Shown here: in pieces, positions 1 through 64,000 of the stretch
How the letters are laid out: the number at the start of each line of letters is the position of its first letter
Position numbering within the stretch: position 1 is the first letter of the stretch
NCBI RefSeq assembly: GCF_964213995.1
Contig: NC_135830.1
Location: 19,468,001 to 19,532,000 of the forward strand
Direction: 5' to 3'
From: Mustelus asterias
Lineage: Eukaryota
Length of the DNA: 64,000 nucleotides
Notes under the pieces: generated by a model
Told to the model about the DNA's origin: nothing
Database searches by the model: none
Seen by the model: only the letters and a program-made list of their open reading frames with translations
Translations under genes and position numbers: made by a program

Positions 1-639
1 GCTAGGGAGTAAGTGCTGGAAGATTGGATTATAATTGATGGTTGATTGATGGCCATGCCAACAAGGTGGACCAAAACTGAAAAGCTCCATGACTCTATAA
101 CGATGACTCTAAAGGAAATGCCTGAACTAAAATATTGGGCTCAAATACCAGTGATAATAACATTATGATTTGTAATAATCCTTCACAAGGATTACAATTT
201 TGTCTCCATCAATGTGTCCTTCATTTCCGAGTTCAATACTGAAAATTATTCCTCAAAAGTACTTCTATCAAACTACCAAAGATACAAGTCTAAATTTCTT
301 CAGGATTTCAGCATGGGCAAAGCATTCATAGTCTGATAGCAATTGTAACTGATAAATATCGACCCAAATGGACTGGAGAGCTGGAGGTCCTCTGATGTAG
401 CACCGGTCCATCCATTTGTGTGCAGTGTAGATTTACCAGAATGACACCAGGATAGCAAGGGTTAAATCACAAGGTGGTGAAATAAGATAAATGAGGATTG
501 TATTCCTCGAAATTTTGTAGGGTCAGCGGATGATTATTTGAAAGTTTTCAGGAGAGCATTAACGTAATTCTACTGTAACATTGGTGTTGGAAATGAATGC
601 TCCCCAGCTCCTCCTGTCTTGAATTTTGCTGTAGAATCC

Positions 640-922
640 GCTTCTACCACCTCCCCCAGCAGCACATCCCAGGCATTCACTGTGTGAAAAACCTGCCCCT
701 TATATCTCTTTTAAACTTTCCCCCACTCACTTTCAACTTATGCCCTCGAGTAATCCGTCATAATCATGTAAACGTCTATCAGGTCTCTCCTCATCCTCTG
801 ACGCTCCAATGAAAAAGATCCAAGTTTGTTCAACCTTTCTTCATAGTCCCTATCCTCCAACCCAGGCAATCTCCTGGTAAATCTCCTTTCCGATGCATCA
901 ACATCCTTCTGGTAGTGTGGCA

Positions 923-953
<31 letters not shown>

Positions 954-1182
954 CCCAACTAAAGTATTATACAGCTGCAACATGATTTTCCAATTCCTAT
1001 ACTCAATGCCTCGGCCGATGAAGGCCAGCATGCCATGTGCCTTCTTGACCACCTTGTCCACCTGAGTTGTCACCTTCAGGGAACTGTGCCGAGATCCCTC
1101 AGTATGCTAATATTTTTAAGGGCTCTACTATTTACTGTATACTTTCCTTCTGCAGTAGACCTTCCAAATCGCATCACCTCGC
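640..1182 (-). mobile_element. CR1-clade LINE, degenerate 3' part of ORF2
   Basis: ORF 738..1073 (KKAHGMLAFIGRGIEY...HLEYCVQFW) aligns by eye with the C-terminal region of the intact CR1 ORF2 copies in this window. Confidence 0.85.
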
Positions 1183-1321
1183 AATAGTGGGGGGGAGAGG
1201 GGGAGGCAAGCAAGTGATGGCAGTGGTAACATTTGGTTGACTATCACAATCACAAATATAAAGCGATTTCAAAGGTTGATGGTTTTCCACAGATCAGGAA
1301 GAGGAGGAATGATTCTTGAGG

Positions 1322-2311
1322 GAAGGCAAATGCACTGTTAGCATTCATGTCGAGAGGGCTAGAATACAAGAGCAGGGATGTACTTCTGAGGCTGTAAAAG
1401 GCTCTGGTCAGACCCCATTTGGAGTGTTGTGAGCAGTTTTGGGTCCTGTATCTAAGGAAGGGTGTGCTGGCCTTGGAAAGTGTCCAGAGGAGGTTCACAA
1501 GAATGATCCCTGGAATGAAAAGCTTGTATGAGGAATGGTTGAGGACACTGGGTCTGTATTTGTTGGGAGTTTAGAAGGATGAGGGGGTATCTTATTGAAC
1601 TTACAGGAAACTGCGAGGCCTGGATAGAGTGGACATGCAGAGGATGTTTCCACTGGTAGGAAAAGCTAGAACCAGAGGGCACAATCTCAGGCTAAAGGGA
1701 CGATCCTTTAATGCAGAGATGAGGAGGAATTTCTACTGCCAGAGAGTGGTGAATCTGTGGAACTCTTTGCCGCAGAAGGCTGTGGAGGCCAGGTCATTGA
1801 GTGTCTTTAAGACAGAGATAGAATCATAGAATCATAGAAACCCTACAGCACAGAAAGAGGCCATTTGGCCCATCAAGTCTGCACCGGCTGCAATCCCACC
1901 CAGGCCCTACCCCATATCCCTACATATTTACCCACTAATCCCTCTAACCTACGCATCTCAGGACACTAAGGGCAAATTTAGCGTGGCCAATCAACCTAAC
2001 TCGCACATCTTTGGACTGTGGGAGGAAACCGGAGCACCCGGAGGAAACCCACGCAGACACGAGGACAATGTGCAAACTCCACACAGACAGTGACCCAAGC
2101 CGGGAATCGAACCCGGGTCCCTGGAGCTGTGAAGCAGCAGTGCTAACCACTGATAGATAACCATCGATAGGTTCTTGATTAATAAGGGGATCGGGGTCAT
2201 GGGGAAGCGGCAGAAGAATGGGGATGAGTAATCTATTAGCCATGAGTGAATAGCGGAGCAGACTCGATGGGCCGAGTGGCCTAATTCTGCCTCTATGTCT
2301 TGTGGCCTTAT
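1322..2311 (+). mobile_element. CR1 LINE 3' fragment split by an HE1 SINE
   Basis: RTRGHNLRLKG...RVVNLWNSLP motif (1629..1829); resumes after the SINE at ~2165 and ends in a CR1 stem-loop/tail. Confidence 0.85.
1819..2151 (-). mobile_element. HE1-type V-SINE
   Basis: tRNA-like A/B boxes, V-domain (GCGTGGGTTTCCTCCGGGTGCTCCGGTTTCCTCCCACA), (TTCTATGA)n tail shared with CR1. Confidence 0.9.
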
Positions 2312-2840
2312 GGGAGCAGAGACCCATGAGACCAGCGCGCCCTCTGGTGGATATCATCAGAACATCAATACCAAAGGGTAAAAAAAACAGAAAATCGGAT
2401 TATCTCCGGTATTGTCTCCAGCGTCTGATTATCAGGAGATAAAACAATTGTTAAATAACTTGAAGATTGGAAATTCGTTGCTTCTGTCCACAGGTTCTTT
2501 CCCATTCTGAGCTGCACAATGAGGAATGTTAAGTCACAACCCACATGCACACTCACCTTCATTTCCTGTCCGTTCAACTGGCCCAGTTCGTGGTGATCTT
2601 TCAGCCCAGTTTCCAGGCTGTCCACATGTCCCCCGCTAGCAACCACCAGCCCGCTCCCCCCACCCCCCAACTCCATCCTCACCCACTGCATTCCTCTGTG
2701 CAAATGCTATTCAGTTGTTTGACTTTGTTGATAATAAACTTCTACACCGATAACTGCATTTATATATTTTGACATTAATAAGTAACATTAATTATTTTCA
2801 TAGTACAACAATCCATTTATTAGAAATAAGCATGAAGGTA

Positions 2841-4035
2841 TCATCACAGAATCACAGAACACTACAGCACAGAATCGGCCCATCGAGTCTGCACCAACGC
2901 ATAATTGGCCCTGACCTGCCCACCTAATCCCACTTGCCAGCACTTGGCCCATAGGTCTGAATGTTATGGTGTGCCAAGTACTCATCCAGGTACTTTTTAA
3001 AGGATGTGAGGCATCCCTCCTTCACCACCCTCCCAGGCAACGCATTCCAGACCATCACCTTCCTCTGGAGTAAAAAGGTTTTTCCTCAAATCCACCCCCA
3101 AACCTCTCACTTTTAACTTGTGTCCCCTCGTAACTGACCCTTCAAGTAAGGGTAACAGCTGCTCCCTAGCCACCCCATCCATGCCCTTGAACACCTCAAT
3201 CAGGTCACCCCTCAGTCTTCTCTGCTCCAGAGAAAACAATAAAAGCCTATCCAACCTCTCTTTATAACTTAAATGTTGCCTCGCAGACAACATCCTGGTG
3301 AATCTCCTCTGCACCCTCTCCAGTGTGTTCACATTCTTCCTATAATGTGGTGACCAGAACTGCACACAGTGCTCCTGCTGTGGCCTCACCAATGTTCTAT
3401 ACAACTCCATCATGACCGCTCTACTTTTGTAATCTATACCCTGACTGATAAAGGTGAGTGTGCCTTTTTCACCACCCTATTAACCCGCCTTTCTGCCTTC
3501 CGAGATCAATGGACAAACACGCCAAGGTCCCTTTCTTCTTCTCACTATCCAGTGTCAGACCTTTCATCGTATACTTCCTTGTCAAATTACTCCTTCCAAA
3601 GTGCATCACCTCACACTTCTCAGGGTTAAATTCCATCTGCCATTTCTCCGTCCTTTTGACCATCTCATCTGTATCTTCCTGTAACCCAAGACACTCAACC
3701 TCACTGTTAACCATCCGGCCAACCTTTGTGTCATCGGCAAACTTACTGATCCTACCCCCCCCCCCCCCCCACGTAGTCATCTATGTCATTATTATATAAG
3801 ACAACCAAAAGGGGGCCAGCACGGATCCCTGTGGTACGCCACTGGTCGCTGGCCTCCAGTCACTAAAGCAGCCGTTTGCCATCACCCTCTGTCTCCGACT
3901 GCTAAGCCAATTATGAATCCACCTTATCAGATCACACTGTATCCCGTGTGCATTTACCTTCTTAATAAGTCTCCCATGTGGGACTTTGTCAAAGGCTTTG
4001 CTGAAATCCATGTAAACTACATCAACCGCGCTACC
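2841..4035 (-). mobile_element. CR1 LINE, 5'-truncated and frameshifted RT region with tail
   Basis: ORFs 3781..4074 ([19 protein letters not shown]), 3469..3780 (FADD) and 2997..3413. Confidence 0.9.
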
Positions 4036-4168
4036 CCTCATCCACACACTTGGCTGCATGCTCAAAACGTTCAATCAAATTTGATAGATTCTGTGCAGGG
4101 GGTGGTACTTAGATACCCATGAAGCATAACATTGATGCATCCATTGATATGCTGATTGACTTTATGAC

Positions 4169-4206
4169 AGTTTTTGTACAGGTTCAGCCATTTTTTTGTC
4201 TCTGTG
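4169..4206 (-). promoter_or_regulatory. V(D)J recombination signal sequence (23-class RSS, 22-bp spacer)
   Basis: Minus strand: heptamer CACAGAG (4206-4200), 22-nt spacer, nonamer ACAAAAACT (4177-4169), directly after the codons for YYCTLR. Confidence 0.85.
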
Positions 4207-5344
4207 GGTCTCAATGTGCAGTAATACACCCTGGAGTCTATCAGCTGTGCCTTAGAGACTTTCAGCGGGAAGGTTCGATGAGCTTCATTGAGCTTCACTG
4301 AAACACGGTTCTCTGGAAATTTCTCTGTGTTCTCCCCATATCTTTGATTTGATTTATTATTGTCACATGTATTAGTATACAGTGAAAAGTATTGTTTCTT
4401 GCGCACCATACAGACAAAGCATACCGTTCATAGAGAAGGAAAGGAGAGAGTGTAGAATGCAGTGTTACTGTCATAGCTAGAGAACGATTAAGTTATTGCG
4501 AGGTAGGTCCATTCAAAAGTCTGACAGCAGCAGGGAAGAAGCTGTTCTTGAGTCGGTTGGTATGTGTCCTCAGACTTTTGTATCTTTTACCGATGGAAGA
4601 AGGTGGAAGAAGGGTTCAAGTAGTCCTTGATTATGCAGGCTGCTTTTCTGAGGCAACGGGAAGGGCAGACAGTCTCAATGAGCGGGAGGCTGGTTTGTGA
4701 TGGACTTGGCTACGTTCTCAACCCTTTGTATCTGGTTCTCTGCAGCAAGTACTCGAAGGATCCGCTGGGATACTGGCGGTGCCAGTCTAGGTACAGAACG
4801 TCGCTGCTTGTAGATGCGTAATTACAGAACAATTGAATATCATCTCCTTCATTCACTGAGATTTCAGCCGGTCACTGTAAAACCAAGTCTCCTCGACAGT
4901 GTCCTGCAAGAGCCCAGGGCGATATTAAAACACACAATGTCACTTCACCATGTTTCTCCCCATTATCAATCAGTTACACCCAACGTTACCCAGGAACTAC
5001 TTTAGTGGTCTTAACAGAAAGATATTCCTTCCAGCCTGTGGTGCAAGGAGAATGTGCTTGGTGTGCTGAATAAAAACTACCTTCGATCAACTTTCAGCAC
5101 TTTCCAGCGGGGTGAGGTTGGGGTATAATGACGGGGGACTGTCCAATTTCAAAATAAGTTTACAGTCTTAAGTTCAGGATCGGTCTGAGTGTTTTTCTTT
5201 GGATCAGTGTTGATATTTTTGTGTTCCCTGTACTAACCGATTAAATATAAAGTATGAGGCAGATGTGGAGCGTGAAGTTAAATAACATTTGAACTCACCA
5301 GTTAAGACAACTGCAGCAATTAAGGAATAAGCAACTGTGAACAT
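4207..5344 (-). pseudogene. T-cell receptor alpha/delta variable segment pseudogene (TRAV/TRDV-like)
   Basis: Leader exon 5344-5299 (MFTVAYSLIAAVVLT|G, GTGAGT donor). Acceptor at 4905-4904. V exon 4903-4729 plus 4338-4207 reads GHCRGDLVLQ*PAEISVNEGDDIQLFCNYASTSSDVLYLDWHRQYPSGSFEYLLQRTRYGENTEKFPENRVSVKLNEAHRTFPLKVSKAQLIDSRVYYCTLR, with the V-domain Cys/Trp/Cys. Disabled by TGA at 4874-4872 and a Rex1 insertion. Followed by an RSS. Confidence 0.85.
4344..4728 (-). mobile_element. Rex1/Babar LINE 3' fragment inserted in the TCR V exon
   Basis: Same sequence as the Rex1 copy at 24008-24898; (AATCA)n tail; TATCT duplicated at 4339-4343 and 4729-4733. Confidence 0.85.
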
Positions 5345-5409
5345 GTTCACACAGAGGTGATGGGTGTTTGAAGAGCACTAGCTCCACCTGAAACTGTTTT
5401 TAGTCAAGA

Positions 5410-5570
5410 TCTGGGCGGAGCTTGACTAACATCTGGCCTTTCGTCCAATTGGATCGCTCCTGACAGTTGACAGCCAATCAACTGTCAGATCCATTGTTCT
5501 TCAATCATCCAATCAGCTCACGGATTCTATGTTCTCTTATTCATGACGTCAGAGCTGGGCGTGGCCAACA
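5410..5570. promoter_or_regulatory. Putative promoter upstream of the V leader exon
   Basis: Perfect CRE TGACGTCA at 5544-5551, three CCAAT boxes at ~5445-5515, GC boxes at ~5413 and ~5557, 70-220 bp upstream of the leader ATG. Confidence 0.55.
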
Positions 5571-6179
5571 GAGAGAAAGTCAATTTGAAATTCTCACTCA
5601 GTCAGTGTAAAGTGTTCCCGTCAAAATTGGCTATTCTGGGATCTGCCCTACTGAACAGAAGGCGATGAGCTACGACAGGAGGACTCTTTATTCGGTAATA
5701 CTGAAACTGTTCTTTCACAGCCAGAAACTGTTTGTGAAGAAAACCCAATATTCGCCTGCAAACAGATTCAGTCTGTGAAATATTGAATGTTTTGGCTGGA
5801 GATTCCCATTGATACTGCTGCTGTATCTCTCGGCTTCCATGTCTAGCATGGAGTGTGTGTTGCAAATATCAATAATACTGAAAATATACAGAGGCAGCAG
5901 TTGCCCGGACGGTTGCTTGTGGGTGTCCTGTAGAGCGAAACGTGTCTCTGAACAGGCTGGGCACAGAATCTGGGAAATTCCAGGAGTTGGTAACAGTTCA
6001 TCACCCCAATCCTGGAAAAGTGTATTTGGAATAACAAAAAAATGAAATGAATACATAAATTTCGCTCCACCCAGTGGGCACGGGCAGAAAATATATTCAA
6101 CCCCGGAATCAAATATCACTCAAAGAGAAAGAAAGACATTGGCTGAACTTAATATGTCCAAAACGCCCTTTCTAATTTA

Positions 6180-6545
6180 ACATAGAAACATAGAAAATAG
6201 GAGTAGGAGAGGTCAGGCCTGCTCCTCCATTCATCACGATCATGGTTGATCATCCAACTCAATAGTCTGATCCCCGCCTTCCCCCATATTCTTTGATCCC
6301 CTTCGAACCAAGAGCTATATCTAACTACCTCAAGAAAACGTTCAATATTTTGGCCTCAACTACTTCTCATGGTAGCAAATTCCATAGGCTGACCCACACT
6401 TTGGGTGATTTTGTTTTCCTCATCTCTAAACAGTCTACCCTGTATCCTCAGTCTGTGACCCCTGGTTCTGGACACTACAGCCATCGGGAACATCTTTCTT
6501 ACATCTACCCTGTCTAGTCCTGTCAGAGTTTTATACGTTTCTATG
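6180..6545 (-). mobile_element. CR1 LINE 3' end fragment
   Basis: CATAGAAA tail repeat and degenerate last ORF2 codons. Confidence 0.75.
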
Positions 6546-6583
6546 CAATCGCATCAGCAGAAACAGATCTCAGTGAACATAGT

Positions 6584-7771
6584 TCAGTCACAAAATTCCA
6601 CCACTGGAGTTACCTGTGAACTTCCAGGTGTCTCACCAGGGAGGATGACTGAATAAATCTCCTCCCACATAGAACAAGTGAATGGCCTCTCCCCAGTGTG
6701 AACTTGCTGGTGTGTCAGCAAGTTGGATAACTGAGTGAACCCCTTCCCACACATAGGGCAGGTGAAGAGCCTCTGCCCAGTGTGAACACACTGGTGTCTC
6801 AGCAAGTTGGCAGACTGAGTGAATCCCTTCCCACATTGGGAACAGGTGAACGGCCTCTCCCCAGTGTGAACTCGCTGGTGCGTCAGCAGGTTGGATGACT
6901 GAGTGAATCCCTTCCCACACTCGGAACAGGTGAACGGCCTCTCCCCAGTGTGAACTCGCTGGTGTTTCAACAGGGTGGATGACTGAGTGAATCCCTTCCC
7001 GCACACAGAGCAAGTGAACGGCCTCTCCCCAGTGTGAGCTTTCTGGTGCGTCTGCAGGTGCGACGAACAAGTGAACCCCTTCCCACACTCGGAGCAGGTG
7101 AACGGCCTCTCCCCAGTGTGAAATAAATGGTGAGTCAGCAGGTGGGAGGACTGGGTGAATCCCTTCCCACACTCGGAGCAGGTGTACGGCCTCTCCCCAG
7201 TGTGAATTCGCTGATGGACAGTGAGTTCGGTTAATCGTCTGAACGTTGATGCGCAGTGAGAGCATCTGAATGGTCTCTCATCAGTGTGAACAAGTTGATG
7301 ACGCCTCAGGTCCCAAGAGCTTCTGTAGCACTTCTCACAGTCTGGGCATTTAAAAGGTCTCTCCCCAGTGTGAACTTGCTGGTGTTTCAGCAGGAAGGTT
7401 GACCGGGTGAATCCCTTCCCACACTCAGTGCAGATGAATGGTTTCACCTCAGTGTGAACTCGCTGGTGTGTCAGTAAGGTAGATGAACTAGTAAATCCCT
7501 TCCCACAGTCAGGACAGGTGAATGGCCTCTCCCCAGTGTGATTGCGTCGGTGAATTTCCAGCACTGATGGGTAACTGAATCCTTTCCCACATTCCCCACA
7601 TTTCCATGGTTTCTGCCCAGTGTGATTGCACTTGTGTTTCAACAGGTCGGACGATTGGCGGAATCCTCGTCCACACCCAAAACACATGTACGGTTTCTCA
7701 GCACTGTGAATGTTGCTTTCTCCTTCCATGTTCAAAGGCCAATGATCGTCAGGTCCTGATGAATTGAACAT
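6584..7771 (-). CDS. Tandem C2H2 zinc-finger protein ZNF-1 (12 intact fingers, 13th frameshifted)
   Basis: CxxC-x12-HxxxH repeats with TGERP linkers. Splice acceptor at 7841-7840; first in-frame ATG 7771 (alternative 7729). A 2-nt loss near 6668 shifts the last finger. Confidence 0.92.
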
Positions 7772-7934
7772 CTCTGTCAAGACTTGATTTGATGTTTGAT
7801 TTGAGCTCCCCACCTTCAAATCCTCTACGTCCAAATACCCTGTAAAACGAATTTAAAATAAGAAAAAGCTATCATCAACGGTGCAGGATTGTCATAAAAA
7901 ACACAACTGGTTCACTAATGCCCTTCCTAATGTC

Positions 7935-8217
7935 ACTGCGGCCTCACAGAGCCAGGGACCCGGGTTCGATTCCCGGCTTGGGTTGAGTTTGCACGTTCTC
8001 CCCGTGTCTGCGTGGGTTTCCTCTGGATGCTCCGGTTTCCTCCCACAGTCCAAAGATGTGCGGGTTAGCTAGACTGGCCATGCTAAATTGCCTCTTAGCG
8101 TCTGGGGGACTAGCTAGGGTAAATGCATGGGGTTGTGGGGCCTGGGTGGGATTGTGGTCGGTGTAGATTCAATGGGCCGAATAGCCTCCTGCTGCACTGT
8201 AGGGATTCTATGATTCT
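7935..8217 (+). mobile_element. HE1-type V-SINE (5'-eroded)
   Basis: B box, V-domain, CR1-type tail. Confidence 0.85.
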
Positions 8218-8345
8218 TCAAGGAAGGTGACCTGCCACTCAGTCTGGACCTACACCAGACTCTGACCTCCATGGCAGGAGAGACAGAGGCAAAGTGAGGG
8301 AGAGGTTGTGAAGGAAAAAAATTAGGCTGGCTTGATTGTTCCAAT

Positions 8346-8551
<206 letters not shown>

Positions 8552-8689
8552 TTAACTCTGTTTCTCACTCCAAAGATGCTGCCAGAGCTGCTGAGTTTTT
8601 TTGAGGATTTTGGCTGTTATATCACTGAGATAAATCTGCACCTCCTCCAAGGCCAACACAGTTTGTCTTTTTAAGGCGTAGTACCCAGA

Positions 8690-9748
8690 AATTCAGCATT
8701 TCCCTACGACACTCATCAATTTTTACAGATGCACCATAGAAAGCATCCTTTCCGGATGCATCAGAATATGGCTCCTGCTCTGACCAAATCCACAAGAAGG
8801 GTTGTGAAAGTAGCCGGTCTATCACGCAAACCAGCCTCCCACCCATTGACTCTGTCTATACTTCCCGCTGCCTTGGGAAGGCAGTCAGCATAATCGAGGA
8901 CCCCACGCACCCCGGACACATTCCCTTCCACCTTCTTCCGTTGGGGAAAAAAAAATACAAAAGTCTGAAAACATGTGCCTTCTGCACTGTAGGGTTTCTA
9001 TGATTCTATGATAGGAAACGAGAGAGTGCAGAATATAGTGTTATAGTCATAGCTAGGGTACAGAGAAAGATCAACCTAATAGAAAGTTGGGCGGCACGGT
9101 AGCACAGTGGTTAGCACTGCTGCTTCACAGCTCCAGGGTCCCGGGTTCGATTCCCCGGCTCGGGTCACTGTCTGCGTGGAGTTTGCACATTCTCCTCGTG
9201 TCTGCGTGGGTTTGCTCCGGTTTCCTCCCACAGTCCAAAGATGTGCGGGTTAGGTTGATTGGCCAGGTTAAAAATTGCCCCTTAGAGTCCTGGGGATGCG
9301 TGGATCAGTGGGTAAATATGTGGGGGTAGGGCCTGGGTGGGATTGTGGTCGGTGCAGACTCGAATGGCCTCCTTCCGCACTGTAGGGTTTCTATGATTCT
9401 ATGTACCAACAGACTCAAGAACAGCTTCCTCCCTGCTGACTTTTGCATGGTCCGATCACACATTAAGCTGGCCTTTCTCTTCACCCTATCAGTAACTGCA
9501 ACACTATATTCTGCACCCTTCCCTTCCCTTCTCCCCGATGTACTCCATGAATAGTATGCTTTGTCTGTGTAGCACGCAGGAAACAATACTTCTCACTGTA
9601 TGGTAGTACATGTGACAATAATAAATCAAATCAAATTCTTCTCCCCGATGTACTCTTATGAATGGTATGCTTTGTCTGCCCAGCACACAAGAAACAATAC
9701 TGCTCACTGTATCCCAGTCCATGTGACAATAATAAATCAAATTAAATC
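8690..9748 (+). mobile_element. Rex1 LINE 3' fragment with duplicated tail, interrupted by SINE pieces
   Basis: Matches the Rex1 C-terminal region; tail CATGTGACAATAATAAATCAAAT occurs twice (~9610, ~9720). Confidence 0.8.
9089..9402 (+). mobile_element. HE1-type V-SINE
   Basis: GGGCGGCACGGTAGCACAGTGGTTAGCAC head, V-domain, tail. Confidence 0.9.
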
Positions 9749-9940
9749 AGTGTGCAATCAAGATGTTGGCCGTTATCCTGGGTCTGTCATCAAAAAAAAA
9801 ACCTCCGCTTGGCCAAAACCTGGAACGGGCAGGATTTTTATTCAAGTCTAAAAGCCAACATAAATTGCAAATACATCTTCCGAGAGTCCTGCAGCGACTG
9901 CATTTTCCCCACCCCGTCCGGGGATGTTCCTCACCTGCCT

Positions 9941-10110
9941 GGCGGCACGGTGGCACAGCGCTCAGCACCGCAGCCTCACAGCACCAGGGATCCGGGCTCA
10001 ATTCCGGCCTCGGGTCGCTGCCTGGGTGGAGTTTGCACGTTCTCCCCGCGTCCGCGCGGGTTTCCTCCCACAGCCCGAAGATGTGCAGGTTCGCCGCATT
10101 GGCCATGCTG
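9941..10110 (+). mobile_element. V-SINE head, CpG-enriched variant
   Basis: Colinear with the HE1 head and V-domain but with many T>C and A>G changes. Confidence 0.8.
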
Positions 10111-10159
10111 AATGGAGGCGGATTGGCCATCCCGCCCGCAGATATTCCGCACCAGCTCC

Positions 10160-11150
10160 TCTTGTCCCGATCCTGGCAGCGGCACTGCGCATGCTCCTGT
10201 CACAGCCCCGACCCGCGCCTGCGCGGTGGTTGGAGGACCAGCCCGCTCCCCCCCCCCCCCCCGCCCGGTCCTCCAGCCCCGCCCCCTCATTCACTCTGAT
10301 AGGTGGGAGCTTCAAGCCGCCACCCCACCCCCCCCCGCCCCCCCGCGCGATTCTCCTGCCCCCGCCCCCTCATTCACTCTGATAGGTTGGAGGACCAGCC
10401 CGCTCCCGCCTCTCATTCACTCTGATTGGTTGGAGGACCAGCCCGCTCCCCACCCGGTCCTTCAGCCCCGCCCCCTCATTCACTCTGATAGGTTGGAGGA
10501 CCAGCCCGCTCCCGCCTCTCATTCACTCCGATTGGTTGGGGGACCAGCCCGCCCCCCCCCCCGCCCGGTCCTCCAGCCCCCGCCCCCTCATTCACTCTGA
10601 TAGGTTGGAGGACCAGCACGCTCCCGCCTCTCATTCACTCCGATAGGTTGGAGGACCAGGCCGCTCCCCGCCCTTGTCCTTCAGCCCCGCCCCCTCATTC
10701 ACTCTGATAGGTTGGGGGACCAGCCCGCTCCCGCCCCTCATTCACTCTGATAGGTTGGAGGACCAGCACGCTCCCGCCTCTCATTCACTCCGATTGGTTG
10801 GGGGACCGGCCCGCCCCCCCACCCGGTCCTCCAGCCCCCGCCTCTCATTCACTCCGATTGGTTGGAGGACCAGCCCGCTCCCCACCCTGTCTTCCAGCCC
10901 CCGCCTCTCATTCACTCTGATTGGTTGGAGGACCAGCCCGCTCCCGCCTCTCATTCACTCTGATTGGTTGGAGGACCAGCCCGCTCCCCGCCCGGTCCTC
11001 CAGCCCCGCCCCCTCATTCCACTCTGACCGTCTGGAGGACTAGTAGCTGCTTCCGCTCGGTCTTCCTCTCCCGCTATTGGTCCGGAATCTCAATCAGCCA
11101 CTTCCGGTTCGAACAACTTCAGGTCGAAGGTCAAACTTGGAAAATGTGGT
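10160..11150. promoter_or_regulatory. CpG-rich bidirectional promoter between ZNF-1 and ZNF-2
   Basis: NRF1-like TGCGCATGCTC at 10186-10196, ETS-like CACTTCCGG near 11100, CCAAT and GC boxes; lies between two divergent ZNF exons. Confidence 0.65.
10227..11045. repeat. GC-rich minisatellite, ~15 units of 43 or ~63-69 bp
   Basis: Core CTCATTCACTCYGATWGGTTGGAGGACCAGCCCGCTCCC with an optional CCCGGTCCTCCAGCCCCGCCCC extension. Confidence 0.95.
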
Positions 11151-11546
11151 AATGACCGGATATTCAAGGCTCCTGATAGAGTCAGAGCCATTGGTTTTAT
11201 TGTCAGTCTGCAGACTGGAGCTGGAGAACTGAACCCAGACAGAGGAGAGGGAGGGAGAAAACTGGGAGTGGAGGAAAGAGATGGTGAGATGGGTTTGGAT
11301 TTCAGTCCAGGGAGGAGGGACAGTGTGTGATTTGATTTATTATTGTCACATGTATTGGGACACAGTGAAAAGTATTGTTTCTTGCATGCTTTACAGACAA
11401 AGCATACCATTCATAGAGAAGGAAAGCAGAGGGTGCAGAATGTAGTGTCACAGTCACAGCTAGGGTGCGGAGAAAGATCAACTTAATGCGAGGTAGGGTC
11501 CATTCAAAAGTCTGACGGCAGCAGGGAAGAAGCTGTTCTTGAGTCG

Positions 11547-12287
11547 GTTAAAGTAAAGTTTATTTATTCCTCACAAGCAAGGCTTACAATGAAGTTACTG
11601 TGAAATTCTCCTAGTGTCTTAGGCTGCACTCCCTTTTTGTTGATGTTTTGATTGCACTTCAGTCCCACGCTCCTGATCTACGGACACCCGGTGAGGGGAG
11701 GGGAGGGATGGCGACCTCCTCGTGAACCTGCTCCTGGGCCTGGCGAAACGCGCCATTTACCGGTCCAGGCAGCGGGCGATCGAGGGGGCCGTCCATCCTG
11801 ATTCTCTGCCCCTCTACCGCGGTTACGTTCGCGGCCAGGTGTCCCTGGAGAGGGAGCATGCGGTGTCCACGGGCCTGGTTGACGCCTTCCGCGCCCGTTG
11901 GGCACCGCAGGGGTTGGGGTGCATTATTGACCCTGACAATCACATTATAATTTGATGTTTTTAAGTTTCCTTTGTACTTTGATTTTTGTTCGGGCTGTTC
12001 CCCCCTCCTTTTGGGGAGCTGCCCCTTTTGCTTTGTCCTGACTTAATCTGAGTTTGTTTATTTGGTTTGACCTAAAAAGAGGCCACACTCCGGTGCCTGT
12101 TCGGGTCAATGCACTGAACCAGCACGTCTTTCGGACCGTGAGAGGAAACTAGAGCACCCGGAGGAAACCCGTGCAGACACTGGGAGAACATGCAAACTCC
12201 GCACAGACAGTGACCCAAGCCGGAAATTGAACCCGGGTCCCTGGTGCTGTGAGGCAGCAGTACTGACCACTGTGCCACCGTGCCGCT
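11547..12287 (-). mobile_element. V-SINE with alternative tail, split by a Tx1 insertion
   Basis: Tail 11547-11615; body and head 12080-12287. Confidence 0.8.
11640..12078 (+). mobile_element. Tx1-clade LINE 3' end
   Basis: ORF 11722..11955 (NLLLGLAKRAIYRSR...FRARW) resembles the Tx1 ORF2 C-terminus; T-rich 3' UTR follows. Confidence 0.7.
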
Positions 12288-12611
12288 CCCTCGTTGGTAC
12301 GTGTCCTCAGACTTTTGTATCTTTTTCCCTGACGGAAGAAGGTGGAAGAGAGTATGTCCGGGGTGCGTGGGGTCCTTAATTATGCTGGCTGCTTTTCCGA
12401 GGCAGTGGGAAGTGTAGACAGTGTCAATGGGTGGGAGGTTGGTTTGCGTGATGGACTGGGCATCGATTCACAACCCTTTGTAGATTCTTGCGATCTCAGT
12501 CAGAGCGGGAGCCATGCCAAGCCGTGATACAACCAGAAAGGATGCTTTCTATACTGCATCTGTAAAAGTTGACTTGGGGGAACAAGAGAGGAAAAAATAT
12601 TGCTGAGAAAC

Positions 12612-12923
12612 TAGAACAAAGAACAATACAGCACAGGAACAGGCCCTTCGGCCCTCCAAGCCCGTGCCGCTCCCTGGTCCAAACTAGACCATTCTTTTGT
12701 ATCCCTCCATTCCCACTCCGCTCATGTGGCTATCTAGATAAGTCTTAAACGTTCCCAGTGTGTCCGCCTCCACCACCTTGCCTGGCAGCGCATTCCAGGC
12801 CCCCACCTCCCTCTGTGTAAAATATGTCCTTCTGATATCTGTGTTAAACCTCCCCCCCTTCACCTTGAACCTATGACCCCTCGTGAACGTCACCACCGAC
12901 CTGGGGAAAAGCTTCCCACCGTT
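12612..12923 (-). mobile_element. CR1 subfamily B 3' end, module-free form
   Basis: ORF 12684..12896; a single copy of the 23-bp motif AGCCCGTGCCGCTCCCTGGTCCA precedes the tail. Confidence 0.9.
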
Positions 12924-12990
12924 CCCAGAGTTGTCTGTTCTGAATTTTTATCCTGGACTTTGTCATCATTTTCCTTAATTTGTTTTGCAG

Positions 12991-13353
12991 GGTGTTCACA
13001 GGGGAGAATTTGCAGACAAAAAAACTCCAACCAAACATTACATCAAGATTTAACTGAATTATTCGATTCATCAGGATCTGAATTTAATCGACCTTTGAAT
13101 GTGGAAGGAGAAATGTTTCTCTGTTCTGTCTGCGGGAAAAGATTTCAACCATCAGCGTGACTGGAAAAGCACCGAGACACACACATAGCCAAGTGAGAGT
13201 GTTCCATTGAACTGACTGCGGTAAGAGCTTTAACCAGTTACACAGCCTGAAAAAACATTGCAGCATTCACAGCGGGGAGAAACCTCGTGTTCGGCGTGTG
13301 GATAAGGATTCAACTGATTACCCAACCTGGAGAGACACAAGGACACCGGCACC
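12991..13353 (+). pseudogene. Decayed N-terminal spacer and ~3 dead fingers in the ZNF-2 exon upstream of its ATG
   Basis: After the acceptor (12989-12990): [51 protein letters not shown], then VFH*TDCGKSFNQLHSLKKHCSIHSGEK, with stops and frameshifts. Confidence 0.75.
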
Positions 13354-14634
13354 ATGGAGAAACCGTGGAAATGTGGGGACTGTGGGAAGGGATTCAATTA
13401 TCCATCCCGGCTGGAAATCCATCGACGCATTCACACTGGGACCAGCATTACAGAGAGACCGTGGAAATGTGAGGATTGTGGTAAAGGATTCTATTATCCA
13501 TGCCTACTGGAAATCCACCGACGCAGCCACACCGGGGAGAAGCCATTCACCTGTTCTGTGTGTGGGAAGGGATTTATTAAGTCGGCGAGCCTCGTGTCAC
13601 ACCAGCGAATTCACACTGAGGAGAGACCATATCGCTGCACTTACTGTGAAAAGAGGTTTAAGCAGTCATCCACCCTCACTGCACATCAGCGAATTCACAC
13701 TGGGGAGAGACCATTCAGCTGCTCTGTGTGTGGGAAGAGATTCACCCAGTCCTCCATCCTGTTGATACATCAACGCACTCACACTGGGGAAAAGCCGTTC
13801 ACCTGCTCCATATGCGGGAAAGGATTCACTCAGTCATCCGGCCTTTCAACACACCAGCGAGATCACACTGGGGAGAGGCCGTTCACCTGCTCTCTCTGTG
13901 GGAAGGGATTCACTCAGTTATCAGCCCTGCTGACACACCAGAGAAATCACACTGGGGAGAAGCCTTACAGCTGCACGTCCTGTGGAAAGAGGTTCAGGTC
14001 TTCATCCAACCTCAGTGCGCACAAGCGTGTTCACGCAGGGGAGAAACCATTCACCTGCTCCGAGTGTGGGATGGGGTTCACTCAGTCGGCCAACCTGGTG
14101 GTGCACAAGAGAATCCACACTGAGGAGAAGCCATTCAGCTGCACCTCCTGTGGAAAGAGCTTCAGGCAGTTATCCACCCTCACTGCGCACCAACGCACTC
14201 ACACCGGGGAGAGACCGTTCACCTGCTCCGTGTGTGGCAAGGGATTCACTCAGTCAGCCAGCCTCATGTTACACCAGCGAATTCACACTGAGGAGAGGCC
14301 GTTCAGCTGCACTCACTGCGGAAAGAAATTCAGGCAGTCTTCCGACCTCACTTCACACCAGCGAATCCACACTGGGGAGAGGTCATTCATCTGCTCCGTG
14401 TGTGGGAAGGGATTCACCCAGTCGTCCGGTCTCTGGTCACACCAGCGAGTTCACACTGGGGAGAAGCCGTTCGGCTGCACTCACTGTGGAAAGAGTTTCA
14501 GATCTTCATCTGATCTCAACGTACACAAGCGGGTTCACACTGGGGAGAGGCCGTTCACCTGCTCTGTGTGTGGCAAGGGATTCACTCGGTCAGCCAATCT
14601 GCGGACACACCAGAGAGTCCATAAGCGTCTGTAG
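13354..14634 (+). CDS. Tandem C2H2 zinc-finger protein ZNF-2 (15 fingers)
   Basis: Uninterrupted 426-aa ORF, ACCATGG start, TGEKP/TGERP linkers. Confidence 0.95.
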
Positions 14635-14974
14635 TGGTTGGATCCTGCTATTAATTGCATCCAGCAATGATAGTCTGACAATGTTAGATTTGTTTCTGTT
14701 GATGGTAATAACCCTATAACTGGCTGGAGTTTAATATTCTGGAGACATCACTAATTTTCAGAGTCTGGTATCAATTCAGGAACTCACGACAGAGACTTAC
14801 TTTCATTAAAATAATCAATTTTTACTTTCATCGTAAATTGATCTTTGCAAAATCTACAATTCAGTGTCTGAGAGATTCCACCGATTGACATCTCCTATTA
14901 GAAAGTGCTGAGTAATCCTTGCTGACTTGCACATTACGTACAGTGACACCTCCATTTTGAAAATAAACTATCAA

Positions 14975-16023
14975 GGAACGTTCAACACAATCGTGAAACA
15001 TTTTAGAGGCTCATCAGTAAAAGCTTCCAACAAAAATCAGTATTGATATTGATGCAACTGGGAAGTCGCTGAGTTCAATCATTTCTGACGCAGCGGCAGC
15101 AACATTTGGTGAAGATGGAACCCACGACAAAGACTGGTTTGAGACCCACTCAGCAGAGATAACATCTGTCATTGAAGCAAAAAGCAAAGCCTGCCTGATG
15201 TACAACAAAAACCCAACAGCTGGAACACTACAACACTTGAAAGTAGTCAACGCCAGATGTGTAAAAAGCAGGGAGATCATTAGAATCCTACAGTGCAGAA
15301 GGAGGCCATTCGGCCCATCGAGTCTGCACCGACCACAATCCCACCCAGGCCCTACCCCCACATATTTACCCGCTAATCCCTCTAACCTATGCATTTTAGG
15401 ATTCTAAGGGGCAATTTTTAACCTGGCCAATCAACCTAACCCGCACATCTTTGGACCGTGGGAGGAAACTGAAGCACCCGGAGGAAACCCATGCAGACAC
15501 GGGGAGAATGTGCAAACTCCACACAGACAGTCACCCAAGGCCGGAATTGAACCCGGGTTCCTGGTGCTGTGAGGCAGCAGTGCTAACCACTAGGCCGCCC
15601 TGATACAGTGCAAATAAGCACTGGATCGGCCTATGTCAATGATTCCAAACTGCCTGTGACAATTACCATCTGCGTGCTGTGTGTATGATGGGATCAAAAC
15701 AGCGCTTTGTCTTCTCATCACCAATATTGCCTGTAATCGTGGATTGTGAAGTTCCCGCTGACGGAAGTAAACAGATGTCCCACTGGGTTAAACACGACGG
15801 TGAGCTGTACTCCCGTGAGACGGACATCTCCCAGTCTCTGACTCTACTGCAGCTTCCTGTCATGGTCGAGTTGGACGAGGAACCCTCATCACTTGAGCTG
15901 GGAAAGGCCATTGATTGCTGAGCCACCAGAAAGGCTCCCAGCAAGGATGGAATTCCAACTGAACTGCTCCGACACGGAAAGTCCCATCGACTGTCTGACT
16001 TTCATGATCTCCTCCTCTTTTGC
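14975..16023 (+). mobile_element. RTE-clade LINE, degenerate (5' part; continues at 21850)
   Basis: ELDEEPSSLELGKAIDC...KAPSKDGIPTELL motif typical of the RTE pre-RT region. Confidence 0.7.
15277..15598 (-). mobile_element. HE1-type V-SINE
   Basis: Head, V-domain, tail. Confidence 0.9.
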
Positions 16024-16362
16024 CAAAAAAAACAAGCCCGAAGGCTCTGTGTTTCGATGTGAGGAACATTTGTAATAGGGTGGATGAATTAGCTGCGCAG
16101 ACAGTCATTAACGGATATGATGTAATTGGGATCACGGAGACCTGGCTCCAGGGTGACCAGGGATGGGAACTCGACATCCAGGGCTATTCAATATTCAGGA
16201 AAGATAGATGGAAAGGGGATTGGGAGGGTAGCATCACTGGTTAAAAAGGAGATTAATGCAATAGTAAGGAAGGGCATTAGCCCGGGCGATGTGGAATCTT
16301 AATGGGTGGAGCTGTGTAACACCAAAGGACATAAAAAGCTAGTGGGAGCAGTGTACAGACCA

Positions 16363-16964
16363 CAAAGAACAAAAAGAACAATACAGCACAGGAACAGGCC
16401 CTTCGGCCCTCCAAGCCCGCGCCGCTCCCAGGTCCAGGATTGAATCCTGAATCCAGGATCCCCGCCCAATTTTCCAGCCTATCTACATCCTAATATCCTA
16501 TCCACCGAGCTGTCCCTCACAGCTACGATGCTTTGTTCATCACAACCTATTAACTCACCCCCACCCCCCCCATTCCAGACCATGTGATCTCCAGGGAGAG
16601 GCGAAAACCCAGAGTGAAAACCCCAGGGCCAATATGGGGAAAAAAAAATCTGGGAAATTCCTCTCCGACCCCCTGAGGCGATCGAAACGAGTCCAGGAGA
16701 TCACACTGGCCCCGATCGGAAAATGCTTCCCAACCCTATTCATTTCCATTTCCACGAACACCATATGAATTCCCTGCCCCCGAGACAGGTTCCCAACTAT
16801 CCGCAGTCTCGCTCTGTACTGGCACCAGCAAGATGATCATAGAATGAAGCCTTGAAACGAGAAGCAAAGAACAATTAGCCCGCGCCGCTCCCTGGTCCAA
16901 ACTAGACCCCTCTTTTGTATCCCTCCATTCCCACTCCGTTCATATAGCTGTCGAGATAAGTCTT
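16363..16964 (-). mobile_element. CR1 subfamily B 3' end carrying a 440-bp extra module
   Basis: Tail at 16363; 23-bp direct repeats 16414-16436 and 16877-16899 flank the insert 16437-16876. Confidence 0.88.
16583..16712 (+). ncRNA. Candidate structured RNA (multi-stem, pseudoknot) inside the CR1 module
   Basis: Nested complementary pairs TGTGATCTCC/GGAGATCACA, GGAGAGG/CCTCTCC, CCCAGA/TCTGGG, CCCCA/TGGGG; loop GGGCCA pairs with TGGCCC at 16707-16712. Strand inferred only from A-rich linkers. Confidence 0.5.
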
Positions 16965-17689
16965 TAAAGCTGTTGTAGTGAGGCTGAGGATGGCATCAAA
17001 CTGGAAATTAGAGATGCGTGCAGTAGGGTACAGCAGTTACCATGGGTGACTTCAATCTGCATATTGATTGGGTTCACCAAACTGTTAGCAATGCGATGGA
17101 GGAGGATTTCTTAGAATGTATAAGGAATGGTTTTCTCAACCAAGATGTTGAGGAACCATCTAGAGAGTAGACCATCCTAGACTGGGTATTGTATAACGAG
17201 AGAGGATTAATTAGCAACCTTGTGGTGATCCTTTGGGGAGGAGTGACCATAATATGGTAGAATTCTTCATGAAGGTGGAGAGTGACACAGTTAAGTCTGA
17301 GACGAGGGTCCTGAACTTGAGGAAAGCTAACTTTGATGATTTGAGACATGCATTAGCTAGGATAAGATGGCAAAGGATACTTAAGGGGTTGACAGTGGAT
17401 AAACAATGGCAGACATTTAAAGAACACACAGATGAACTTCAACAAACTGTACATCCCTGTTCTGGTGTAAAAGTGTATTGGGGAAGAGTAAAACGGCTAA
17501 CAAGGGAAATCAGGGATAGTGTTAAAGCCAAAGAGGAGGTATATAAACTGGCCAGAAAAAGCAGCAAACCTGAGGACTGGGAAAAATTTAAAATCCGGCA
17601 GAGGAGGGCAAAGGGTTTATTTCGGAAGGGGAAAATAGAATACGAGAATAAGCTTGCAGAAAAAACTGACTGCAAAAGCTTCTATAGAT

Positions 17690-18040
17690 ATAGAAATCAT
17701 AGAAACCCTACAGTACAGAAAGAGGCCATTCGGCCCATCGAGTCTGCACCGACCACAATCCCACCCAGACCCTACCCCCATATCCCTACAGATGTACCCA
17801 CTAATCCCTCTAACCTGCGCATCCCAGGACACTAAGGGGCAATTTTTTTTAGCGTGGCCAATCAACCTAACCCGCACATCTTTGGACTGTGGGAGGAAAC
17901 CGGAGCTCCCGGAGGAAACCCACGCAGACACGAGGAGAACGTGCAGACTCCACACAGACAGTGACCCAAGCCGGGAATCGAACCCAGGCCGCTGGAGCTG
18001 TGAAGCAGCAGTGCTAACCACTGTGCCACCGTGCCGCCCG
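17690..18040 (-). mobile_element. HE1-type V-SINE
   Basis: Head, V-domain, tail. Confidence 0.92.
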
Positions 18041-18290
18041 AGTGAGAAGAAAAAGACTGATGAAGACAAATGTAGGTCCCTTACAATTAGAATCAGGTGA
18101 ATTTATAATGGGCAACAAAGAGATGGCAGACCAGCTGATCAAATACTTTGGATCTGTCTTCACTAAGGAGGACACAAATAATCTTACAGAAAAACTAGGG
18201 GACGGAGGGTATAGCATGAAGGAGGAACTGACAGAAATCTGTATTAGTCAGGTAATTGTATTGGGGAAATTGCTGGGAATAAAACCCCAA

Positions 18291-18645
18291 GGGCGGCACG
18301 GTAGCACAGTGGTTAGCACTGCTGCTTCACAGCTCCAGGGACCTGGGTTTGATTCCCGGCTTGGGTCACTGTCTGTGTGGAGTTTGCACATTCTCCCCGT
18401 GTCTGCGTGGGTTTCCTCCGGGTGCTCCGGTTTCCTCCCACAGTCCAAAGATGTGCGGGTTAGGTTGATTGGCCATGCTAAAAATTGCCCCTTCGTGTCC
18501 TGAGATGCATAGGTTAGAGGGATTAGTGGGTAAATGTGTAGGTATATGGGAGCAGGACCTGGGTGGGATTGTGGTCGGTGCAGACTCGATGGGTCGAATG
18601 GCCTCTTTCTGCACTGTCGGGTTTCTATGATTTTTATGGTTTCTA
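18291..18645 (+). mobile_element. HE1-type V-SINE
   Basis: Head, V-domain, tail. Confidence 0.92.
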
Positions 18646-19134
18646 AGGGCCTGATGCTTTGCATCCCAGAGTACTCAAGAAAGTAGCCCGAGAAATAGTG
18701 GACACATTGGTGATCATTTTCCAGCATTCTATAGACTCTGGAAGAGTTCCAATGGATTGGAGGGGTAGCTAACGTAACCCCGCTTTTTAAAAAAAGAGGA
18801 AGAGAGAAAATGGGCAATTATAGACCAGTTATCCTGCCATCAGTTGTGGGGAAGATGCTGGAGTCAATTATTAAGGATGTAATAACTGAGCATTTGGAAA
18901 GCAGTGACAGGACCGGTCCAAGTCAGCATGGATTCACTGTGCTTGACAAATCTTCTGGAATTTTTTGAATGGGACCAGCAGAGTGGACAAGGGTGAACCA
19001 GTGCATGTTGCGTATCTGGGCTTCCAAAACTCTTTTAACAAGGTCCCACACAAGAGATTAGTGAGCAAAATTAAAGCTCATGGTATTGGGGGGATAATGT
19101 ATTGACGTGGATAGAGAACTGGTTGGCAGATAGG

Positions 19135-19299
19135 ACTGATGTGGAGATGCCGGCGTTGGACTGGGGTAAACACAGTAAGAAGTTTAACAACACCAGGTTA
19201 AAGTCCAACAGGTTTATTTGGTAGCAAAAGCCACACCGTGTGGCTCTTGCTACCAAATAAACCTGTTGGACTTTAACCGGGTGTTGTTAAACTTCTTAC
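19135..19299. mobile_element. Penelope-like terminal relic forming a ~129-bp palindrome
   Basis: 64-bp inverted arms (19173-19236 and 19238-19301, 2 mismatches); 11-bp flanking duplication TGGCAGATAGG; same sequence family as the hammerhead-bearing pieces at 22.6 and 33.9 kb. Confidence 0.7.
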
Positions 19300-19694
19300 T
19301 GGCAGATAGGGAGCAGAGAGTGGGAATAAACGGGTCCTTTTCGGAGTGGCAGGCAGCCACTAGTGGCGGTACCGCAGGGCTCATTGCTGGGACCCCAGCT
19401 ATTCACAATATACGTCAATGATTTGGACGAAGGAATTGAATGCAGTATCTCAAAATTTGCGGACGAAACTAAGTTGGGTGGCAGGGTGTGCTGTGAGGAG
19501 GATGCTAAGAGACTTGGGCAGCTGGCTGAGTGGGCAAATACTTGGCAAATGAAATAGAATGTGGATAAATGTGAGGTTATCCACTTTGGTGGCAAAAACA
19601 GGAAGGAAGATTATTATCTGAATGGTGACAGCTCAGGAAAAGGGGAAGTGCGACGTGACCTGGGTGTCATGGTGGAACAGTCGCTGAAGGTTGG

Positions 19695-20492
19695 TGCAGC
19701 CAGGGTTCCTTTCAGAGACTAAGTATTGCCAAAAGCTTTAGCTGATACAAAGATTCGCGGCACAGTAATATCCCAGTGAAAGATGTTCTTTATTGACCGA
19801 CGTACGATGGGAGAAGACTTCAGGCAGGCTGATGCCTCTCCGAATTTACATTACATTTGCTAACATTATTACCCATCTCCAAAATCACTTGTCCCGCCTC
19901 CTAGTTCATCCCTACCCCGGTGTGAATCAATCATCTGCGGGACAGGTCAGTCATTGTTAATAAATGTCATAGCCAACTGCATCCTACCCTCTGACACCAT
20001 GGGAATCATTGGTCCGTAAAATCCAGAAGCTTCTACCCTCTTGTCTCCTAGCAACTTCTATAACACTAATCATAGGGTCAAAAGCTCCTGTTTTCACTGA
20101 TCTGGTGAGCTACCTTTATCAGAAAAAATGAATAATCCTATTCATTTTAGAGTCTGGGAATCTGTACTTTCCCTGACCTACATTTGTAAAAATTGTACTC
20201 AAAGACTGCATTGATCTGAAAGAATGCGGTTTTTCTTCGCTAACTCCCATCCCATTATGCCTCGGGGCAGCCTGCATTTTGGCCAAAGTGTACAAAAAAT
20301 AAATCTGAAATACCTTAAATCCAAAATACATGTTTAAATCTTTTAACTGGTTATATGTGTTTCTGTGCGGACAGTATCTTCTGTAATATATTTAAGGTAG
20401 TCTGTGATTCTTATCCAAAGTTAATCCACTCAGTTTTTTAGTAGTCTCATTTAGTGTTTTAAATCTCAAGAGTGTTTTACAATTCTCTACCA
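19695..20492 (-). mobile_element. Solo LTR (798 bp)
   Basis: TG...CA ends, 5-bp target duplication GTTGG, minus-strand AATAAA near 19790; interrupts CR1 ORF2 cleanly. Confidence 0.7.
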
Positions 20493-20530
20493 GTTGGCAT
20501 GCAGGTACAGCACGGTTATGGTACGGTTTT

Positions 20531-20868
20531 GGGCGGCACGGTAGCACAGTGGTTAGCTGCTTCACAGCTCCAGGGACCTGGGTTCGATTCCCGGCTCGGG
20601 TCACTCTCTGTGCGGAGTTTGCACATTCTCCTCGTGTCTGCGTGGGTTTCCTCCGGGTGCTCCGGTTTCCTCCCACAGTCCAAAGATGTGCGGGTTAGGT
20701 TGATTGGCCATGCTAAAATTGCCCTGAGTGTCCTGAGATGCGTAGGTTAGAGGGATTAGTGGGTAAATATGTAGGGATATGGGGGTAGGGCCTGGGTGGG
20801 ATTGTGGTCGGTGCAGACTCGATGGGCCGAATGGCCTCTTTCTGTGCTGTAGGGTTTCTAAGTTTCTA
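20531..20868 (+). mobile_element. HE1-type V-SINE
   Basis: Head, V-domain, tail. Confidence 0.92.
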
Positions 20869-21510
20869 AGCAGGCAGTGATGTAAGCTAATGGTATGCTG
20901 GCCTTCATAACAAGAGGATTTGTGTATAGGAATAAGGAGGTCTTGCTGCAGTTACACAGGGCTTTGATGAGGCCACACCTTGAGTATTGTGCGCAGTTTT
21001 GGTCCAGTCTGAGGAAGGACATTTTTGCTATTGAAGGAGTCCAGTGAAGGTTCACCAGATTGATTCTTGGTATGGCAGGACTGACATATGAAGAGAGACT
21101 GGACTAACTGGGCTTGTACTCACTGGAATTTAGAAGAATGAGAGGGGATCTCATCGAAACATATAAAATCCTGATGAGGCTGCTGCGGGAAGAATGTTCC
21201 CAATGTTGGGGAAGTCCAAAACTAGGAGCCACAGTCTCAGAATAAGGGATGAGCCATTTAGAACTGAGATGAGGAAAAACTTCTTCACTCAGAGTTGTGA
21301 ACCTGTGGAATTCTCTACCGCGGAAAGCTGTTGGGGGCCTGTTTGTTAGGTATGTTCAGGAGGGAGTTGGATGTAGCCCTTACGGCCAAAGAGACCCAGG
21401 GGTATGGAGAGAAAGCAGGAGTGGGATACTGAAAGTGCATGATCAGCCACGATCATATTGAATGGTGCTGCAGGCTCGAAGGGCCGAATGGCCTACTCCT
21501 GCACCTATCT

Positions 21511-21818
21511 ACCAGGGTGGCACAGCGGTTAGCACTGCTGCCTCACAGCGCCAGGGACCTGGGTTCGATTCCCGGCTCGGGTGACTGCCTGTGTGGTGTC
21601 TGCACGTTCTCCCCGTGTCTGTGTGGGTTTCCTCCGGGTGCTCCGGTTTCCTCCTGCGGTCCAAAAGATGTGCTGGTTAGGGTGCATTGACCGTGCTAAA
21701 TTCTCCCTCCAGTGTAACCCGAACAGGCGCCGGAATGTGGCGACTGGGGGATTTTCAGAGTAACTTCTTTGCAGTGTTAATGTAAGCCTACTTGTGTCAC
21801 GAATAAATATACTTAAAC
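21511..21818 (+). mobile_element. V-SINE with alternative tail
   Basis: Same head and V-domain; tail ...GTAAGCCTACTTGTGTCACGAATAAA. Confidence 0.85.
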
Positions 21819-21849
21819 TATTTTCTATGTTTGGGGTATAAGACTGGTC

Positions 21850-22086
21850 CACAGAACAAGTGTGATGCAACCATCAGGAACAAAAGCAATGGCAACAGAG
21901 GAGATTGCAACAACCGCAGGGACATCTCACTCCTGAGCGTCACTGGGAAGGCCTTCACCAGGGTCAGGTTTAAAAGACTCCAGCTCCTTGCAGACTGAGT
22001 GTATCCAGAAGCACAGCGTGCGGTTTCTGTGCTGACAGATCTACAGTGAACACGATCTTCTCCACACACCAGCTACAAGAGAAGTG
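21850..22086 (+). mobile_element. RTE-clade LINE RT fragment (continuation of 14975-16023)
   Basis: GDCNN.RDISLLSVTGKAF...YPEAQ-GF..DRST..IFS..QLQEK. Confidence 0.75.
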
Positions 22087-22321
22087 AACAATTGGTATTG
22101 AATCTGAAACAGCTCCTGTGCTGAGAAAACTGAAATGTTCTAATTACTGAGTGAAAGTAAATCTTTCAGTATGAATCACAATTTACTTGTACACTTGGAA
22201 AAAGTGCGAAAACGTTTGATACTATGAAGATAAACTTCAACCTTGAAGTTGTGTTTTGGAGCTCACAATCTGGTGAAGCTTTGTGAATGTTTGCGCCCTC
22301 CCTTTGAAAACATGATATGGA

Positions 22322-22600
22322 AAGTAAAGTAAAGTTTATTTATTGGTCACAAGTGGGCTTACATTAATACTGAAATGAAGCTACCGTGAGAATCCCCGAG
22401 TCGCCACACTCTGGCGCCTGTTCGGGTTACACTGAGGGAGAATTTAGCACGGCCAGTTCACCTAACCAGCAAACTTTGGACTGTGGGAGGAAACCGGAGC
22501 GCCCGGAGGAAACCCACGCAGACACGGGGAGAACGTGCAAACTCCACACAGACAGTGTCCCGAGCCGGGAATCGAACCCGAGTCCCTGGTGCTGTGAGGC
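22322..22600 (-). mobile_element. V-SINE with alternative tail (head interrupted)
   Basis: V-domain, B box, tail. Confidence 0.85.
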
Positions 22601-22740
22601 ATGGGATGCCGACGTTGGACTGGGGTGGGCACATTAAGAAGTCTCAGAACACCAGGTTTATTTGGAATCATGAGCTTTTGGAACGCTGCTTCATCACTCA
22701 CCTGATGAAGGATCAGCGCTCTGAAAGCTCGTGTGGTTTT
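22601..22740 (+). mobile_element. Penelope-like relic with minimal hammerhead ribozyme core
   Basis: CAC-CTGATGA(22702-22708)-AGGATCAGCGCTCT-GAAA(22723-22726)-GC-TC-GTG. Confidence 0.6.
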
Positions 22741-23100
22741 TATTCATTCGTGGAACATGGGCGTCGCTGGCTGGGACCAGCATTTATTGCCCATCCCTAG
22801 TTGCCCCTTGGAGGGCAGTTGAGAGTCAACCACATTGCTGTGTGGCCCTGGAGTCACATGTAGGCCAGACAGGGTAAGGACGGCAGATTTCCTTCCCTAA
22901 AGTGACATTAGTGAACCAGATGGGTTTTTCCCGACAATGGTTTCACCGTCATCAGTAGATTCTTAATTCCAGATATTTTTCACTGAATTCCAATTCCACC
23001 ATCTGCCGTGGGCGGGATTCGAACCCGGGTCCCCCAGAACATTAGCTGAATTTCTGGATTAATGGTCCAGCGATGATACCACTAGGCCATCGCCTCCCCG
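22741..23100 (-). mobile_element. Second tRNA-derived SINE family (no V-domain)
   Basis: Head GGGGAGGCGATGGCCTAGTGG...GGTTCGAATCCC; body GAAGGAAATCTGCCGTCCTTACC also at 26.2 and 41.3 kb. Confidence 0.8.
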
Positions 23101-23659
23101 TGATTCCAAATAAACCTTTGAAAACAAGCAGAGAGTTAACCCTTTCCATTGACAGCACGGGTGATGGTTTGAACTCAAGATTTTGCCTTTTAAAGATTTG
23201 ATTTCATCCCATTCGTCATCTTTCAAGACAAAGTGTTAGAGAACGGGAAATGTTATCTCCAAACCATAAATACCACTGATCCAGGTCATATTATGTGAAT
23301 ATTGAATTAGATAACGTTTTTCCGGGGCTCCTGAATGAGATAGAACGGTAATTAATGGGATGTCCCACTTACAAGAAAGAGAAAACTCACACCACTATAT
23401 GGGAATTGGAATAACTCAGCCTGGGTTTGTTCAATGGAATAGGTCAGTCTTTCTGGGGGAGATGATGGAGTCATAGTAAAGTCACTAGTCGGCGCAGGCC
23501 TGGAGATATGGGTTCAAATCCCATCAGAGACACTGGTGGAATTTAAATTCAATGAATAGATGCTCCTCTCGGTTACCAGGGTGGTTTACTAATGCATCTG
23601 CCGATCTCACCAGGCCTGACCAGATCCTCAGTCATATGGTTGACTCTGAAATGGCCTTT

Positions 23660-23998
23660 CATAGAAACATAGAAACCCTACAGTGCAGAAGGAGGCCATT
23701 CGGCCCATCGAGTCTGCACCGACCACAATCCCACCCAGGCCCTACCCCCACATATTTACCCGCTAATCCCTTTAACCTACGCATCTCAGGACTCTAAGGG
23801 GCAATTTTTAACCTGGCCAATCAACCTAACCTGCACATCTTTGGACTGTGGGAGGAAACAGGAGCACCCGGAGGAAACCCACGCAGACACGAGGAGAATG
23901 TGCAAACTCCACACAGACAGTGACCCGAGCCGGGAATCGAACCCGGGACCCTGGAGCTGTGAAGCAGCAGTGCTAACCACTGTGCTACCGTGCCGCCC
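23660..23998 (-). mobile_element. HE1-type V-SINE
   Basis: Head, V-domain, tail. Confidence 0.92.
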
Positions 23999-24007
23999 CT
24001 TTCGATT

Positions 24008-24898
24008 TTTTGATTTGATTTATTATTGTCACGTGTTAGTCGACAGTGAAAAGTATTGTTTCTTGCGCGCTATACAGACAAAGCACACCGTTCATCGAGA
24101 AGGAAAGGGGAGAGTGCAGAATGTAGTGTTACAGCCATAGCTCGGGTGTAGAGAACGATCAGCTTCATGCAAGGTCAGTCTATTCAAAAGTCTGACAGCA
24201 GCAGGAAAGAAGCTGTTCTTGAGTCGGTCGGTACGTGACCTCAGACTTTTGTATCTTTTTCCCGACGGAAGAAGGTGGAAGAGAGAATGTCCGGGGTACA
24301 TGGGGTCCTTGATTATGCTGGCTGCTTTTCTGAGGCAGCGGGAAGTGTAGACAGAGTCAAAGGATGGGAGGCTGGTTTGTGTGATCGATTGGGCGACATT
24401 CCCGACCCTTTGTAGTTTCTTGCGGTCTTGGGCAGAGCAGGAGCCAGACCGAGCTGTGACACAACCAGAAAGAATGCTTTCTATGTTGCATCTGTAAAAG
24501 TTGGTGCGAGTCATAGCGGACATGCCAAATTTCCTTAGTTTTCTGAGAAAGTAGAGGTGTTGGTGGGCTTTCTTAACTGTAGCGTCGGCATGGGGGGGGA
24601 CCAGGACAGGTTGTTGGTGATCTGGACACCTAAAACCTTGAAGCTCTCAATGATTTCTAATTCGTCCCCGTTGATGTAGACAGGGGCATGTTCTCCACTA
24701 CGTTTCCTGAAGTCGATGACAATCTCCTTCGTTTTGTTGACATTGAGGGAGAGATTATTGTTGTCGCACCAGTTCACCAGATTCTCTACCTCATCTATCT
24801 CTATCTCAGTACTCTGTCTCGTTTAAGATCCGACCCACTACGGTGGTGTCATCAGCAAACTTGAAAATCGAATTGGAGGGGAATTTGACCACACAGTC
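24008..24898 (-). mobile_element. Rex1/Babar LINE, 3' RT region and tail
   Basis: ORFs 24535..24777 (LNVNKTKEIVIDFRK) and 24092..24523 (IESILSGC...HLLPSGKRY...RLKNSFFPAAVRLLN). Confidence 0.9.
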
Positions 24899-25071
24899 AG
24901 TTAAGGATGGTCACATCTCACTAAAATACATTTCAAAATAAACTTGACACCCAGGTACATTCCAGTGAAAGTATAGATGAAAATAGGAAATCTCTTGGTG
25001 ATGTTTGTACCTTTGCCTCTGCACTTTTTAAGAAAACTGTCTTTGACAATCTGCCTGCTATCTGAGGTCAA

Positions 25072-25405
25072 TCATAGAAACCCTACAGCACAGAAAGAGG
25101 CCATTCGGCCCATCGAGTCTGCACCGACCACAATCCCACCTAGGCCCTACCCCCACATCCCTACATATTTTACCCGCTAATCCACGCATCCCAGGACACT
25201 CGGGGGCAATTTTTAGCATGGCCAATCAACCTAACCCGCACATCTTTGGACTGTGGGAGGAAACCGGAGCACCCGGAGGGAAACCCACGCAGACTCGAGG
25301 AGAATGTGCAAACTCCACACCGACAGTGACCCGAGCCGGGAATCGAACCCAAGACCCTGGAGCTGTGAAGCAGCAGTGCTAACCACTGTGTTACCGTGCC
25401 GCCCA
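25072..25405 (-). mobile_element. HE1-type V-SINE
   Basis: Head, V-domain, tail. Confidence 0.92.
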
Positions 25406-25659
25406 CGGTATTGGTGTTGAGGGGGTGGGCGAGGGAGGTAGTGGTAGAGAGATAAACCAAGATCTTGAGATGCACATCACTGCCCCCTATACCCCTGATC
25501 TTTTTAGAGTTTGCGTAACAGTCAATCGTGCCTTGTAGCTGCTATTGGGATAAACCATTCCGAGGAGACCGCCAACTCCAGCCGCGGAGATCAGCTTCCA
25601 CCTGCCCACTTATCCAATCTAGAACCAGTAAACCGCGCTCTCCTGTGTTACGACAACAC

Positions 25660-26335
25660 GTGTAGTGGTATTGTCACTGGACTCATAATCCAGACACCCA
25701 GGGCAAGGACTAAACAGGGTAAATGCAAAGATGATGTTCCCAATGGTGGGAGTGTGTCCAGAACCAGGGTTCACAGTCTTTGAGGATACAGGATAGACTG
25801 TTTAGGACAGAGTTGAGAAATCCCTTCATCTGGAGAGTGGTCAGCCTGTGGAATTCGCTACCACAGGAAGTAGTTGAGGCCAAAACATTGAATGTTTTCA
25901 AGAAGCAGTTAGATATAGCACTTGAGGCAAAAGGGATCAAAAGGAAATGGGAGGAAGGCGGGATCAGACTATTAAGTTGGATGATCAACCATAATCATAA
26001 TAAATGGCCTACTCCTCCTGTTTCCTATATTTCTATGTTTAAAATCTGGGGACCTGGGTTCAAACGCCACTATGATTGTGAAAATTGAATGAAATAAAAC
26101 TCTGGAATTAAAATTCTGATGATAACCACGAAACCATTGTTGTTAAAACCCATCTGGTTCACTCATGTCCTTTAGGGAAGGAAATCTGCCACCTTTACCT
26201 GGTCTGGCCTACGTGTGACTCCAGATCCACAGCAATGCAGTTGATCCCAAATGCCCTCTGAAATGGAGGGGAGTTAGGAATGGGCAGCAAACGCTGGCCG
26301 AGCTGGCAAAGCCCACATCGCGTGAATGATTTTAA
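25660..26335 (+). mobile_element. Non-V tRNA SINE split by a CR1 3' fragment (25710-26040)
   Basis: SINE head 25660-25710, body resumes at 26045; CR1 ORF 25780..26088. Confidence 0.75.
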
Positions 26336-27214
26336 AGCAGATACTATTTGCTGAGGTTGCAACTCCTGGGGGTTGTGTGGGGAGGGGTGTACACTTCTCA
26401 CTGATCATAACCCTTTATATTCTGAAAATAAGGAGAAAACTACTGAGTCCGGCAGCATAGTATTACAGTAACACTGCTGGTGTTTTAAAAATTAAAGGAT
26501 TTATTCACAAGAAAACTTAAGCACGTAAGATTACAGTTACACAGGAAAAATACTCTTACAAAACTTCACTCACAAAAAGAAACTTGGTTAGAATCCAAAA
26601 CTAAACACCTTCTTGGCAACATTTTCTTACAAACTTTAATTCTTAAAAACTCTGTGATATTATCTAAGTCAAAACTACTGTCATTTTAGTATCGGTGGAC
26701 CAGACAACTTCTCACTCACTTCCACTCTGCTGTGGAAATCCAAAAGTATTTAGAAACAAGACTGCTTTATCGAACAAACACTTTTCCGACTTGACAGGAT
26801 GGCTGATTCAATCTTCGCACCTTCTCAGAGCAGAGAGCTATTCTCACAAGGTCTTCCCCACACAACCAACGCGATCCAGCTCGACATCTTTCCTTAAATA
26901 TCTTTCTTTCTTTCATCTTCAATTCCGTTGTCCTCAGCACCGCTGTGAACTTACCTTTTCCAAAACATAAAACATCTCCCAAGTTTTTCCTGTTGCCTCT
27001 CCTTTCGGTTTGAATAAAATGTAATAACCTTCCCTCGTTTACGATGAAAGCTTTGCAATTTGTAAAACTCCCCTTTGAAATGTAACAATTAAGTCCCTAT
27101 CTATCTCCTACTACAAAGTTCTAAACCCTACTTATTCACTGATAAATCCACTTTATTAAACTTCTTACAAACGCATGCACTTAGTTCCTCTTCCCGTTTT
27201 ATCCCTCATCTCTC

Positions 27215-27444
27215 TGTGAAACGTTCATGGAGGCAACAGGCCCCTTCACCAGAACCCCTTTATTTACAATTCCAACAGCAGTATACAGAGTGCTGTCAGT
27301 CAACCTTCGGGAGTCCCAGAGGAACTGGCGCTCCCGGTTATATACAAAGTAAGGTCTCCCTGGTTGGTCCATCAATTGGCCTCTTAATCAGGGAGTTTTG
27401 TATTCGAATAGGCCAACTTCAATGGCCTGATTAAAGTCATGACA
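27215..27444 (-). mobile_element. Short solo LTR (230 bp)
   Basis: TG...CA ends, TCTC duplication, TATA and AATAAA on the minus strand; related to 39248-39453. Confidence 0.7.
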
Positions 27445-27722
27445 TCTCCCAGACAAGTTTTCTCCATTGAACTTCCTCCAGTTCAATTATATCAGATTCT
27501 CTGGTCACAATCTCATTGTGAGATCCTGCTATGCACAGATTGGTGACTGCATCACCACAACGATTACGCTTCAAAAAAACTTCATTGTCTGTCGAGCACT
27601 TTGAGACATCCTGAAGTTGCGAAAGGTGCTAAATTATGACAAGCCTTCCATTAACAAAGGAGAAAAGTTCCAATGAGGCAACAGGCGGTAACAAGTGTAC
27701 AAATCTAGGGCTTGAACAGTAT

Positions 27723-28035
27723 ATAGAATTATAGAATCCCAACAGTACAAAAGGAGGCCATTCGGCCCATCGAGCACAATCCCACCCAGGCCCTATTCCC
27801 GCAACCCCATGCATTTACCCTGCTAATTCCCCTGACACTAGGGTCAATTTAGCATAGCCAATCAACCTAACCCGCATTTCTTTGGAGTGTGGGAGGAAAC
27901 CGGAGCACCCGGAGGAAACCCACGCAGATACGGAGGGGAACGAGCAAATTCCACACAGACAGTGACCCGAGGCCGGAATTGAACCCGGGTCCCCTGGTGC
28001 TATGAGACAGCAGTGCTAACCACTGTGCCACCATG
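27723..28035 (-). mobile_element. HE1-type V-SINE (older)
   Basis: Head, V-domain, tail. Confidence 0.85.
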
Positions 28036-28128
28036 TCTGACACAGATCCTATATCCAGAATATTAAACTCCAGCTCTGTTACAGGGATTATCAACATCAA
28101 TAAACTCCTCACGTCAAAACGAATAAAT

Positions 28129-29022
28129 TCAGTCCTGGCTGTGATTAACAGCAGCAACAACAGCAGAATCCAACTCCTGCAACTTGTGAACCTTCTGGTG
28201 CGTCTGCAGGGTGGATGAACGGGAGAATCCCTTCCCACACACGGAGCAGATGAATGGTCCCTCCCTGGTGTGACTGCGCTGGTGTTTCAGCCGGAGACAC
28301 TGCTGAGTGAACCCCTTCCCGCACACGGAGCAGGTGAACGGCCTCTCCCCGGTGTGGACCCGCTGGTGAATCAGCAGATCCATTTTGCCTTTGAAGCTCT
28401 TCTCGCAGTCTGAACATTTGAACGGTCTGGCGTCAGAGTGGACGCGTTGGTGCGAGGTGAGGTGGGCGGACTGAGTGAATCCCTTCCCACACTGGGAGCA
28501 GGTGAACGGCCTCACGCCGGTGTGAATGCGCTTGTGCCTCAGCAGGGTGGATGACTGAGTGAATCCCTTCCCGCACACACAGCAGGTGAAGGGCCTCTCC
28601 CCGGTGTGAACCCGCTGGTGGTCCAACATTTTGCATAACTGAGTGAACGCAGTCCCGCACTCGGGGCAGGTGAACGGTTTCTCCCCGGTGTGAACTCGCT
28701 GGTGTAACAGAAAGCTGGACAACTGAGTGAATCTCTTCCCACACTCAGTGCAGGCGTACGGCCTCTCCCCGGTGTGAACCCGCTGGTGCGTCAGCAGATT
28801 TTCTTTTCTTTTGAAGCTCTTCTCACAGTCGGAACATTTAAAAGGTCTCGTGTCAGAGTGGACAAGCTGGTGTTCAGTGAGGTGCGTTAGTCGGGTGAAT
28901 CTCTTCCCACACTCGGTGCAGGTGAACGGCCTCTCTCCAGTGTGACTGCGCCGATGAATTTCCAGCACAGACGGGGATATGAACCCCTTCCCACAGTCCC
29001 CACATTTCCACGGTTTCTCCAT
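28129..29022 (-). CDS. Tandem C2H2 zinc-finger protein ZNF-3 (10 fingers)
   Basis: ORF 28129..29082; ACCATGGAGAAACCG start at 29022 as in ZNF-2; acceptor at 29359-29358; short C-terminal extension after the last finger. Confidence 0.93.
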   Translation of the reverse strand: MEKPWKCGDCGKGFISPSVLEIHRRSHTGERPFTCTECGKRFTRLTHLTEHQLVHSDTRPFKCSDCEKSFKRKENLLTHQRVHTGERPYACTECGKRFTQLSSFLLHQRVHTGEKPFTCPECGTAFTQLCKMLDHQRVHTGERPFTCCVCGKGFTQSSTLLRHKRIHTGVRPFTCSQCGKGFTQSAHLTSHQRVHSDARPFKCSDCEKSFKGKMDLLIHQRVHTGERPFTCSVCGKGFTQQCLRLKHQRSHTREGPFICSVCGKGFSRSSTLQTHQKVHKLQELDSAVVAAVNHSQD

Positions 29023-29357
29023 GGTGCTGGTTGTCGCTCCAAGTTGGATGATCAGCTGAAGCCTCGTCCACAAATAGAACACATGTACAGTTTCTCCTCA
29101 CTGTGAATGGTGTGGTGTGCAACTGGTTAGAGCTCCTTCCACGGTCAGTTCAATGGAATACTCTCATTCGGGTGTGTGTGTGTGTCACGGTGCTCTTCCA
29201 GCCACACTGATGATTGAAATTGTTTCCCACAGACAGAACAGACAAACATTTCTCCTTCCACATTCAAAGGTTGATGATATTCAGCTCCTGATGAATCGAC
29301 TGACTGTATCAGATCTTAATGTGATGTTTGATTTAAGATTCCCATCTGTCTCATCCC
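29023..29357 (-). pseudogene. Decayed spacer and dead fingers upstream of the ZNF-3 ATG
   Basis: NQTSH*DLIQSVDSSGAEYHQPLNVEGEMFVCSVCGKQFQSSVWLEEHRDTH, then VFH*TD; homologous to 12991-13353. Confidence 0.7.
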
Positions 29358-29449
29358 CTGTAAAAGTTTACAGAAGTCATTGATGTAAATACAAGGTAGA
29401 AATTCAGAAGACAATTCTAGTTTCGATTAAACATTCTTTGAAGAATATG

Positions 29450-30550
29450 GGGAGATCAAATTGAGGTATTCAAGATGATAAAAGGTATGAATAAAGTAGA
29501 CGTGGAGTGGATGCTTCCGCTGGTGGGGCACTCGAGGACGAGAGGTCATAATCTTAGGATAAAGGGTCGCAAATTTAAAACAGAGTTGAGGAGAAACGAC
29601 TTCTCCCAAAGGGTTGTGAACTTGTGGAATTCGCTATGCCCAAGTGCGGTGGAGGCTGGGACAGAGAGTAAATTTAAGAAGTAGTTAGACAGATTTTTAA
29701 TTGGTAATGGGTTGAAAGGTTATGGGGGGAAGGCAGGGAAATGGGGATGAGGAGCATATCAGCCATGATCAAATGGCAGAGTGGACTCAATGGGCCGAAT
29801 GGCCTAATTCTGCTCCTATATCTTATGAACTTATTCTTTCCTTTCTTGTTCCCCCAAACCCCATGGTCCAATCAAACTGAAAGACGAAAATCAACAACCA
29901 AGTTGGCACCCAGGTTGATAGGGTTGTTAAGAAGGCGTACGGTGTGTTAGCTTTTATTGGTAGAGGGATTGAGTTTCGGAGCCAGGAGGTCATGCTGCAA
30001 CTGTACAAAACTCTGGTGTGGCCGCATTTGGAGTATTGCGTACAGTTCTGGTCGCCGTATTATAGGAAAGATGTGGAAGTGTTGGACAGGGTGCAGAGGA
30101 GATTTACCAGGATGTTGCCTGGTATGGTGGGAAAATCGTATGAGGAAAGGCTGAGGGGCTTGAGGTTGTTTTTGTTAGAGAGAAGGTTAAGAGGTGACTT
30201 AATAGAGGCATACAAGATGATCAGAGGATTAGATAGGGTGGATAGTGAGAGCCTTTTTCCTCGGATGGTGATGGCTAGCACAAGGGGACATAGCTTTAAA
30301 TTGAGGGGTGAGAGATTATAGGACAGATGTTAGAGGTAGGTTCTTTACTCAGAGAGTAGTAAGGGCGTGGAATGCCCTGCCTGCAGCAGTGGTGGACTCG
30401 TCAACGTTGAGAGCGTTCAAGTGGTTATTGGATAAACATACGGATGATATTGGAATAGTGTAGATTAGAGGGGCTTTAGATTGGTACCACTGGTCGGCGC
30501 AACATCGAGGGCCGAAGGGCCTGTACTGCGCTGTAATGTTCTATGTTCTT
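29450..30550 (+). mobile_element. Two tandem CR1 3' fragments (29450-29830, 29900-30550)
   Basis: ORFs 29475..29684 and 29944..30321; two separate tails. Confidence 0.88.
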
Positions 30551-30659
30551 GTTCAAGTCACAACAAAAGCAAAGGGAACTTTCCTAACTGAACCAGAAAG
30601 TTATTACCAGTCCCTCTGAACAACTCTCTGGGTTCTCCTCGGACACTAGGACCCAGGTT

Positions 30660-31085
30660 GAGAACAGAAGTTCCGAGGCCCCGCCCCCTCTGTTGTGCCA
30701 CAATGGGCGGCACCAAGACGAAGACGCATGCGCTCTGCTCCCCGCTGAACTAAAATGGTGGCCGCTAACCAGGACCGCGCCCTGGGAAAACAACACGGAG
30801 CTGCAAACGCGGGACCTGCAGGTTCGTATTCGCGGTTTGAGGCTTTCTGCAGGTATTTAGAAACCCTTCCCGTTCACCCGCCGGCTCCATCTGTCCCCCC
30901 TCCTGCGTTTCCACATCTTTACCGGCTGCGAATGAGACAAAGGATCCTCTCTGCCCGTCGCCATCACCAACATCGCGCATGCTCCAAACAATGTTCGGTA
31001 CTGCGCCTGCGCACTGCTCCCTCTGGTGCAGTTAGGGGACAGTCACCACCGCGGGGAATGCTGGGTAATGTCACCGCCATTTAAG
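30660..31085. promoter_or_regulatory. CpG-rich bidirectional promoter between ZNF-3 and ZNF-4
   Basis: NRF1-like CGCATGCGC (~30726), CGCGCATGCTC (~30974) and TGCGCCTGCGCA (~31002); YY1-like AAAATGG; GC box ~30680. Confidence 0.65.
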
Positions 31086-31779
31086 ATCCTATTCAGTTAA
31101 GTCACTTTGTGCTTTGATGTGAAACTTAGGGCAACAAATTGAGGACCAAATTATCCCGAAATCTCAATGCAAACACTGTCCATTATCTGCTGAGGTTCAT
31201 GAATCCATGTCCATCCAGTGCTCTGTTTCACCTCTGCCCTCCCTGATCAGCTCTCTCTCATTGTCGAACTTCCTCTGCCTCTGATGAAGACTGTATTTTA
31301 GCCATGTTTAATATTATTCTGTTACTTCTGCTGACGGTGTCTAAATGACGTTTCCACTGCTGCCCATTTCCCAACCATGTGCTACTAGTTTGCCAAATTT
31401 ATCATCCCACGTCAGGAATCATTCATCGTCAGGAATTGTTTTTCCTTGTGCCGGCTCCACAAATTACCAGAATCATTCAGCTCAATTTCGCAATCTGTTT
31501 TTGTGGGTTCTCTCATACTCTCTTTTTTCTGTTTTAAATCAATTTCACAGGGTTTTAGAAGAGGAGGATTTGCAGTTGGAAACGGAAACCAAACATGATA
31601 TTGGAACCTGATGGAGTTGGCCAGTTTATCGTAACTTAAATATAATTCTATTTTGAATATAGAAGACAAAAGCACTTTTCACAGTGGAGAGAAACTGTAC
31701 TGTTCTGTGTTCTGTGCATGGACAAGACTTCAACCAATCATCGGGCCCTTTGAAACATAATTGCAATCACAACAGGGAG

Positions 31780-32616
31780 ATGGCATGGAAATGTGAGGAC
31801 TGTGGGAAGAGATTCGATTTCCCCTCCCAGCTGGAGATCCATCGACGCATTCACACTGGGGAGAGGCCGTTCACCTGCTCTGTGTGTGGGAAAGGATTCA
31901 ATAGGCCATCTCACTTAGCAATACACCAGCGAATTCACACTGGGGAGAAACCGTTCACCTGCTCCCAGTGCGGGAAGGGATTCACTCACTCCACCAATCT
32001 GCTGAGACACGAGAGAATTCACACTGGGGAGAGGCCATTCACCTGCTCTGTGTGTGGGAAGAGATTTACCAACCAATCTCACCTGCTGACACACCAGCGA
32101 ATTCACACTGGGGAGAGGCCATTCACCTGCTCCCCGTGTGGGAAGGGTTTTACTAACCAATCTCACCTGCTGATACACCAGCGGGTTCACACTGGGGAGA
32201 AGCCGTTCACCTGCTCTGTGTGTGGGAAGGGATTCACTCAGTCATCCACTCTGCTGATACACCAGCGGGTTCACACTGGGGAGAGGCCATTCACCTGCTC
32301 CCAGTGTGGGAAGGGATTCACTTGCTCAGTCAATCTGTTGAGACACCAGCCAAGTCACACTGGGAAGAGGCAGTTCACTTGTTCCCAGTGTGGAAAGGGA
32401 TTCAATCAGTCATCCCATCTGCTGGCACACCAGCGTGTTCACACTGGGGAGAGGCCGTTCATCTGCTCCCAATGTGGAAAGGGATTCACTCAGTCATCCC
32501 ATCTGCGGACACACCAGCGAATTCACACTGGGGAGAGGCCGTTCACCTGTTCCCAGTGTGGGAAGGGATTTGTCACCTCAGCCAATCTGCTGAGACACCA
32601 GCAAGTTCACAAGTAA
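31780..32616 (+). CDS. Tandem C2H2 zinc-finger protein ZNF-4 (10 fingers)
   Basis: ORF 31684..32616; first in-frame ATG at 31780 (GAGATGG); acceptor at 31549-31550. Confidence 0.92.
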
Positions 32617-32620
32617 CTAT

Positions 32621-33502
32621 TGTGCATAACGTTATTGTGCCTTTAAGAAATGTTTTTGTGTCATGTTTCTTCAGCAGGATCTGTTTTGGCAATTTGTTTT
32701 ATTATTGGTGCCAATTTGTCTGTATAAACCAGTACTGTATTGTTACTACAGCAGCATAATTGCTTCTAATTGCTAGAAAGTTTGTTTTAGTCTGGACTAA
32801 CGCTGTTCTGGTGTTCTTAGTGTTCCCTGGGGTTTTGCACAGTAGGGCTTGATTAGCTTGTTAAGGTTATTAGTTATGGTCATATGACTGGGTGGAGCTA
32901 GGCGTACAAAGAGAATTCCAGCCTGCTTGCTGTTCAGATGCTGCTTTTGAGTTGAGAGAGAGAGAGCAGTGCCTCCCTTCCCCCTCTCTGAAGTTGGAGG
33001 CTGGAATCTGCCCGGAGATAAGTCTCTTTCTCGGAGATTCTGCTTTATGAGAGCGGACCTTTCTCAAGAGTTGCTGTTTTGGAAGCTGCAGAGAAAGAGA
33101 GGTATCCCTTTCTGTCTCTGAAGTCTGGAGACCGGGAGCTGATAGAGACTAGATTTACTTTTCTGGAGTTTTGCCTTTTGAAGATATATTTTTCTCTGGA
33201 AACTGATGTCTGGCTCTCTGTCCAGAAGCTGGAAATCACTTACCATGTGAGCATATTTGTTTATTGTGCGAACTAATTCTGAAGAAGGGTGTATGTCTGT
33301 GGGGTATTGCTTTAAATTGGAACAATTGAGATGCTATATGATAAAATAAAGTTTGTTTTACTATAAGAGATCCCTAATTTGTCAGTGGAATCATTCCTGG
33401 AGCAAAACATCCTATCCTCACATTTATGCCAAAATAGAAAAATTGTTGGGGTCTAATCTGGCTTCCTAACATAATTTAAGGGTTCTGGTCGAGGAGCCTA
33501 AC
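32621..33502 (+). mobile_element. Possible solo LTR immediately after the ZNF-4 stop codon
   Basis: TGT...AACA ends and AATAAA near 33345; zinc-finger relic sequence resumes right after it; no target duplication seen. Confidence 0.4.
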
Positions 33503-34110
33503 AGAAGAGATTCACTCAATCATCCATCCTGCTAACACCCCAGTTTCACACTAAAGAGAGGCCTTTTAAATGGAAATTGCTATAAAAGTTATGGAGAACT
33601 GATGTTTCGTCAATGTATTCACACTGAGAGACCATTCAGATTTTTTTACTACTACGTTAACACTGCAATGAAGTTACTGTGAAAATCCCCTAGTCGCCAC
33701 ACTCCAGCGCCTGTTCAGGTACACTAAGGGAGAATTTAGCATGGCCAGTATACCTAACCAGCACGTATTTCAGACTATGGGAGGAAACCGGATCACCCGG
33801 AGCAAACCCACACAGACATGGGGAGAACACGCAAACTCCACAGACAGTGACCCAAGGCCAGAATTGAACCCGAGTCCCCTGGCGCTGTGAGCACAGTAAG
33901 AAGTCTCACAACACCAAGTTAAAGTCCAACAGGTTTATATGGTAGCACGAGCTTTAGGAGCACTCTTCCTTCATCAGGTGAGTGGAGGTGCTGTGAGGCA
34001 GCATTGCTAACCATTGTGTCACCACCCCGCCAACAGCCCGGTTTCACACTGGGGAGAGATCTTTTAAACGCCCAGACTGTGGAAATTGCTATAAATGTTG
34101 TGGAGAACTA
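33503..34110 (+). pseudogene. Degenerate zinc-finger relics (33503-33640, 34030-34110)
   Basis: [20 protein letters not shown] and [17 protein letters not shown] with indels. Confidence 0.7.
33655..34030 (-). mobile_element. V-SINE with alternative tail, interrupted by a Penelope relic (33891-33985)
   Basis: SINE body and head; the insert carries a minus-strand CTGATGA...TAAAGCTCGTG decayed hammerhead. Confidence 0.75.
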
Positions 34111-34479
34111 ATATCTCATCAATATATAAAAGCAAATTACTGCAGATGCTGGAATCTGAAAATGCTGGAACATCTCAGCAGGTCTGGCAGAGATAAGAGC
34201 TGACGTTTCGAGTCCAGATGGCCTGCTGGCCTTTTGAGATCTGCAGTATCTCGGTTTGAGGTCACTGTGGATCAATTTTCTCTCACTTACCGTTACCTGT
34301 TCAAAGGTGAAGAAGGAGGCTTTAAAGGATGAGACATCATTTCTCCTGTAAAGTTGCTGTGATAATGAGTGTCCTGGGGAAATGAGTGTGAATCCCCCAG
34401 CCCCGGACAGAGGGGAACTGACCATCCATCTCTGCCTCTAATTCCCAAACAGGAAATGCTGCCAATAATCAGCAAGTCA

Positions 34480-34950
34480 GCCTGAGTCTGTGGCCACGCC
34501 CACCATCTAAAACCGTCACAATGCCCGGCTGATTGACGGCAGCTCCGGACCAATAGGAAGAGAGGGGCGGGGCTGGAAGACCGGGTGGGAGCTGCTGGTC
34601 CTCCAACCAATGGGAGTGAACGTGTGGGGGGGGCGGGACCGGGCTGGGAGTGAAGCATGCGCAATGAGGGTGATGGAGATGTGGTGACGGTTCCTTCTCC
34701 GATCCACAAACGGTAAGCGGAAAATTGCGGACCCCGGGAAGCGATTAATCTGGCGGGTGGGTGGAGAGTTTTTGTAAACATATTGTTCAAGCCTATATCC
34801 TGAAAAAAGACTTTCTGGTTCCCCGGTTCGCACCGAGAGGGGCCAAAAGGTCGAATGATCGGCCTGCATTAACTACCGCCATCTTTGTTGGGGGCAATGT
34901 GCAGCTGTGCGCATGCGTGATCACCATCTTTGCAGGGGGCAATGTCGTCA
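34480..34950. promoter_or_regulatory. Third CpG-rich ZNF-type promoter (probably for ZNF-5)
   Basis: CCAAT and GC boxes, NRF1-like GCATGCGCA and TGCGCATGCG, YY1-like CCGCCATCTT; one inverted copy of the 10.2-11.0 kb repeat unit; GTAAG donor near 34713. Confidence 0.6.
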
Positions 34951-35027
34951 ATGAGTGGGTGGAGTTAGTTCCCCACTGTTCAGAATGGAGACAACTTGTT
35001 GTCAAGGATGAGAGGGGATCTGATTGA

Positions 35028-38000
35028 TCATAGAATCATAGAAACCCTACAGTGCAGAAAGAGGCCATTTGGCCCATCGAGTCTGCACCGACCACAATCC
35101 CACCCAGGCCCTACCCCCATATCCCTACATATTTACCCGCTAATCCCTCTAACCTACGCATCCCAGGACTCCAAGGGGCAATTTTTAGCATAGCCAATCA
35201 ACCTAACCCGCACATCTTTGGACTGTGGGAGGAAACCGGAGCACCCGGAGGAAACCCGTTAGTTCAAGCAAAATCACAAATGGAAGGGTTGAGTGTGGTG
35301 GAAATAATCTTTTGAGGTGTGTCTATTTCAATGCCAGGAGTATTGTGGGGAAGGCAGATGAGCTGAAGGCGTGGATAGACACATGGAAATATGACATTAT
35401 AGCCATTAGTGAACCTTGGCTACAGGAGGGGCAGGACTGGCAGCTCAATGTTCCAGGGTTCCAATGTTTCAGGCGGGATAGAGGCAGAGGGATAAAAGGT
35501 GGGGGGGTGGCATTGTTGGTCAGGGAAAATGTTACAGCGGTACTCAGGCAGGATAAATTAGGGAGCTTGTCTACAGAGGCCCTATGGGTGGAGCTGAGAA
35601 ACAGGAAAGGTATGACCACGTTAATGGGGTTGTATTATAGACCACCCAATAGTCAGCGAGAATTGGAGGAGCAAATCAGCGGAGAGATAGCTGACAACTG
35701 CAAGAAACACAAAGTTGTGATAGTAGGGAATTTTAATTTTCCACATATAGATTGGGACTCGCATACTGTTAAAGGTTTAGACGGCGTAGAGTTTGTAAAA
35801 TGTGTTCAGGAGGATTTTCTACATCAGTATATAGAGGTGCCAACGAGAGAGGATGCGATATTGGATCTCCTATTGGGAAATGAGTTAGGGCAGGTGATGG
35901 ATGTGAGTGTGAGGGAACACTTTGGATCCAGTGATCATAATGCCATTAGTTTCAACCTGATCATTGATAAGGATAGATCTGGTCCTCGGGTTGAAGTTTT
36001 GAACTGGAGAAAGGCCAAATTTGATGAAATGAGAAGGGATCTGGGAAGTGTGGATTGGCACAGGCTGTTCTCTGGTAAGGATGTAAATGGAAAGTGGGAG
36101 GCCTTCAAAGGAGGAATTTTGAGAGTGCAGAGTTTGTATGTTCCTGTCAGGATTAAAGGCAAAGTAAATAAGAATAAGGAACCTTGGTTCTCGAGGGAGA
36201 TTGTAACACTGATTAAGAGGAAGAGAGAGTTGTATGAAATGTACAGGCAGCAAGGAACAGATCAGATGCTCGAGGAGTATAAAAAGTGCAAGAAGCTACT
36301 TAAGAGGGAAATCAGGAGGGCTAAAAGAAGACATGAGGTTGCTTTGGCAGACAGAGTGAAGGAAAATCCAAAGAGCTTCTATAGGTATGTTAGGAGCAAA
36401 AGGATAGTGAAGGATAAAATTGGTCCTCTTGAAGACCAGAGTGGTAGACTGTGTATGGAACCAAAAGAGATGGGGGAGATACTAAATGTTTTTTTTGCAT
36501 CCGTATTTACTGAGGAAATGGGCATGGAGTCTACGGAAATAGGGCAAACAGGTAGGGAGGTCATGGAACCTTTACAGAATAAAGGGGAGGAGGTGCTCGC
36601 TGTCTTGAGGCAAATCAGAGTGGATTATTCCCCAGGACCAGACAGGGTATTCCCACGGACCTTGAGGGAAGCTAGTGTTGAACTTGCAGGGGCCCTGGCA
36701 GACATATTTAAAATGTCAGTATTCACGGGGGAGGTGCCGGATGATTGGAGGGTGGCTCATGTTGTTCCGTTGTTTAAAAAAGGTTCCAAAAGAAATCCGG
36801 GAAATTATAGGCCAGTAAGTTTGACGTCGGTGGTGGGCAAGTTATTGGAAGGTGTGATAAGGGATAGGATCTACAAATATTTGGATAGACAGGGACTTAT
36901 TAGGGAGAGTCAACATGGCTTTGTGCGTGGTAGGTCATGTTTGACCAATCTATTAGAGTTTTTCGAGGAGGTTACCAGAAAAGTGGATGAAGGGAAGGCG
37001 GTGGATGTTGTCTACTTGGATTTCAGCAAGGCCTTTGACAAGGTCCCTCATGGGAGGTTAGTTAGGAAGGTTCAGTCGCTAGGTATACATGGGGAGGTAG
37101 TAAATTGGATTAGACCCTGGCTCAATGGAAGAAGCCAGAGAGTGGTTGTTGAGGATTGCTTCTCTGAGTGGAGGCCTGTGACTAGTGGTGTGCCGCAGGG
37201 ATCGGTGTTGGGTCCATTGTTGTTTGTCATCTATATCAATGATCTGGATGATAATGTGGTAAATTGGATCAGCAGGTTTGCTGATGATACAAAGATTGGA
37301 GGTGTAGTGGACAGTGAGGAAGGTTTTCGAAGCTTGCAGAGGGATTTGGACCAACTAGAAAAATGGGCTGAAAAATGGCAAATGGAATTTAACGCAGACA
37401 AGTGTGAGATATTGCACATTGGAAGGACAAACCAAAGTAGAACGTACAGGGTAAATGGTAGGACTCTGAAGAGTGCAGTTGAACAGAGGGATCTGGGAAT
37501 ACAGGTACAGAATTCCCTAAAAGTGACGTCACAGGTGGATAGGGTCGTAAAGAGTGCCTTTGGTACATTGGCCTTTATAAATCGGAGTATCGAGTATAAA
37601 AGTTGGAGTGTTATGGTAAGGTTATATAAGGCATTGGTGAGGCCGAATTTGGAGTATTGTGTACAGTTTTGGTCACCTAGGAAGGATGTAAATAAGGTTG
37701 AAAGAGTGCAGAGAAGGTTCACAAGGATGTTGCCGGGACTTGAGAAGCTGAGTTACAGAGAGAGATTGAATAGGTGGGACTTTATTCCCTGGAGCGTAGA
37801 AGATTGAGGGGAGATTTGATAGAGGTGTATAAGATTTTGATGGGTATAGATAGAGTGAATGCAAGCAGGCTTTTTCCGCTGAGGCTAGGGGAGAAAAAAA
37901 CCAGAGGGCATGGGTTAAGGGTGAAAGGAGAAAAGTTTAAAGGGAATATTAGGGGGGGCTTCTTCACGCAGAGAGTGGTGGGAGTGTGGAATGAGCTGCT

Positions 38001-38308
38001 GGATAAAGTGGTAAATGCGGGGTCACTTTTAACATTTCAGAAAAACTTGGAAGAGTTCATGGATGAGAGGGGTGTGGAGGGATATGGTCCAAGTGCAGGT
38101 CAGTGGGACTAGGCAAAAAATGGTTCGGCACAGACAAGAAGGGCCAAAAGGCCTGTTTCTGAGCTGTAATTTTCTATGGTTCTAAAGCCACGCAGACACG
38201 AGGAGAATGTGCAAACTCCACACAGACAGTGACCCGAGCCGGGAATCGAACCCTGGTCCCTGGAGCTGTGAAGCAGCAGTGCTAACCACTGTACTACCAT
38301 GCCGCCCC
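35028..38308 (-). mobile_element. HE1 V-SINE split by a CR1 (35028-35257 and 38187-38308)
   Basis: The V-domain breaks at GGAGGAAACC and resumes at CCACGCAGACACG. Confidence 0.85.
35258..38185 (+). mobile_element. CR1 LINE with near-complete ORF2 (APE endonuclease + reverse transcriptase), ORF1 absent
   Basis: 860-aa ORF 35225..37807 ([42 protein letters not shown]); one frameshift near 37772, continuing in 37774..38112; tail follows. Confidence 0.96.
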
Positions 38309-38319
38309 ACGGCATGTAT

Positions 38320-38665
38320 ATAAAATACTAAAAACGATTGATAAAGTAAACGTAGACCAAATGTTTCTCCTTGTGGGGCAATCTAGAACAAGAGGTCACA
38401 GGTATCCGTTGAGAGGGGGCAGAGGGTGTTGCATTTGTGGGACTCACTACCCCATAGCGGGCTGAAGTCTGAATCATTGAATGGTTTCAAGAAGGACGTA
38501 GGCAATATTTCCGATTTTTTTAAAAACAGGCTAAAGGGATATGGGGAACAGGTGGGGAGGTGGATTTGAGACCAGGGAGAGATCAGCCATGATCTGATTG
38601 AACCTGCTCCACCATTCAAAGGGCAGAATTGCCTACTTCTGCTCCTAATTCCTATGTTCCTATGA
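38320..38665 (+). mobile_element. CR1 3' end fragment
   Basis: Degenerate ORF2 end and CCTATGTT tail. Confidence 0.75.
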
Positions 38666-39247
38666 AGCTGCATCACCCCTTGACCTGGGGTAATTAGACA
38701 CTCTAATTACACGCTGGTTTGCACAGAACCAGATATCTAATTAACAAGCCAGAGTAACGCCAGAGAAGCAAATCCTGATCTCTGGATTCCCCCATTGACT
38801 CTTGTCATCCTGCCCCATGTGTCCAAAGATCTGCAGCTCAGTTCAGTCACATGAAGCCCCATGGTAGAAACTCTCAACCCCGAGTAGATATCAAGCTCAA
38901 ATCAAGGGGCTGCTGATGTTGTCTACATGGACTTTACCAAGGCCTGTGACAAGGTACTGCATGATAGGTTGTTGCATAAGGTTAATCTCACGAGATCCAG
39001 GGTGAGGTAGCCAAATGGATAAAAAATTGGCTTGATGACAGAAGACAGAGGGTGGTTGCAGAGGGTTGTTTTTCAAAATGGAGGCCTGTGACCAGCGGTG
39101 TGCCTCAGGGATCGGTGCTGGGTCCACTTTTATTTGTCATTTTGTATTAATGATTTGGATGAGAATTTAGGAGGCATGGTTAGTAAGTTTGCAGATGACA
39201 CCAAGATTGGTGGCATAGTGGACAGTGAAGAAGGTTATCTCGGATTG

Positions 39248-39453
39248 TGTGATGACTTCAGCCAGGCTAATGAGGTTGGCTTGTCCTAATTGATGGTTAA
39301 ATCAGAGAGCCTCATGCTCCCTATTTAAAGCAGGTATGTCAGATTCCCAGGCTGCATTCAGCAGGGAGCAACTGGCGAGTTGGCTGTGTACAGGTGTATG
39401 GTGTAAATAAAGTCACTTGGTGACAGGACTTTCACCTCCGTGGAGTTAATACA
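39248..39453 (+). mobile_element. Short solo LTR (206 bp)
   Basis: TG...CA ends, 5-bp duplication GATTG, TATTTAAA and AATAAA. Confidence 0.75.
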
Positions 39454-39556
39454 GATTGCAACGGAATCTTGATCAAGTGGGCCAGTGGGCTGACGAATGG
39501 TAGATGGAGTTTAATTTAGATAAATGCGAGGTGATGCATTTTGGTAGATTGAACCA

Positions 39557-39892
39557 GGGCAGGACGGTAGCACAGTGGTTAGCACTGCTGCTTCACAGCT
39601 CCAGGGTCCCGGGTTCGATTCCCGGCTCGGGTCACTGTCTGTGTGGAGTTTGCACATTCTCCTCGTGTCTGCGTGGGTTTACTCCGGGTGCTCCGGTTTC
39701 CTCCCACAGTCCAAAGATGTGCGGGTTAGGTTGATTGGCCAGGTTAAAAATTGCCCCTTAGAGTCCTGGGATGCGTGGATTAGCGGGTAAATATGTGGGG
39801 GTAGGGCCTGGGTGGGATTGTGGTCGGTGCAGACTCGATGGGCCGAATGGCCTCCTTCTGCACTGTAGGGTTTCTATGATTCTATGATTCTA
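39557..39892 (+). mobile_element. HE1-type V-SINE
   Basis: Head, V-domain, tail. Confidence 0.92.
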
Positions 39893-41084
39893 GGACTTAC
39901 TCAGTTAATGGTAGGGCGTTGGGAGAGTTATAGAACAAAGAGGTACAGATTCATCGCTTCTTGAAAGTGGAGTCACAGGTGGACAGAGTGGCGAAGAAGG
40001 CATTCGGCATGCTTGGTTTCATTGGTCAGAACATTGAATACAGGAGTTGGGACGTCTTGTTCAAGTTGTACAAGACATTGGTAAGGCCACACTAGGAATA
40101 CTGTGTACAGTTCTGGTCACCCTATTATAGAAAGGATATTATTAAATTAGAAGGAGTGCAGAAAAGATTTACTAGGATGCTACTGGGACTTGATGGTTTG
40201 AGTTATAAGGAGAGGCTGGAAAGACTGGGACTCTTTTCTCCGGAGCATCGGAGGCTAAGGTGATCTTATGGAGGTCTATGAAATAATGAGGGACATAGAT
40301 CAGTTAGATAGCCAATATCTTTTCCCAAAGGTAGGGGAATCTAAAACTAGAGGGCATAGGTTTCAGGTGAGAGGGGGGAGATACAAAAGTGTCCAGGCGG
40401 GCAATTTTTTCACACAGGGAGAGGTGAGTGTCTGGGACAAGCTGCCAGAGATAGTAGTGGAGGTAGGTACAATTTATTCGAGGAATTAAGGGCTATGGGG
40501 AGAGAGCGGGTAAATGGAGTTGAAATCAACCATGATTGAATGGTGGAGTGGACTCGATGGGCCGAATGGCCTTACTTCCGCTCCTATGTCTTATGGTCTT
40601 AATTTTGTCTTTTAGAAGCATTCAGACAGTCACATGGGTAAGGTTGGTATAGAGGGATATGGGCCCCAACGCGGGAAATTGGGACTAGCTTCGGGGTTTA
40701 AAAAAGGGGCGGCATGGACAAGTTGGGCCGAAGGGCCTGTTTCCATGCTGTAAACCTCTATGACGACCACAAGGGGGAAAGTGCAGCAGGGAGTGTGCGT
40801 GTCCATCCTGGAACAGGAAGCTGGCGAAGAGAATGTTGTAAATTTCTACCCTTGACCGACAGCGATGGTTAGAGTCCGGCTGGGAGTGCAGGAGGATAGC
40901 TAAGTCAGAGATATCAAAAGAATGATTGACAGTTTCAGCAACGGACGTGCTGAAACTCAGACAGAGTTGGGTGATGTTAATGAGCTGGAAGAAGGCAGTA
41001 ATAATGATAATGTGGATATGTGACTGGAAGGTAAGGTGGGCTGGAATATTTTGTCGTGGTCGTAAACAGTTTGATTCTGAGCCT

Positions 41085-41390
41085 CTGAGGAGGTAGTGGT
41101 ATTGTCACTGGATTAGTAATCCAGAGACCCAGGGCAAGATCTGGGGTACCGGGTTCAAATCCCAACCATGGTAGATGGTGAAATTTGAATTCAATAAAAA
41201 ATCTAGAACGAGAAGTCTAATGATGGAACCATGTCATAAAAAACCCATCTGGCTCACGAATGTCCTTGAGCGAAGGAAATCTGCCATCCTTACCTGGCCT
41301 GGCCTACATGTGATTCCAGGTCCATAGCAATGTGGTTGACTCTGAAATGGAGGGCAATTAGGGATGGACAGCCAGTGACTCCCATGAATC
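41085..41390 (+). mobile_element. Non-V tRNA-derived SINE
   Basis: A/B boxes and the body shared with 22741-23100. Confidence 0.78.
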
Positions 41391-41392
41391 CT

Positions 41393-42400
41393 ATGGTGTC
41401 CCGCAGGGTTCAGTGTTGGGGCCACAGCTGTTCTCTTTATATATTAACGATCTAGATGACGGGACTGGGAGCATTCTGGCCAAGTTTGCCGATGATACAA
41501 AGATAGGTGGAGGGGCAGGTAGTATTGAGGAGGTGGGGAGGCTGCAGAAAGATTTAGACAGTTTAGGAGAGTGGTCCAAGAAGTGGCTGATGAAATTCAA
41601 CGTGGGCAAGTGCGAGGTCGTACACTTTGGAAAAAAGAATAGAGGCATGGACTATTTTCTAAACGGTGACAAAATTCATAATGCTAAAGTGCAAAGGGAC
41701 TTGGGAGTCCTAGTCCAGGATTCTCTAAAGGTAAACTTGCAGGTTGAGTCCGTAATTAAGAAAGCAAATGTAATGTTGTCATTTATCTCAAGAGGCTTGG
41801 AATACAAAAGCAGGGATGTACTTCTGAGGCTTTATAAAGCACTGGTTAGGCCCCATTTGGAGTACTGTGAGCAATTTTGGGCCCCACACCTCAGGAAGGA
41901 CATACTGGCACTGGAGCGGGTCCAGCGGAGATTCACACGGATGATCCCAGGAATGGTAGGCCTGACATACGATGAACGTCTGAGGATCGTGGGATTATAT
42001 TCATTGGAGTTTAGGAGGTTGAGGGGAGATCTGATAGAAACTTACAAGGTAATGAACGGCTTAGATAGGATGGACGTAGGGAAGTTGTTTCCATTAACAG
42101 GGGAGACTAGGACGCGGGGGCACAGCCTTAGAATAAAAGGGAGTCACTTTAGAACAGAGATGAGGAGAAATTTCTTCAGCCAGAGAGTGGTGGGTCTGTG
42201 GAATTCATTGCCACAGAGGGCTGTGGAGGCCGAGACGTTGAGCGTCTTCAAGACAGAAATTGATAAATTCTTGATTTCTCGAGGAATTAAGGGCTATGGG
42301 GAGAGAGCGGGTAAATGGAGTTGAAATCAACCATGATTGAATGGTGGAGTGGACTCGATGGGCCGAATGGCCTTACTTCCGCTCCTATGTCTTATGGTCT
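41393..42400 (+). mobile_element. Young 5'-truncated CR1 with open RT C-terminal ORF
   Basis: Uninterrupted 303-aa ORF 41413..42324; near-identical pieces at 40475, 49604, 55169 and 57124. Confidence 0.95.
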
Positions 42401-42436
42401 TAAGAAAGTCTCACACAATTTCCAGGGGGGAGGAAT

Positions 42437-42952
42437 GGGCAGCAGGGTGGCACAGTGGTTAGCATTGCTGCCTCACAGCGCCAGGGGACCCAAGTTCAAT
42501 TCCGGCCTTGGGTCACTGTCTGTGTGGAGTTTGCACTTTCTCCCCGTGTCTGCGTGGGTTTCCTCCGGGTGCTCCGGTTTCCTCCCACAGTCCAAAGATG
42601 TGCGGGTTAGGTTGATTGGCCAGGTTAAAAATTGCCCCTTAGAGTCCTGAGATGTGTAGGTTAGAGGGATTAACGGGTAAATATGTGGGGGTAGGGCCTG
42701 GGTGGGATTGTGGTCGGTGCAGACTCGATGGGCCGAATGGCCTCCTTCTGTACTGTAGGGATTCTATGATTCTATGATTCCAATGATGTGCAGGTTAGGT
42801 TGATTGGCCATGTTAAATTGACCCTAGTGTCAGGGGGATTAACAGGGTAAATATGTGGGGTTACGGGAACAGGGCCTGGGTGCGTTTATGATCGGTACAG
42901 ACTCGATGGGCCGAATGGCATCCTTCTGTACTGGAGGAATTCTATTCTATGT
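42437..42952 (+). mobile_element. HE1-type V-SINE followed by a second, older tail
   Basis: Full copy to 42780; second 3' half 42783-42952. Confidence 0.85.
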
Positions 42953-43049
42953 TTCAGTGGAGTTTCTGGTGAGGACTGATATTGTTCTTCCCAATATTTA
43001 AATGGAGGAAATTTCTGATCATCCAGTACTGATTGTCAGACAAGTTAGG

Positions 43050-43330
43050 ATGGCACGGTAGCACAGTGGTTAGCACTGCAGCTTCACAGCGCCAGGGACC
43101 CGGGTTCGATTCCTGGCTTGGGTCACTGTCTGTGCGGAGTTTGCACATTCTCCCCGTGTCTGCGTGGGTTTCCTCCGGGTGCTCCGGTGTCCTCCCACAT
43201 TCTGAAAGACGCGCTGGTTAGGTGCACTGACCCGAACAGGCGTCGGACTGTGCCAACTAGGGGAATTTCACAGTAACTTCATTGCAGTGTTAATGTAAGC
43301 CTCACTTGTGACTAATAGATTAACTTTAAC
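43050..43330 (+). mobile_element. V-SINE with alternative tail
   Basis: Head, V-domain, tail. Confidence 0.85.
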
Positions 43331-43393
43331 GGTGTGTGAGTTGGAGGGGAGCTTGGAGGTAATGGTTTTCACATGCACCCACTACCTTTTGAT

Positions 43394-43469
43394 GCACCCT
43401 CCACAATGAGGACAAACTATACGCATGTTCTGTGTGTGGGCGAGGCTTCAGACAATCATCTGGCCTGTC
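43394..43469 (+). pseudogene. Fragment of a ZNF-5-like first finger
   Basis: TGTTCTGTGTGTGGGCGAGGCTTCAGACAATCATCTGGCCTGTC is identical to the first finger of ZNF-5 (~44773-44816). Confidence 0.75.
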
Positions 43470-43613
43470 TTCTGGGTGGTGGAGAATGAGGGTCCGTCAA
43501 AATTCTTTTTAAGTTGTCGATAAATGAAAACCCTCTCCTTCACCCCTTGCCTGTCCTGCCCTTTCTCTTTCTTGCTGTCTTCTCCCATATACAGATCAGG
43601 TTCTGGTGTAACT

Positions 43614-44434
43614 TGGAAAATTGGGCGGAGAGGTGGCAGATGGAGTTTAATCCGGATAAATGCGAAGTGATGCATTTTGGAAGAAATAATGTAGGGAGGA
43701 GTTATACAATAAATGGCAGAGTCATCAGGAGTATAGAAACACAGAGGGACCTAGGTGTGCAAGTCCACAAATCCTTGAAGGTGGCAACACAGGTGGAGAA
43801 GGTGGTGAAGAAGGCATATGGCATGCTTGCCTTTATAGGACGGGGTATAGAGTATAAAAGCTGGAGTCTGATGATGCAGCTGTATAGAACGCTGGTTAGG
43901 CCACATTTGGAGTACTGCGTCCAGTTCTGGTCGCCGCACTACCAGAAGGACGTGGAGGCGTTAGAGAGAGTGCAGAGAAGGTTTACCAGGATGTTGCCTG
44001 GTATGGAGGGTCTTAGCTATGAGGAGAGATTGGGTAGACTGGGGTTGTTCTCCCTGGAAAGACGGAGAATGAGGGGAGATCTAATAGAGGTGTACAAGAT
44101 TATGAAGGGGATAGATAGGGTGAACAGTGGGAAGCTTTTTCCCAGGTCGGAGGTGACGATCACGAGGGGTCACGGGCTCAAGGTGAGAGGGGCGAAGTAT
44201 AACTCAGATATCAGAGGGATGTTTTTTACACAGAGGGTGGTGGGGGCCTGGAATGCGCTGCCAAGTAGGGTGGTGGAGGCAGGCACGCTGACATCGTTTA
44301 AGACTTACCTGGATAGTCACATGAGCAGCCTGGGAATGGAGGGATACAAACGAATGGTCTAGTTGGACCAAGGAGCGGCACAGGCTTGGAGGGCCGAAGG
44401 GCCTGTTTCCTGTGCTGTACTGTTCTTTGTTCTT
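43614..44434 (+). mobile_element. Young 5'-truncated CR1 subfamily A
   Basis: Open ORF to 44362, nearly identical to 50695-51523; TGTAACT duplication at 43607-43613 and 44435-44441. Confidence 0.95.
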
Positions 44435-44727
44435 TGTAACTCCAGACCAGGTGACAGGTTCCCTTCCCTGATGGACATCAGTGAACCTTTTTATACGACA
44501 ATCTGACAGTTTACATAATCATTTGTTCCTTGTGATGACCCCACAAATGACTAGGTTCATTCAGCTCAATTTCACAATCTCTCCCGCTCCCTTTTTCTGT
44601 CTTGAATCAATTTTGCAGGTTGTTAGAAGGGGACATCTGCTGTTGGGAAACTGAAACCAAACATCACGCCAGGGTCTGCCAGAGTCGCCCCATTTATCGT
44701 GACCTGAACATCATCAGAGTTTTGAAC

Positions 44728-45513
44728 ATGGAAGGGGAAAGCACCTTCCATCATGAGGAGAAACTGTACATGTGTTCTGTGTGTGGGCGAGGCTTCAGAC
44801 AATCATCTGGCCTGTCCAGACACAAGCGCAGCCATGCCGGGGAGAAACCCTGGAAATGTGAGGACTGTGGGAAGAGATTCAACTACCCATCGGAGCTGGA
44901 AACTCATCGACGCAGTCACACCGGGGAGAGACCATTCATTTGCTCCATGTGTGGGAAGGGATTCACTCAGTCATCGAGTCTGCTGAAACACCTGCGAGAT
45001 CACACTGGGAAGAGGCCATTCACCTGCTCTGCGTGCGGGAAGGGATTCACTCAGTTATCCAACCTGTCGGAGCACCAGCGAGTTCACACCGGGGAGAGAC
45101 CGTTCACCTGCTCCCAGTGTGGAAAAGCATTCACTCAGTCATCCCATCTGCTGTCACACCAGCGAGTTCACACTGAGGAGAGACCTTTTAGATGCGCAAT
45201 CTGTGAGAGGTGCTATAAAAGTTCTGGGGAACTCACGTCCCACCAGCAGGTCCACACTGATGAGAGACCGTTCAGATGCCCTCACTGTGGGACTGGGTTC
45301 AGGCGATCAGAGCAACTCACTGTACACCAGCGCACTCACACTGGGGAGAGACCGTTCCCCTGCTCCAAATGTGGGAAGGGATTCACTCAGTTATCCAGCC
45401 TGCTGAATCACCAGCGAATTCACACTGGGGAGAGGCCGTTCACCTGCTCTGAGTGTGGGAAGGGATTCACTACCTCCTCCACTCTGCTGAATCACCAGCG
45501 AGTTCACAAGTAA
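44728..45513 (+). CDS. Tandem C2H2 zinc-finger protein ZNF-5 (9 fingers)
   Basis: ORF 44602..45513; acceptor 44617-44618; AACATGG start at 44728; AATAAA near 45638. Confidence 0.93.
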
Positions 45514-45884
45514 CAACAGTGATTGGATTTTGACATCAATCGCATTCAGGACAGAACCATGTTCATTGGAATCTGATTCTCCTGATGTCAATAAGCTCCA
45601 GTCCAGTTGTGATGGTGAATATACTGGACGAAAACCAAATAAACAAGCTTTGCATTAAACAGTCTGTTGAACCTTTTTAATATGTCTAACACAAAGTAAT
45701 CCTCTTGAAGGGCTGTCCCTCTCCCCTGTCTCCTCCATCCTCACCCCCAACAACAAGTGTGAGGAGCTCATGGAGCTTCTTTATGACTAAGATGAGCTGC
45801 CTCTGCTGTTGCCCTCCATTCCACGAGTTCACTTGCCCAGACTGTCTCTAAAGATCTTCCCAGCCCTATTTTGAACCCATATCC

Positions 45885-46326
45885 TAGAATCATAGAAACC
45901 CTACAGTGCAGAAGGAGGCCATTCGGCCCATCGAGTCTGCACCGACCACAATCCCACCCAGGCCCTACCCCACATATTTACCCGCTAATCCAGTTAACCT
46001 ACACATCCCAGGACTCTAAGGGGCAATTTTTAACCTGGCCAATCAACCTAACCCGCACATCTTTGGACTGTGGGAGGAAACCGGAGCACCCGGAGGAAAC
46101 CCACGCAGACACGAGGAGAATGTGCAAACTCCACACAGACAGTGACCCGAGCCGGGAATCGAACCCGGGACCCTGGAGCTGTGAAGCAGCAGTGCTAACC
46201 ACTGTGCTACCGTGCCGCCCCAGAATGTGCAAACTCCACACAGACAGTGACCCGAGCCGGGAATCGAACCCGGGACCCTGGAGCTGTGAAGCAGCAGTGC
46301 TAACCCACTGTGCTACCGTGCCGCCC
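45885..46326 (-). mobile_element. HE1-type V-SINE with duplicated tRNA head
   Basis: Full copy to 46220; second head 46222-46326. Confidence 0.9.
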
Positions 46327-46520
46327 TTTAGTGTCACTCCTAACTCCCTTTATTCCTTCGAGTGATCCTGGAGAAGATGGTAGTGTGCCACCTTCCTTAA
46401 ACTGCTGCAGTCCTTGCGATGTGGGTACACCCACCCTGCTGCTCGGAAGGGATTATCAAATTGCTTATCTGGGTGAGCAGGCATTTCCTCCAATTGAAAA
46501 TTGGGTCGACCAAAGCCATT

Positions 46521-46645
46521 TGCCGGAATTTTACCGGCACTCCCGCCCTGGAATCGAGGCGGGCGAGGTTCGCAGGACAGCATCCTCCATTGGCTTCGGG
46601 TGGGATCTTACGAGCCTCGGGCAGCCGACGTGGTAGAATTTCAAC
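46521..46645. mobile_element. Possible small MITE
   Basis: GC-rich block with imperfect inverted ends GGAATTTTACC / GGTAGAATTTC inside an L2 relic. Confidence 0.4.
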
Positions 46646-46674
46646 AATTGTCTTTTAATTTCCAGCAATTGTCT

Positions 46675-47012
46675 GGGCGGCACAGTGGGTTAGCACTGCT
46701 GCTTCACAGCACCAGGGACCCGCGTTCGATTCCCAGCCCGGGTCACTGTCTGTGTGGAGTTTGCACATTCTCCTCGTGTCTGCGTGGGTTTCCTCCGGGT
46801 GCTCCGCTTTCCTCCCACAGTCCAAAGATGTGCGGGTTAGGTTGATTGGCCAGGTTAAAAATTGTCCCTTAGAGTCCTGGGATGCGTAGGTTAGAGGGAT
46901 TAGCGGGTAAAATATGTGGGGGTAGGGCCTGGGTGGGATTGTGGTCGGTGCAGACTCGATGGGCCGAATGGCCTCCTTCTGCACTGTAGGGTTTCTATGT
47001 TTCTATGTTTCT
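46675..47012 (+). mobile_element. HE1-type V-SINE
   Basis: Head, V-domain, tail. Confidence 0.92.
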
Positions 47013-47502
47013 ATATCCATACCATCACTCACACCAGATATCTCAATCTCCATAATGTCACCTGTCTTCACCCCATCTGCTGCTGAAACCCTCATCCATA
47101 CCCATGTTACCTTTAAACTGGATGATTCCAATGCATTCCTGATCAGCCTCTCACATTCACCCCATCCCCACACAGAAACATGAAATTACCCGAAACTCTG
47201 TGCCCATGTCTTTTCTCACACCAACTCCTCTTCAGCCATCCCCCCCTGTTCTCACTTTTGCTCCTCATTAAAATTTGGTTCTGATCAAATTATGGTTTTA
47301 AAGTTTGCATCCTTGTTTTCAAATTGCTTCATGCCCCCAACCCTCCCAATCTCTAATTTCCAGTCGCGCACCCTGTGAAATATCTGCACTCCTCTCGATC
47401 AATTATCCTGGAACATCACTGATTTTAAAAACTCCACCGTCAGTGGCCGTGATCCAAAGATCTGACATTCCTTCCCTAGACCTCCAGCTCTCTCCTAGAA
47501 GT

Positions 47503-47838
47503 CATAGAAATAGAAAACCCTACAGTGCAGAAGGAGGCCATTCGGCCCATCGAGTCTGCACCGACCACAATCCCACCCAGGCCCTACCCCCACATATTTT
47601 ACCCGCTAATCCCTCTAACCTACGCATCCCAGGACTCTAAGGGGCAATTTTTAACCTGGCCAATCAACCTAACCCGCACATCTTTGGACTGTGGGAGGAA
47701 ACCGGAGCACCCGGAGGAAACCCACGCAGACACAAGGAGAATGTGCAAACTCCACACAGACAGTGACCCGAGCCGGGAATCGAACCCGGGGCCCTGGAGC
47801 TGTGAAGCAGCAGTGCTAACCACTGTGCTACCGTGCCG
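47503..47838 (-). mobile_element. HE1-type V-SINE
   Basis: Head, V-domain, tail. Confidence 0.92.
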
Positions 47839-47869
47839 ATTCTTGTTAAAAACTGCCTCTCCAATCAAG

Positions 47870-48140
47870 GTGTGGCACAGTGGCTAGCACGGCTGCCTCA
47901 CAGCGCCCCGGGTTTGATTCCTGGCTTGGGTCACTATCTGTGCGGAGTTTGCACCTTCTGCCCGTGTCTGCGTGGGTTTCCTCCGGGTGCTCCGGTTTCC
48001 TCCCACAGACCAAAAGGTGTGCTGGTTCGGCGCATTGGCCGTGCTAAATTCTCCCTCAGTGTATCCAAACAGGCGCCAGAGTGTGGCGACTAGGGGATTT
48101 TCATAGTAACTTCATTACAGTGTTAATATCAGCCTACTGT
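47870..48140 (+). mobile_element. V-SINE with alternative tail
   Basis: Head, V-domain, tail. Confidence 0.82.
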
Positions 48141-48185
48141 GAGGTGACACACTTTGGATGGAGTAATTTGACAAGAAAGTACAAA

Positions 48186-48546
48186 AGAACATAAGAAATA
48201 GGAGCAGGAGTAGGCCATCTAGCCCCTCGAGCCTGCCCCGCCATTCAATAAGATCATGGCTGATCTGAAGTGGATCAGTTCCACTTACCCGCCTGATCCC
48301 TATAACCCCTAATTCCCTTACCGATCAGGAATCCATCTATCCGTGATTTAAACATATTCAACGAGGTAGCATCCACCACTTCCGTGGGCAGAGAATTCCA
48401 GAGACTCACCACCCTCTGAGAGAAGAAGTTCCTCCTCAACTCTGTCCTAAACTGACCCCCCTTTATTTTGAGGCTGTGCCCTCCAGTTCTAGTTTCCTTT
48501 CTAAGTGGAAAGAATCTCTCCATCTCTACCCTATCCAGCCCCTTCA
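48186..48546 (-). mobile_element. CR1 3' end (same subfamily as 59690-60345)
   Basis: ORF 48275..48601 and tail. Confidence 0.9.
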
Positions 48547-49968
48547 ATGAAAGGCAGGACACGAGGAAGTTCTGTGGAACAAAGGGACCTTGTTTGTCCA
48601 CCGACCTCTGAAAGCAGAAGGCATGTTAGTCGGGTGGTGAAAAAGGCATATAGACACTTACCTTTATCAATCGAGGCATAGATCACAAAAGCAGGGAAGC
48701 CATGTTGGAGTTGCATAGAACTTTGGTGAGGCCACAGTTGGAGTACAGTGTGCAGTTTTGGTCGCCATATTATTGGAAGGATGTGATTGCAGTGGTGGGG
48801 GTGCAGAGGAGATTCATCAGGATGCTGCCTGGGATCGAACATTGAAGTTATGAAGAGAGGTTGGATAGGCTTGGGTTGTTTTCGTTGGAGCAGAGAATCA
48901 TAGAATCATAGAAACCCTACAGTGCAGAAAGAGGCCATTCGGCCCATCGAGTCTGCACCGACCACAATCCCACCCAGGCCCTATCCCCATATCCCAACAT
49001 ATTTACTCGCTAATCCCTCTAACCTATGCATCCCGGGACACTAAGGGGCAATTTAGCATGGCCAATTAACCTAACCCGCACATCTTTGGACTGTGGGAGG
49101 AAACCGGAGCACCCGGAGGAAACCCACGCAGACACAGGAAGAATGTGCAAACTCCACACAGACAGTGACCCAAGCCGGGAATCGAACCCAGGTCCCTGGA
49201 GCTGTGAAGCAGCAGTGCTAACCACTGTGCTACCGTGCTGCCCCTAGAAGACTGAGGGGTGACCTGATTGGGGTGTACAAGATTGAGAGACATAGACAGA
49301 GTGGATAAGGAGCAGCTGTTCCCTTTAGTTGAAGGATCAGTCATGAGGGGACATAGGTTCAAGGTGAGGGACAGGAGGTTCAGGGGGGATGTGAGGAAAA
49401 ACCTTTTTACCCCAGAGGGTGGTGACGGTCTGGAGAGCGTTGCCTGGGAGAGTGGTGGAGGCGGGTTGCCTCACATCCTTTAAAAAGTACCTGGCACTTT
49501 AAAAAGCACCTGACACATCATCACATTCAGGCTATGGGCCAAATGCTGGCAGATGGGATTAGGTGGGAATTCAGGTGTTTCTAATGTGTTGGTGCAGACT
49601 CCATAAGACCATAAGACATAGGAGCGGAAGTAAGGCCATTCGGCCCATCGAGTCCACTCCACCATTCAATCATGGTTGATTTCAACTCCATTTACCCGCT
49701 CTCTCCCCATAGCCCTTAATTCCTCGAGAAATCAAGAATTTATCAATTTCTGTCTTGAAGACGCTCAACGTCTCGGCCTCCACAGCCCTCTGTGGCAATG
49801 AATTCCACAGACCCACCACTCTCTGGCTGAAGAAATTTCTCCTCAAGTCTGTTCTAAAGTGACTCCCTTTTATTCTAAGGCTGTGCCCCCGCGTCCTAGT
49901 CTCCCCTGCTAATGGAAACAACTTCCCTACGTCCATCCTATCTAAGCCGTTCATTATCTTGTAAGTCT

Positions 49969-50694
49969 CAAAGAACAAAGAAGAACAAAGAACAATACAG
50001 CACAGGAACAAGCCCTTCGGCCCTCCAAGCCCGCGCCGCTCCCCGGTCCAGGATTGAATCCTGAATCCAGGATCCCCGCCCAATTTTCCAGCCTATCTAC
50101 ATACCAATATCCTATCCACCGAGCTGTCCCTCACAGCTACGATGCTTTGTTCATTACAACCTATTAACTCACCCCCACCCCCCTATTCCAGACCATGTGA
50201 TCTCCAGGGAGAGGCGAAAACCCAGAGTGAAAAACCCCAGGGCCAATATGGGGAAAAAAAAAATCTGGGAAATTCCTCTCCGACCCCCTGAGGCGATCGA
50301 AACGAGTCCAGGAGATCACAATGGCCCTGATCGGAAAATGCTTCCCAACCCTAGTCATTTCCACTTCCATGAACACCATATGAATTCCCTGCCCCCGAGA
50401 CAGGTTCCCAACTATCCGCAGTCTCGCTCTGTACTGGCACCAGCAAGATGATCATAGAATGAAGCCTTGAAACGAGAAACAAGGAACAATTAGCCCGCGC
50501 CGCTCCCTGGTCCAAACTAGACCACTCTTTTGTATCCCTCTATTCCCACTCCGGTCATATAGCTGTCTAGATAAGTCTTAAACGTTCCCAGTGTGTCCGC
50601 CTCCACCACCTTGCCCGGCAACACATTCCAGGCCCCCACGACCCTCTGTGTGAAATATGTCCTTCTGATATCTGTGTTAAACCTCCCCCCCTTC
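49969..50694 (-). mobile_element. CR1 subfamily B 3' end carrying the ~440-bp module (second copy)
   Basis: Direct repeats 50028-50050 and 50492-50514 flank the insert 50051-50491. Confidence 0.9.
50196..50329 (+). ncRNA. Candidate structured RNA in the CR1 module (second copy)
   Basis: All stems seen at 16583-16712 are intact; differences are A-run lengths and bases next to the pseudoknot strand. Confidence 0.5.
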
Positions 50695-50774
50695 AAAGAA
50701 CAAAGAACAAAGAACAGTACAGCACAGGAAACAGGCCTTCGGCCCTCCAAGCCTGTGCCGCTCCTTGGTCTAAC

Positions 50775-53699
50775 TAGACCAATCGTTTGTATCCCTCCAT
50801 TCCCAGGCTGCTCATGTGACCATCCAGGTAAGTCTTAAACGATGTCAGCGTGCCTGCCTCCACCACCCTACTTGGCAGCGCATTTCAGGCCCCCACCACC
50901 CTCTGTGTAAAAAAACGTCCCTCTGATGTCTGAGTTATACTTCGCCCCTCTCAGCTTGAGCCCGTGACCCCTCGTGATCGTCACCTCCGACCTGGGAAAA
51001 AGCTTCCCACTGTTCACCCTATCTATACCCTTCATAATCTTGTATACCTCTATTAAATCTCCCCTCATTCTCCGTCTTTCCAAGGAGAACAACCCCAGTC
51101 TACCCAATCTCTCCTCATAGCTAAGACCCTCCATACCAGGCAACATCCTGGTAAACCTTCTCTGCACTCTCTCCAATGCCTCCACGTCCTTCTGGTAGTG
51201 CGGCGATCAGAACTGGACGCAGTACTCCAAATGCGGCCTAACCAGCGTTCTATACAGCTGCATCATCAGACTCCAGCTTTTATACTCTATACCCCGTCCT
51301 ATAAAGGCAAGCATACCATATGCCTTCTTCACCACCTTCTCCACCTGTGTTGCCACCTTCAAGGATTTGTGGACTTGCACACCTAGGTCCCTCTGTGTTT
51401 CTATACTCCTGATGACTCTGCCATTTATTGCATAACTCCTCCCTACATTATTTCTTCCAAAATGCATCACTTCGCATTTATCCGGATTAAATTCCATCTG
51501 CCACCTCTCCGCCCAATTTTCCAGCCTATCTATATCCTGCTGTATTGCCCGACAATGCTCTTCGCTATCCGCAATTCCAGCCATCTTTGTGTCATCCGCA
51601 AACTTGCTGATTACACCAGTTACACCTTCTTCCAAATCATTTATATATATCACAAATAGCAGAGGTCCCAGTACAGAGCCCTGCGGAACACCACTGGTCA
51701 CAGACCTCCAGCCGGAAAAAGACCCTTCGACCACTACCCTCTGTCTCCTATGGCCAAGCCAGTTCTCCACCCATCGAGCCACTTCTCCTTGTATCCCATG
51801 AGCCTTAACCTTCTTAACCAACCTGCCATGTGGGACTTTGTCAAATGCCTTACTGAAATCCATATAGACGACATCCACGGCCCTTCCTTCATCAACCGTT
51901 TTTGTCACTTCCTCAAAAAACTCCACCAAATTTGTAAGGCACGACCTCCCTCTTACAAAACCATGCTGTCTGTCACTAATGAGATTGTTCCGTTCTAAAT
52001 GCACATACATCCTGTCTCTAAGAATCCTCTCCAACAACTTCCCTACCACGGACGTCAAGCTCACCGGCCTATAATTTCCTGGGTTATCCCTGCTACCCTT
52101 CTTAAACAACGGGACCACATTCGCTATCCTCCAATCCTCAGGGACCTCACCCGTGTCCAAAGAAGCGACAAAGATTTCCGTCAGAGGCCCAGCAATTTCC
52201 TCTCTCGTCTCCCTGAGCAGTCGAGGTTAGATGCCATCAGGCCCTGGGGCTTTGTCAGTTTTAATGTTCCCTAAAAAACCTAACACTTCCTCTCTCGTAA
52301 TGGAGATTTTCTCTAACGGGTCAACACCTCCCTCCGAGACACTCCCGGTTAACACGCCCCTCTCCTTCGTGAATACCGATGCAAAGTATTCATTTAGGAT
52401 CTCCCCTATTCCCTTGGGTTCTAAGCATAATTCCCCTCCTTTGTCCCTGAGAGGTCCGATTTTCTCCCTGACAACTCTTTTGTTCCTAACGTATGAATAG
52501 AATGCCTTAGGATTCTCCTTAATCCTGCCTGCCAAGAACATCTCGTGCCCTCTTTTTGCCCTTCTAACTCCCCGTTTGAGATCTTTCCTACTCTCTCTGT
52601 ATTCCTCCAGAGCTCCATCTGTTTTCAGTTGCCTGGACTTAACGTACGCCTCCCTTTTCATTTTAATCAGATCCTCAATTTCCCTGGTTATCCACGGCTC
52701 TCGAATCCTACCTTTCCTATCTTTCCTTTTTACAGGCACATGCCTATCCTGCAGCCTTATCAATAGTTCCTTAAAAGACTCCCACATGCCAGACGCGGAC
52801 TTACCCTCGAACATCCTCTCCCAATCAACATCCACCAATTCCTGCCTAATCCGGCTATAGTCAGCCTTCCCCCAATTTAGCACCCTGCCCGTAGGACAGC
52901 ACTCATCCTTGTCCATTACTATCCTAAAGTTAACAGAGTTGTGGTCACTATTTGCCACATGTTCCCCTACCGAAACTTTGACGACCTGACCGGGCTCATT
53001 TCCCAGAACTAGGTCCAGTATAGCCCCCTCTCTAGTCGGGCTATCTACATACTGTTCCAAAGAACCTTCCAGTATGCATTTTACAAATTCCTCCCCGTCC
53101 GGTCCCCCAGCTCTAAGCACTTTCCAGTCTGTGCCAGGGAAATTAAAGTCCCCCACTACAACAACCCTATGTTTTCTGCACCTATCCAGAATCTCCTGAC
53201 ATATCCTTTCCTCCACTTCCCGTGGGCTGTTGGGTGGTCTGTAGTACACCCCCAGCATAGTGACTGCACCCTTCCTGTTTCTGAGTTCCACCCACAGCGA
53301 CTCAGTACATGACCCCTCTAAGTTGTCTACCCTCTGCACCGCGGTAATATGCTCCTTAACTAATATCGCTACTCCCCCACCTTTTTTAGCCCCTCCTCTG
53401 TCTCGCCTAAAACACTGATACCCCGGAATATTCAGCTGCCAGTCCTGTCCTTCTTTTAACCAAGTTTCCGTCACCGCAACCACATCCAAATTCCGCACAA
53501 GCATTAAGGCCCTAAGTTCGTCTGTTTTACCCGTTACACTCCTCGCATTGAAGCAGATGCACTCCAGACCTCCAGGCCCAGTCAGGTCCTCCTCCTCCAG
53601 AGTGCTCCTCTTCTTAGCTAGCCTTGCCCTGGCCCCCAGCTCGACCCCAGCCTCAGTATTTACTGACCTCCTGTTTTGTTCCCCACCCCCCTGCCACAC
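50775..53699 (-). pseudogene. CR1 ORF2 (APE endonuclease + reverse transcriptase), two nonsense changes and one frameshift
   Basis: ORFs 52227..53699, 51207..52160 and 50868..51185 are in the same frame. Confidence 0.93.
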
Positions 53700-54727
53700 T
53701 AGTTTAAATCCTGCCGAAACACTCGAGCAAAACTCCCAGCCAGGATATTTGCTCCCTTCCAGTTAAGGTGTAACCCATCCTTTCTGTACAGTTGCCATCC
53801 TGACTTGAAGATTTCCCAGTTATCTATGAATTTAAAACCCTCCCTCTTGCACCAGTCCTTTAGCCACGCGTTCAACTGTAGAATCTCCCTGTTCCGAGCC
53901 TCACTTGCACTAGGCACCGGGAGCAGTCCAGAGATTGCTACACTGGAGGTCTTACTTTTTAGCCTAGCACCCAACTCCCTGAATTTCTCTCGTATGACCC
54001 CCCTGCTCTTCCTACCTACATCATTTCCCCCAATGTGTACAATCACATCCGTTTGACTACCTTCCTTTTTAAATATGCTTCCTACCCTCTCGGAGACATC
54101 CAGTACCCCGGCACCAGGGAGGCAGACTACCATCCTGGATTCTCGTTCAGTCCCACAGAAGCGCCTGTCCGTGCCTCTAACTATTGCGTCCCCCACAACT
54201 ATCGCTCTCCTAAACCCCTTCTTTCCCTTCCGGACCCCTGAGCCTGTCCCCGTGGAGGCGATCTGGTCCTCGTGGCTTACCCCTGGAGGGTCATCCCCCT
54301 CCACAGAATCCAAAACAATATACCTATTGTGGAGGGGGACAACCACAGGGGATCTCTCCACAGACTGCTCACTCCCTTCCCTTCTCCCATCTGTTGCCCA
54401 TCCCTTTCTCTTATGGGAGACTGCTACTGGGGTGCTTTCTGGCACATCACCCTTCTGACTATTACCCCTCCTAACCGTGACCCACGTGTCTTCCTTCCGA
54501 GACCCTGGTGTCACTACCTGACTATAACTTTTATCTATGACTCTCTCATTTTCCCTAACTAAACTGAGTTCATCAAGCCTCAGCTCCAGCTCCCTTACAC
54601 GATCCTTCAGGAGATGCAGTTCCACACATCTGGCACAGATATGGACTTCCGGGAGGCAAGTTGTCTCCAGGAACTCCCACATCCCACACCGAATGCAGTA
54701 TACTGGCCTCCCACTCATACCAGCCAT
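53699..54727 (-). CDS. CR1 ORF1 protein: CxxC..CxxC motif, leucine zipper, SGNH/GDSL esterase-like domain
   Basis: CIRC...CARC, heptad leucines LKDRVRELELRLDEL, blocks VVGDAIVRG, HIGGND and DGLH; ATG at 54727. Confidence 0.88.
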   Translation of the reverse strand: MAGMSGRPVYCIRCGMWEFLETTCLPEVHICARCVELHLLKDRVRELELRLDELSLVRENERVIDKSYSQVVTPGSRKEDTWVTVRRGNSQKGDVPESTPVAVSHKRKGWATDGRREGSEQSVERSPVVVPLHNRYIVLDSVEGDDPPGVSHEDQIASTGTGSGVRKGKKGFRRAIVVGDAIVRGTDRRFCGTERESRMVVCLPGAGVLDVSERVGSIFKKEGSQTDVIVHIGGNDVGRKSRGVIREKFRELGARLKSKTSSVAISGLLPVPSASEARNREILQLNAWLKDWCKREGFKFIDNWEIFKSGWQLYRKDGLHLNWKGANILAGSFARVFRQDLN

Positions 54728-55013
54728 GTCCTTTTTAGTTTTGGGGATAAAACAAAAAGGGGGTGTAACCGAAGAAAAACAAACAAACAACCTTCCTCGC
54801 CGAAGCCCTGTGAGTCAAAGCCCTTTTAGCTCTCACTCTGTCCCCTGCTCACTCCACTGCCCGCTAACGACGCTGCCCGCTCAAAGGTGCGGCCTACTTT
54901 TAAACCCTCCAAAATCTTCCCAGGCTGCTGCTGGGCCTATTTCCTGTTTAGAAAAAAAAAAACCTCCGATTTTTTTCACTAATTGAACTGAAAAATAATT
55001 AAATAAATTAATT

Positions 55014-55169
55014 ACTCTACTGCAGCCCGAGCAGCACTCCCACAGTGAGACACCAACTGTCACACTCTACTGCAGCCCGAGCAGCACTCCCACAGTGAGA
55101 CACCAACTGTCACACTCTACTGCAGCCCGAGCAGCACTCCCACAGTGAGACACCAACTGTCACACTCTA
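55014..55169 (-). repeat. Three perfect 50-bp tandem monomers at the CR1 5' end
   Basis: ACTCTACTGCAGCCCGAGCAGCACTCCCACAGTGAGACACCAACTGTCAC at 55014, 55064 and 55114. Confidence 0.95.
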
Positions 55170-55812
55170 TCAGATCTCCCCTCAACCTCCTAAACTCCAA
55201 TGAATACAATCCCACGATCCTCAGACGTTCATCGTATGTCAGGCCTACCATTCCTGGGATCATCCGTGTGAATCTCCGCTGGACCCGCTCCAGTGCCAGT
55301 ATGTCCTTCCTGAGGTGTGGGGCCCAAAATTGCTCACAGTACTCGATGGGCCGAAGGGCCTCTTCTGCATCGTATGATTCTATGATTCTTTACTTGTGAC
55401 ACTGATAAATAAACTGAAATTTAAGTTTTTGGTTATCTGTTCAAATATCACCCTCTGTGACTCGGTGTCAAATTTCCCATTCTGAAACTCCTCTGAAGCA
55501 CCTCGGGATGTTTTATTACATTCAACCTTTTCTATAAATACAAGTTGTTACATTTTCACAGCAACCAGTTTGAGCACAGTAAGATTCCACAAACAGCAAT
55601 CAAACCCGTGACCAGCTTCTTTGGTGATGTTAGTCACCAAACGTTAGTCAAGGGGGTTGGAGTATAAGAGGGAAATCTTGCTGCAACTATACAAGGTACG
55701 GGTGAGACCACATCTGGAGCACTGTGAGCAGTTTTGGTCCCCTTGTTTAAGGAAAGACTGTATATCATTGAAGGCTGTTCAAAGAAGGTTCTCCAAGATG
55801 ATCCCCGGTATG

Positions 55813-56335
55813 GGGGTGGCACAGTGGTTAGCGCTGCTGCCTCAGCGCTCGGGACCCGGGTTCGATTTCTGGCTCGGGGTCACTGTCTGTGTGGAGTCTG
55901 CACATTCTCCTCGTGTCTGCGTGGGTTTCCTCCGGGTGCTCCGGTTTCCTCTCAGTCCAAAGATGTGCAGGTTAGGTTGATTGGCCATGCTAAATTGTCC
56001 CTTAGTGTCCAAAGATGTGCAGGTTAGGTGGATTGGCCATGCTAAATTGTCCCTTAGTGTCCAAAGATGTGCAGGTTAGGTTGATTGGCCATGCTAAATT
56101 GTCCCTTAGTGTCCAAAGATGTGCAGGTTAGGTTGATTGGCCATGCTAAATTGTCCCTTAGTGTCCAAAGATGTGCAGGTTAGGTTGATTGGCCATGCTA
56201 AATTGCCACTTAGTGTCAGGGGGACTAGTAGGGTAAATATGTGGGGTTATGGGGATAGGGCCTGGGTGGGATTGTGGTCGATGCAGACTCGATAGGCCAA
56301 ATGGCTTCCTTCTGCAATGTAGGGATTCTATGATA
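55813..56335 (+). mobile_element. V-SINE with internal 52-bp tandem repeat x5
   Basis: Units start at 55955, 56007, 56059, 56111 and 56163. Confidence 0.9.
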
Positions 56336-56420
56336 TTATGATGGAGGTATTAACGTTAAACGGGTTGGGACTGTATTCATTGGAATTTAGTAGAATGAGA
56401 AGTTATCGAATTGGAACATA

Positions 56421-56766
56421 TCATAGAATCATAGAAACCCGACAGTGCAGGAAGAGGCCATTCGGCCCATCGAGTCTGCACCGACCACAATCCCACCCAG
56501 GCCCTATCCCCATATCCCAACATATTTACTCGCTAATCCCTCTAACATATGCATCACGGGACACTAAGGGGCAATTTAGCATGGCCAATTAACTTAACCC
56601 GCACATCTTTGGACTGTGGGAGGAAACCGGAGCACCCGGAGGAAACCCACGCAGACACAGGAAGAATGTGCAAACTCCACACAGACAGTGACCCAAGCCG
56701 GGAATCGAACCCAGGTCCCTGGAGCTGTGAAGCAGCAGTGCTAACCACTGTGCTACCGTGCCGCCC
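56421..56766 (-). mobile_element. HE1 V-SINE at the duplication junction (probably chimeric)
   Basis: Left flank and GCAGGAAG match the 58587 copy; the body and right flank match the 48895 copy. Confidence 0.85.
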
Positions 56767-58134
56767 CTAGAAGACTGAGGGGTGACCTGATTGGGGTGTA
56801 CAAGATTGAGAGACATAGACAGAGTGGATATGGAGCAGCTGTTCCCTTTAGTTGAAGGATCAGTCATGAGGGGACATAGGTTCAAGGTGAGGGACAGGAG
56901 GTTCAGGGGGGATGTGAGGAAAAACCTTTTTACCCCAGAGGGTGGTGACGGTCTGGAGAGCGTTGCCTGGGAGAGTGGTGGAGGCGGGTTGCCTCACATC
57001 CTTTAAAAAGTACCTGGCACTTTAAAAAGCACCTGACACATCATCACATTCAGGCTATGGGCCAAATGCTGGCAGATGGGATTAGGTGGGAATTCAGGTG
57101 TTTCTAATGTGTTGGTGCAGACTCCATAAGACCATAAGACATAGGAGCGGAAGTAAGGCCATTCGACCCGAGTCCACTCCACCATTCAATCATGGTTGAT
57201 TTCAACTCCATTTACCCGCTCTCTCCCCATAGCCCTTAATTCCTCGAGAAATCAAGAATTTATCAATTTCTGTCTTGAAGACGCTCAACGTCTCGGCCTC
57301 CACAGCCCTCTGTGGCAATGAGTTCCACAGACCCACCACTCTCTGGCTGAAGAAATTTCTCCTCATCTCTGTTCTAAAGTGACTCCCTTTTATTCTAAGG
57401 CTGTGCCCCCGCGTCCTAGTCTCCCCTGCTAATGGAAACAACTTCCCTACGTCCATCCTATCTAAGCCGTTCATTATCTTGTAAGTCTCTATCAGATCTC
57501 CCTTCAACCTCCTAAACTCCAATGAATATAATCCCACGATCCTCAGACGTTCATCGTATGTCAGGCCTACCATTCCCGGGATCATCCGTGTGAATCTCCG
57601 CTGGACCCGCTCCAGTGCCAGTATGTCCTTCCTGAGGTGTGGGGCCCAAAATTGCTCACAGTACTCGATGGGCCGAAGGGCCTCTTCTGCATCGTATGAT
57701 TCTATGATTCTTTACTTGTGACACTAATAAATAAACTGAAATTTAAGTTTTTGGTTATCTGTTCAAATATCACCCTCTGTGACTCGGTGTCAAATTTCCC
57801 ATTCTGAAACTCCTCTGAAGCACCTCGGGATGTTTTATTACATTCAACCTTTTCTATAAATACAAGTTGTTACATTTTCACAGCAACCAGTTTGAGCACA
57901 GTAAGATTCCACAAACAGCAATCAAACCCGTGACCAGCTTCTTTGGTGATGTTAGTCACCAAACGTTAGTCAAGGGGGTTGGAGTATAAGAGGGAAATCT
58001 TGCTGCAACTATACAAGGTACAGGTGAGACCACATCTGGAGCACTGTGAGCAGTTTTGGTCCCCTTGTTTAAGGAAAGACTGTATATCATTGAAGGCTGT
58101 TCAATGAAGGTTCTCCAAGATGATCCCCGGTATG

Positions 58135-58500
58135 GGGGTGGCACAGTGGTTAGCGCTGCTGCCTCAGCGCTCGGGACCCGGGTTCGATTTCTGGCTCGGG
58201 GTCACTGTCTGTGTGGAGTCTGCACATTCTCCTCGTGTCTGCGTGGGTTTCCTCCGGGTGCTCCGGTTTCCTCTCAGTCCAAAGATGTGCAGGTTAGGTT
58301 GATTGGCCGTGCTAAATTGTCCCTTAGTGTCCAAAGATGTGCAGGTTAGGTTGATTGGCCATGCTAAATTGCCACTTAGTGTCAGGGGGACTAGTAGGGT
58401 AAATATGTGGGGTTATGGGGATAGGGCCTGGGTGGGATTGTGGTCGATGCAGACTCGATAGGCCAAATGGCTTCCTTCTTCAATGTAGGGATTCTATGAT
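58135..58500 (+). mobile_element. V-SINE with 52-bp repeat x2
   Basis: Paralogue of 55813-56335. Confidence 0.9.
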
Positions 58501-58586
58501 ATTATGATGGAGGTATTAACGTTAAACGGGTTGGGACTGTATTCATTGGAATTTAGTAGAATGAGAAGTTATCGAATTGGAACATA

Positions 58587-59122
58587 TCATAGAATCATAG
58601 AAACCCTACAGTGCAGGAAGAGGCCATTCGGCCCATCGAGTCTGCACCGACCACAATCCCACCCAGGCCCTACCCCCATATCTCTACATATTTTACCCAC
58701 TAATACCTCGAACCTACACATCTCAGGACACTAAGGGGCAATTTTAGCATGGCCAATCAACCTAACCCGCACATCTTTGGACTGTGGGAGGAAACCGGAG
58801 CACCCGGAGGAAACCCACGCAGACATGAGGAGAATGTGCAAACTCCACACAGACAGTGACCCCGAGCCGGGAATCGAACCCAGGTCCCTGGAGCTGTGAA
58901 GCAGCAGTGCTAACCACTGTGCTACCGTGCCAACCAAGTCCAAAGATGTGCGGGTTAGATTGATTGGCCAGGTTAAAAATTGCCCCTTAGAGTCCTGTGA
59001 TGCGTAGGTTAGAGGGATTAGCGGGTAAATATGTGGGGGTAGGGCCTGGGTGGGATTGTGGTCGGTGCAGACTCGATGGGCCGAATGGCCTCCTTCTGCA
59101 CTGTAGGGTTTCTATGATTCTA
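58587..59122 (-). mobile_element. HE1 V-SINE (-, 58587-58931) abutting an HE1 3' half (+, 58936-59122)
   Basis: Head, V-domain and two outward-facing tails. Confidence 0.85.
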
Positions 59123-59689
59123 GGATTCTTAAGTGGCTTGACAGTGTAAAGAGGATGTTTCTCCCCATGGGGGAGTCTGGGACCAGAGGGCACGGTCTCA
59201 GAATAAAAGGGCGCCAATTTAAAACTGAGATGAGGGGGAATTTCTTCTCTCAGAGGGTTGTAAATCTTTGGAACTCCTTGCCACAGAGAGGGGCAGAGTT
59301 CTTCTGTAAATTTAAAGCTGAGATAGATTTTTTTTTATCAGTAATGGATAAAATGGTTTTCCCCGTAACGGGGCAAAAGGACAGGAAAGTGGATGTGAGG
59401 AATGTCAGATCAGCCATTGAATGGTGGAGCAGGCTTGAGGGGCCAAACAGCCTACTGCTGTTCCTGTTCCTTATGGTCTTCAAGCATGGATGTTGGTCCC
59501 ACTGCAGCAGTGGGGAACTCCCCTGTGGACAGTGTGTGGAATTGTTGAGCTCTCCTGAGCTGAGAGATCTGATTGAGCTCTCAGACCTGCAGTGTACCTT
59601 GAAAAACCGCTGTCTGGGATCCTTCCTCTTAATTAACTGACTCCCAGCTGAAGTTGTTCTGCAGTAAAATAGTTAACTTTGAAAGGCAA

Positions 59690-60345
59690 ATGGCAAATGG
59701 GATGTTGGCCTATATCGCGAGGGGGATAGAATATAAAAGCAGAAATGTCTTGCTGCATCTGTACAGGGCATTGGTGAGGCCGCAGCTGGAATACTGTGTG
59801 CAGTATTGGTCCCCTTATATGAGGAAGGATATATTGGCCTTGGAGGGAGTGCAGAGAAGGTTCACCAGGTTGATACCGGAGATGAGGGGTTTGGATTATG
59901 AGGAGAGGCTGAGGAGATTGGGTTTGTACTCGTTGGAGTTTAGAAGGATGAGGGGGGATCTTATGGAGACTTATAAGATAATGAAGGGGCTGGATAGGGT
60001 GGAGGCGGAGAGATTCTTTCCACTTAGCAAGGAAGTTAAAACTAGAGGGCACAGCCTCAAAATAAAGGGGGGTCAGTTTAGGACAGAGTTGAGGAGGAAC
60101 TTCTTCTCCCAGAGGGTGGTGAATCTCTGGAATTCTCTGCCCACTGAGGTGGTGGAGGCTACCTCGCTGAATATGTTAAAAGCGCGGATGGATGGATTCC
60201 TGATCGGTAAGGGAATTAAGGGTTATGGGGATCAGGCGGGTAAGTGGTACTGATCCACGTCAGATCAGCCATGATCTTATTGAATGGCGGGGCAGGCTCG
60301 AGGGGCTAGATGGACTACTCCTGCTCCTATTTCTTATGTTCTTAT
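59690..60345 (+). mobile_element. Young CR1 3' fragment
   Basis: Open ORF 59654..60253 and tail. Confidence 0.92.
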
Positions 60346-60384
60346 GAATATCAACCTCTATTGAATCTTCAAAACAAAATCTAC

Positions 60385-61150
60385 AACTCGTAGCAGACAT
60401 GCCAAATTGCCTTAGCCTCCTGAGAAAGTAGAGGCGTTGGTGGGCTTTCTTAACTATAGTGTCGGTGTGGAGGGACCAGGACAAGTTGTTGGTGATCTGG
60501 ACACCTAGAAACTTGAAGCTCTCCAGCATTTATCCTTCATCCCCATTGATGTGGACAGGGATATGCCCTCCTCTCCGCTTCCTGACATTGAAGGAAGTTA
60601 TTGTTGTTGTACCTTTTCACCAGATTCTCTATCTCTTTCCTGTATTCTGTCTCGTCATTGTTTGAGATCCGACCCACTACGGTGGTGTCGTCAGCAAACT
60701 TGAAAATTGGATTGGAGGCGAATTTGGCCACACAGTCAGAGGTGCATAAGGAGTATATTTATTTATTTATTCATCACAAATAGGCTTACATTCACACTGC
60801 AATGAAGTTACTGTGAAAAATCCCCCAGTCACCACACTCCGGCACCTGTTCGGGTACACTGAGAGAGAATTTAGCACGGCCAATCATCCTAACCAGCACA
60901 TCTTCGGGCTGTGGGAGGAAACCGGAGCAACCGGAGGAAACCCACGCAGACACGGGGAGAACATGCAGACTCCGCACAGACAGGGACCCAAGCCGGGAAT
61001 CGAACCTGGGTCCCTGGCACTGTGAGGCAGCAGTGCTAACCACTGCGCCACCGTATCGTGGAGGAGATGTTGTTGCCTATCCTTACTGATTGCGGTCTGT
61101 GGGTTAGGAAGCCTAGGATCCAGTCACAGAGGGAGGAGCTGAGCCCTGGG
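60385..61150 (-). mobile_element. Rex1 RT fragment split by an alternative-tail V-SINE (60757-61055)
   Basis: KFADDTTVVGRISNNDETEYR and AHQRLYFLRRL motifs. Confidence 0.85.
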
Positions 61151-61649
61151 CCTCATTTTTAGTGAGTTATTAAATATGAGCAGTAATGTCTCTGCTATCT
61201 CTTCCCTCGGTTCTTTTAAAATGTTTGGATGTAATCCATTCATACCAGGAGATTTATAAGTACTAGGGGATTATAAGTACATTACCTGTACTTATCTGAA
61301 AACTCATGCCATCATTCAATGACTCAACTTCCTGTTCTATCTCCCTCATAAATACTGAAAGAAACAATGATTTAGTATTTGTGCTATCTCTCTATGATTT
61401 GTCCTATCTTATTCCTTAATTCCTATTTTCATTCCAGCCCTACTCTTTTATAGATGTTGTTGTGTTCCCTCTGTACTGCAGTGGAATCGTCGTTGACATC
61501 TTCCACTGACTAAGATGATGTACATGCAGCAAAACAAATCTGCTGGGGATAGAAGGAAGTTCATATAGTTTACTTTTACTGATGGTTAAAAAGATCAATC
61601 CCAGAGAGGCAAGCTCTGCCACAAGTTGTTTATTAATTAGTGTCGGGGT

Positions 61650-61925
61650 AGGCTGACATTAACACTGCAATGAAGTTAATGTGAAAATCCGCTCGTCATA
61701 CTCTGGCGCCTGTTCGGGTACACTGAGGGAGAATTTAGCACGGCCATTGCTCCTAACCTGCACGTCTTTCGGGCTGTGGGAGGAAACCGGAGCACCCGGA
61801 AAAAACCCACACAGACACAGGGAGAATGTGCAGAGTCCACACAGACAGTGACCCAAGCCGGGAATCAAACCCGGGTCCCTGGCGCTGTGACGCAGCAGTG
61901 CTAACTACTGGGTCACCGTGCCACC
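61650..61925 (-). mobile_element. V-SINE with alternative tail
   Basis: Head, V-domain, tail. Confidence 0.82.
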
Positions 61926-62279
61926 CTCTTATGAAGCGGTTTTCAGATGTGGGTTGTGGGTTGTTATTTTCAATGTTGGTGCCGGTTACCAAACCGCTGT
62001 TTGCCACTGCGATACACACTGGCTGGACCATTTTCCTCTGTCAGTGGCTCGTGTCTCCCAGATGAAAATCGATGTTTTGTACAAGGGGAGAATCAGTTAC
62101 AGGGATCAGCCTGGCAATCCATGGGTCTTTGGAACAGAGAGGGAAGTGGTTAGCAAGGTGCGGCAGTAGATTGTTTTGCAAACCGAGATCATTTTTCAAT
62201 CAATACATCCTGTGGAACAGAACTTAGCTGCTGAGAAGAAGGACATCAGGAAGGTGTGGCAGTTGATGGGACTTTCCGT

Positions 62280-62555
62280 ATTTGGCCCATCAAGTCTGCA
62301 CTGACCACAATCCCACCCATGCCCTATTCCCATGATCCCACACATTTACCTTGCTAATCCCCCTGACACTCTGGGGCAATTTAGCGGGGTCAATCCACCG
62401 AACCCGCACATCTTTGGAGTGTGGGAGGAAACCGGAGCACCGGGATGAAACCACGCAGACATGGAGAGAACGTGCAAACTCCATACAGACCGTGACCCAA
62501 GACCAGGAATCGAACCCAGGTCCCTGGCGCTGTGAGACAGCAGTGCTCACCACTG
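62280..62555 (-). mobile_element. HE1-type V-SINE (older)
   Basis: V-domain, B box, partial tail. Confidence 0.8.
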
Positions 62556-62689
62556 TATGTCCAGATGTCCCCTGTTGTTGTTTCACTCTCGGCTATCACC
62601 TTTATTTTTGTGTATTTTGATGGGTTTTTTTGCATCACACATCTCCTGTAGAACAGATTCTATCTCCCAACAGAGAATCAGGAGGCCAT

Positions 62690-62945
62690 GAAGGTGTGAC
62701 AGTCCATGGGAGTTTCCGTGTCTGAGCAGTTCAGCTGGAACTCCATCCTTGCTGGGGGCCTTTCTGGTGGCTCAGCAATCAATGGCCTTTTCCAGCTCAA
62801 GTGATGAGGGTTCCTCGTCCAACTCAACCATGACAGGAAGCTGCAGGAGAGTCAAAACAGAGACTGGGAGATGTCCATCTCAGGGGAATACAGCTCACAG
62901 TCGTGTTCAACCCAGTGGGACATCTGTTTACTTCCGTTGGTGAGA
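62690..62945 (-). mobile_element. RTE LINE fragment
   Basis: Reverse-complement match to 15750-16000. Confidence 0.75.
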
Positions 62946-63109
62946 ATCTGCAGATCTCAGGGGGGCAAGAAGCGCCATTTTGATCCAGTTACGAAGGGGA
63001 AGGTTGATCTCCTCTCTGAGAACCAACCTTTGACCACTCAAAGAAAAGTACCTCCCTTCATAATCTTGTTAAAGTGTGTGAGAAGGGGGATTATCTGCAC
63101 TTCAACAAC

Positions 63110-63485
63110 TTTTGATTTGATTTGATTTATTCTTGTCACATGTATTAACATACAGTGGAAAAGTATTGTTTCTTGCGCGCTCGACAGAGAAAACATCCCA
63201 TTCATAGAGAAGGAAAGGAGAGAGTGCAGAATGTAGTGTTACAGTCATAGCTAGGGTGTAGAGAAAGATCAACTTAATGCGAGGTAGGTCCATTCAAAAG
63301 TCTGAAAGCAGCAGGGAAGAAGCTGTTCTTGAGTCGGTTGGTACGTGACCTCAGACTTTTGTATCTTTTTCCCAAAGGAAGAAGGTGGAAGAGTGTCCGG
63401 GGTACGTGGGGTCCTTGATTATGCTGGCTGCTTTGCCGAGGCAGCGGGAAGTGTAGACAGAGTCAATGGATGGGAGGTTGGTTTT
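63110..63485 (-). mobile_element. Rex1 3' end
   Basis: Tail and C-terminal codons as at 24008. Confidence 0.88.
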
Positions 63486-64000
63486 AGTGGTCAAATCAAA
63501 ATAACTACCTGAGACTCCTTCTAAAAAAAAAGCAAGTAACACTTTATTTATCTAACTAACAGTAAACAGGTTCACTAAACTATTAACAAACCCAATAAAA
63601 CACTATTCTAATGGAATGCTCTTTAGATAAATACAATTCCCACTTATTAACAAAAAGAAATAGAATTTTAGTCGCTCTCAAAACATCAACCGGGGTTGTC
63701 ATCTTCCGGAATCTTCTATCTTCTTTATCTTCTGTTTCACTATCTTTTGTTGGTACCTTTACGATTGAGATGAGGCTCTTTTAAGACATAAATGTGGCTA
63801 TTACGCTGCTACAGACAGTTGTTGTCTGTGTGTCTCTCTCTCTCAAGCTGTGATCTGTGGCAGATGCTGGCTGTCTGGATGTGGCTGGCTGGCATTCTGG
63901 AGCTGGGAGCTGTGGCTTTTGTACCCCTGAAGACATACCCAAAAATCCCCGCCCGAGGATTGGTTTACCGGTTATCAAAACATCAAATTCAAATCTGATA

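Follow-up and report, generated by a model that had tools for sequence, protein, structure and literature searches.

The locus described here raises the question of why an insert in the 3' end of one CR1 LINE carries a short piece of CR1 reverse-transcriptase coding sequence in the sense of the element. Within the window, by which is meant the whole 64,000-nt stretch of Mustelus asterias DNA that was analysed, at 19468001-19532000 of its contig, this insert (the module) lies in a copy of family CR1-B, and the piece (the slot) is 30 nt of ORF2 that resembles a second family, CR1-A. The elements are taken to be CR1 from their ORF1 and ORF2 translations, recognised by eye, and from the label given in the original prediction; the host family B is ~85% identical to family A. 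It had been proposed that the slot might act as an antisense guide against CR1 mRNA, might promote template jumps as cDNA, or might be a neutral scar. Genome-wide figures given below are pattern counts in the 3.68-Gb assembly and are to be read as lower bounds.

A split copy of ORF2

The match from which the question arises is real, as had been claimed. Positions 16462-16491 agree with CR1-A ORF2 at 29 of 30 places in the window comparison, with a single mismatch, where 6e-10 matches of this quality would be expected by chance against families A and B on both strands. The second module of the window was correctly said to match ORF2 at 24 of 24 positions (50076-50099), and over its full 30-nt slot the agreement is 27/30; outside these three places, the best remaining one in the window differs at 10 positions. 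On the minus strand the LINE frame gives QQDIDRLENWAERWQMEFNPDK, and the slot runs in the identical sense, which bears out the predicted shared orientation, both being minus-strand sense. The second module and the CR1-A copy had been treated as separate places, and both matches are real, but the two are parts of one chimeric element and not independent. The CR1-A copy of the window, which had been described as full-length, has stops within ORF2 (boundaries 52226/52227 and 51207). The junction of CR1-A with the module is found at no fewer than 348 places genome-wide, and 12 of the 12 that were fetched run into A at 98% or more and have varied 5' ends. Since so many copies share the junction and differ in their 5' ends, family A must have captured the B 3' end with the module and then retrotransposed with it.

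The length of 30 nt attributed to the homology describes a clean part that does exist, but the homology is longer, as 16435-16444 also agrees with the host CR1-B ORF2 at 10 of 10 positions and in register. Reading on from the slot, three matching bases are followed by 14 unrelated ones and then by these 10, so that the ORF2 copy covers 57 nt in register (16435-16491), with its middle 14 nt swapped for local inverted and direct repeats. The replacement has the same length as the ORF2 stretch that was lost, and in it and its neighbours one 6-mer is seen as X, as the reverse complement of X, and again as X, while on the far side of the slot (16492-16503) a stutter repeats the slot's own first bases. 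The last two of the 10 B-type bases (16435-16436) double as part of the terminal 3' end, a 2-nt microhomology that is weak taken alone. The first small hairpin is thus made of sequence from the end of the ORF2 piece itself, the outcome expected of fold-back or slippage. The slot had been placed between two small hairpins beside a large fold on the plus strand; the arrangement is predicted as described, but it is on the minus (sense) strand that the fold has the greater stability. Read in the direction of the transcript, which is the minus strand, the slot stands 3' of the large fold, ~100-130 nt before the RNA 3' end. Coordinates of these features are collected in Table 1.

Table 1. Features of the module, its host copy and the CR1-A chimera in the window (strand "." where none applies)
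Feature	Positions	Strand	Basis
CR1-B 3' terminus with small stem-loop and tail of (TTCTTTG)n type; the element's only intact 3' end	16362..16436	-	94% to 12613-12681; hairpin predicted
23-nt direct repeat, downstream copy, pairs with 16877-16899	16414..16436	.	22/23
Second ORF2 piece (FNP codons)	16435..16444	-	10/10 to host CR1-B, exact register
14 nt of inverted/direct repeats (first small hairpin) and 3 nt matching ORF2	16445..16461	-	length equal to replaced stretch; 6-mer X/reverse complement of X/X
30-nt slot, sense copy of CR1 ORF2 (codons around DIDRLENWA), family-A/C states	16462..16491	-	29/30 to CR1-A; 26/30 to host CR1-B
Stutter of short motifs from the slot's 5' edge	16492..16503	-	read directly in the sequence
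Second small predicted hairpin, approximate limits	16505..16527	.	fold prediction
Large fold, two U-rich internal loops (double-ENE-like)	16575..16711	-	z -3.74; no Rfam family; at least 10,740 core matches
Insert 5' part, tail-like remnant at its start, ~30 nt with 3' stem-loop missing	16712..16876	-	comparison with module-free end
CR1-B ORF2 end, stop codon 16902-16904, upstream 23-nt repeat; copy 5'-truncated here	16877..16967	-	sequence comparison
Module-free CR1-B 3' end (sister form without insert)	12613..12924	-	sequence comparison; at least 12,658 such ends genome-wide
CR1-B 3' piece with module, fused behind CR1-A tail	49975..50690	-	junction at 348 or more exact matches
Slot of second module, majority drifted variant	50076..50105	-	24/24, then 27/30 to CR1-A
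CR1-A part of chimera (ORF1, stop-interrupted ORF2), 5' limit approximate	50693..54990	-	sequence comparison, ORFs
Cognate ORF2 site in CR1-A	51509..51538	-	sequence comparison with slot

The module as an extended CR1-B 3' end

The 440-nt insert that forms the module spans 16437-16876, is bounded by 23-nt direct repeats and begins ~25 nt past the CR1-B ORF2 stop codon. Set against a module-free B end, its downstream end is complete, and its upstream end lacks ~30 nt with the terminal stem-loop and keeps a tail-like remnant. The assembly holds at least 10,624 matches to the slot flanks and at least 10,740 to the core of the fold, beside no fewer than 12,658 module-free B 3' ends and 26,294 or more A- or B-type ORF2 sites. 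The expectation that priming depends on the downstream end draws on what is known of stringent-type LINEs (PMC5135761, in excerpt). With no 3' stem-loop at the upstream end, priming would need the downstream one, and all that lies between would consequently be inherited as a block.

Probable donor of the slot and proposed template switching

The slot agrees with ORF2 of families A and C at 29 of 30 positions and with that of its host B at 26 of 30, and at the CpG site older outgroup families carry the A-like GCGG state. A tree built from 92 ORF2 3' regions places the B copies with a module inside the B clade (100/100), on the shortest branches and mostly in one subclade, with modest support (84/78); in the same tree the slot variant closest to ORF2 stands at the base, and the drifted variants arise later. 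A/B recombinant ORF2 sequences exist (L018, L095 and L120, the last with a short A-type patch within B), of which L095 and L120 came from a pattern that selects for such recombinants. Judging from these comparisons, the slot was probably taken in trans from an A-type or an A/B recombinant RNA. A large donor subfamily joining an A-type slot to B-type FNP was considered and rejected, as only 51 scattered copies have this combination, mostly A/C point variants with a few A/B recombinants. Genome searches found neither a founder locus nor a donor of the fold.

The best explanation, to which we give a probability of roughly 0.8, is that the slot is a neutral scar of the template switching that built the extended 3' end of CR1-B. 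This was among the readings originally proposed, and it fits the register, the debris at the junctions, the fixed sequence and the lack of deletion-jump products. In the direction of reverse transcription, the enzyme would begin by copying ~70 nt of the B 3' end, cross at the 2-nt microhomology into ORF2 and copy 10 nt of B type, and, after fold-back or stutter for 14 nt, copy 30 nt of A type. Following a second stutter, it would continue into the fold-bearing RNA and then into the end of a B mRNA. All of this may have happened in one multi-jump event; alternatively, a short chimeric insertion may have come first and been read through afterwards. Fixation would come with the loss of the 3' stem-loop from the upstream end, after which priming from the downstream end would place the slot in each daughter, useful or not.

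Several features of the unit are those of LINE template-switch chimeras. The B 3' end, the B 10-mer, the A 30-mer, the fold stretch and the B ORF2 end all lie in sense; a LINE 3' terminus stands at the end of the unit and 5' truncation is variable; and the 2-nt microhomology is accompanied by the inverted and repeated 6-mer and by stutter on both sides. Template switching is also seen elsewhere in the family, in long jumps (L158, L206, L363), in the A/B recombinants named above and in the chimera of A with the module. By the features tested, the slot appears to belong with these chimeras, and its mechanism would be an ordinary one. Double jumps giving tripartite retroelements have been described for LINEs (PMC2104539, in part), and the slot can be grouped with the template-switch chimeras of a further paper as well (PMC2718515, in part). 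As in the LINE template-jump chimeras covered in the available portion of PMC2104539, different RNAs are fused in one orientation before a LINE 3' end; unlike them, the fusion here is found in a lineage that bears ORF2, is amplifying and numbers more than 10,000 copies, with a very short internal ORF2 stretch, a rearranged middle and no founder target-site duplications seen.

Other known systems resemble parts of this structure. In internally deleted or bipartite non-autonomous LINEs and SIDEs, a LINE 3' end is likewise fused with a remote portion of its own or a related LINE, but those elements keep their 5' and 3' ends and lose the middle, whereas here an internal coding stretch has been duplicated into the 3' UTR of a full-length element (PMC5786205, PMC3414825, PMC6740152, as excerpted). 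At the 5' junctions of ZfL2-2/CR1-2_DR, extra nucleotides copied from flanking sequence are reported (PMC4245944, in excerpt), and these extras share with short-range template-switch mutations the presence of short nearby copies, direct or inverted, at the junction; in the latter, as here, a hairpin is made by the switch itself (PMC7954356, PMC8794818, in excerpt). In the excerpted reports the extras come from the DNA flanking new inserts, whereas the debris of the module, which went on to be amplified, repeats sequence from the two ends of the ORF2 piece (PMC4245944, PMC7954356, PMC8794818). As a scar, the slot would be a minor thing in itself, of value as a record of how template switching between two sister families rebuilt the 3' end of a LINE.

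Constancy and drift of the slot

A slot that varied like a spacer had been raised as a possibility, and the copies do not bear this out. The slot is present in 148 of 149 sampled copies (55 of them chosen by slot flanks and 29 by likeness to the window copy), in 30 of the 30 chosen by fold core alone, and as 30 nt of ORF2 origin in 100 of 100 among the slot-flank matches listed. A genome-wide search for the module anchor with some other continuation gave one locus only, which is a 1-nt deletion. Nor, within this one genome, does the slot track the local ORF2, since it agrees with host B at 26/30, and in derived lineages at 27/30 with A and 24/30 with B. The 29/30 variant of the window is in the minority, with 2,452 exact copies against the at least 10,624 slot-flank matches. 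Among 85 sampled copies, 19 have the window variant, 8 are intermediate, 57 are doubly changed and 1 has a further private change, so that most stand at the 27/30 and 24/30 just given.

Outside the assembly, two metagenome scans for a homologous module gave 0 matches and then 15 without CR1 homology, which were taken as chance. In the four sequencing runs covered, out of 23 listed, the module is near-unchanged, with 0 other letters over the slot region in two of the four; mean depth in these runs is about 4-210 over module and tail, alongside family A and module-free B. These reads resemble traces of DNA from the same species or from one very close to it, and give no cross-species evidence.

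Such constancy could mean that the scar has been kept for a function on the sense strand, either as a cis element spacing the ENE-like fold from the 3' end or as a decoy that soaks up antisense small RNAs or proteins of the host aimed at this conserved ORF2 stretch. We regard this as unlikely, though the least so of the alternatives. It accords with the lack of any amplified slot-less lineage: deletions of 10-40 nt in the slot region are limited to 16 scattered copies, none of them amplified, unlike a deletion of 110 nt towards the 5' side of the insert, within its 5' part, that did amplify and is common to five sampled copies (L075, L166, L187, L189, L201), all with fold and slot kept. However, there have been few master lineages, which makes the missing deletion lineage weak evidence. 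At the level of lineages, the 30-nt slot has 2 changes, against 3 for the 137-nt fold and 8 for the 165-nt 5' part, a share for the slot that is not significant in either direction (p 0.32), and private non-CpG changes in the slot (8/2380) are at background level; with copies still about 97-98% identical in so young a family, there is little power to detect selection. The two changes in the slot fall together at one edge and leave a 24-nt core without any, but these two fixed changes lower the match to ORF2 and disrupt the sole predicted local pairing of the slot's 5' edge. That the module-bearing lineage is the youngest B branch, and that family A captured the module separately, would also suit a useful element, yet the success of the lineage may be credited to the fold or to chance.

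The neighbouring fold

The large fold beside the slot is predicted at -66.4 kcal/mol on the minus (sense) strand (z -3.74; 1 of 200 shuffles folds as well) and at -51.2 kcal/mol on the plus strand (z -3.18). Minimum-energy and centroid predictions agree on two U-rich internal loops in one sense-strand stem, in which C-G stems close both loops from above, while an A-U pair closes the upper one from below. The last 620 nt contain only two A4 runs, no canonical polyadenylation hexamer occurs in the last 800 nt, and the genomic tail is a microsatellite. All copies of the fold that were found are near-identical. No Rfam family was matched (best E 0.52), 15 matches from a genome search for older relatives were all young module copies, and a descriptor scan of 1.12 Mb gave no other double U-loop. 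Derivation of the fold from a decayed ORF2 C-terminus was rejected, as a DNA profile found the slot only and a protein profile reached 0.3 bits, where each of the best 25 among 499 shuffles scored at least 1.0. Other short matches of the insert to families A and B, including one of 12 nt in antisense, have E 0.18 or worse.

In its predicted shape the fold may be called ENE-like. It shares with the double-domain ENE of plant and fungal transposons (TWIFB1; Evade/Copia93), so far as the available parts of the sources describe it, the two U-rich loops in one stem, the place in a sense-strand 3' UTR, and the C-G pairs that close the upper side of each loop; it differs in its host, a vertebrate-type CR1 LINE, in a microsatellite tail rather than poly(A), and in being known as a predicted shape only (PMC7583470, PMC12501189). 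An ENE-type element in a vertebrate LINE was not found in the literature searched, a scope beyond which most subscription papers lie. The adjacent fold is a better target for further work than the slot.

Fold and slot might also be read together, as a 3' cassette in which a double-ENE-like clamp is joined to a captured piece of the rival family's reverse-transcriptase coding sequence, the piece acting as a selected decoy or targeting element in competition between LINE families, and which proved useful enough for the rival to capture it whole in turn. This seems improbable, somewhat more so than a kept cis element. If a guide or a decoy of any kind were real, retrotransposon families would be acting on one another through captured sequence, for which no example was found in the literature searched.

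A possible remnant of the insertion target

A neutral origin at the level of DNA can be conceived as well, in which a short B 3' end inserted in or beside an integrated A-type ORF2 fragment and a B element upstream later read through all of it. CR1 copies are dense and often nested or abutting, and the chimera of A with the module could itself come from such read-through. On the other hand, the ORF2 piece is only 57 nt long, has stutter on both sides, mixes A and B states and lies in the same sense as the element, and no source locus was found with the module anchor and a different continuation, the one match being the 1-nt deletion noted above. A target remnant is for these reasons a poor candidate, a shade less probable again than the cassette.

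The slot as a proposed antisense guide

The idea that an antisense transcript of the module would use the slot to guide it to CR1 mRNA, and to that of the competitor, family A, in preference, draws on the better fit of the slot to A than to B, on predicted antisense-slot duplexes of -53.2 kcal/mol with A and -44.7 kcal/mol with B, and on the predicted hairpins that flank the slot on the plus strand. The same calculation, however, makes the slot's own module the best partner of all (-59.5 kcal/mol), and the carrier would consequently be hit first. In addition, antisense RNA of this kind could already come from the 26,294 or more ORF2 sites in the genome, and the large fold is better formed on the sense strand. 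The slot shows no variability of the spacer kind, its majority form has dropped to 27/30, and the module is also present in family A, in no fewer than 348 copies. No large ORF was found beside ORF1 and ORF2 as a candidate effector. In guide and spacer systems, the slot varies between constant flanks, covaries with its target and spares self; the slot of the module does none of these. The DNA thus lends the proposal no support, as the slot is invariant in length and origin, does not follow the host ORF2 and has changed between lineages away from ORF2, and on these sequences a guide function is very unlikely.

Template jumps and truncation at the ORF2 site

If cDNA of the slot annealed to the upstream ORF2 site and promoted template jumps, deletion products running from hairpin plus slot into ORF2 of A or B would be found; a genome-wide pattern for them found 0, against the at least 10,624 modules, which gives an upper 95% bound of about 0.03%. 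The single match to this pattern was rejected, as it is a copy whose truncation point falls within the slot and which has landed in an old CR1. The reverse pattern found one tandem duplication genome-wide (L092:353-2749), whose junction falls in 15 nt of identity between slot and B ORF2; both of its halves share the sublineage deletion. Long jumps at unrelated sites account for 2 of 94 sampled 5' junctions (L158, L206), a further long internal jump is seen among 15 loci (L363), and a short ORF2 patch comparable to the slot was seen at 0 of the 94. The module lineage may be viewed as a natural test, in which 15-24 nt of perfect internal homology and more than 10,000 retrotranspositions have given one duplication and not a single deletion jump that could be detected.

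The idea that the slot causes truncation at the ORF2 site arose from 5' ends that seemed to cluster there, and was rejected on the equal module-free control. Truncation at the cognate site is seen in 10 of 49 copies with the module and 10 of 49 without (p 1.0), in 17 of 67 when all module-bearing copies are taken (p 0.66), and in 2 of 18 of family A (p 0.34), counts that leave out three chimeras and, of 90 module-free loci, the 2 that could not be aligned. Although the duplication in L092 indicates that the homology is usable, and module-bearing 5' ends at first seemed clustered near the site, the absence of deletion products and the equal clustering in module-free B make it scarcely credible that slot cDNA promotes jumps, as had been suggested, or early termination.

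Among the 5' ends compared, six B copies with and without the module (L024, L196, L200, L235, L239, L330) have a common 5' end at 3238 of the L155 reference, and three of the six have similar flanks, which suggests a composite with another repeat or a preferred junction. Three module-bearing copies (L334, L335, L349) have a common 5' end at 3150 of the same reference.

Surroundings in the window

The window is dense with SINEs and CR1 LINEs. Just past the 5' end of the CR1-A chimera, tandem copies of a ~45-nt unit occupy 55014-55169, and the chimera is flanked by recent local duplications of ~99% identity (48897-49969 with 56420-57489, and 55165-56061 with 57487-58383). Arrays with an 84-nt period are found at 6615-7868, 13260-14621, 28182-29112, 31522-32618 and 44644-45587, and the part of them that was read, at 13130-13400, resembles C2H2 zinc-finger coding sequence.

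What the first reader, a model, noticed from the sequence alone, without database searches (positions are those of the whole stretch)
16414..16899. A ~440-bp passenger module with a pseudoknotted RNA fold rides in the 3' UTR of one CR1 subfamily
Seen: the same CR1-B 3' end occurs empty at 12612-12923 and filled at 16363-16964 and 49969-50694. The filled form has a 440/441-bp insert between ORF2 and the terminal stem-loop, bounded by 23-bp direct repeats (AGCCCGCGCCGCTCCCNGGTCCA) of a motif present once in the empty form. The insert holds nested perfect stems: TGTGATCTCC/GGAGATCACA (16583-16592/16696-16705), GGAGAGG/CCTCTCC, CCCAGA/TCTGGG and CCCCA/TGGGG. The apical loop GGGCCA can pair with TGGCCC just outside the closing stem (pseudoknot). 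A side arm CGA-CC-CC..GG-CGA-TCG and flanking hairpins (CAGGATT/AATCCTG, AGCTGT/ACAGCT, CGAGAC/GTCTCG) are also present. The two copies sit at independent insertion sites, and the differences I noticed fall outside these stems. The A-rich linkers lie on the strand antisense to the LINE. Inference: a functional RNA element (ribozyme, export/translation element or hitch-hiking RNA parasite) propagated by CR1. It does not fit hammerhead, HDV-like or twister consensus by eye. From memory, and unverified, a similarly built motif (GGAAGGCRAAAAACCC...GGGAAAATTCCTTCCYGACYCC...GGCRATCAG) lies near CR1 3' ends in frogs and turtles, which would imply deep conservation with compensatory changes.
Basis: partly seen in the sequence, partly recalled or inferred. 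Interest (0 to 1): 0.85.

Follow-up and report, generated by a model that had tools for sequence, protein, structure and literature searches.

The report
Passenger DNA between two CR1 tails
A very abundant CR1-type jumping gene carries about 440 bases of captured sequence, apparently trapped between two copies of its own 3' end, and nothing yet shows that the neat RNA hairpin inside it has a function.

Summary
The sequence facts hold. A 440/441-bp insert (16437-16876 and 50051-50491, 96.8% alike) lies in the 3' UTR of a minus-strand CR1-type LINE. It is bounded by 23-bp direct repeats, is absent from the empty form at 12612-12923, and sits at two independent insertion sites.

I read the repeats differently. 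In LINE sense, the upstream repeat is followed directly by a remnant of the CR1 terminal microsatellite, and the 31-nt terminal hairpin segment is missing there. The other end of the insert is a 33-nt patch of CR1 reverse-transcriptase coding sequence. So the repeats look like the overlap of two partial CR1 3' ends, not a target-site duplication. The passenger would be copied because only the distal 3' end still has the hairpin.

Function as an RNA is not shown:
- Rfam gave nothing credible.
- Fold z-scores of -2.6 and -3.3 are matched by about 3% of random windows here.
- None of 28 variable sites falls in a stem, but within the core that gives only P = 0.10, and no stem position varies, so covariation could not be tested.
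- No further copies could be fetched.

The scan flagged this module at seven or more other places in this genome.

The parts
16363..16396 (-). Distal (working) CR1 3' terminus of copy 1. It holds the microsatellite tail (TTGTTCT-like units in LINE sense) and the bases up to the hairpin.
   Evidence: It aligns to the ends of the empty copies. The target flank begins at 16362.
16397..16409 (-). Terminal CR1 stem-loop (GGGCC GAA GGGCC in LINE sense). This is the presumed binding site of the reverse transcriptase.
   Evidence: It is shared with the empty copies at 12642 and 50734. The role is inferred from stringent-type LINEs (PMC4176376 abstract; PMC4316615 passage).
16414..16436 (-). Direct repeat DR2, the distal copy of the 23-bp CR1 3' UTR motif.
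   Evidence: Position 16430 is A in copy 1, C in copy 2 and in 58% of X1 depth, and T in DR1 and the empty form.
16437..16491 (-). Patch of CR1 reverse-transcriptase coding sequence at the LINE-sense 3' edge of the module (reads DVDRLENWAG..FN). The firm part is 16459-16491.
   Evidence: 33 bp at 94% identity to 51506-51538; tblastn E = 0.003. One search gives the ORF2 protein.
16492..16574 (.). Module segment of unknown origin. It includes a poly-C run with length variation at 16564.
   Evidence: Searches found no match elsewhere in the window or to CR1 ORF2; a variant in run X15 lacks 16486-16564.
16575..16725 (.). Structured core: four nested perfect helices (28 bp), a small side hairpin and an extended closing stem. 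It folds as a three-way junction in LINE sense.
   Evidence: -51.8 kcal/mol on the plus strand, -63.8 on the minus strand; z = -2.6 and -3.3; 5 variable sites, none in the four stems.
16726..16834 (.). Module segment of unknown origin. This and the tail-remnant parts to 16876 form the most variable stretch across runs.
   Evidence: 14 of 28 variable sites lie in 16781-16876.
16835..16848 (-). Possible remnant of an L2/SINE-type terminal repeat (TTCATTCTATGATC in LINE sense). This is weak evidence.
   Evidence: the 10-mer occurs 12 other times in the window, all 12 at L2/SINE-type 3' termini; 57 of 1000 shuffles score as well against a tail probe.
16854..16876 (-). Internal, dead CR1 tail remnant directly after DR1 in LINE sense. 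The 31-nt hairpin segment that should separate them is missing.
   Evidence: One search shows the alignment to the empty 3' end in both filled copies; 12 of 1000 shuffles reach the score anywhere in the module; here it sits at module bases 3-17.
16877..16899 (-). Direct repeat DR1, the proximal copy of the 23-bp motif. It continues upstream into the CR1 3' UTR and the end of ORF2.
16900..16967 (-). Proximal CR1 3' UTR and the last ORF2 codons of copy 1, which is 5'-truncated at about 16967.
   Evidence: 90% identity to the empty copy; reads ...LDSYMNGVGMEGYKRGV*.
49969..50695 (-). Second filled copy: tail and hairpin, DR2 50028-50050, module 50051-50491, DR1 50492-50514, then the end of ORF2. 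It is inserted at the tail of a full-length CR1.
12612..12923 (-). Empty form of the same 3' end, with a single copy of the 23-bp motif.
   Evidence: The same uninterrupted architecture is seen in more diverged copies at 44123-44433 (87.5%), 50704-51014 (85.3%) and 30245-30549 (67%).

Best explanation
The filled form is a composite 3' UTR made of three parts, in LINE sense:
- a CR1 element whose own 3' end has lost the terminal hairpin, keeping the 23-bp motif and a microsatellite remnant;
- about 360 nt of foreign sequence, which includes an imperfect 123-nt inverted repeat;
- a second, partial CR1 piece made of a 33-nt RT-coding patch, the 23-bp motif, an intact hairpin and the tail.

The 23-bp direct repeats are what the two partial 3' ends have in common. 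They are not a target-site duplication.

The composite most likely arose in one of two ways. Transcription of a progenitor copy may have read through into a nearby CR1 3'-end fragment, as in 3' transduction. Or the reverse transcriptase may have switched templates during cDNA synthesis.

A stringent-type LINE reverse transcriptase starts at the hairpin plus microsatellite, and only the distal one is intact. Every new copy therefore has to include the passenger. This lineage then became a very successful, young subfamily.

Shown: the architecture, the independent insertions and the high copy number. Inferred: how the capture happened, which 3' end the enzyme uses, and that the passenger is functionally neutral.
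For: -: in both filled copies DR1 is followed by one base and then ATTGTTCTTTG(C/T)TTCTCGTTTC. This aligns to the CR1 terminal repeat with the 31-nt hairpin segment skipped.
- only 12 of 1000 shuffles of the module reach that match anywhere, and here it sits at the very edge, at module bases 3-17.
- the opposite edge is a 33-bp patch, 94% identical to CR1 RT coding sequence.
- the rest of the module is no more like ORF2 than chance. 30 of 100 shuffles score as well.
- the empty architecture is shared by copies that are 85%, 87% and 67% diverged, so the empty form is ancestral and the filled form derived. The filled copies are 96.8% alike, so they are young.
- copy 2 sits head-to-tail on the tail of another CR1. 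CR1 3' ends do therefore end up next to each other in this genome.
- contigs cover the whole module in four runs. None of the loose ends listed begins at a module edge, but 351 loose ends were not shown.
- Stringent recognition of the 3' stem-loop by LINE ORF2 comes from the PMC4176376 abstract and passages of PMC3747384 and PMC4316615.
Against: - The tail remnant is only about 22 nt and the RT patch only 33 nt. I did not find the progenitor locus or an orthologous single-copy source of the foreign part.
- The L2-type tail remnant is not significant. 57 of 1000 shuffles score as well.
- Random captured DNA does not by itself explain four perfect nested helices separated by linkers that are A-rich on both arms of the same strand.
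- None of 28 variable sites falls in the 56 stem bases. That gives nominal P = 0.022 under a uniform rate and 0.10 within the core, which leaves room for constraint.
- I saw two full copies plus contig-level variant tables, not a sample of individual copies.
Confidence: 0.6

Rival explanations
1. The roughly 125-nt core is a functional cis-acting RNA that gave the filled subfamily an advantage. It might aid stability, export or translation, recruit a protein, or be an unknown ribozyme. This is compatible with origin by capture.
For: - The LINE-sense fold is well defined. The minimum-energy structure equals the centroid and holds 18% of the ensemble, at -63.8 kcal/mol, and 0 of 200 shuffles fold as well.
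- None of 28 variable sites lies in the four stems.
- The core and the left part differ by about 2% in the X16 contig covering 16400-16687. The right part differs by about 9% (15 of 173).
- The subfamily is very abundant and is held by runs of several organisms.
Against: - Rfam gave nothing at gathering scores and nothing credible at E up to 10.
- About 3% of random windows here fold as well.
- Within the core the lack of stem changes has P = 0.10. No stem position varies, so there is no compensatory change at all.
- The A-rich linkers typical of structured RNAs are on the strand that the LINE does not transcribe.
- All holders share near-identical 31-mers, so conservation may only reflect youth.
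Confidence: 0.12
2. The module plus the distal 3' end is a separate non-autonomous retroposon that borrows the CR1 tail, as a SINE does. It landed on the tail of a CR1 copy, and the pair then moved as one unit.
For: - Insertion onto a CR1 tail is seen directly at 50695/50696.
- The CR1 tail region is shared with other elements. Loose ends at 16417 and 16424 lead into other sequences.
- SINE/LINE tail sharing is documented for sharks and rays as HE1/HER1 (PMC3747384, table passage).
Against: - No tRNA gene was found in the module.
- There is no Rfam match to tRNA, 5S, 7SL or snRNA at E up to 10.
- None of the listed loose ends shows the module's LINE-sense 5' edge joined to other flanks, though 351 were not shown.
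- No stand-alone copy lies in the 64-kb window.
Confidence: 0.15
3. This is an ordinary transposable-element insertion (SINE, MITE or other) into the 3' UTR of a master CR1, and the 23-bp repeats are its target-site duplication.
For: The insert is exactly bounded by 23-bp direct repeats of a motif that is single in the empty form.
Against: - One edge of the insert is a sense-oriented CR1 tail remnant and the other a CR1 RT patch. A foreign element's termini would not look like that.
- The central inverted repeat has no flanking duplication of its own.
- The module has no other match in the window.
- From recall, 23 bp is long for a duplication made by this kind of element.
Confidence: 0.08

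Closest known systems
L1 3' transduction (recalled from established knowledge; no paper read here)
   Same: Sequence downstream of the element's own 3' end is carried along and becomes part of later copies. The element's own end signal is bypassed.
   Different: L1 needs only a downstream poly(A) signal. A stringent CR1 needs a specific hairpin and microsatellite, supplied here by a second partial CR1 3' end. The passenger also became fixed in a whole large subfamily, not in single offspring.
Stringent-type LINE 3' tails and tail-sharing SINEs (UnaL2/UnaSINE1, ZfL2, HER1/HE1)
   Same: A terminal stem-loop plus short repeats is the only part needed in cis. Anything upstream of it can be mobilised (PMC4176376 and PMC1636434 abstracts; PMC3747384 passages).
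   Different: Here the cargo stays attached to the autonomous LINE, between ORF2 and the tail, rather than forming a separate short element.
Composite or chimeric retroposons made by template switching, such as U6-L1 chimeras and SVA (recalled; PMC3287187 seen only in a search listing)
   Same: The product is a patchwork of unrelated pieces joined at short homologies. A short patch of the LINE's own coding sequence sits out of place.
   Different: There is no small-RNA or Alu-like component that I could recognise, and the composite keeps full LINE coding capacity upstream.
Curated structured RNAs of mobile elements in Rfam (hammerhead, HDV-like, UnaL2 3' element, R2 element, s2m)
   Same: It is a compact multi-helix fold in a retroelement's untranslated region.
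   Different: No model matches. The best E-values were 0.49-7.7 to unrelated families, far below gathering scores.

Membership tests
CR1-clade (stringent-type) LINE 3' end | ORF2 C-terminus directly upstream of the UTR | tested here: met
   Searches give ...FTQR.VGAWN.LPGKVVEADTLGTFKTYLDS...EGYKR.V* on the minus strand. One search found 21 of 21 candidate proteins of the same kind at E <= 0.001.
CR1-clade (stringent-type) LINE 3' end | Terminal stem-loop followed by a short tandem repeat tail | tested here: met
   GGGCC GAA GGGCC at 16397-16409, then TTGTTCT-like units. The same is seen in the empty copies.
CR1-clade (stringent-type) LINE 3' end | 5'-truncated copies at independent sites | tested here: met
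   the copies are truncated at about 16967 and 50695 and have unrelated flanks.
3' transduction / read-through capture | The passenger lies downstream of a recognisable 3' end of the element itself | tested here: met
   a tail remnant follows DR1, with the hairpin segment deleted.
3' transduction / read-through capture | The passenger ends at a second usable 3' end signal | tested here: met
   DR2, an intact hairpin and the tail lie at 16363-16436.
3' transduction / read-through capture | The passenger matches unique DNA flanking a progenitor locus | not testable with these tools
Known RNA families (ribozymes, small RNAs, cis elements; Rfam 15) | Covariance-model score at or above the gathering threshold | tested here: not met
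   One search found 0 matches in 64 kb. Searches gave best scores of 9-18 bits against thresholds of 42-100.
Functional structured RNA (general) | Compensatory changes, or slower change in stems than in loops | tested here: inconclusive
   0 of 28 variable sites lie in stems (P = 0.022 under a uniform rate, 0.10 within the core). No stem position varies, so no covariation can be seen.
tRNA-derived SINE | tRNA-like head with polymerase III boxes | tested here: not met
   ARAGORN found no tRNA in the module; no tRNA model hit at E up to 10.
Transposon insertion with target-site duplication | The insert's termini belong to the inserted element, not to the host element | tested here: not met
   both edges are CR1-derived, a tail remnant and an RT patch.

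The most novel reading that the evidence does not exclude
The three-way-junction RNA of about 125 nt is a new cis-acting element, picked up by chance, that raised the retrotransposition success of one CR1 lineage. It would be an example of a LINE domesticating a captured structured RNA. If so, the stems are under purifying selection in master copies across elasmobranch species.
Probability: 0.1. Interest if true: 0.7.

Novelty: new variant of a known kind. Interest (0 to 1): 0.3.

Why it matters
If the composite reading is right, it shows a route by which a stringent-type LINE can acquire and fix new 3' UTR content. Such a LINE cannot simply use any downstream poly(A) site. The route is to lose its own hairpin and borrow the 3' end of a neighbouring fragment. 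That bears on how CR1 subfamilies diversify in elasmobranch genomes. CR1-group elements make up 22-34% of those genomes (PMC13343379, passage).

It also has a practical use for this scan. The module is a high-copy repeat that first readers flagged many times. One explanation covers all those notes. The hairpin remains a cheap candidate for a proper covariation test.

Tried and rejected
**Whole module as a decayed RT-coding fragment.** By eye I saw possible YADD-like and LGPLLF-like stretches. tblastn with the window's RT protein supported only the DVDRLENWAG..FN patch (E = 0.003; next best 0.37). A local DNA alignment of the other 380 nt to ORF2 was matched by 30 of 100 shuffles. Rejected.

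**Known RNA families.** Rfam found nothing at gathering scores on 64 kb. Permissive scans of 701 nt and 171 nt gave only chance-level hits. By reading, CTGAGGCGATCGAAAC resembles a hammerhead core but lacks the GA after the variable base. No hammerhead model hit.

**tRNA head.** ARAGORN found none in the module.

**More copies for a covariation test**
- One metagenome scan gave a single chance match inside a bacterial-looking coding sequence (L001).
- Viral contigs gave 0 and genome contigs gave 0.
- A protein search with the last 59 ORF2 residues gave 21 short proteins, 20 from ENA and 1 from JGI.
- Covariation models, R-scape-like counts and cross-species alignments were therefore not possible.

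**L2-type tail remnant as support for a read-through origin.** The exact 10-mer is tail-specific in the window, with 12 of 12 other occurrences at tails. The alignment test was not significant, with 57 of 1000 shuffles scoring as well. I kept it only as a hint.

**Depth as copy number.** Read laying itself warns that contig depth cannot rank parts. I use only the number of pieces laid and where they lie.

**Papers**
- I saw passages of PMC3747384, PMC4316615 and PMC13343379, and the abstract and outline of PMC4176376.
- I saw search listings and abstract starts for PMC1636434, PMC3287187 and the rest.
- None of the passages I saw describes this module. Searches did not turn up a description.
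- Repbase and Dfam, and supplementary files, were not available and may well hold it.

Full report
**1. What is there**

The LINE lies on the minus strand. Reading the minus strand gives the end of ORF2 (...FTQR.VGAWN.LPGKVVEADTLGTFKTYLDS...EGYKR.V*). Then come a short UTR, a terminal stem-loop (16397-16409) and a TTGTTCT-like microsatellite at the lowest coordinates.

The empty form is 12612-12923. Two copies carry an extra 440/441 bp, at 16437-16876 and 50051-50491, and are 96.8% identical. Each insert is bounded by 23-bp direct repeats, and the motif is single in the empty form.

The two copies are separate insertions.
- Copy 1 interrupts the endonuclease-coding part of a plus-strand LINE. 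This is seen by reading.
- Copy 2 sits head-to-tail on the tail of a full-length CR1 at 50695/50696.

All four nested perfect stems, the loop/flank complementarity and the short flanking hairpins are at the stated coordinates. The 14 differences between the copies avoid the stems.

**2. Is the empty form ancestral?**

Yes. The uninterrupted architecture is shared by copies at 87.5%, 85.3% and 67% identity to the empty one, at 44123-44433, 50704-51014 and 30245-30549. The two filled copies are 96.8% alike. The filled form is therefore a young derivative.

**3. How common is it?**

- The look-up of sequencing runs listed 20 runs from 14 studies that hold at least part of the 440 bp. Ten hold half or more of the sampled words. 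They belong to organisms coded A to G, and smaller shares are held by H, I and some RNA libraries.
- Run X9 has only 33 million letters yet holds 52% of the words. That fits a high copy number.
- With contigs of four runs laid on 16300-17000, X1 gave 20,521 pieces, X13 gave 53, X15 gave 143 and X16 gave 5. Contigs cover the module end to end. The tool warns that contig depth cannot be used as copy number, so I do not use it that way.
- The X16 contig covering 16400-17687... more exactly 16400-16687 differs at 5 bases and 4 gaps. The contig covering 16768-16940 differs at 15 of 173.
- One X15 variant replaces 16486-16564 with 10 other bases.
- The scan's notes list the same module at seven or more other places in this genome. 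None has been followed up.

**4. What the repeats really are**

In LINE sense, DR1 is followed by one base and then ATTGTTCTTTG(C/T)TTCTCGTTTC in both filled copies. Aligned to the empty 3' end, this is the CR1 terminal repeat with the 31-nt hairpin segment left out. Only 12 of 1000 shuffles of the module reach that score anywhere, and here it lies at module bases 3-17, right at the junction.

At the other edge, next to DR2, there is a 33-bp patch that is 94% identical to CR1 RT coding sequence at 51506-51538. It translates as DVDRLENWAG..FN, against QQDIDRLENWAERWQMEFN in the window's ORF2 (E = 0.003). An earlier scan note had pointed to this patch, and I confirmed it.

The remaining 380 nt or so are no more like ORF2 than chance. 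They have no other match in the window.

The filled form is therefore, in order:
- CR1 ... DR1, no hairpin, dead tail;
- foreign sequence;
- RT patch, DR2, hairpin, live tail.

The 'direct repeats' are simply the part kept by both partial 3' ends. No coincidence of end points is needed.

A 10-mer typical of L2/SINE-type tails follows the dead tail. All 12 of its other occurrences in the window are at such tails. My alignment test for it was not significant, with 57 of 1000 shuffles scoring as well.

**5. Mechanism I commit to**

Stringent-type LINE ORF2 proteins recognise the stem-loop of their own 3' tail. This comes from the PMC4176376 abstract, a PMC4316615 passage on the conserved CR1 hairpin and octamer repeat, and PMC3747384 passages.

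A progenitor whose own hairpin was lost could be copied only from the next intact CR1 3' end downstream. That end could have been reached by read-through transcription, in the manner of 3' transduction. Or the same product could have been made by template switches of the reverse transcriptase. The short out-of-place RT patch fits template switching well. Either way the passenger is obligatorily copied.

I give this composite, passive-passenger reading 0.6. The choice between read-through and template switching is open.

**6. Is the core a functional RNA?**

Evidence for:
- The LINE-sense fold is well defined, at -63.8 kcal/mol, with the minimum-energy structure equal to the centroid and holding 18% of the ensemble. 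None of 200 shuffles folds as well.
- The plus strand is weaker, at -51.8 kcal/mol, with 2 of 200 shuffles as good.
- In the LINE-sense fold I read three G-U pairs from the dot-bracket. They would be mismatches on the plus strand.
- None of 28 variable sites, taken from the two copies and four runs, falls in the 56 stem bases.

Evidence against:
- My re-computed z-scores are -2.6 and -3.3. Of 215 random windows of this same 64 kb, 3.7% reach -2.7 and 2.8% reach -3.
- The nominal P = 0.022 assumes a uniform rate, but half the variable sites cluster in the right-hand 96 nt. Within the core there are 5 sites and P = 0.10. One of those sites hits a paired base of the LINE-sense fold.
- No stem position varies at all, so there is no compensatory change to count.
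- Rfam gives nothing.
- The proposed pseudoknot competes with the closing-stem extension. By my inference it would also have to bridge a 28-bp rod.
- The linkers are A-rich on both arms of the plus strand. That is not what a decayed inverted duplication would give, and I cannot explain it. It is the main reason I keep the functional reading at about 0.1.

**7. What could not be done**

No collection of vertebrate genomes or repeat libraries was at hand. The metagenome scan gave one chance hit. Supplementary files of papers were not consulted.

**8. Verdict**

This is a real, very abundant CR1 subfamily feature. Most likely it is captured sequence trapped between two CR1 3' ends. Interest is modest at 0.3. 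It would rise if a copy census shows constraint on the stems.

Noticed in passing
window 50696-54790 (minus strand): A near full-length CR1 with a 363-aa ORF1 (53699-54790) and ORF2 in three open pieces (52227-53699, 51207-52160, 50868-51185). Filled copy 2 is inserted exactly at its 3' tail, a head-to-tail tandem.
   Followed up: partly
window 43614-43757: A CR1 fragment 98.6% identical to the RT region of the full-length copy. It ends at 43614, inside the 33-nt site that also occurs in the module. An earlier scan note pointed to this. It may be a favoured break or switch point, or a coincidence.
   Followed up: partly
window 55377/57699, 56325/58491, 56429/58595: Three pairs of L2/SINE-type 3' ends have near-identical flanking sequence about 2.2-2.3 kb apart. 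This suggests a local tandem duplication of roughly 2.2 kb.
   Followed up: no
window 21510-21585: ARAGORN calls a tRNA-Cys-like sequence with anticodon ACA. In this repeat-rich setting it may be a SINE head and not a working tRNA gene.
   Followed up: no
window 16200-16362 and 16968-17100 (plus strand): This is the host of copy 1. It is another LINE, cut within its endonuclease-coding region (reads ...VELCNTKGHKKLVGAVYRP | ...GDFNLHIDW). An AAAG is shared at both junctions.
   Followed up: no
window 16372-16424: The CR1 hairpin and tail are joined in many contigs to sequences other than this 3' UTR (loose ends at 16417 and 16424 in four runs). The tail is therefore shared by other LINE subfamilies or tail-borrowing SINEs.
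   Followed up: no
L001 630-649: The only metagenome match to a 20-base core motif lies inside a bacterial-looking coding sequence. I judged it a chance match.
   Followed up: yes
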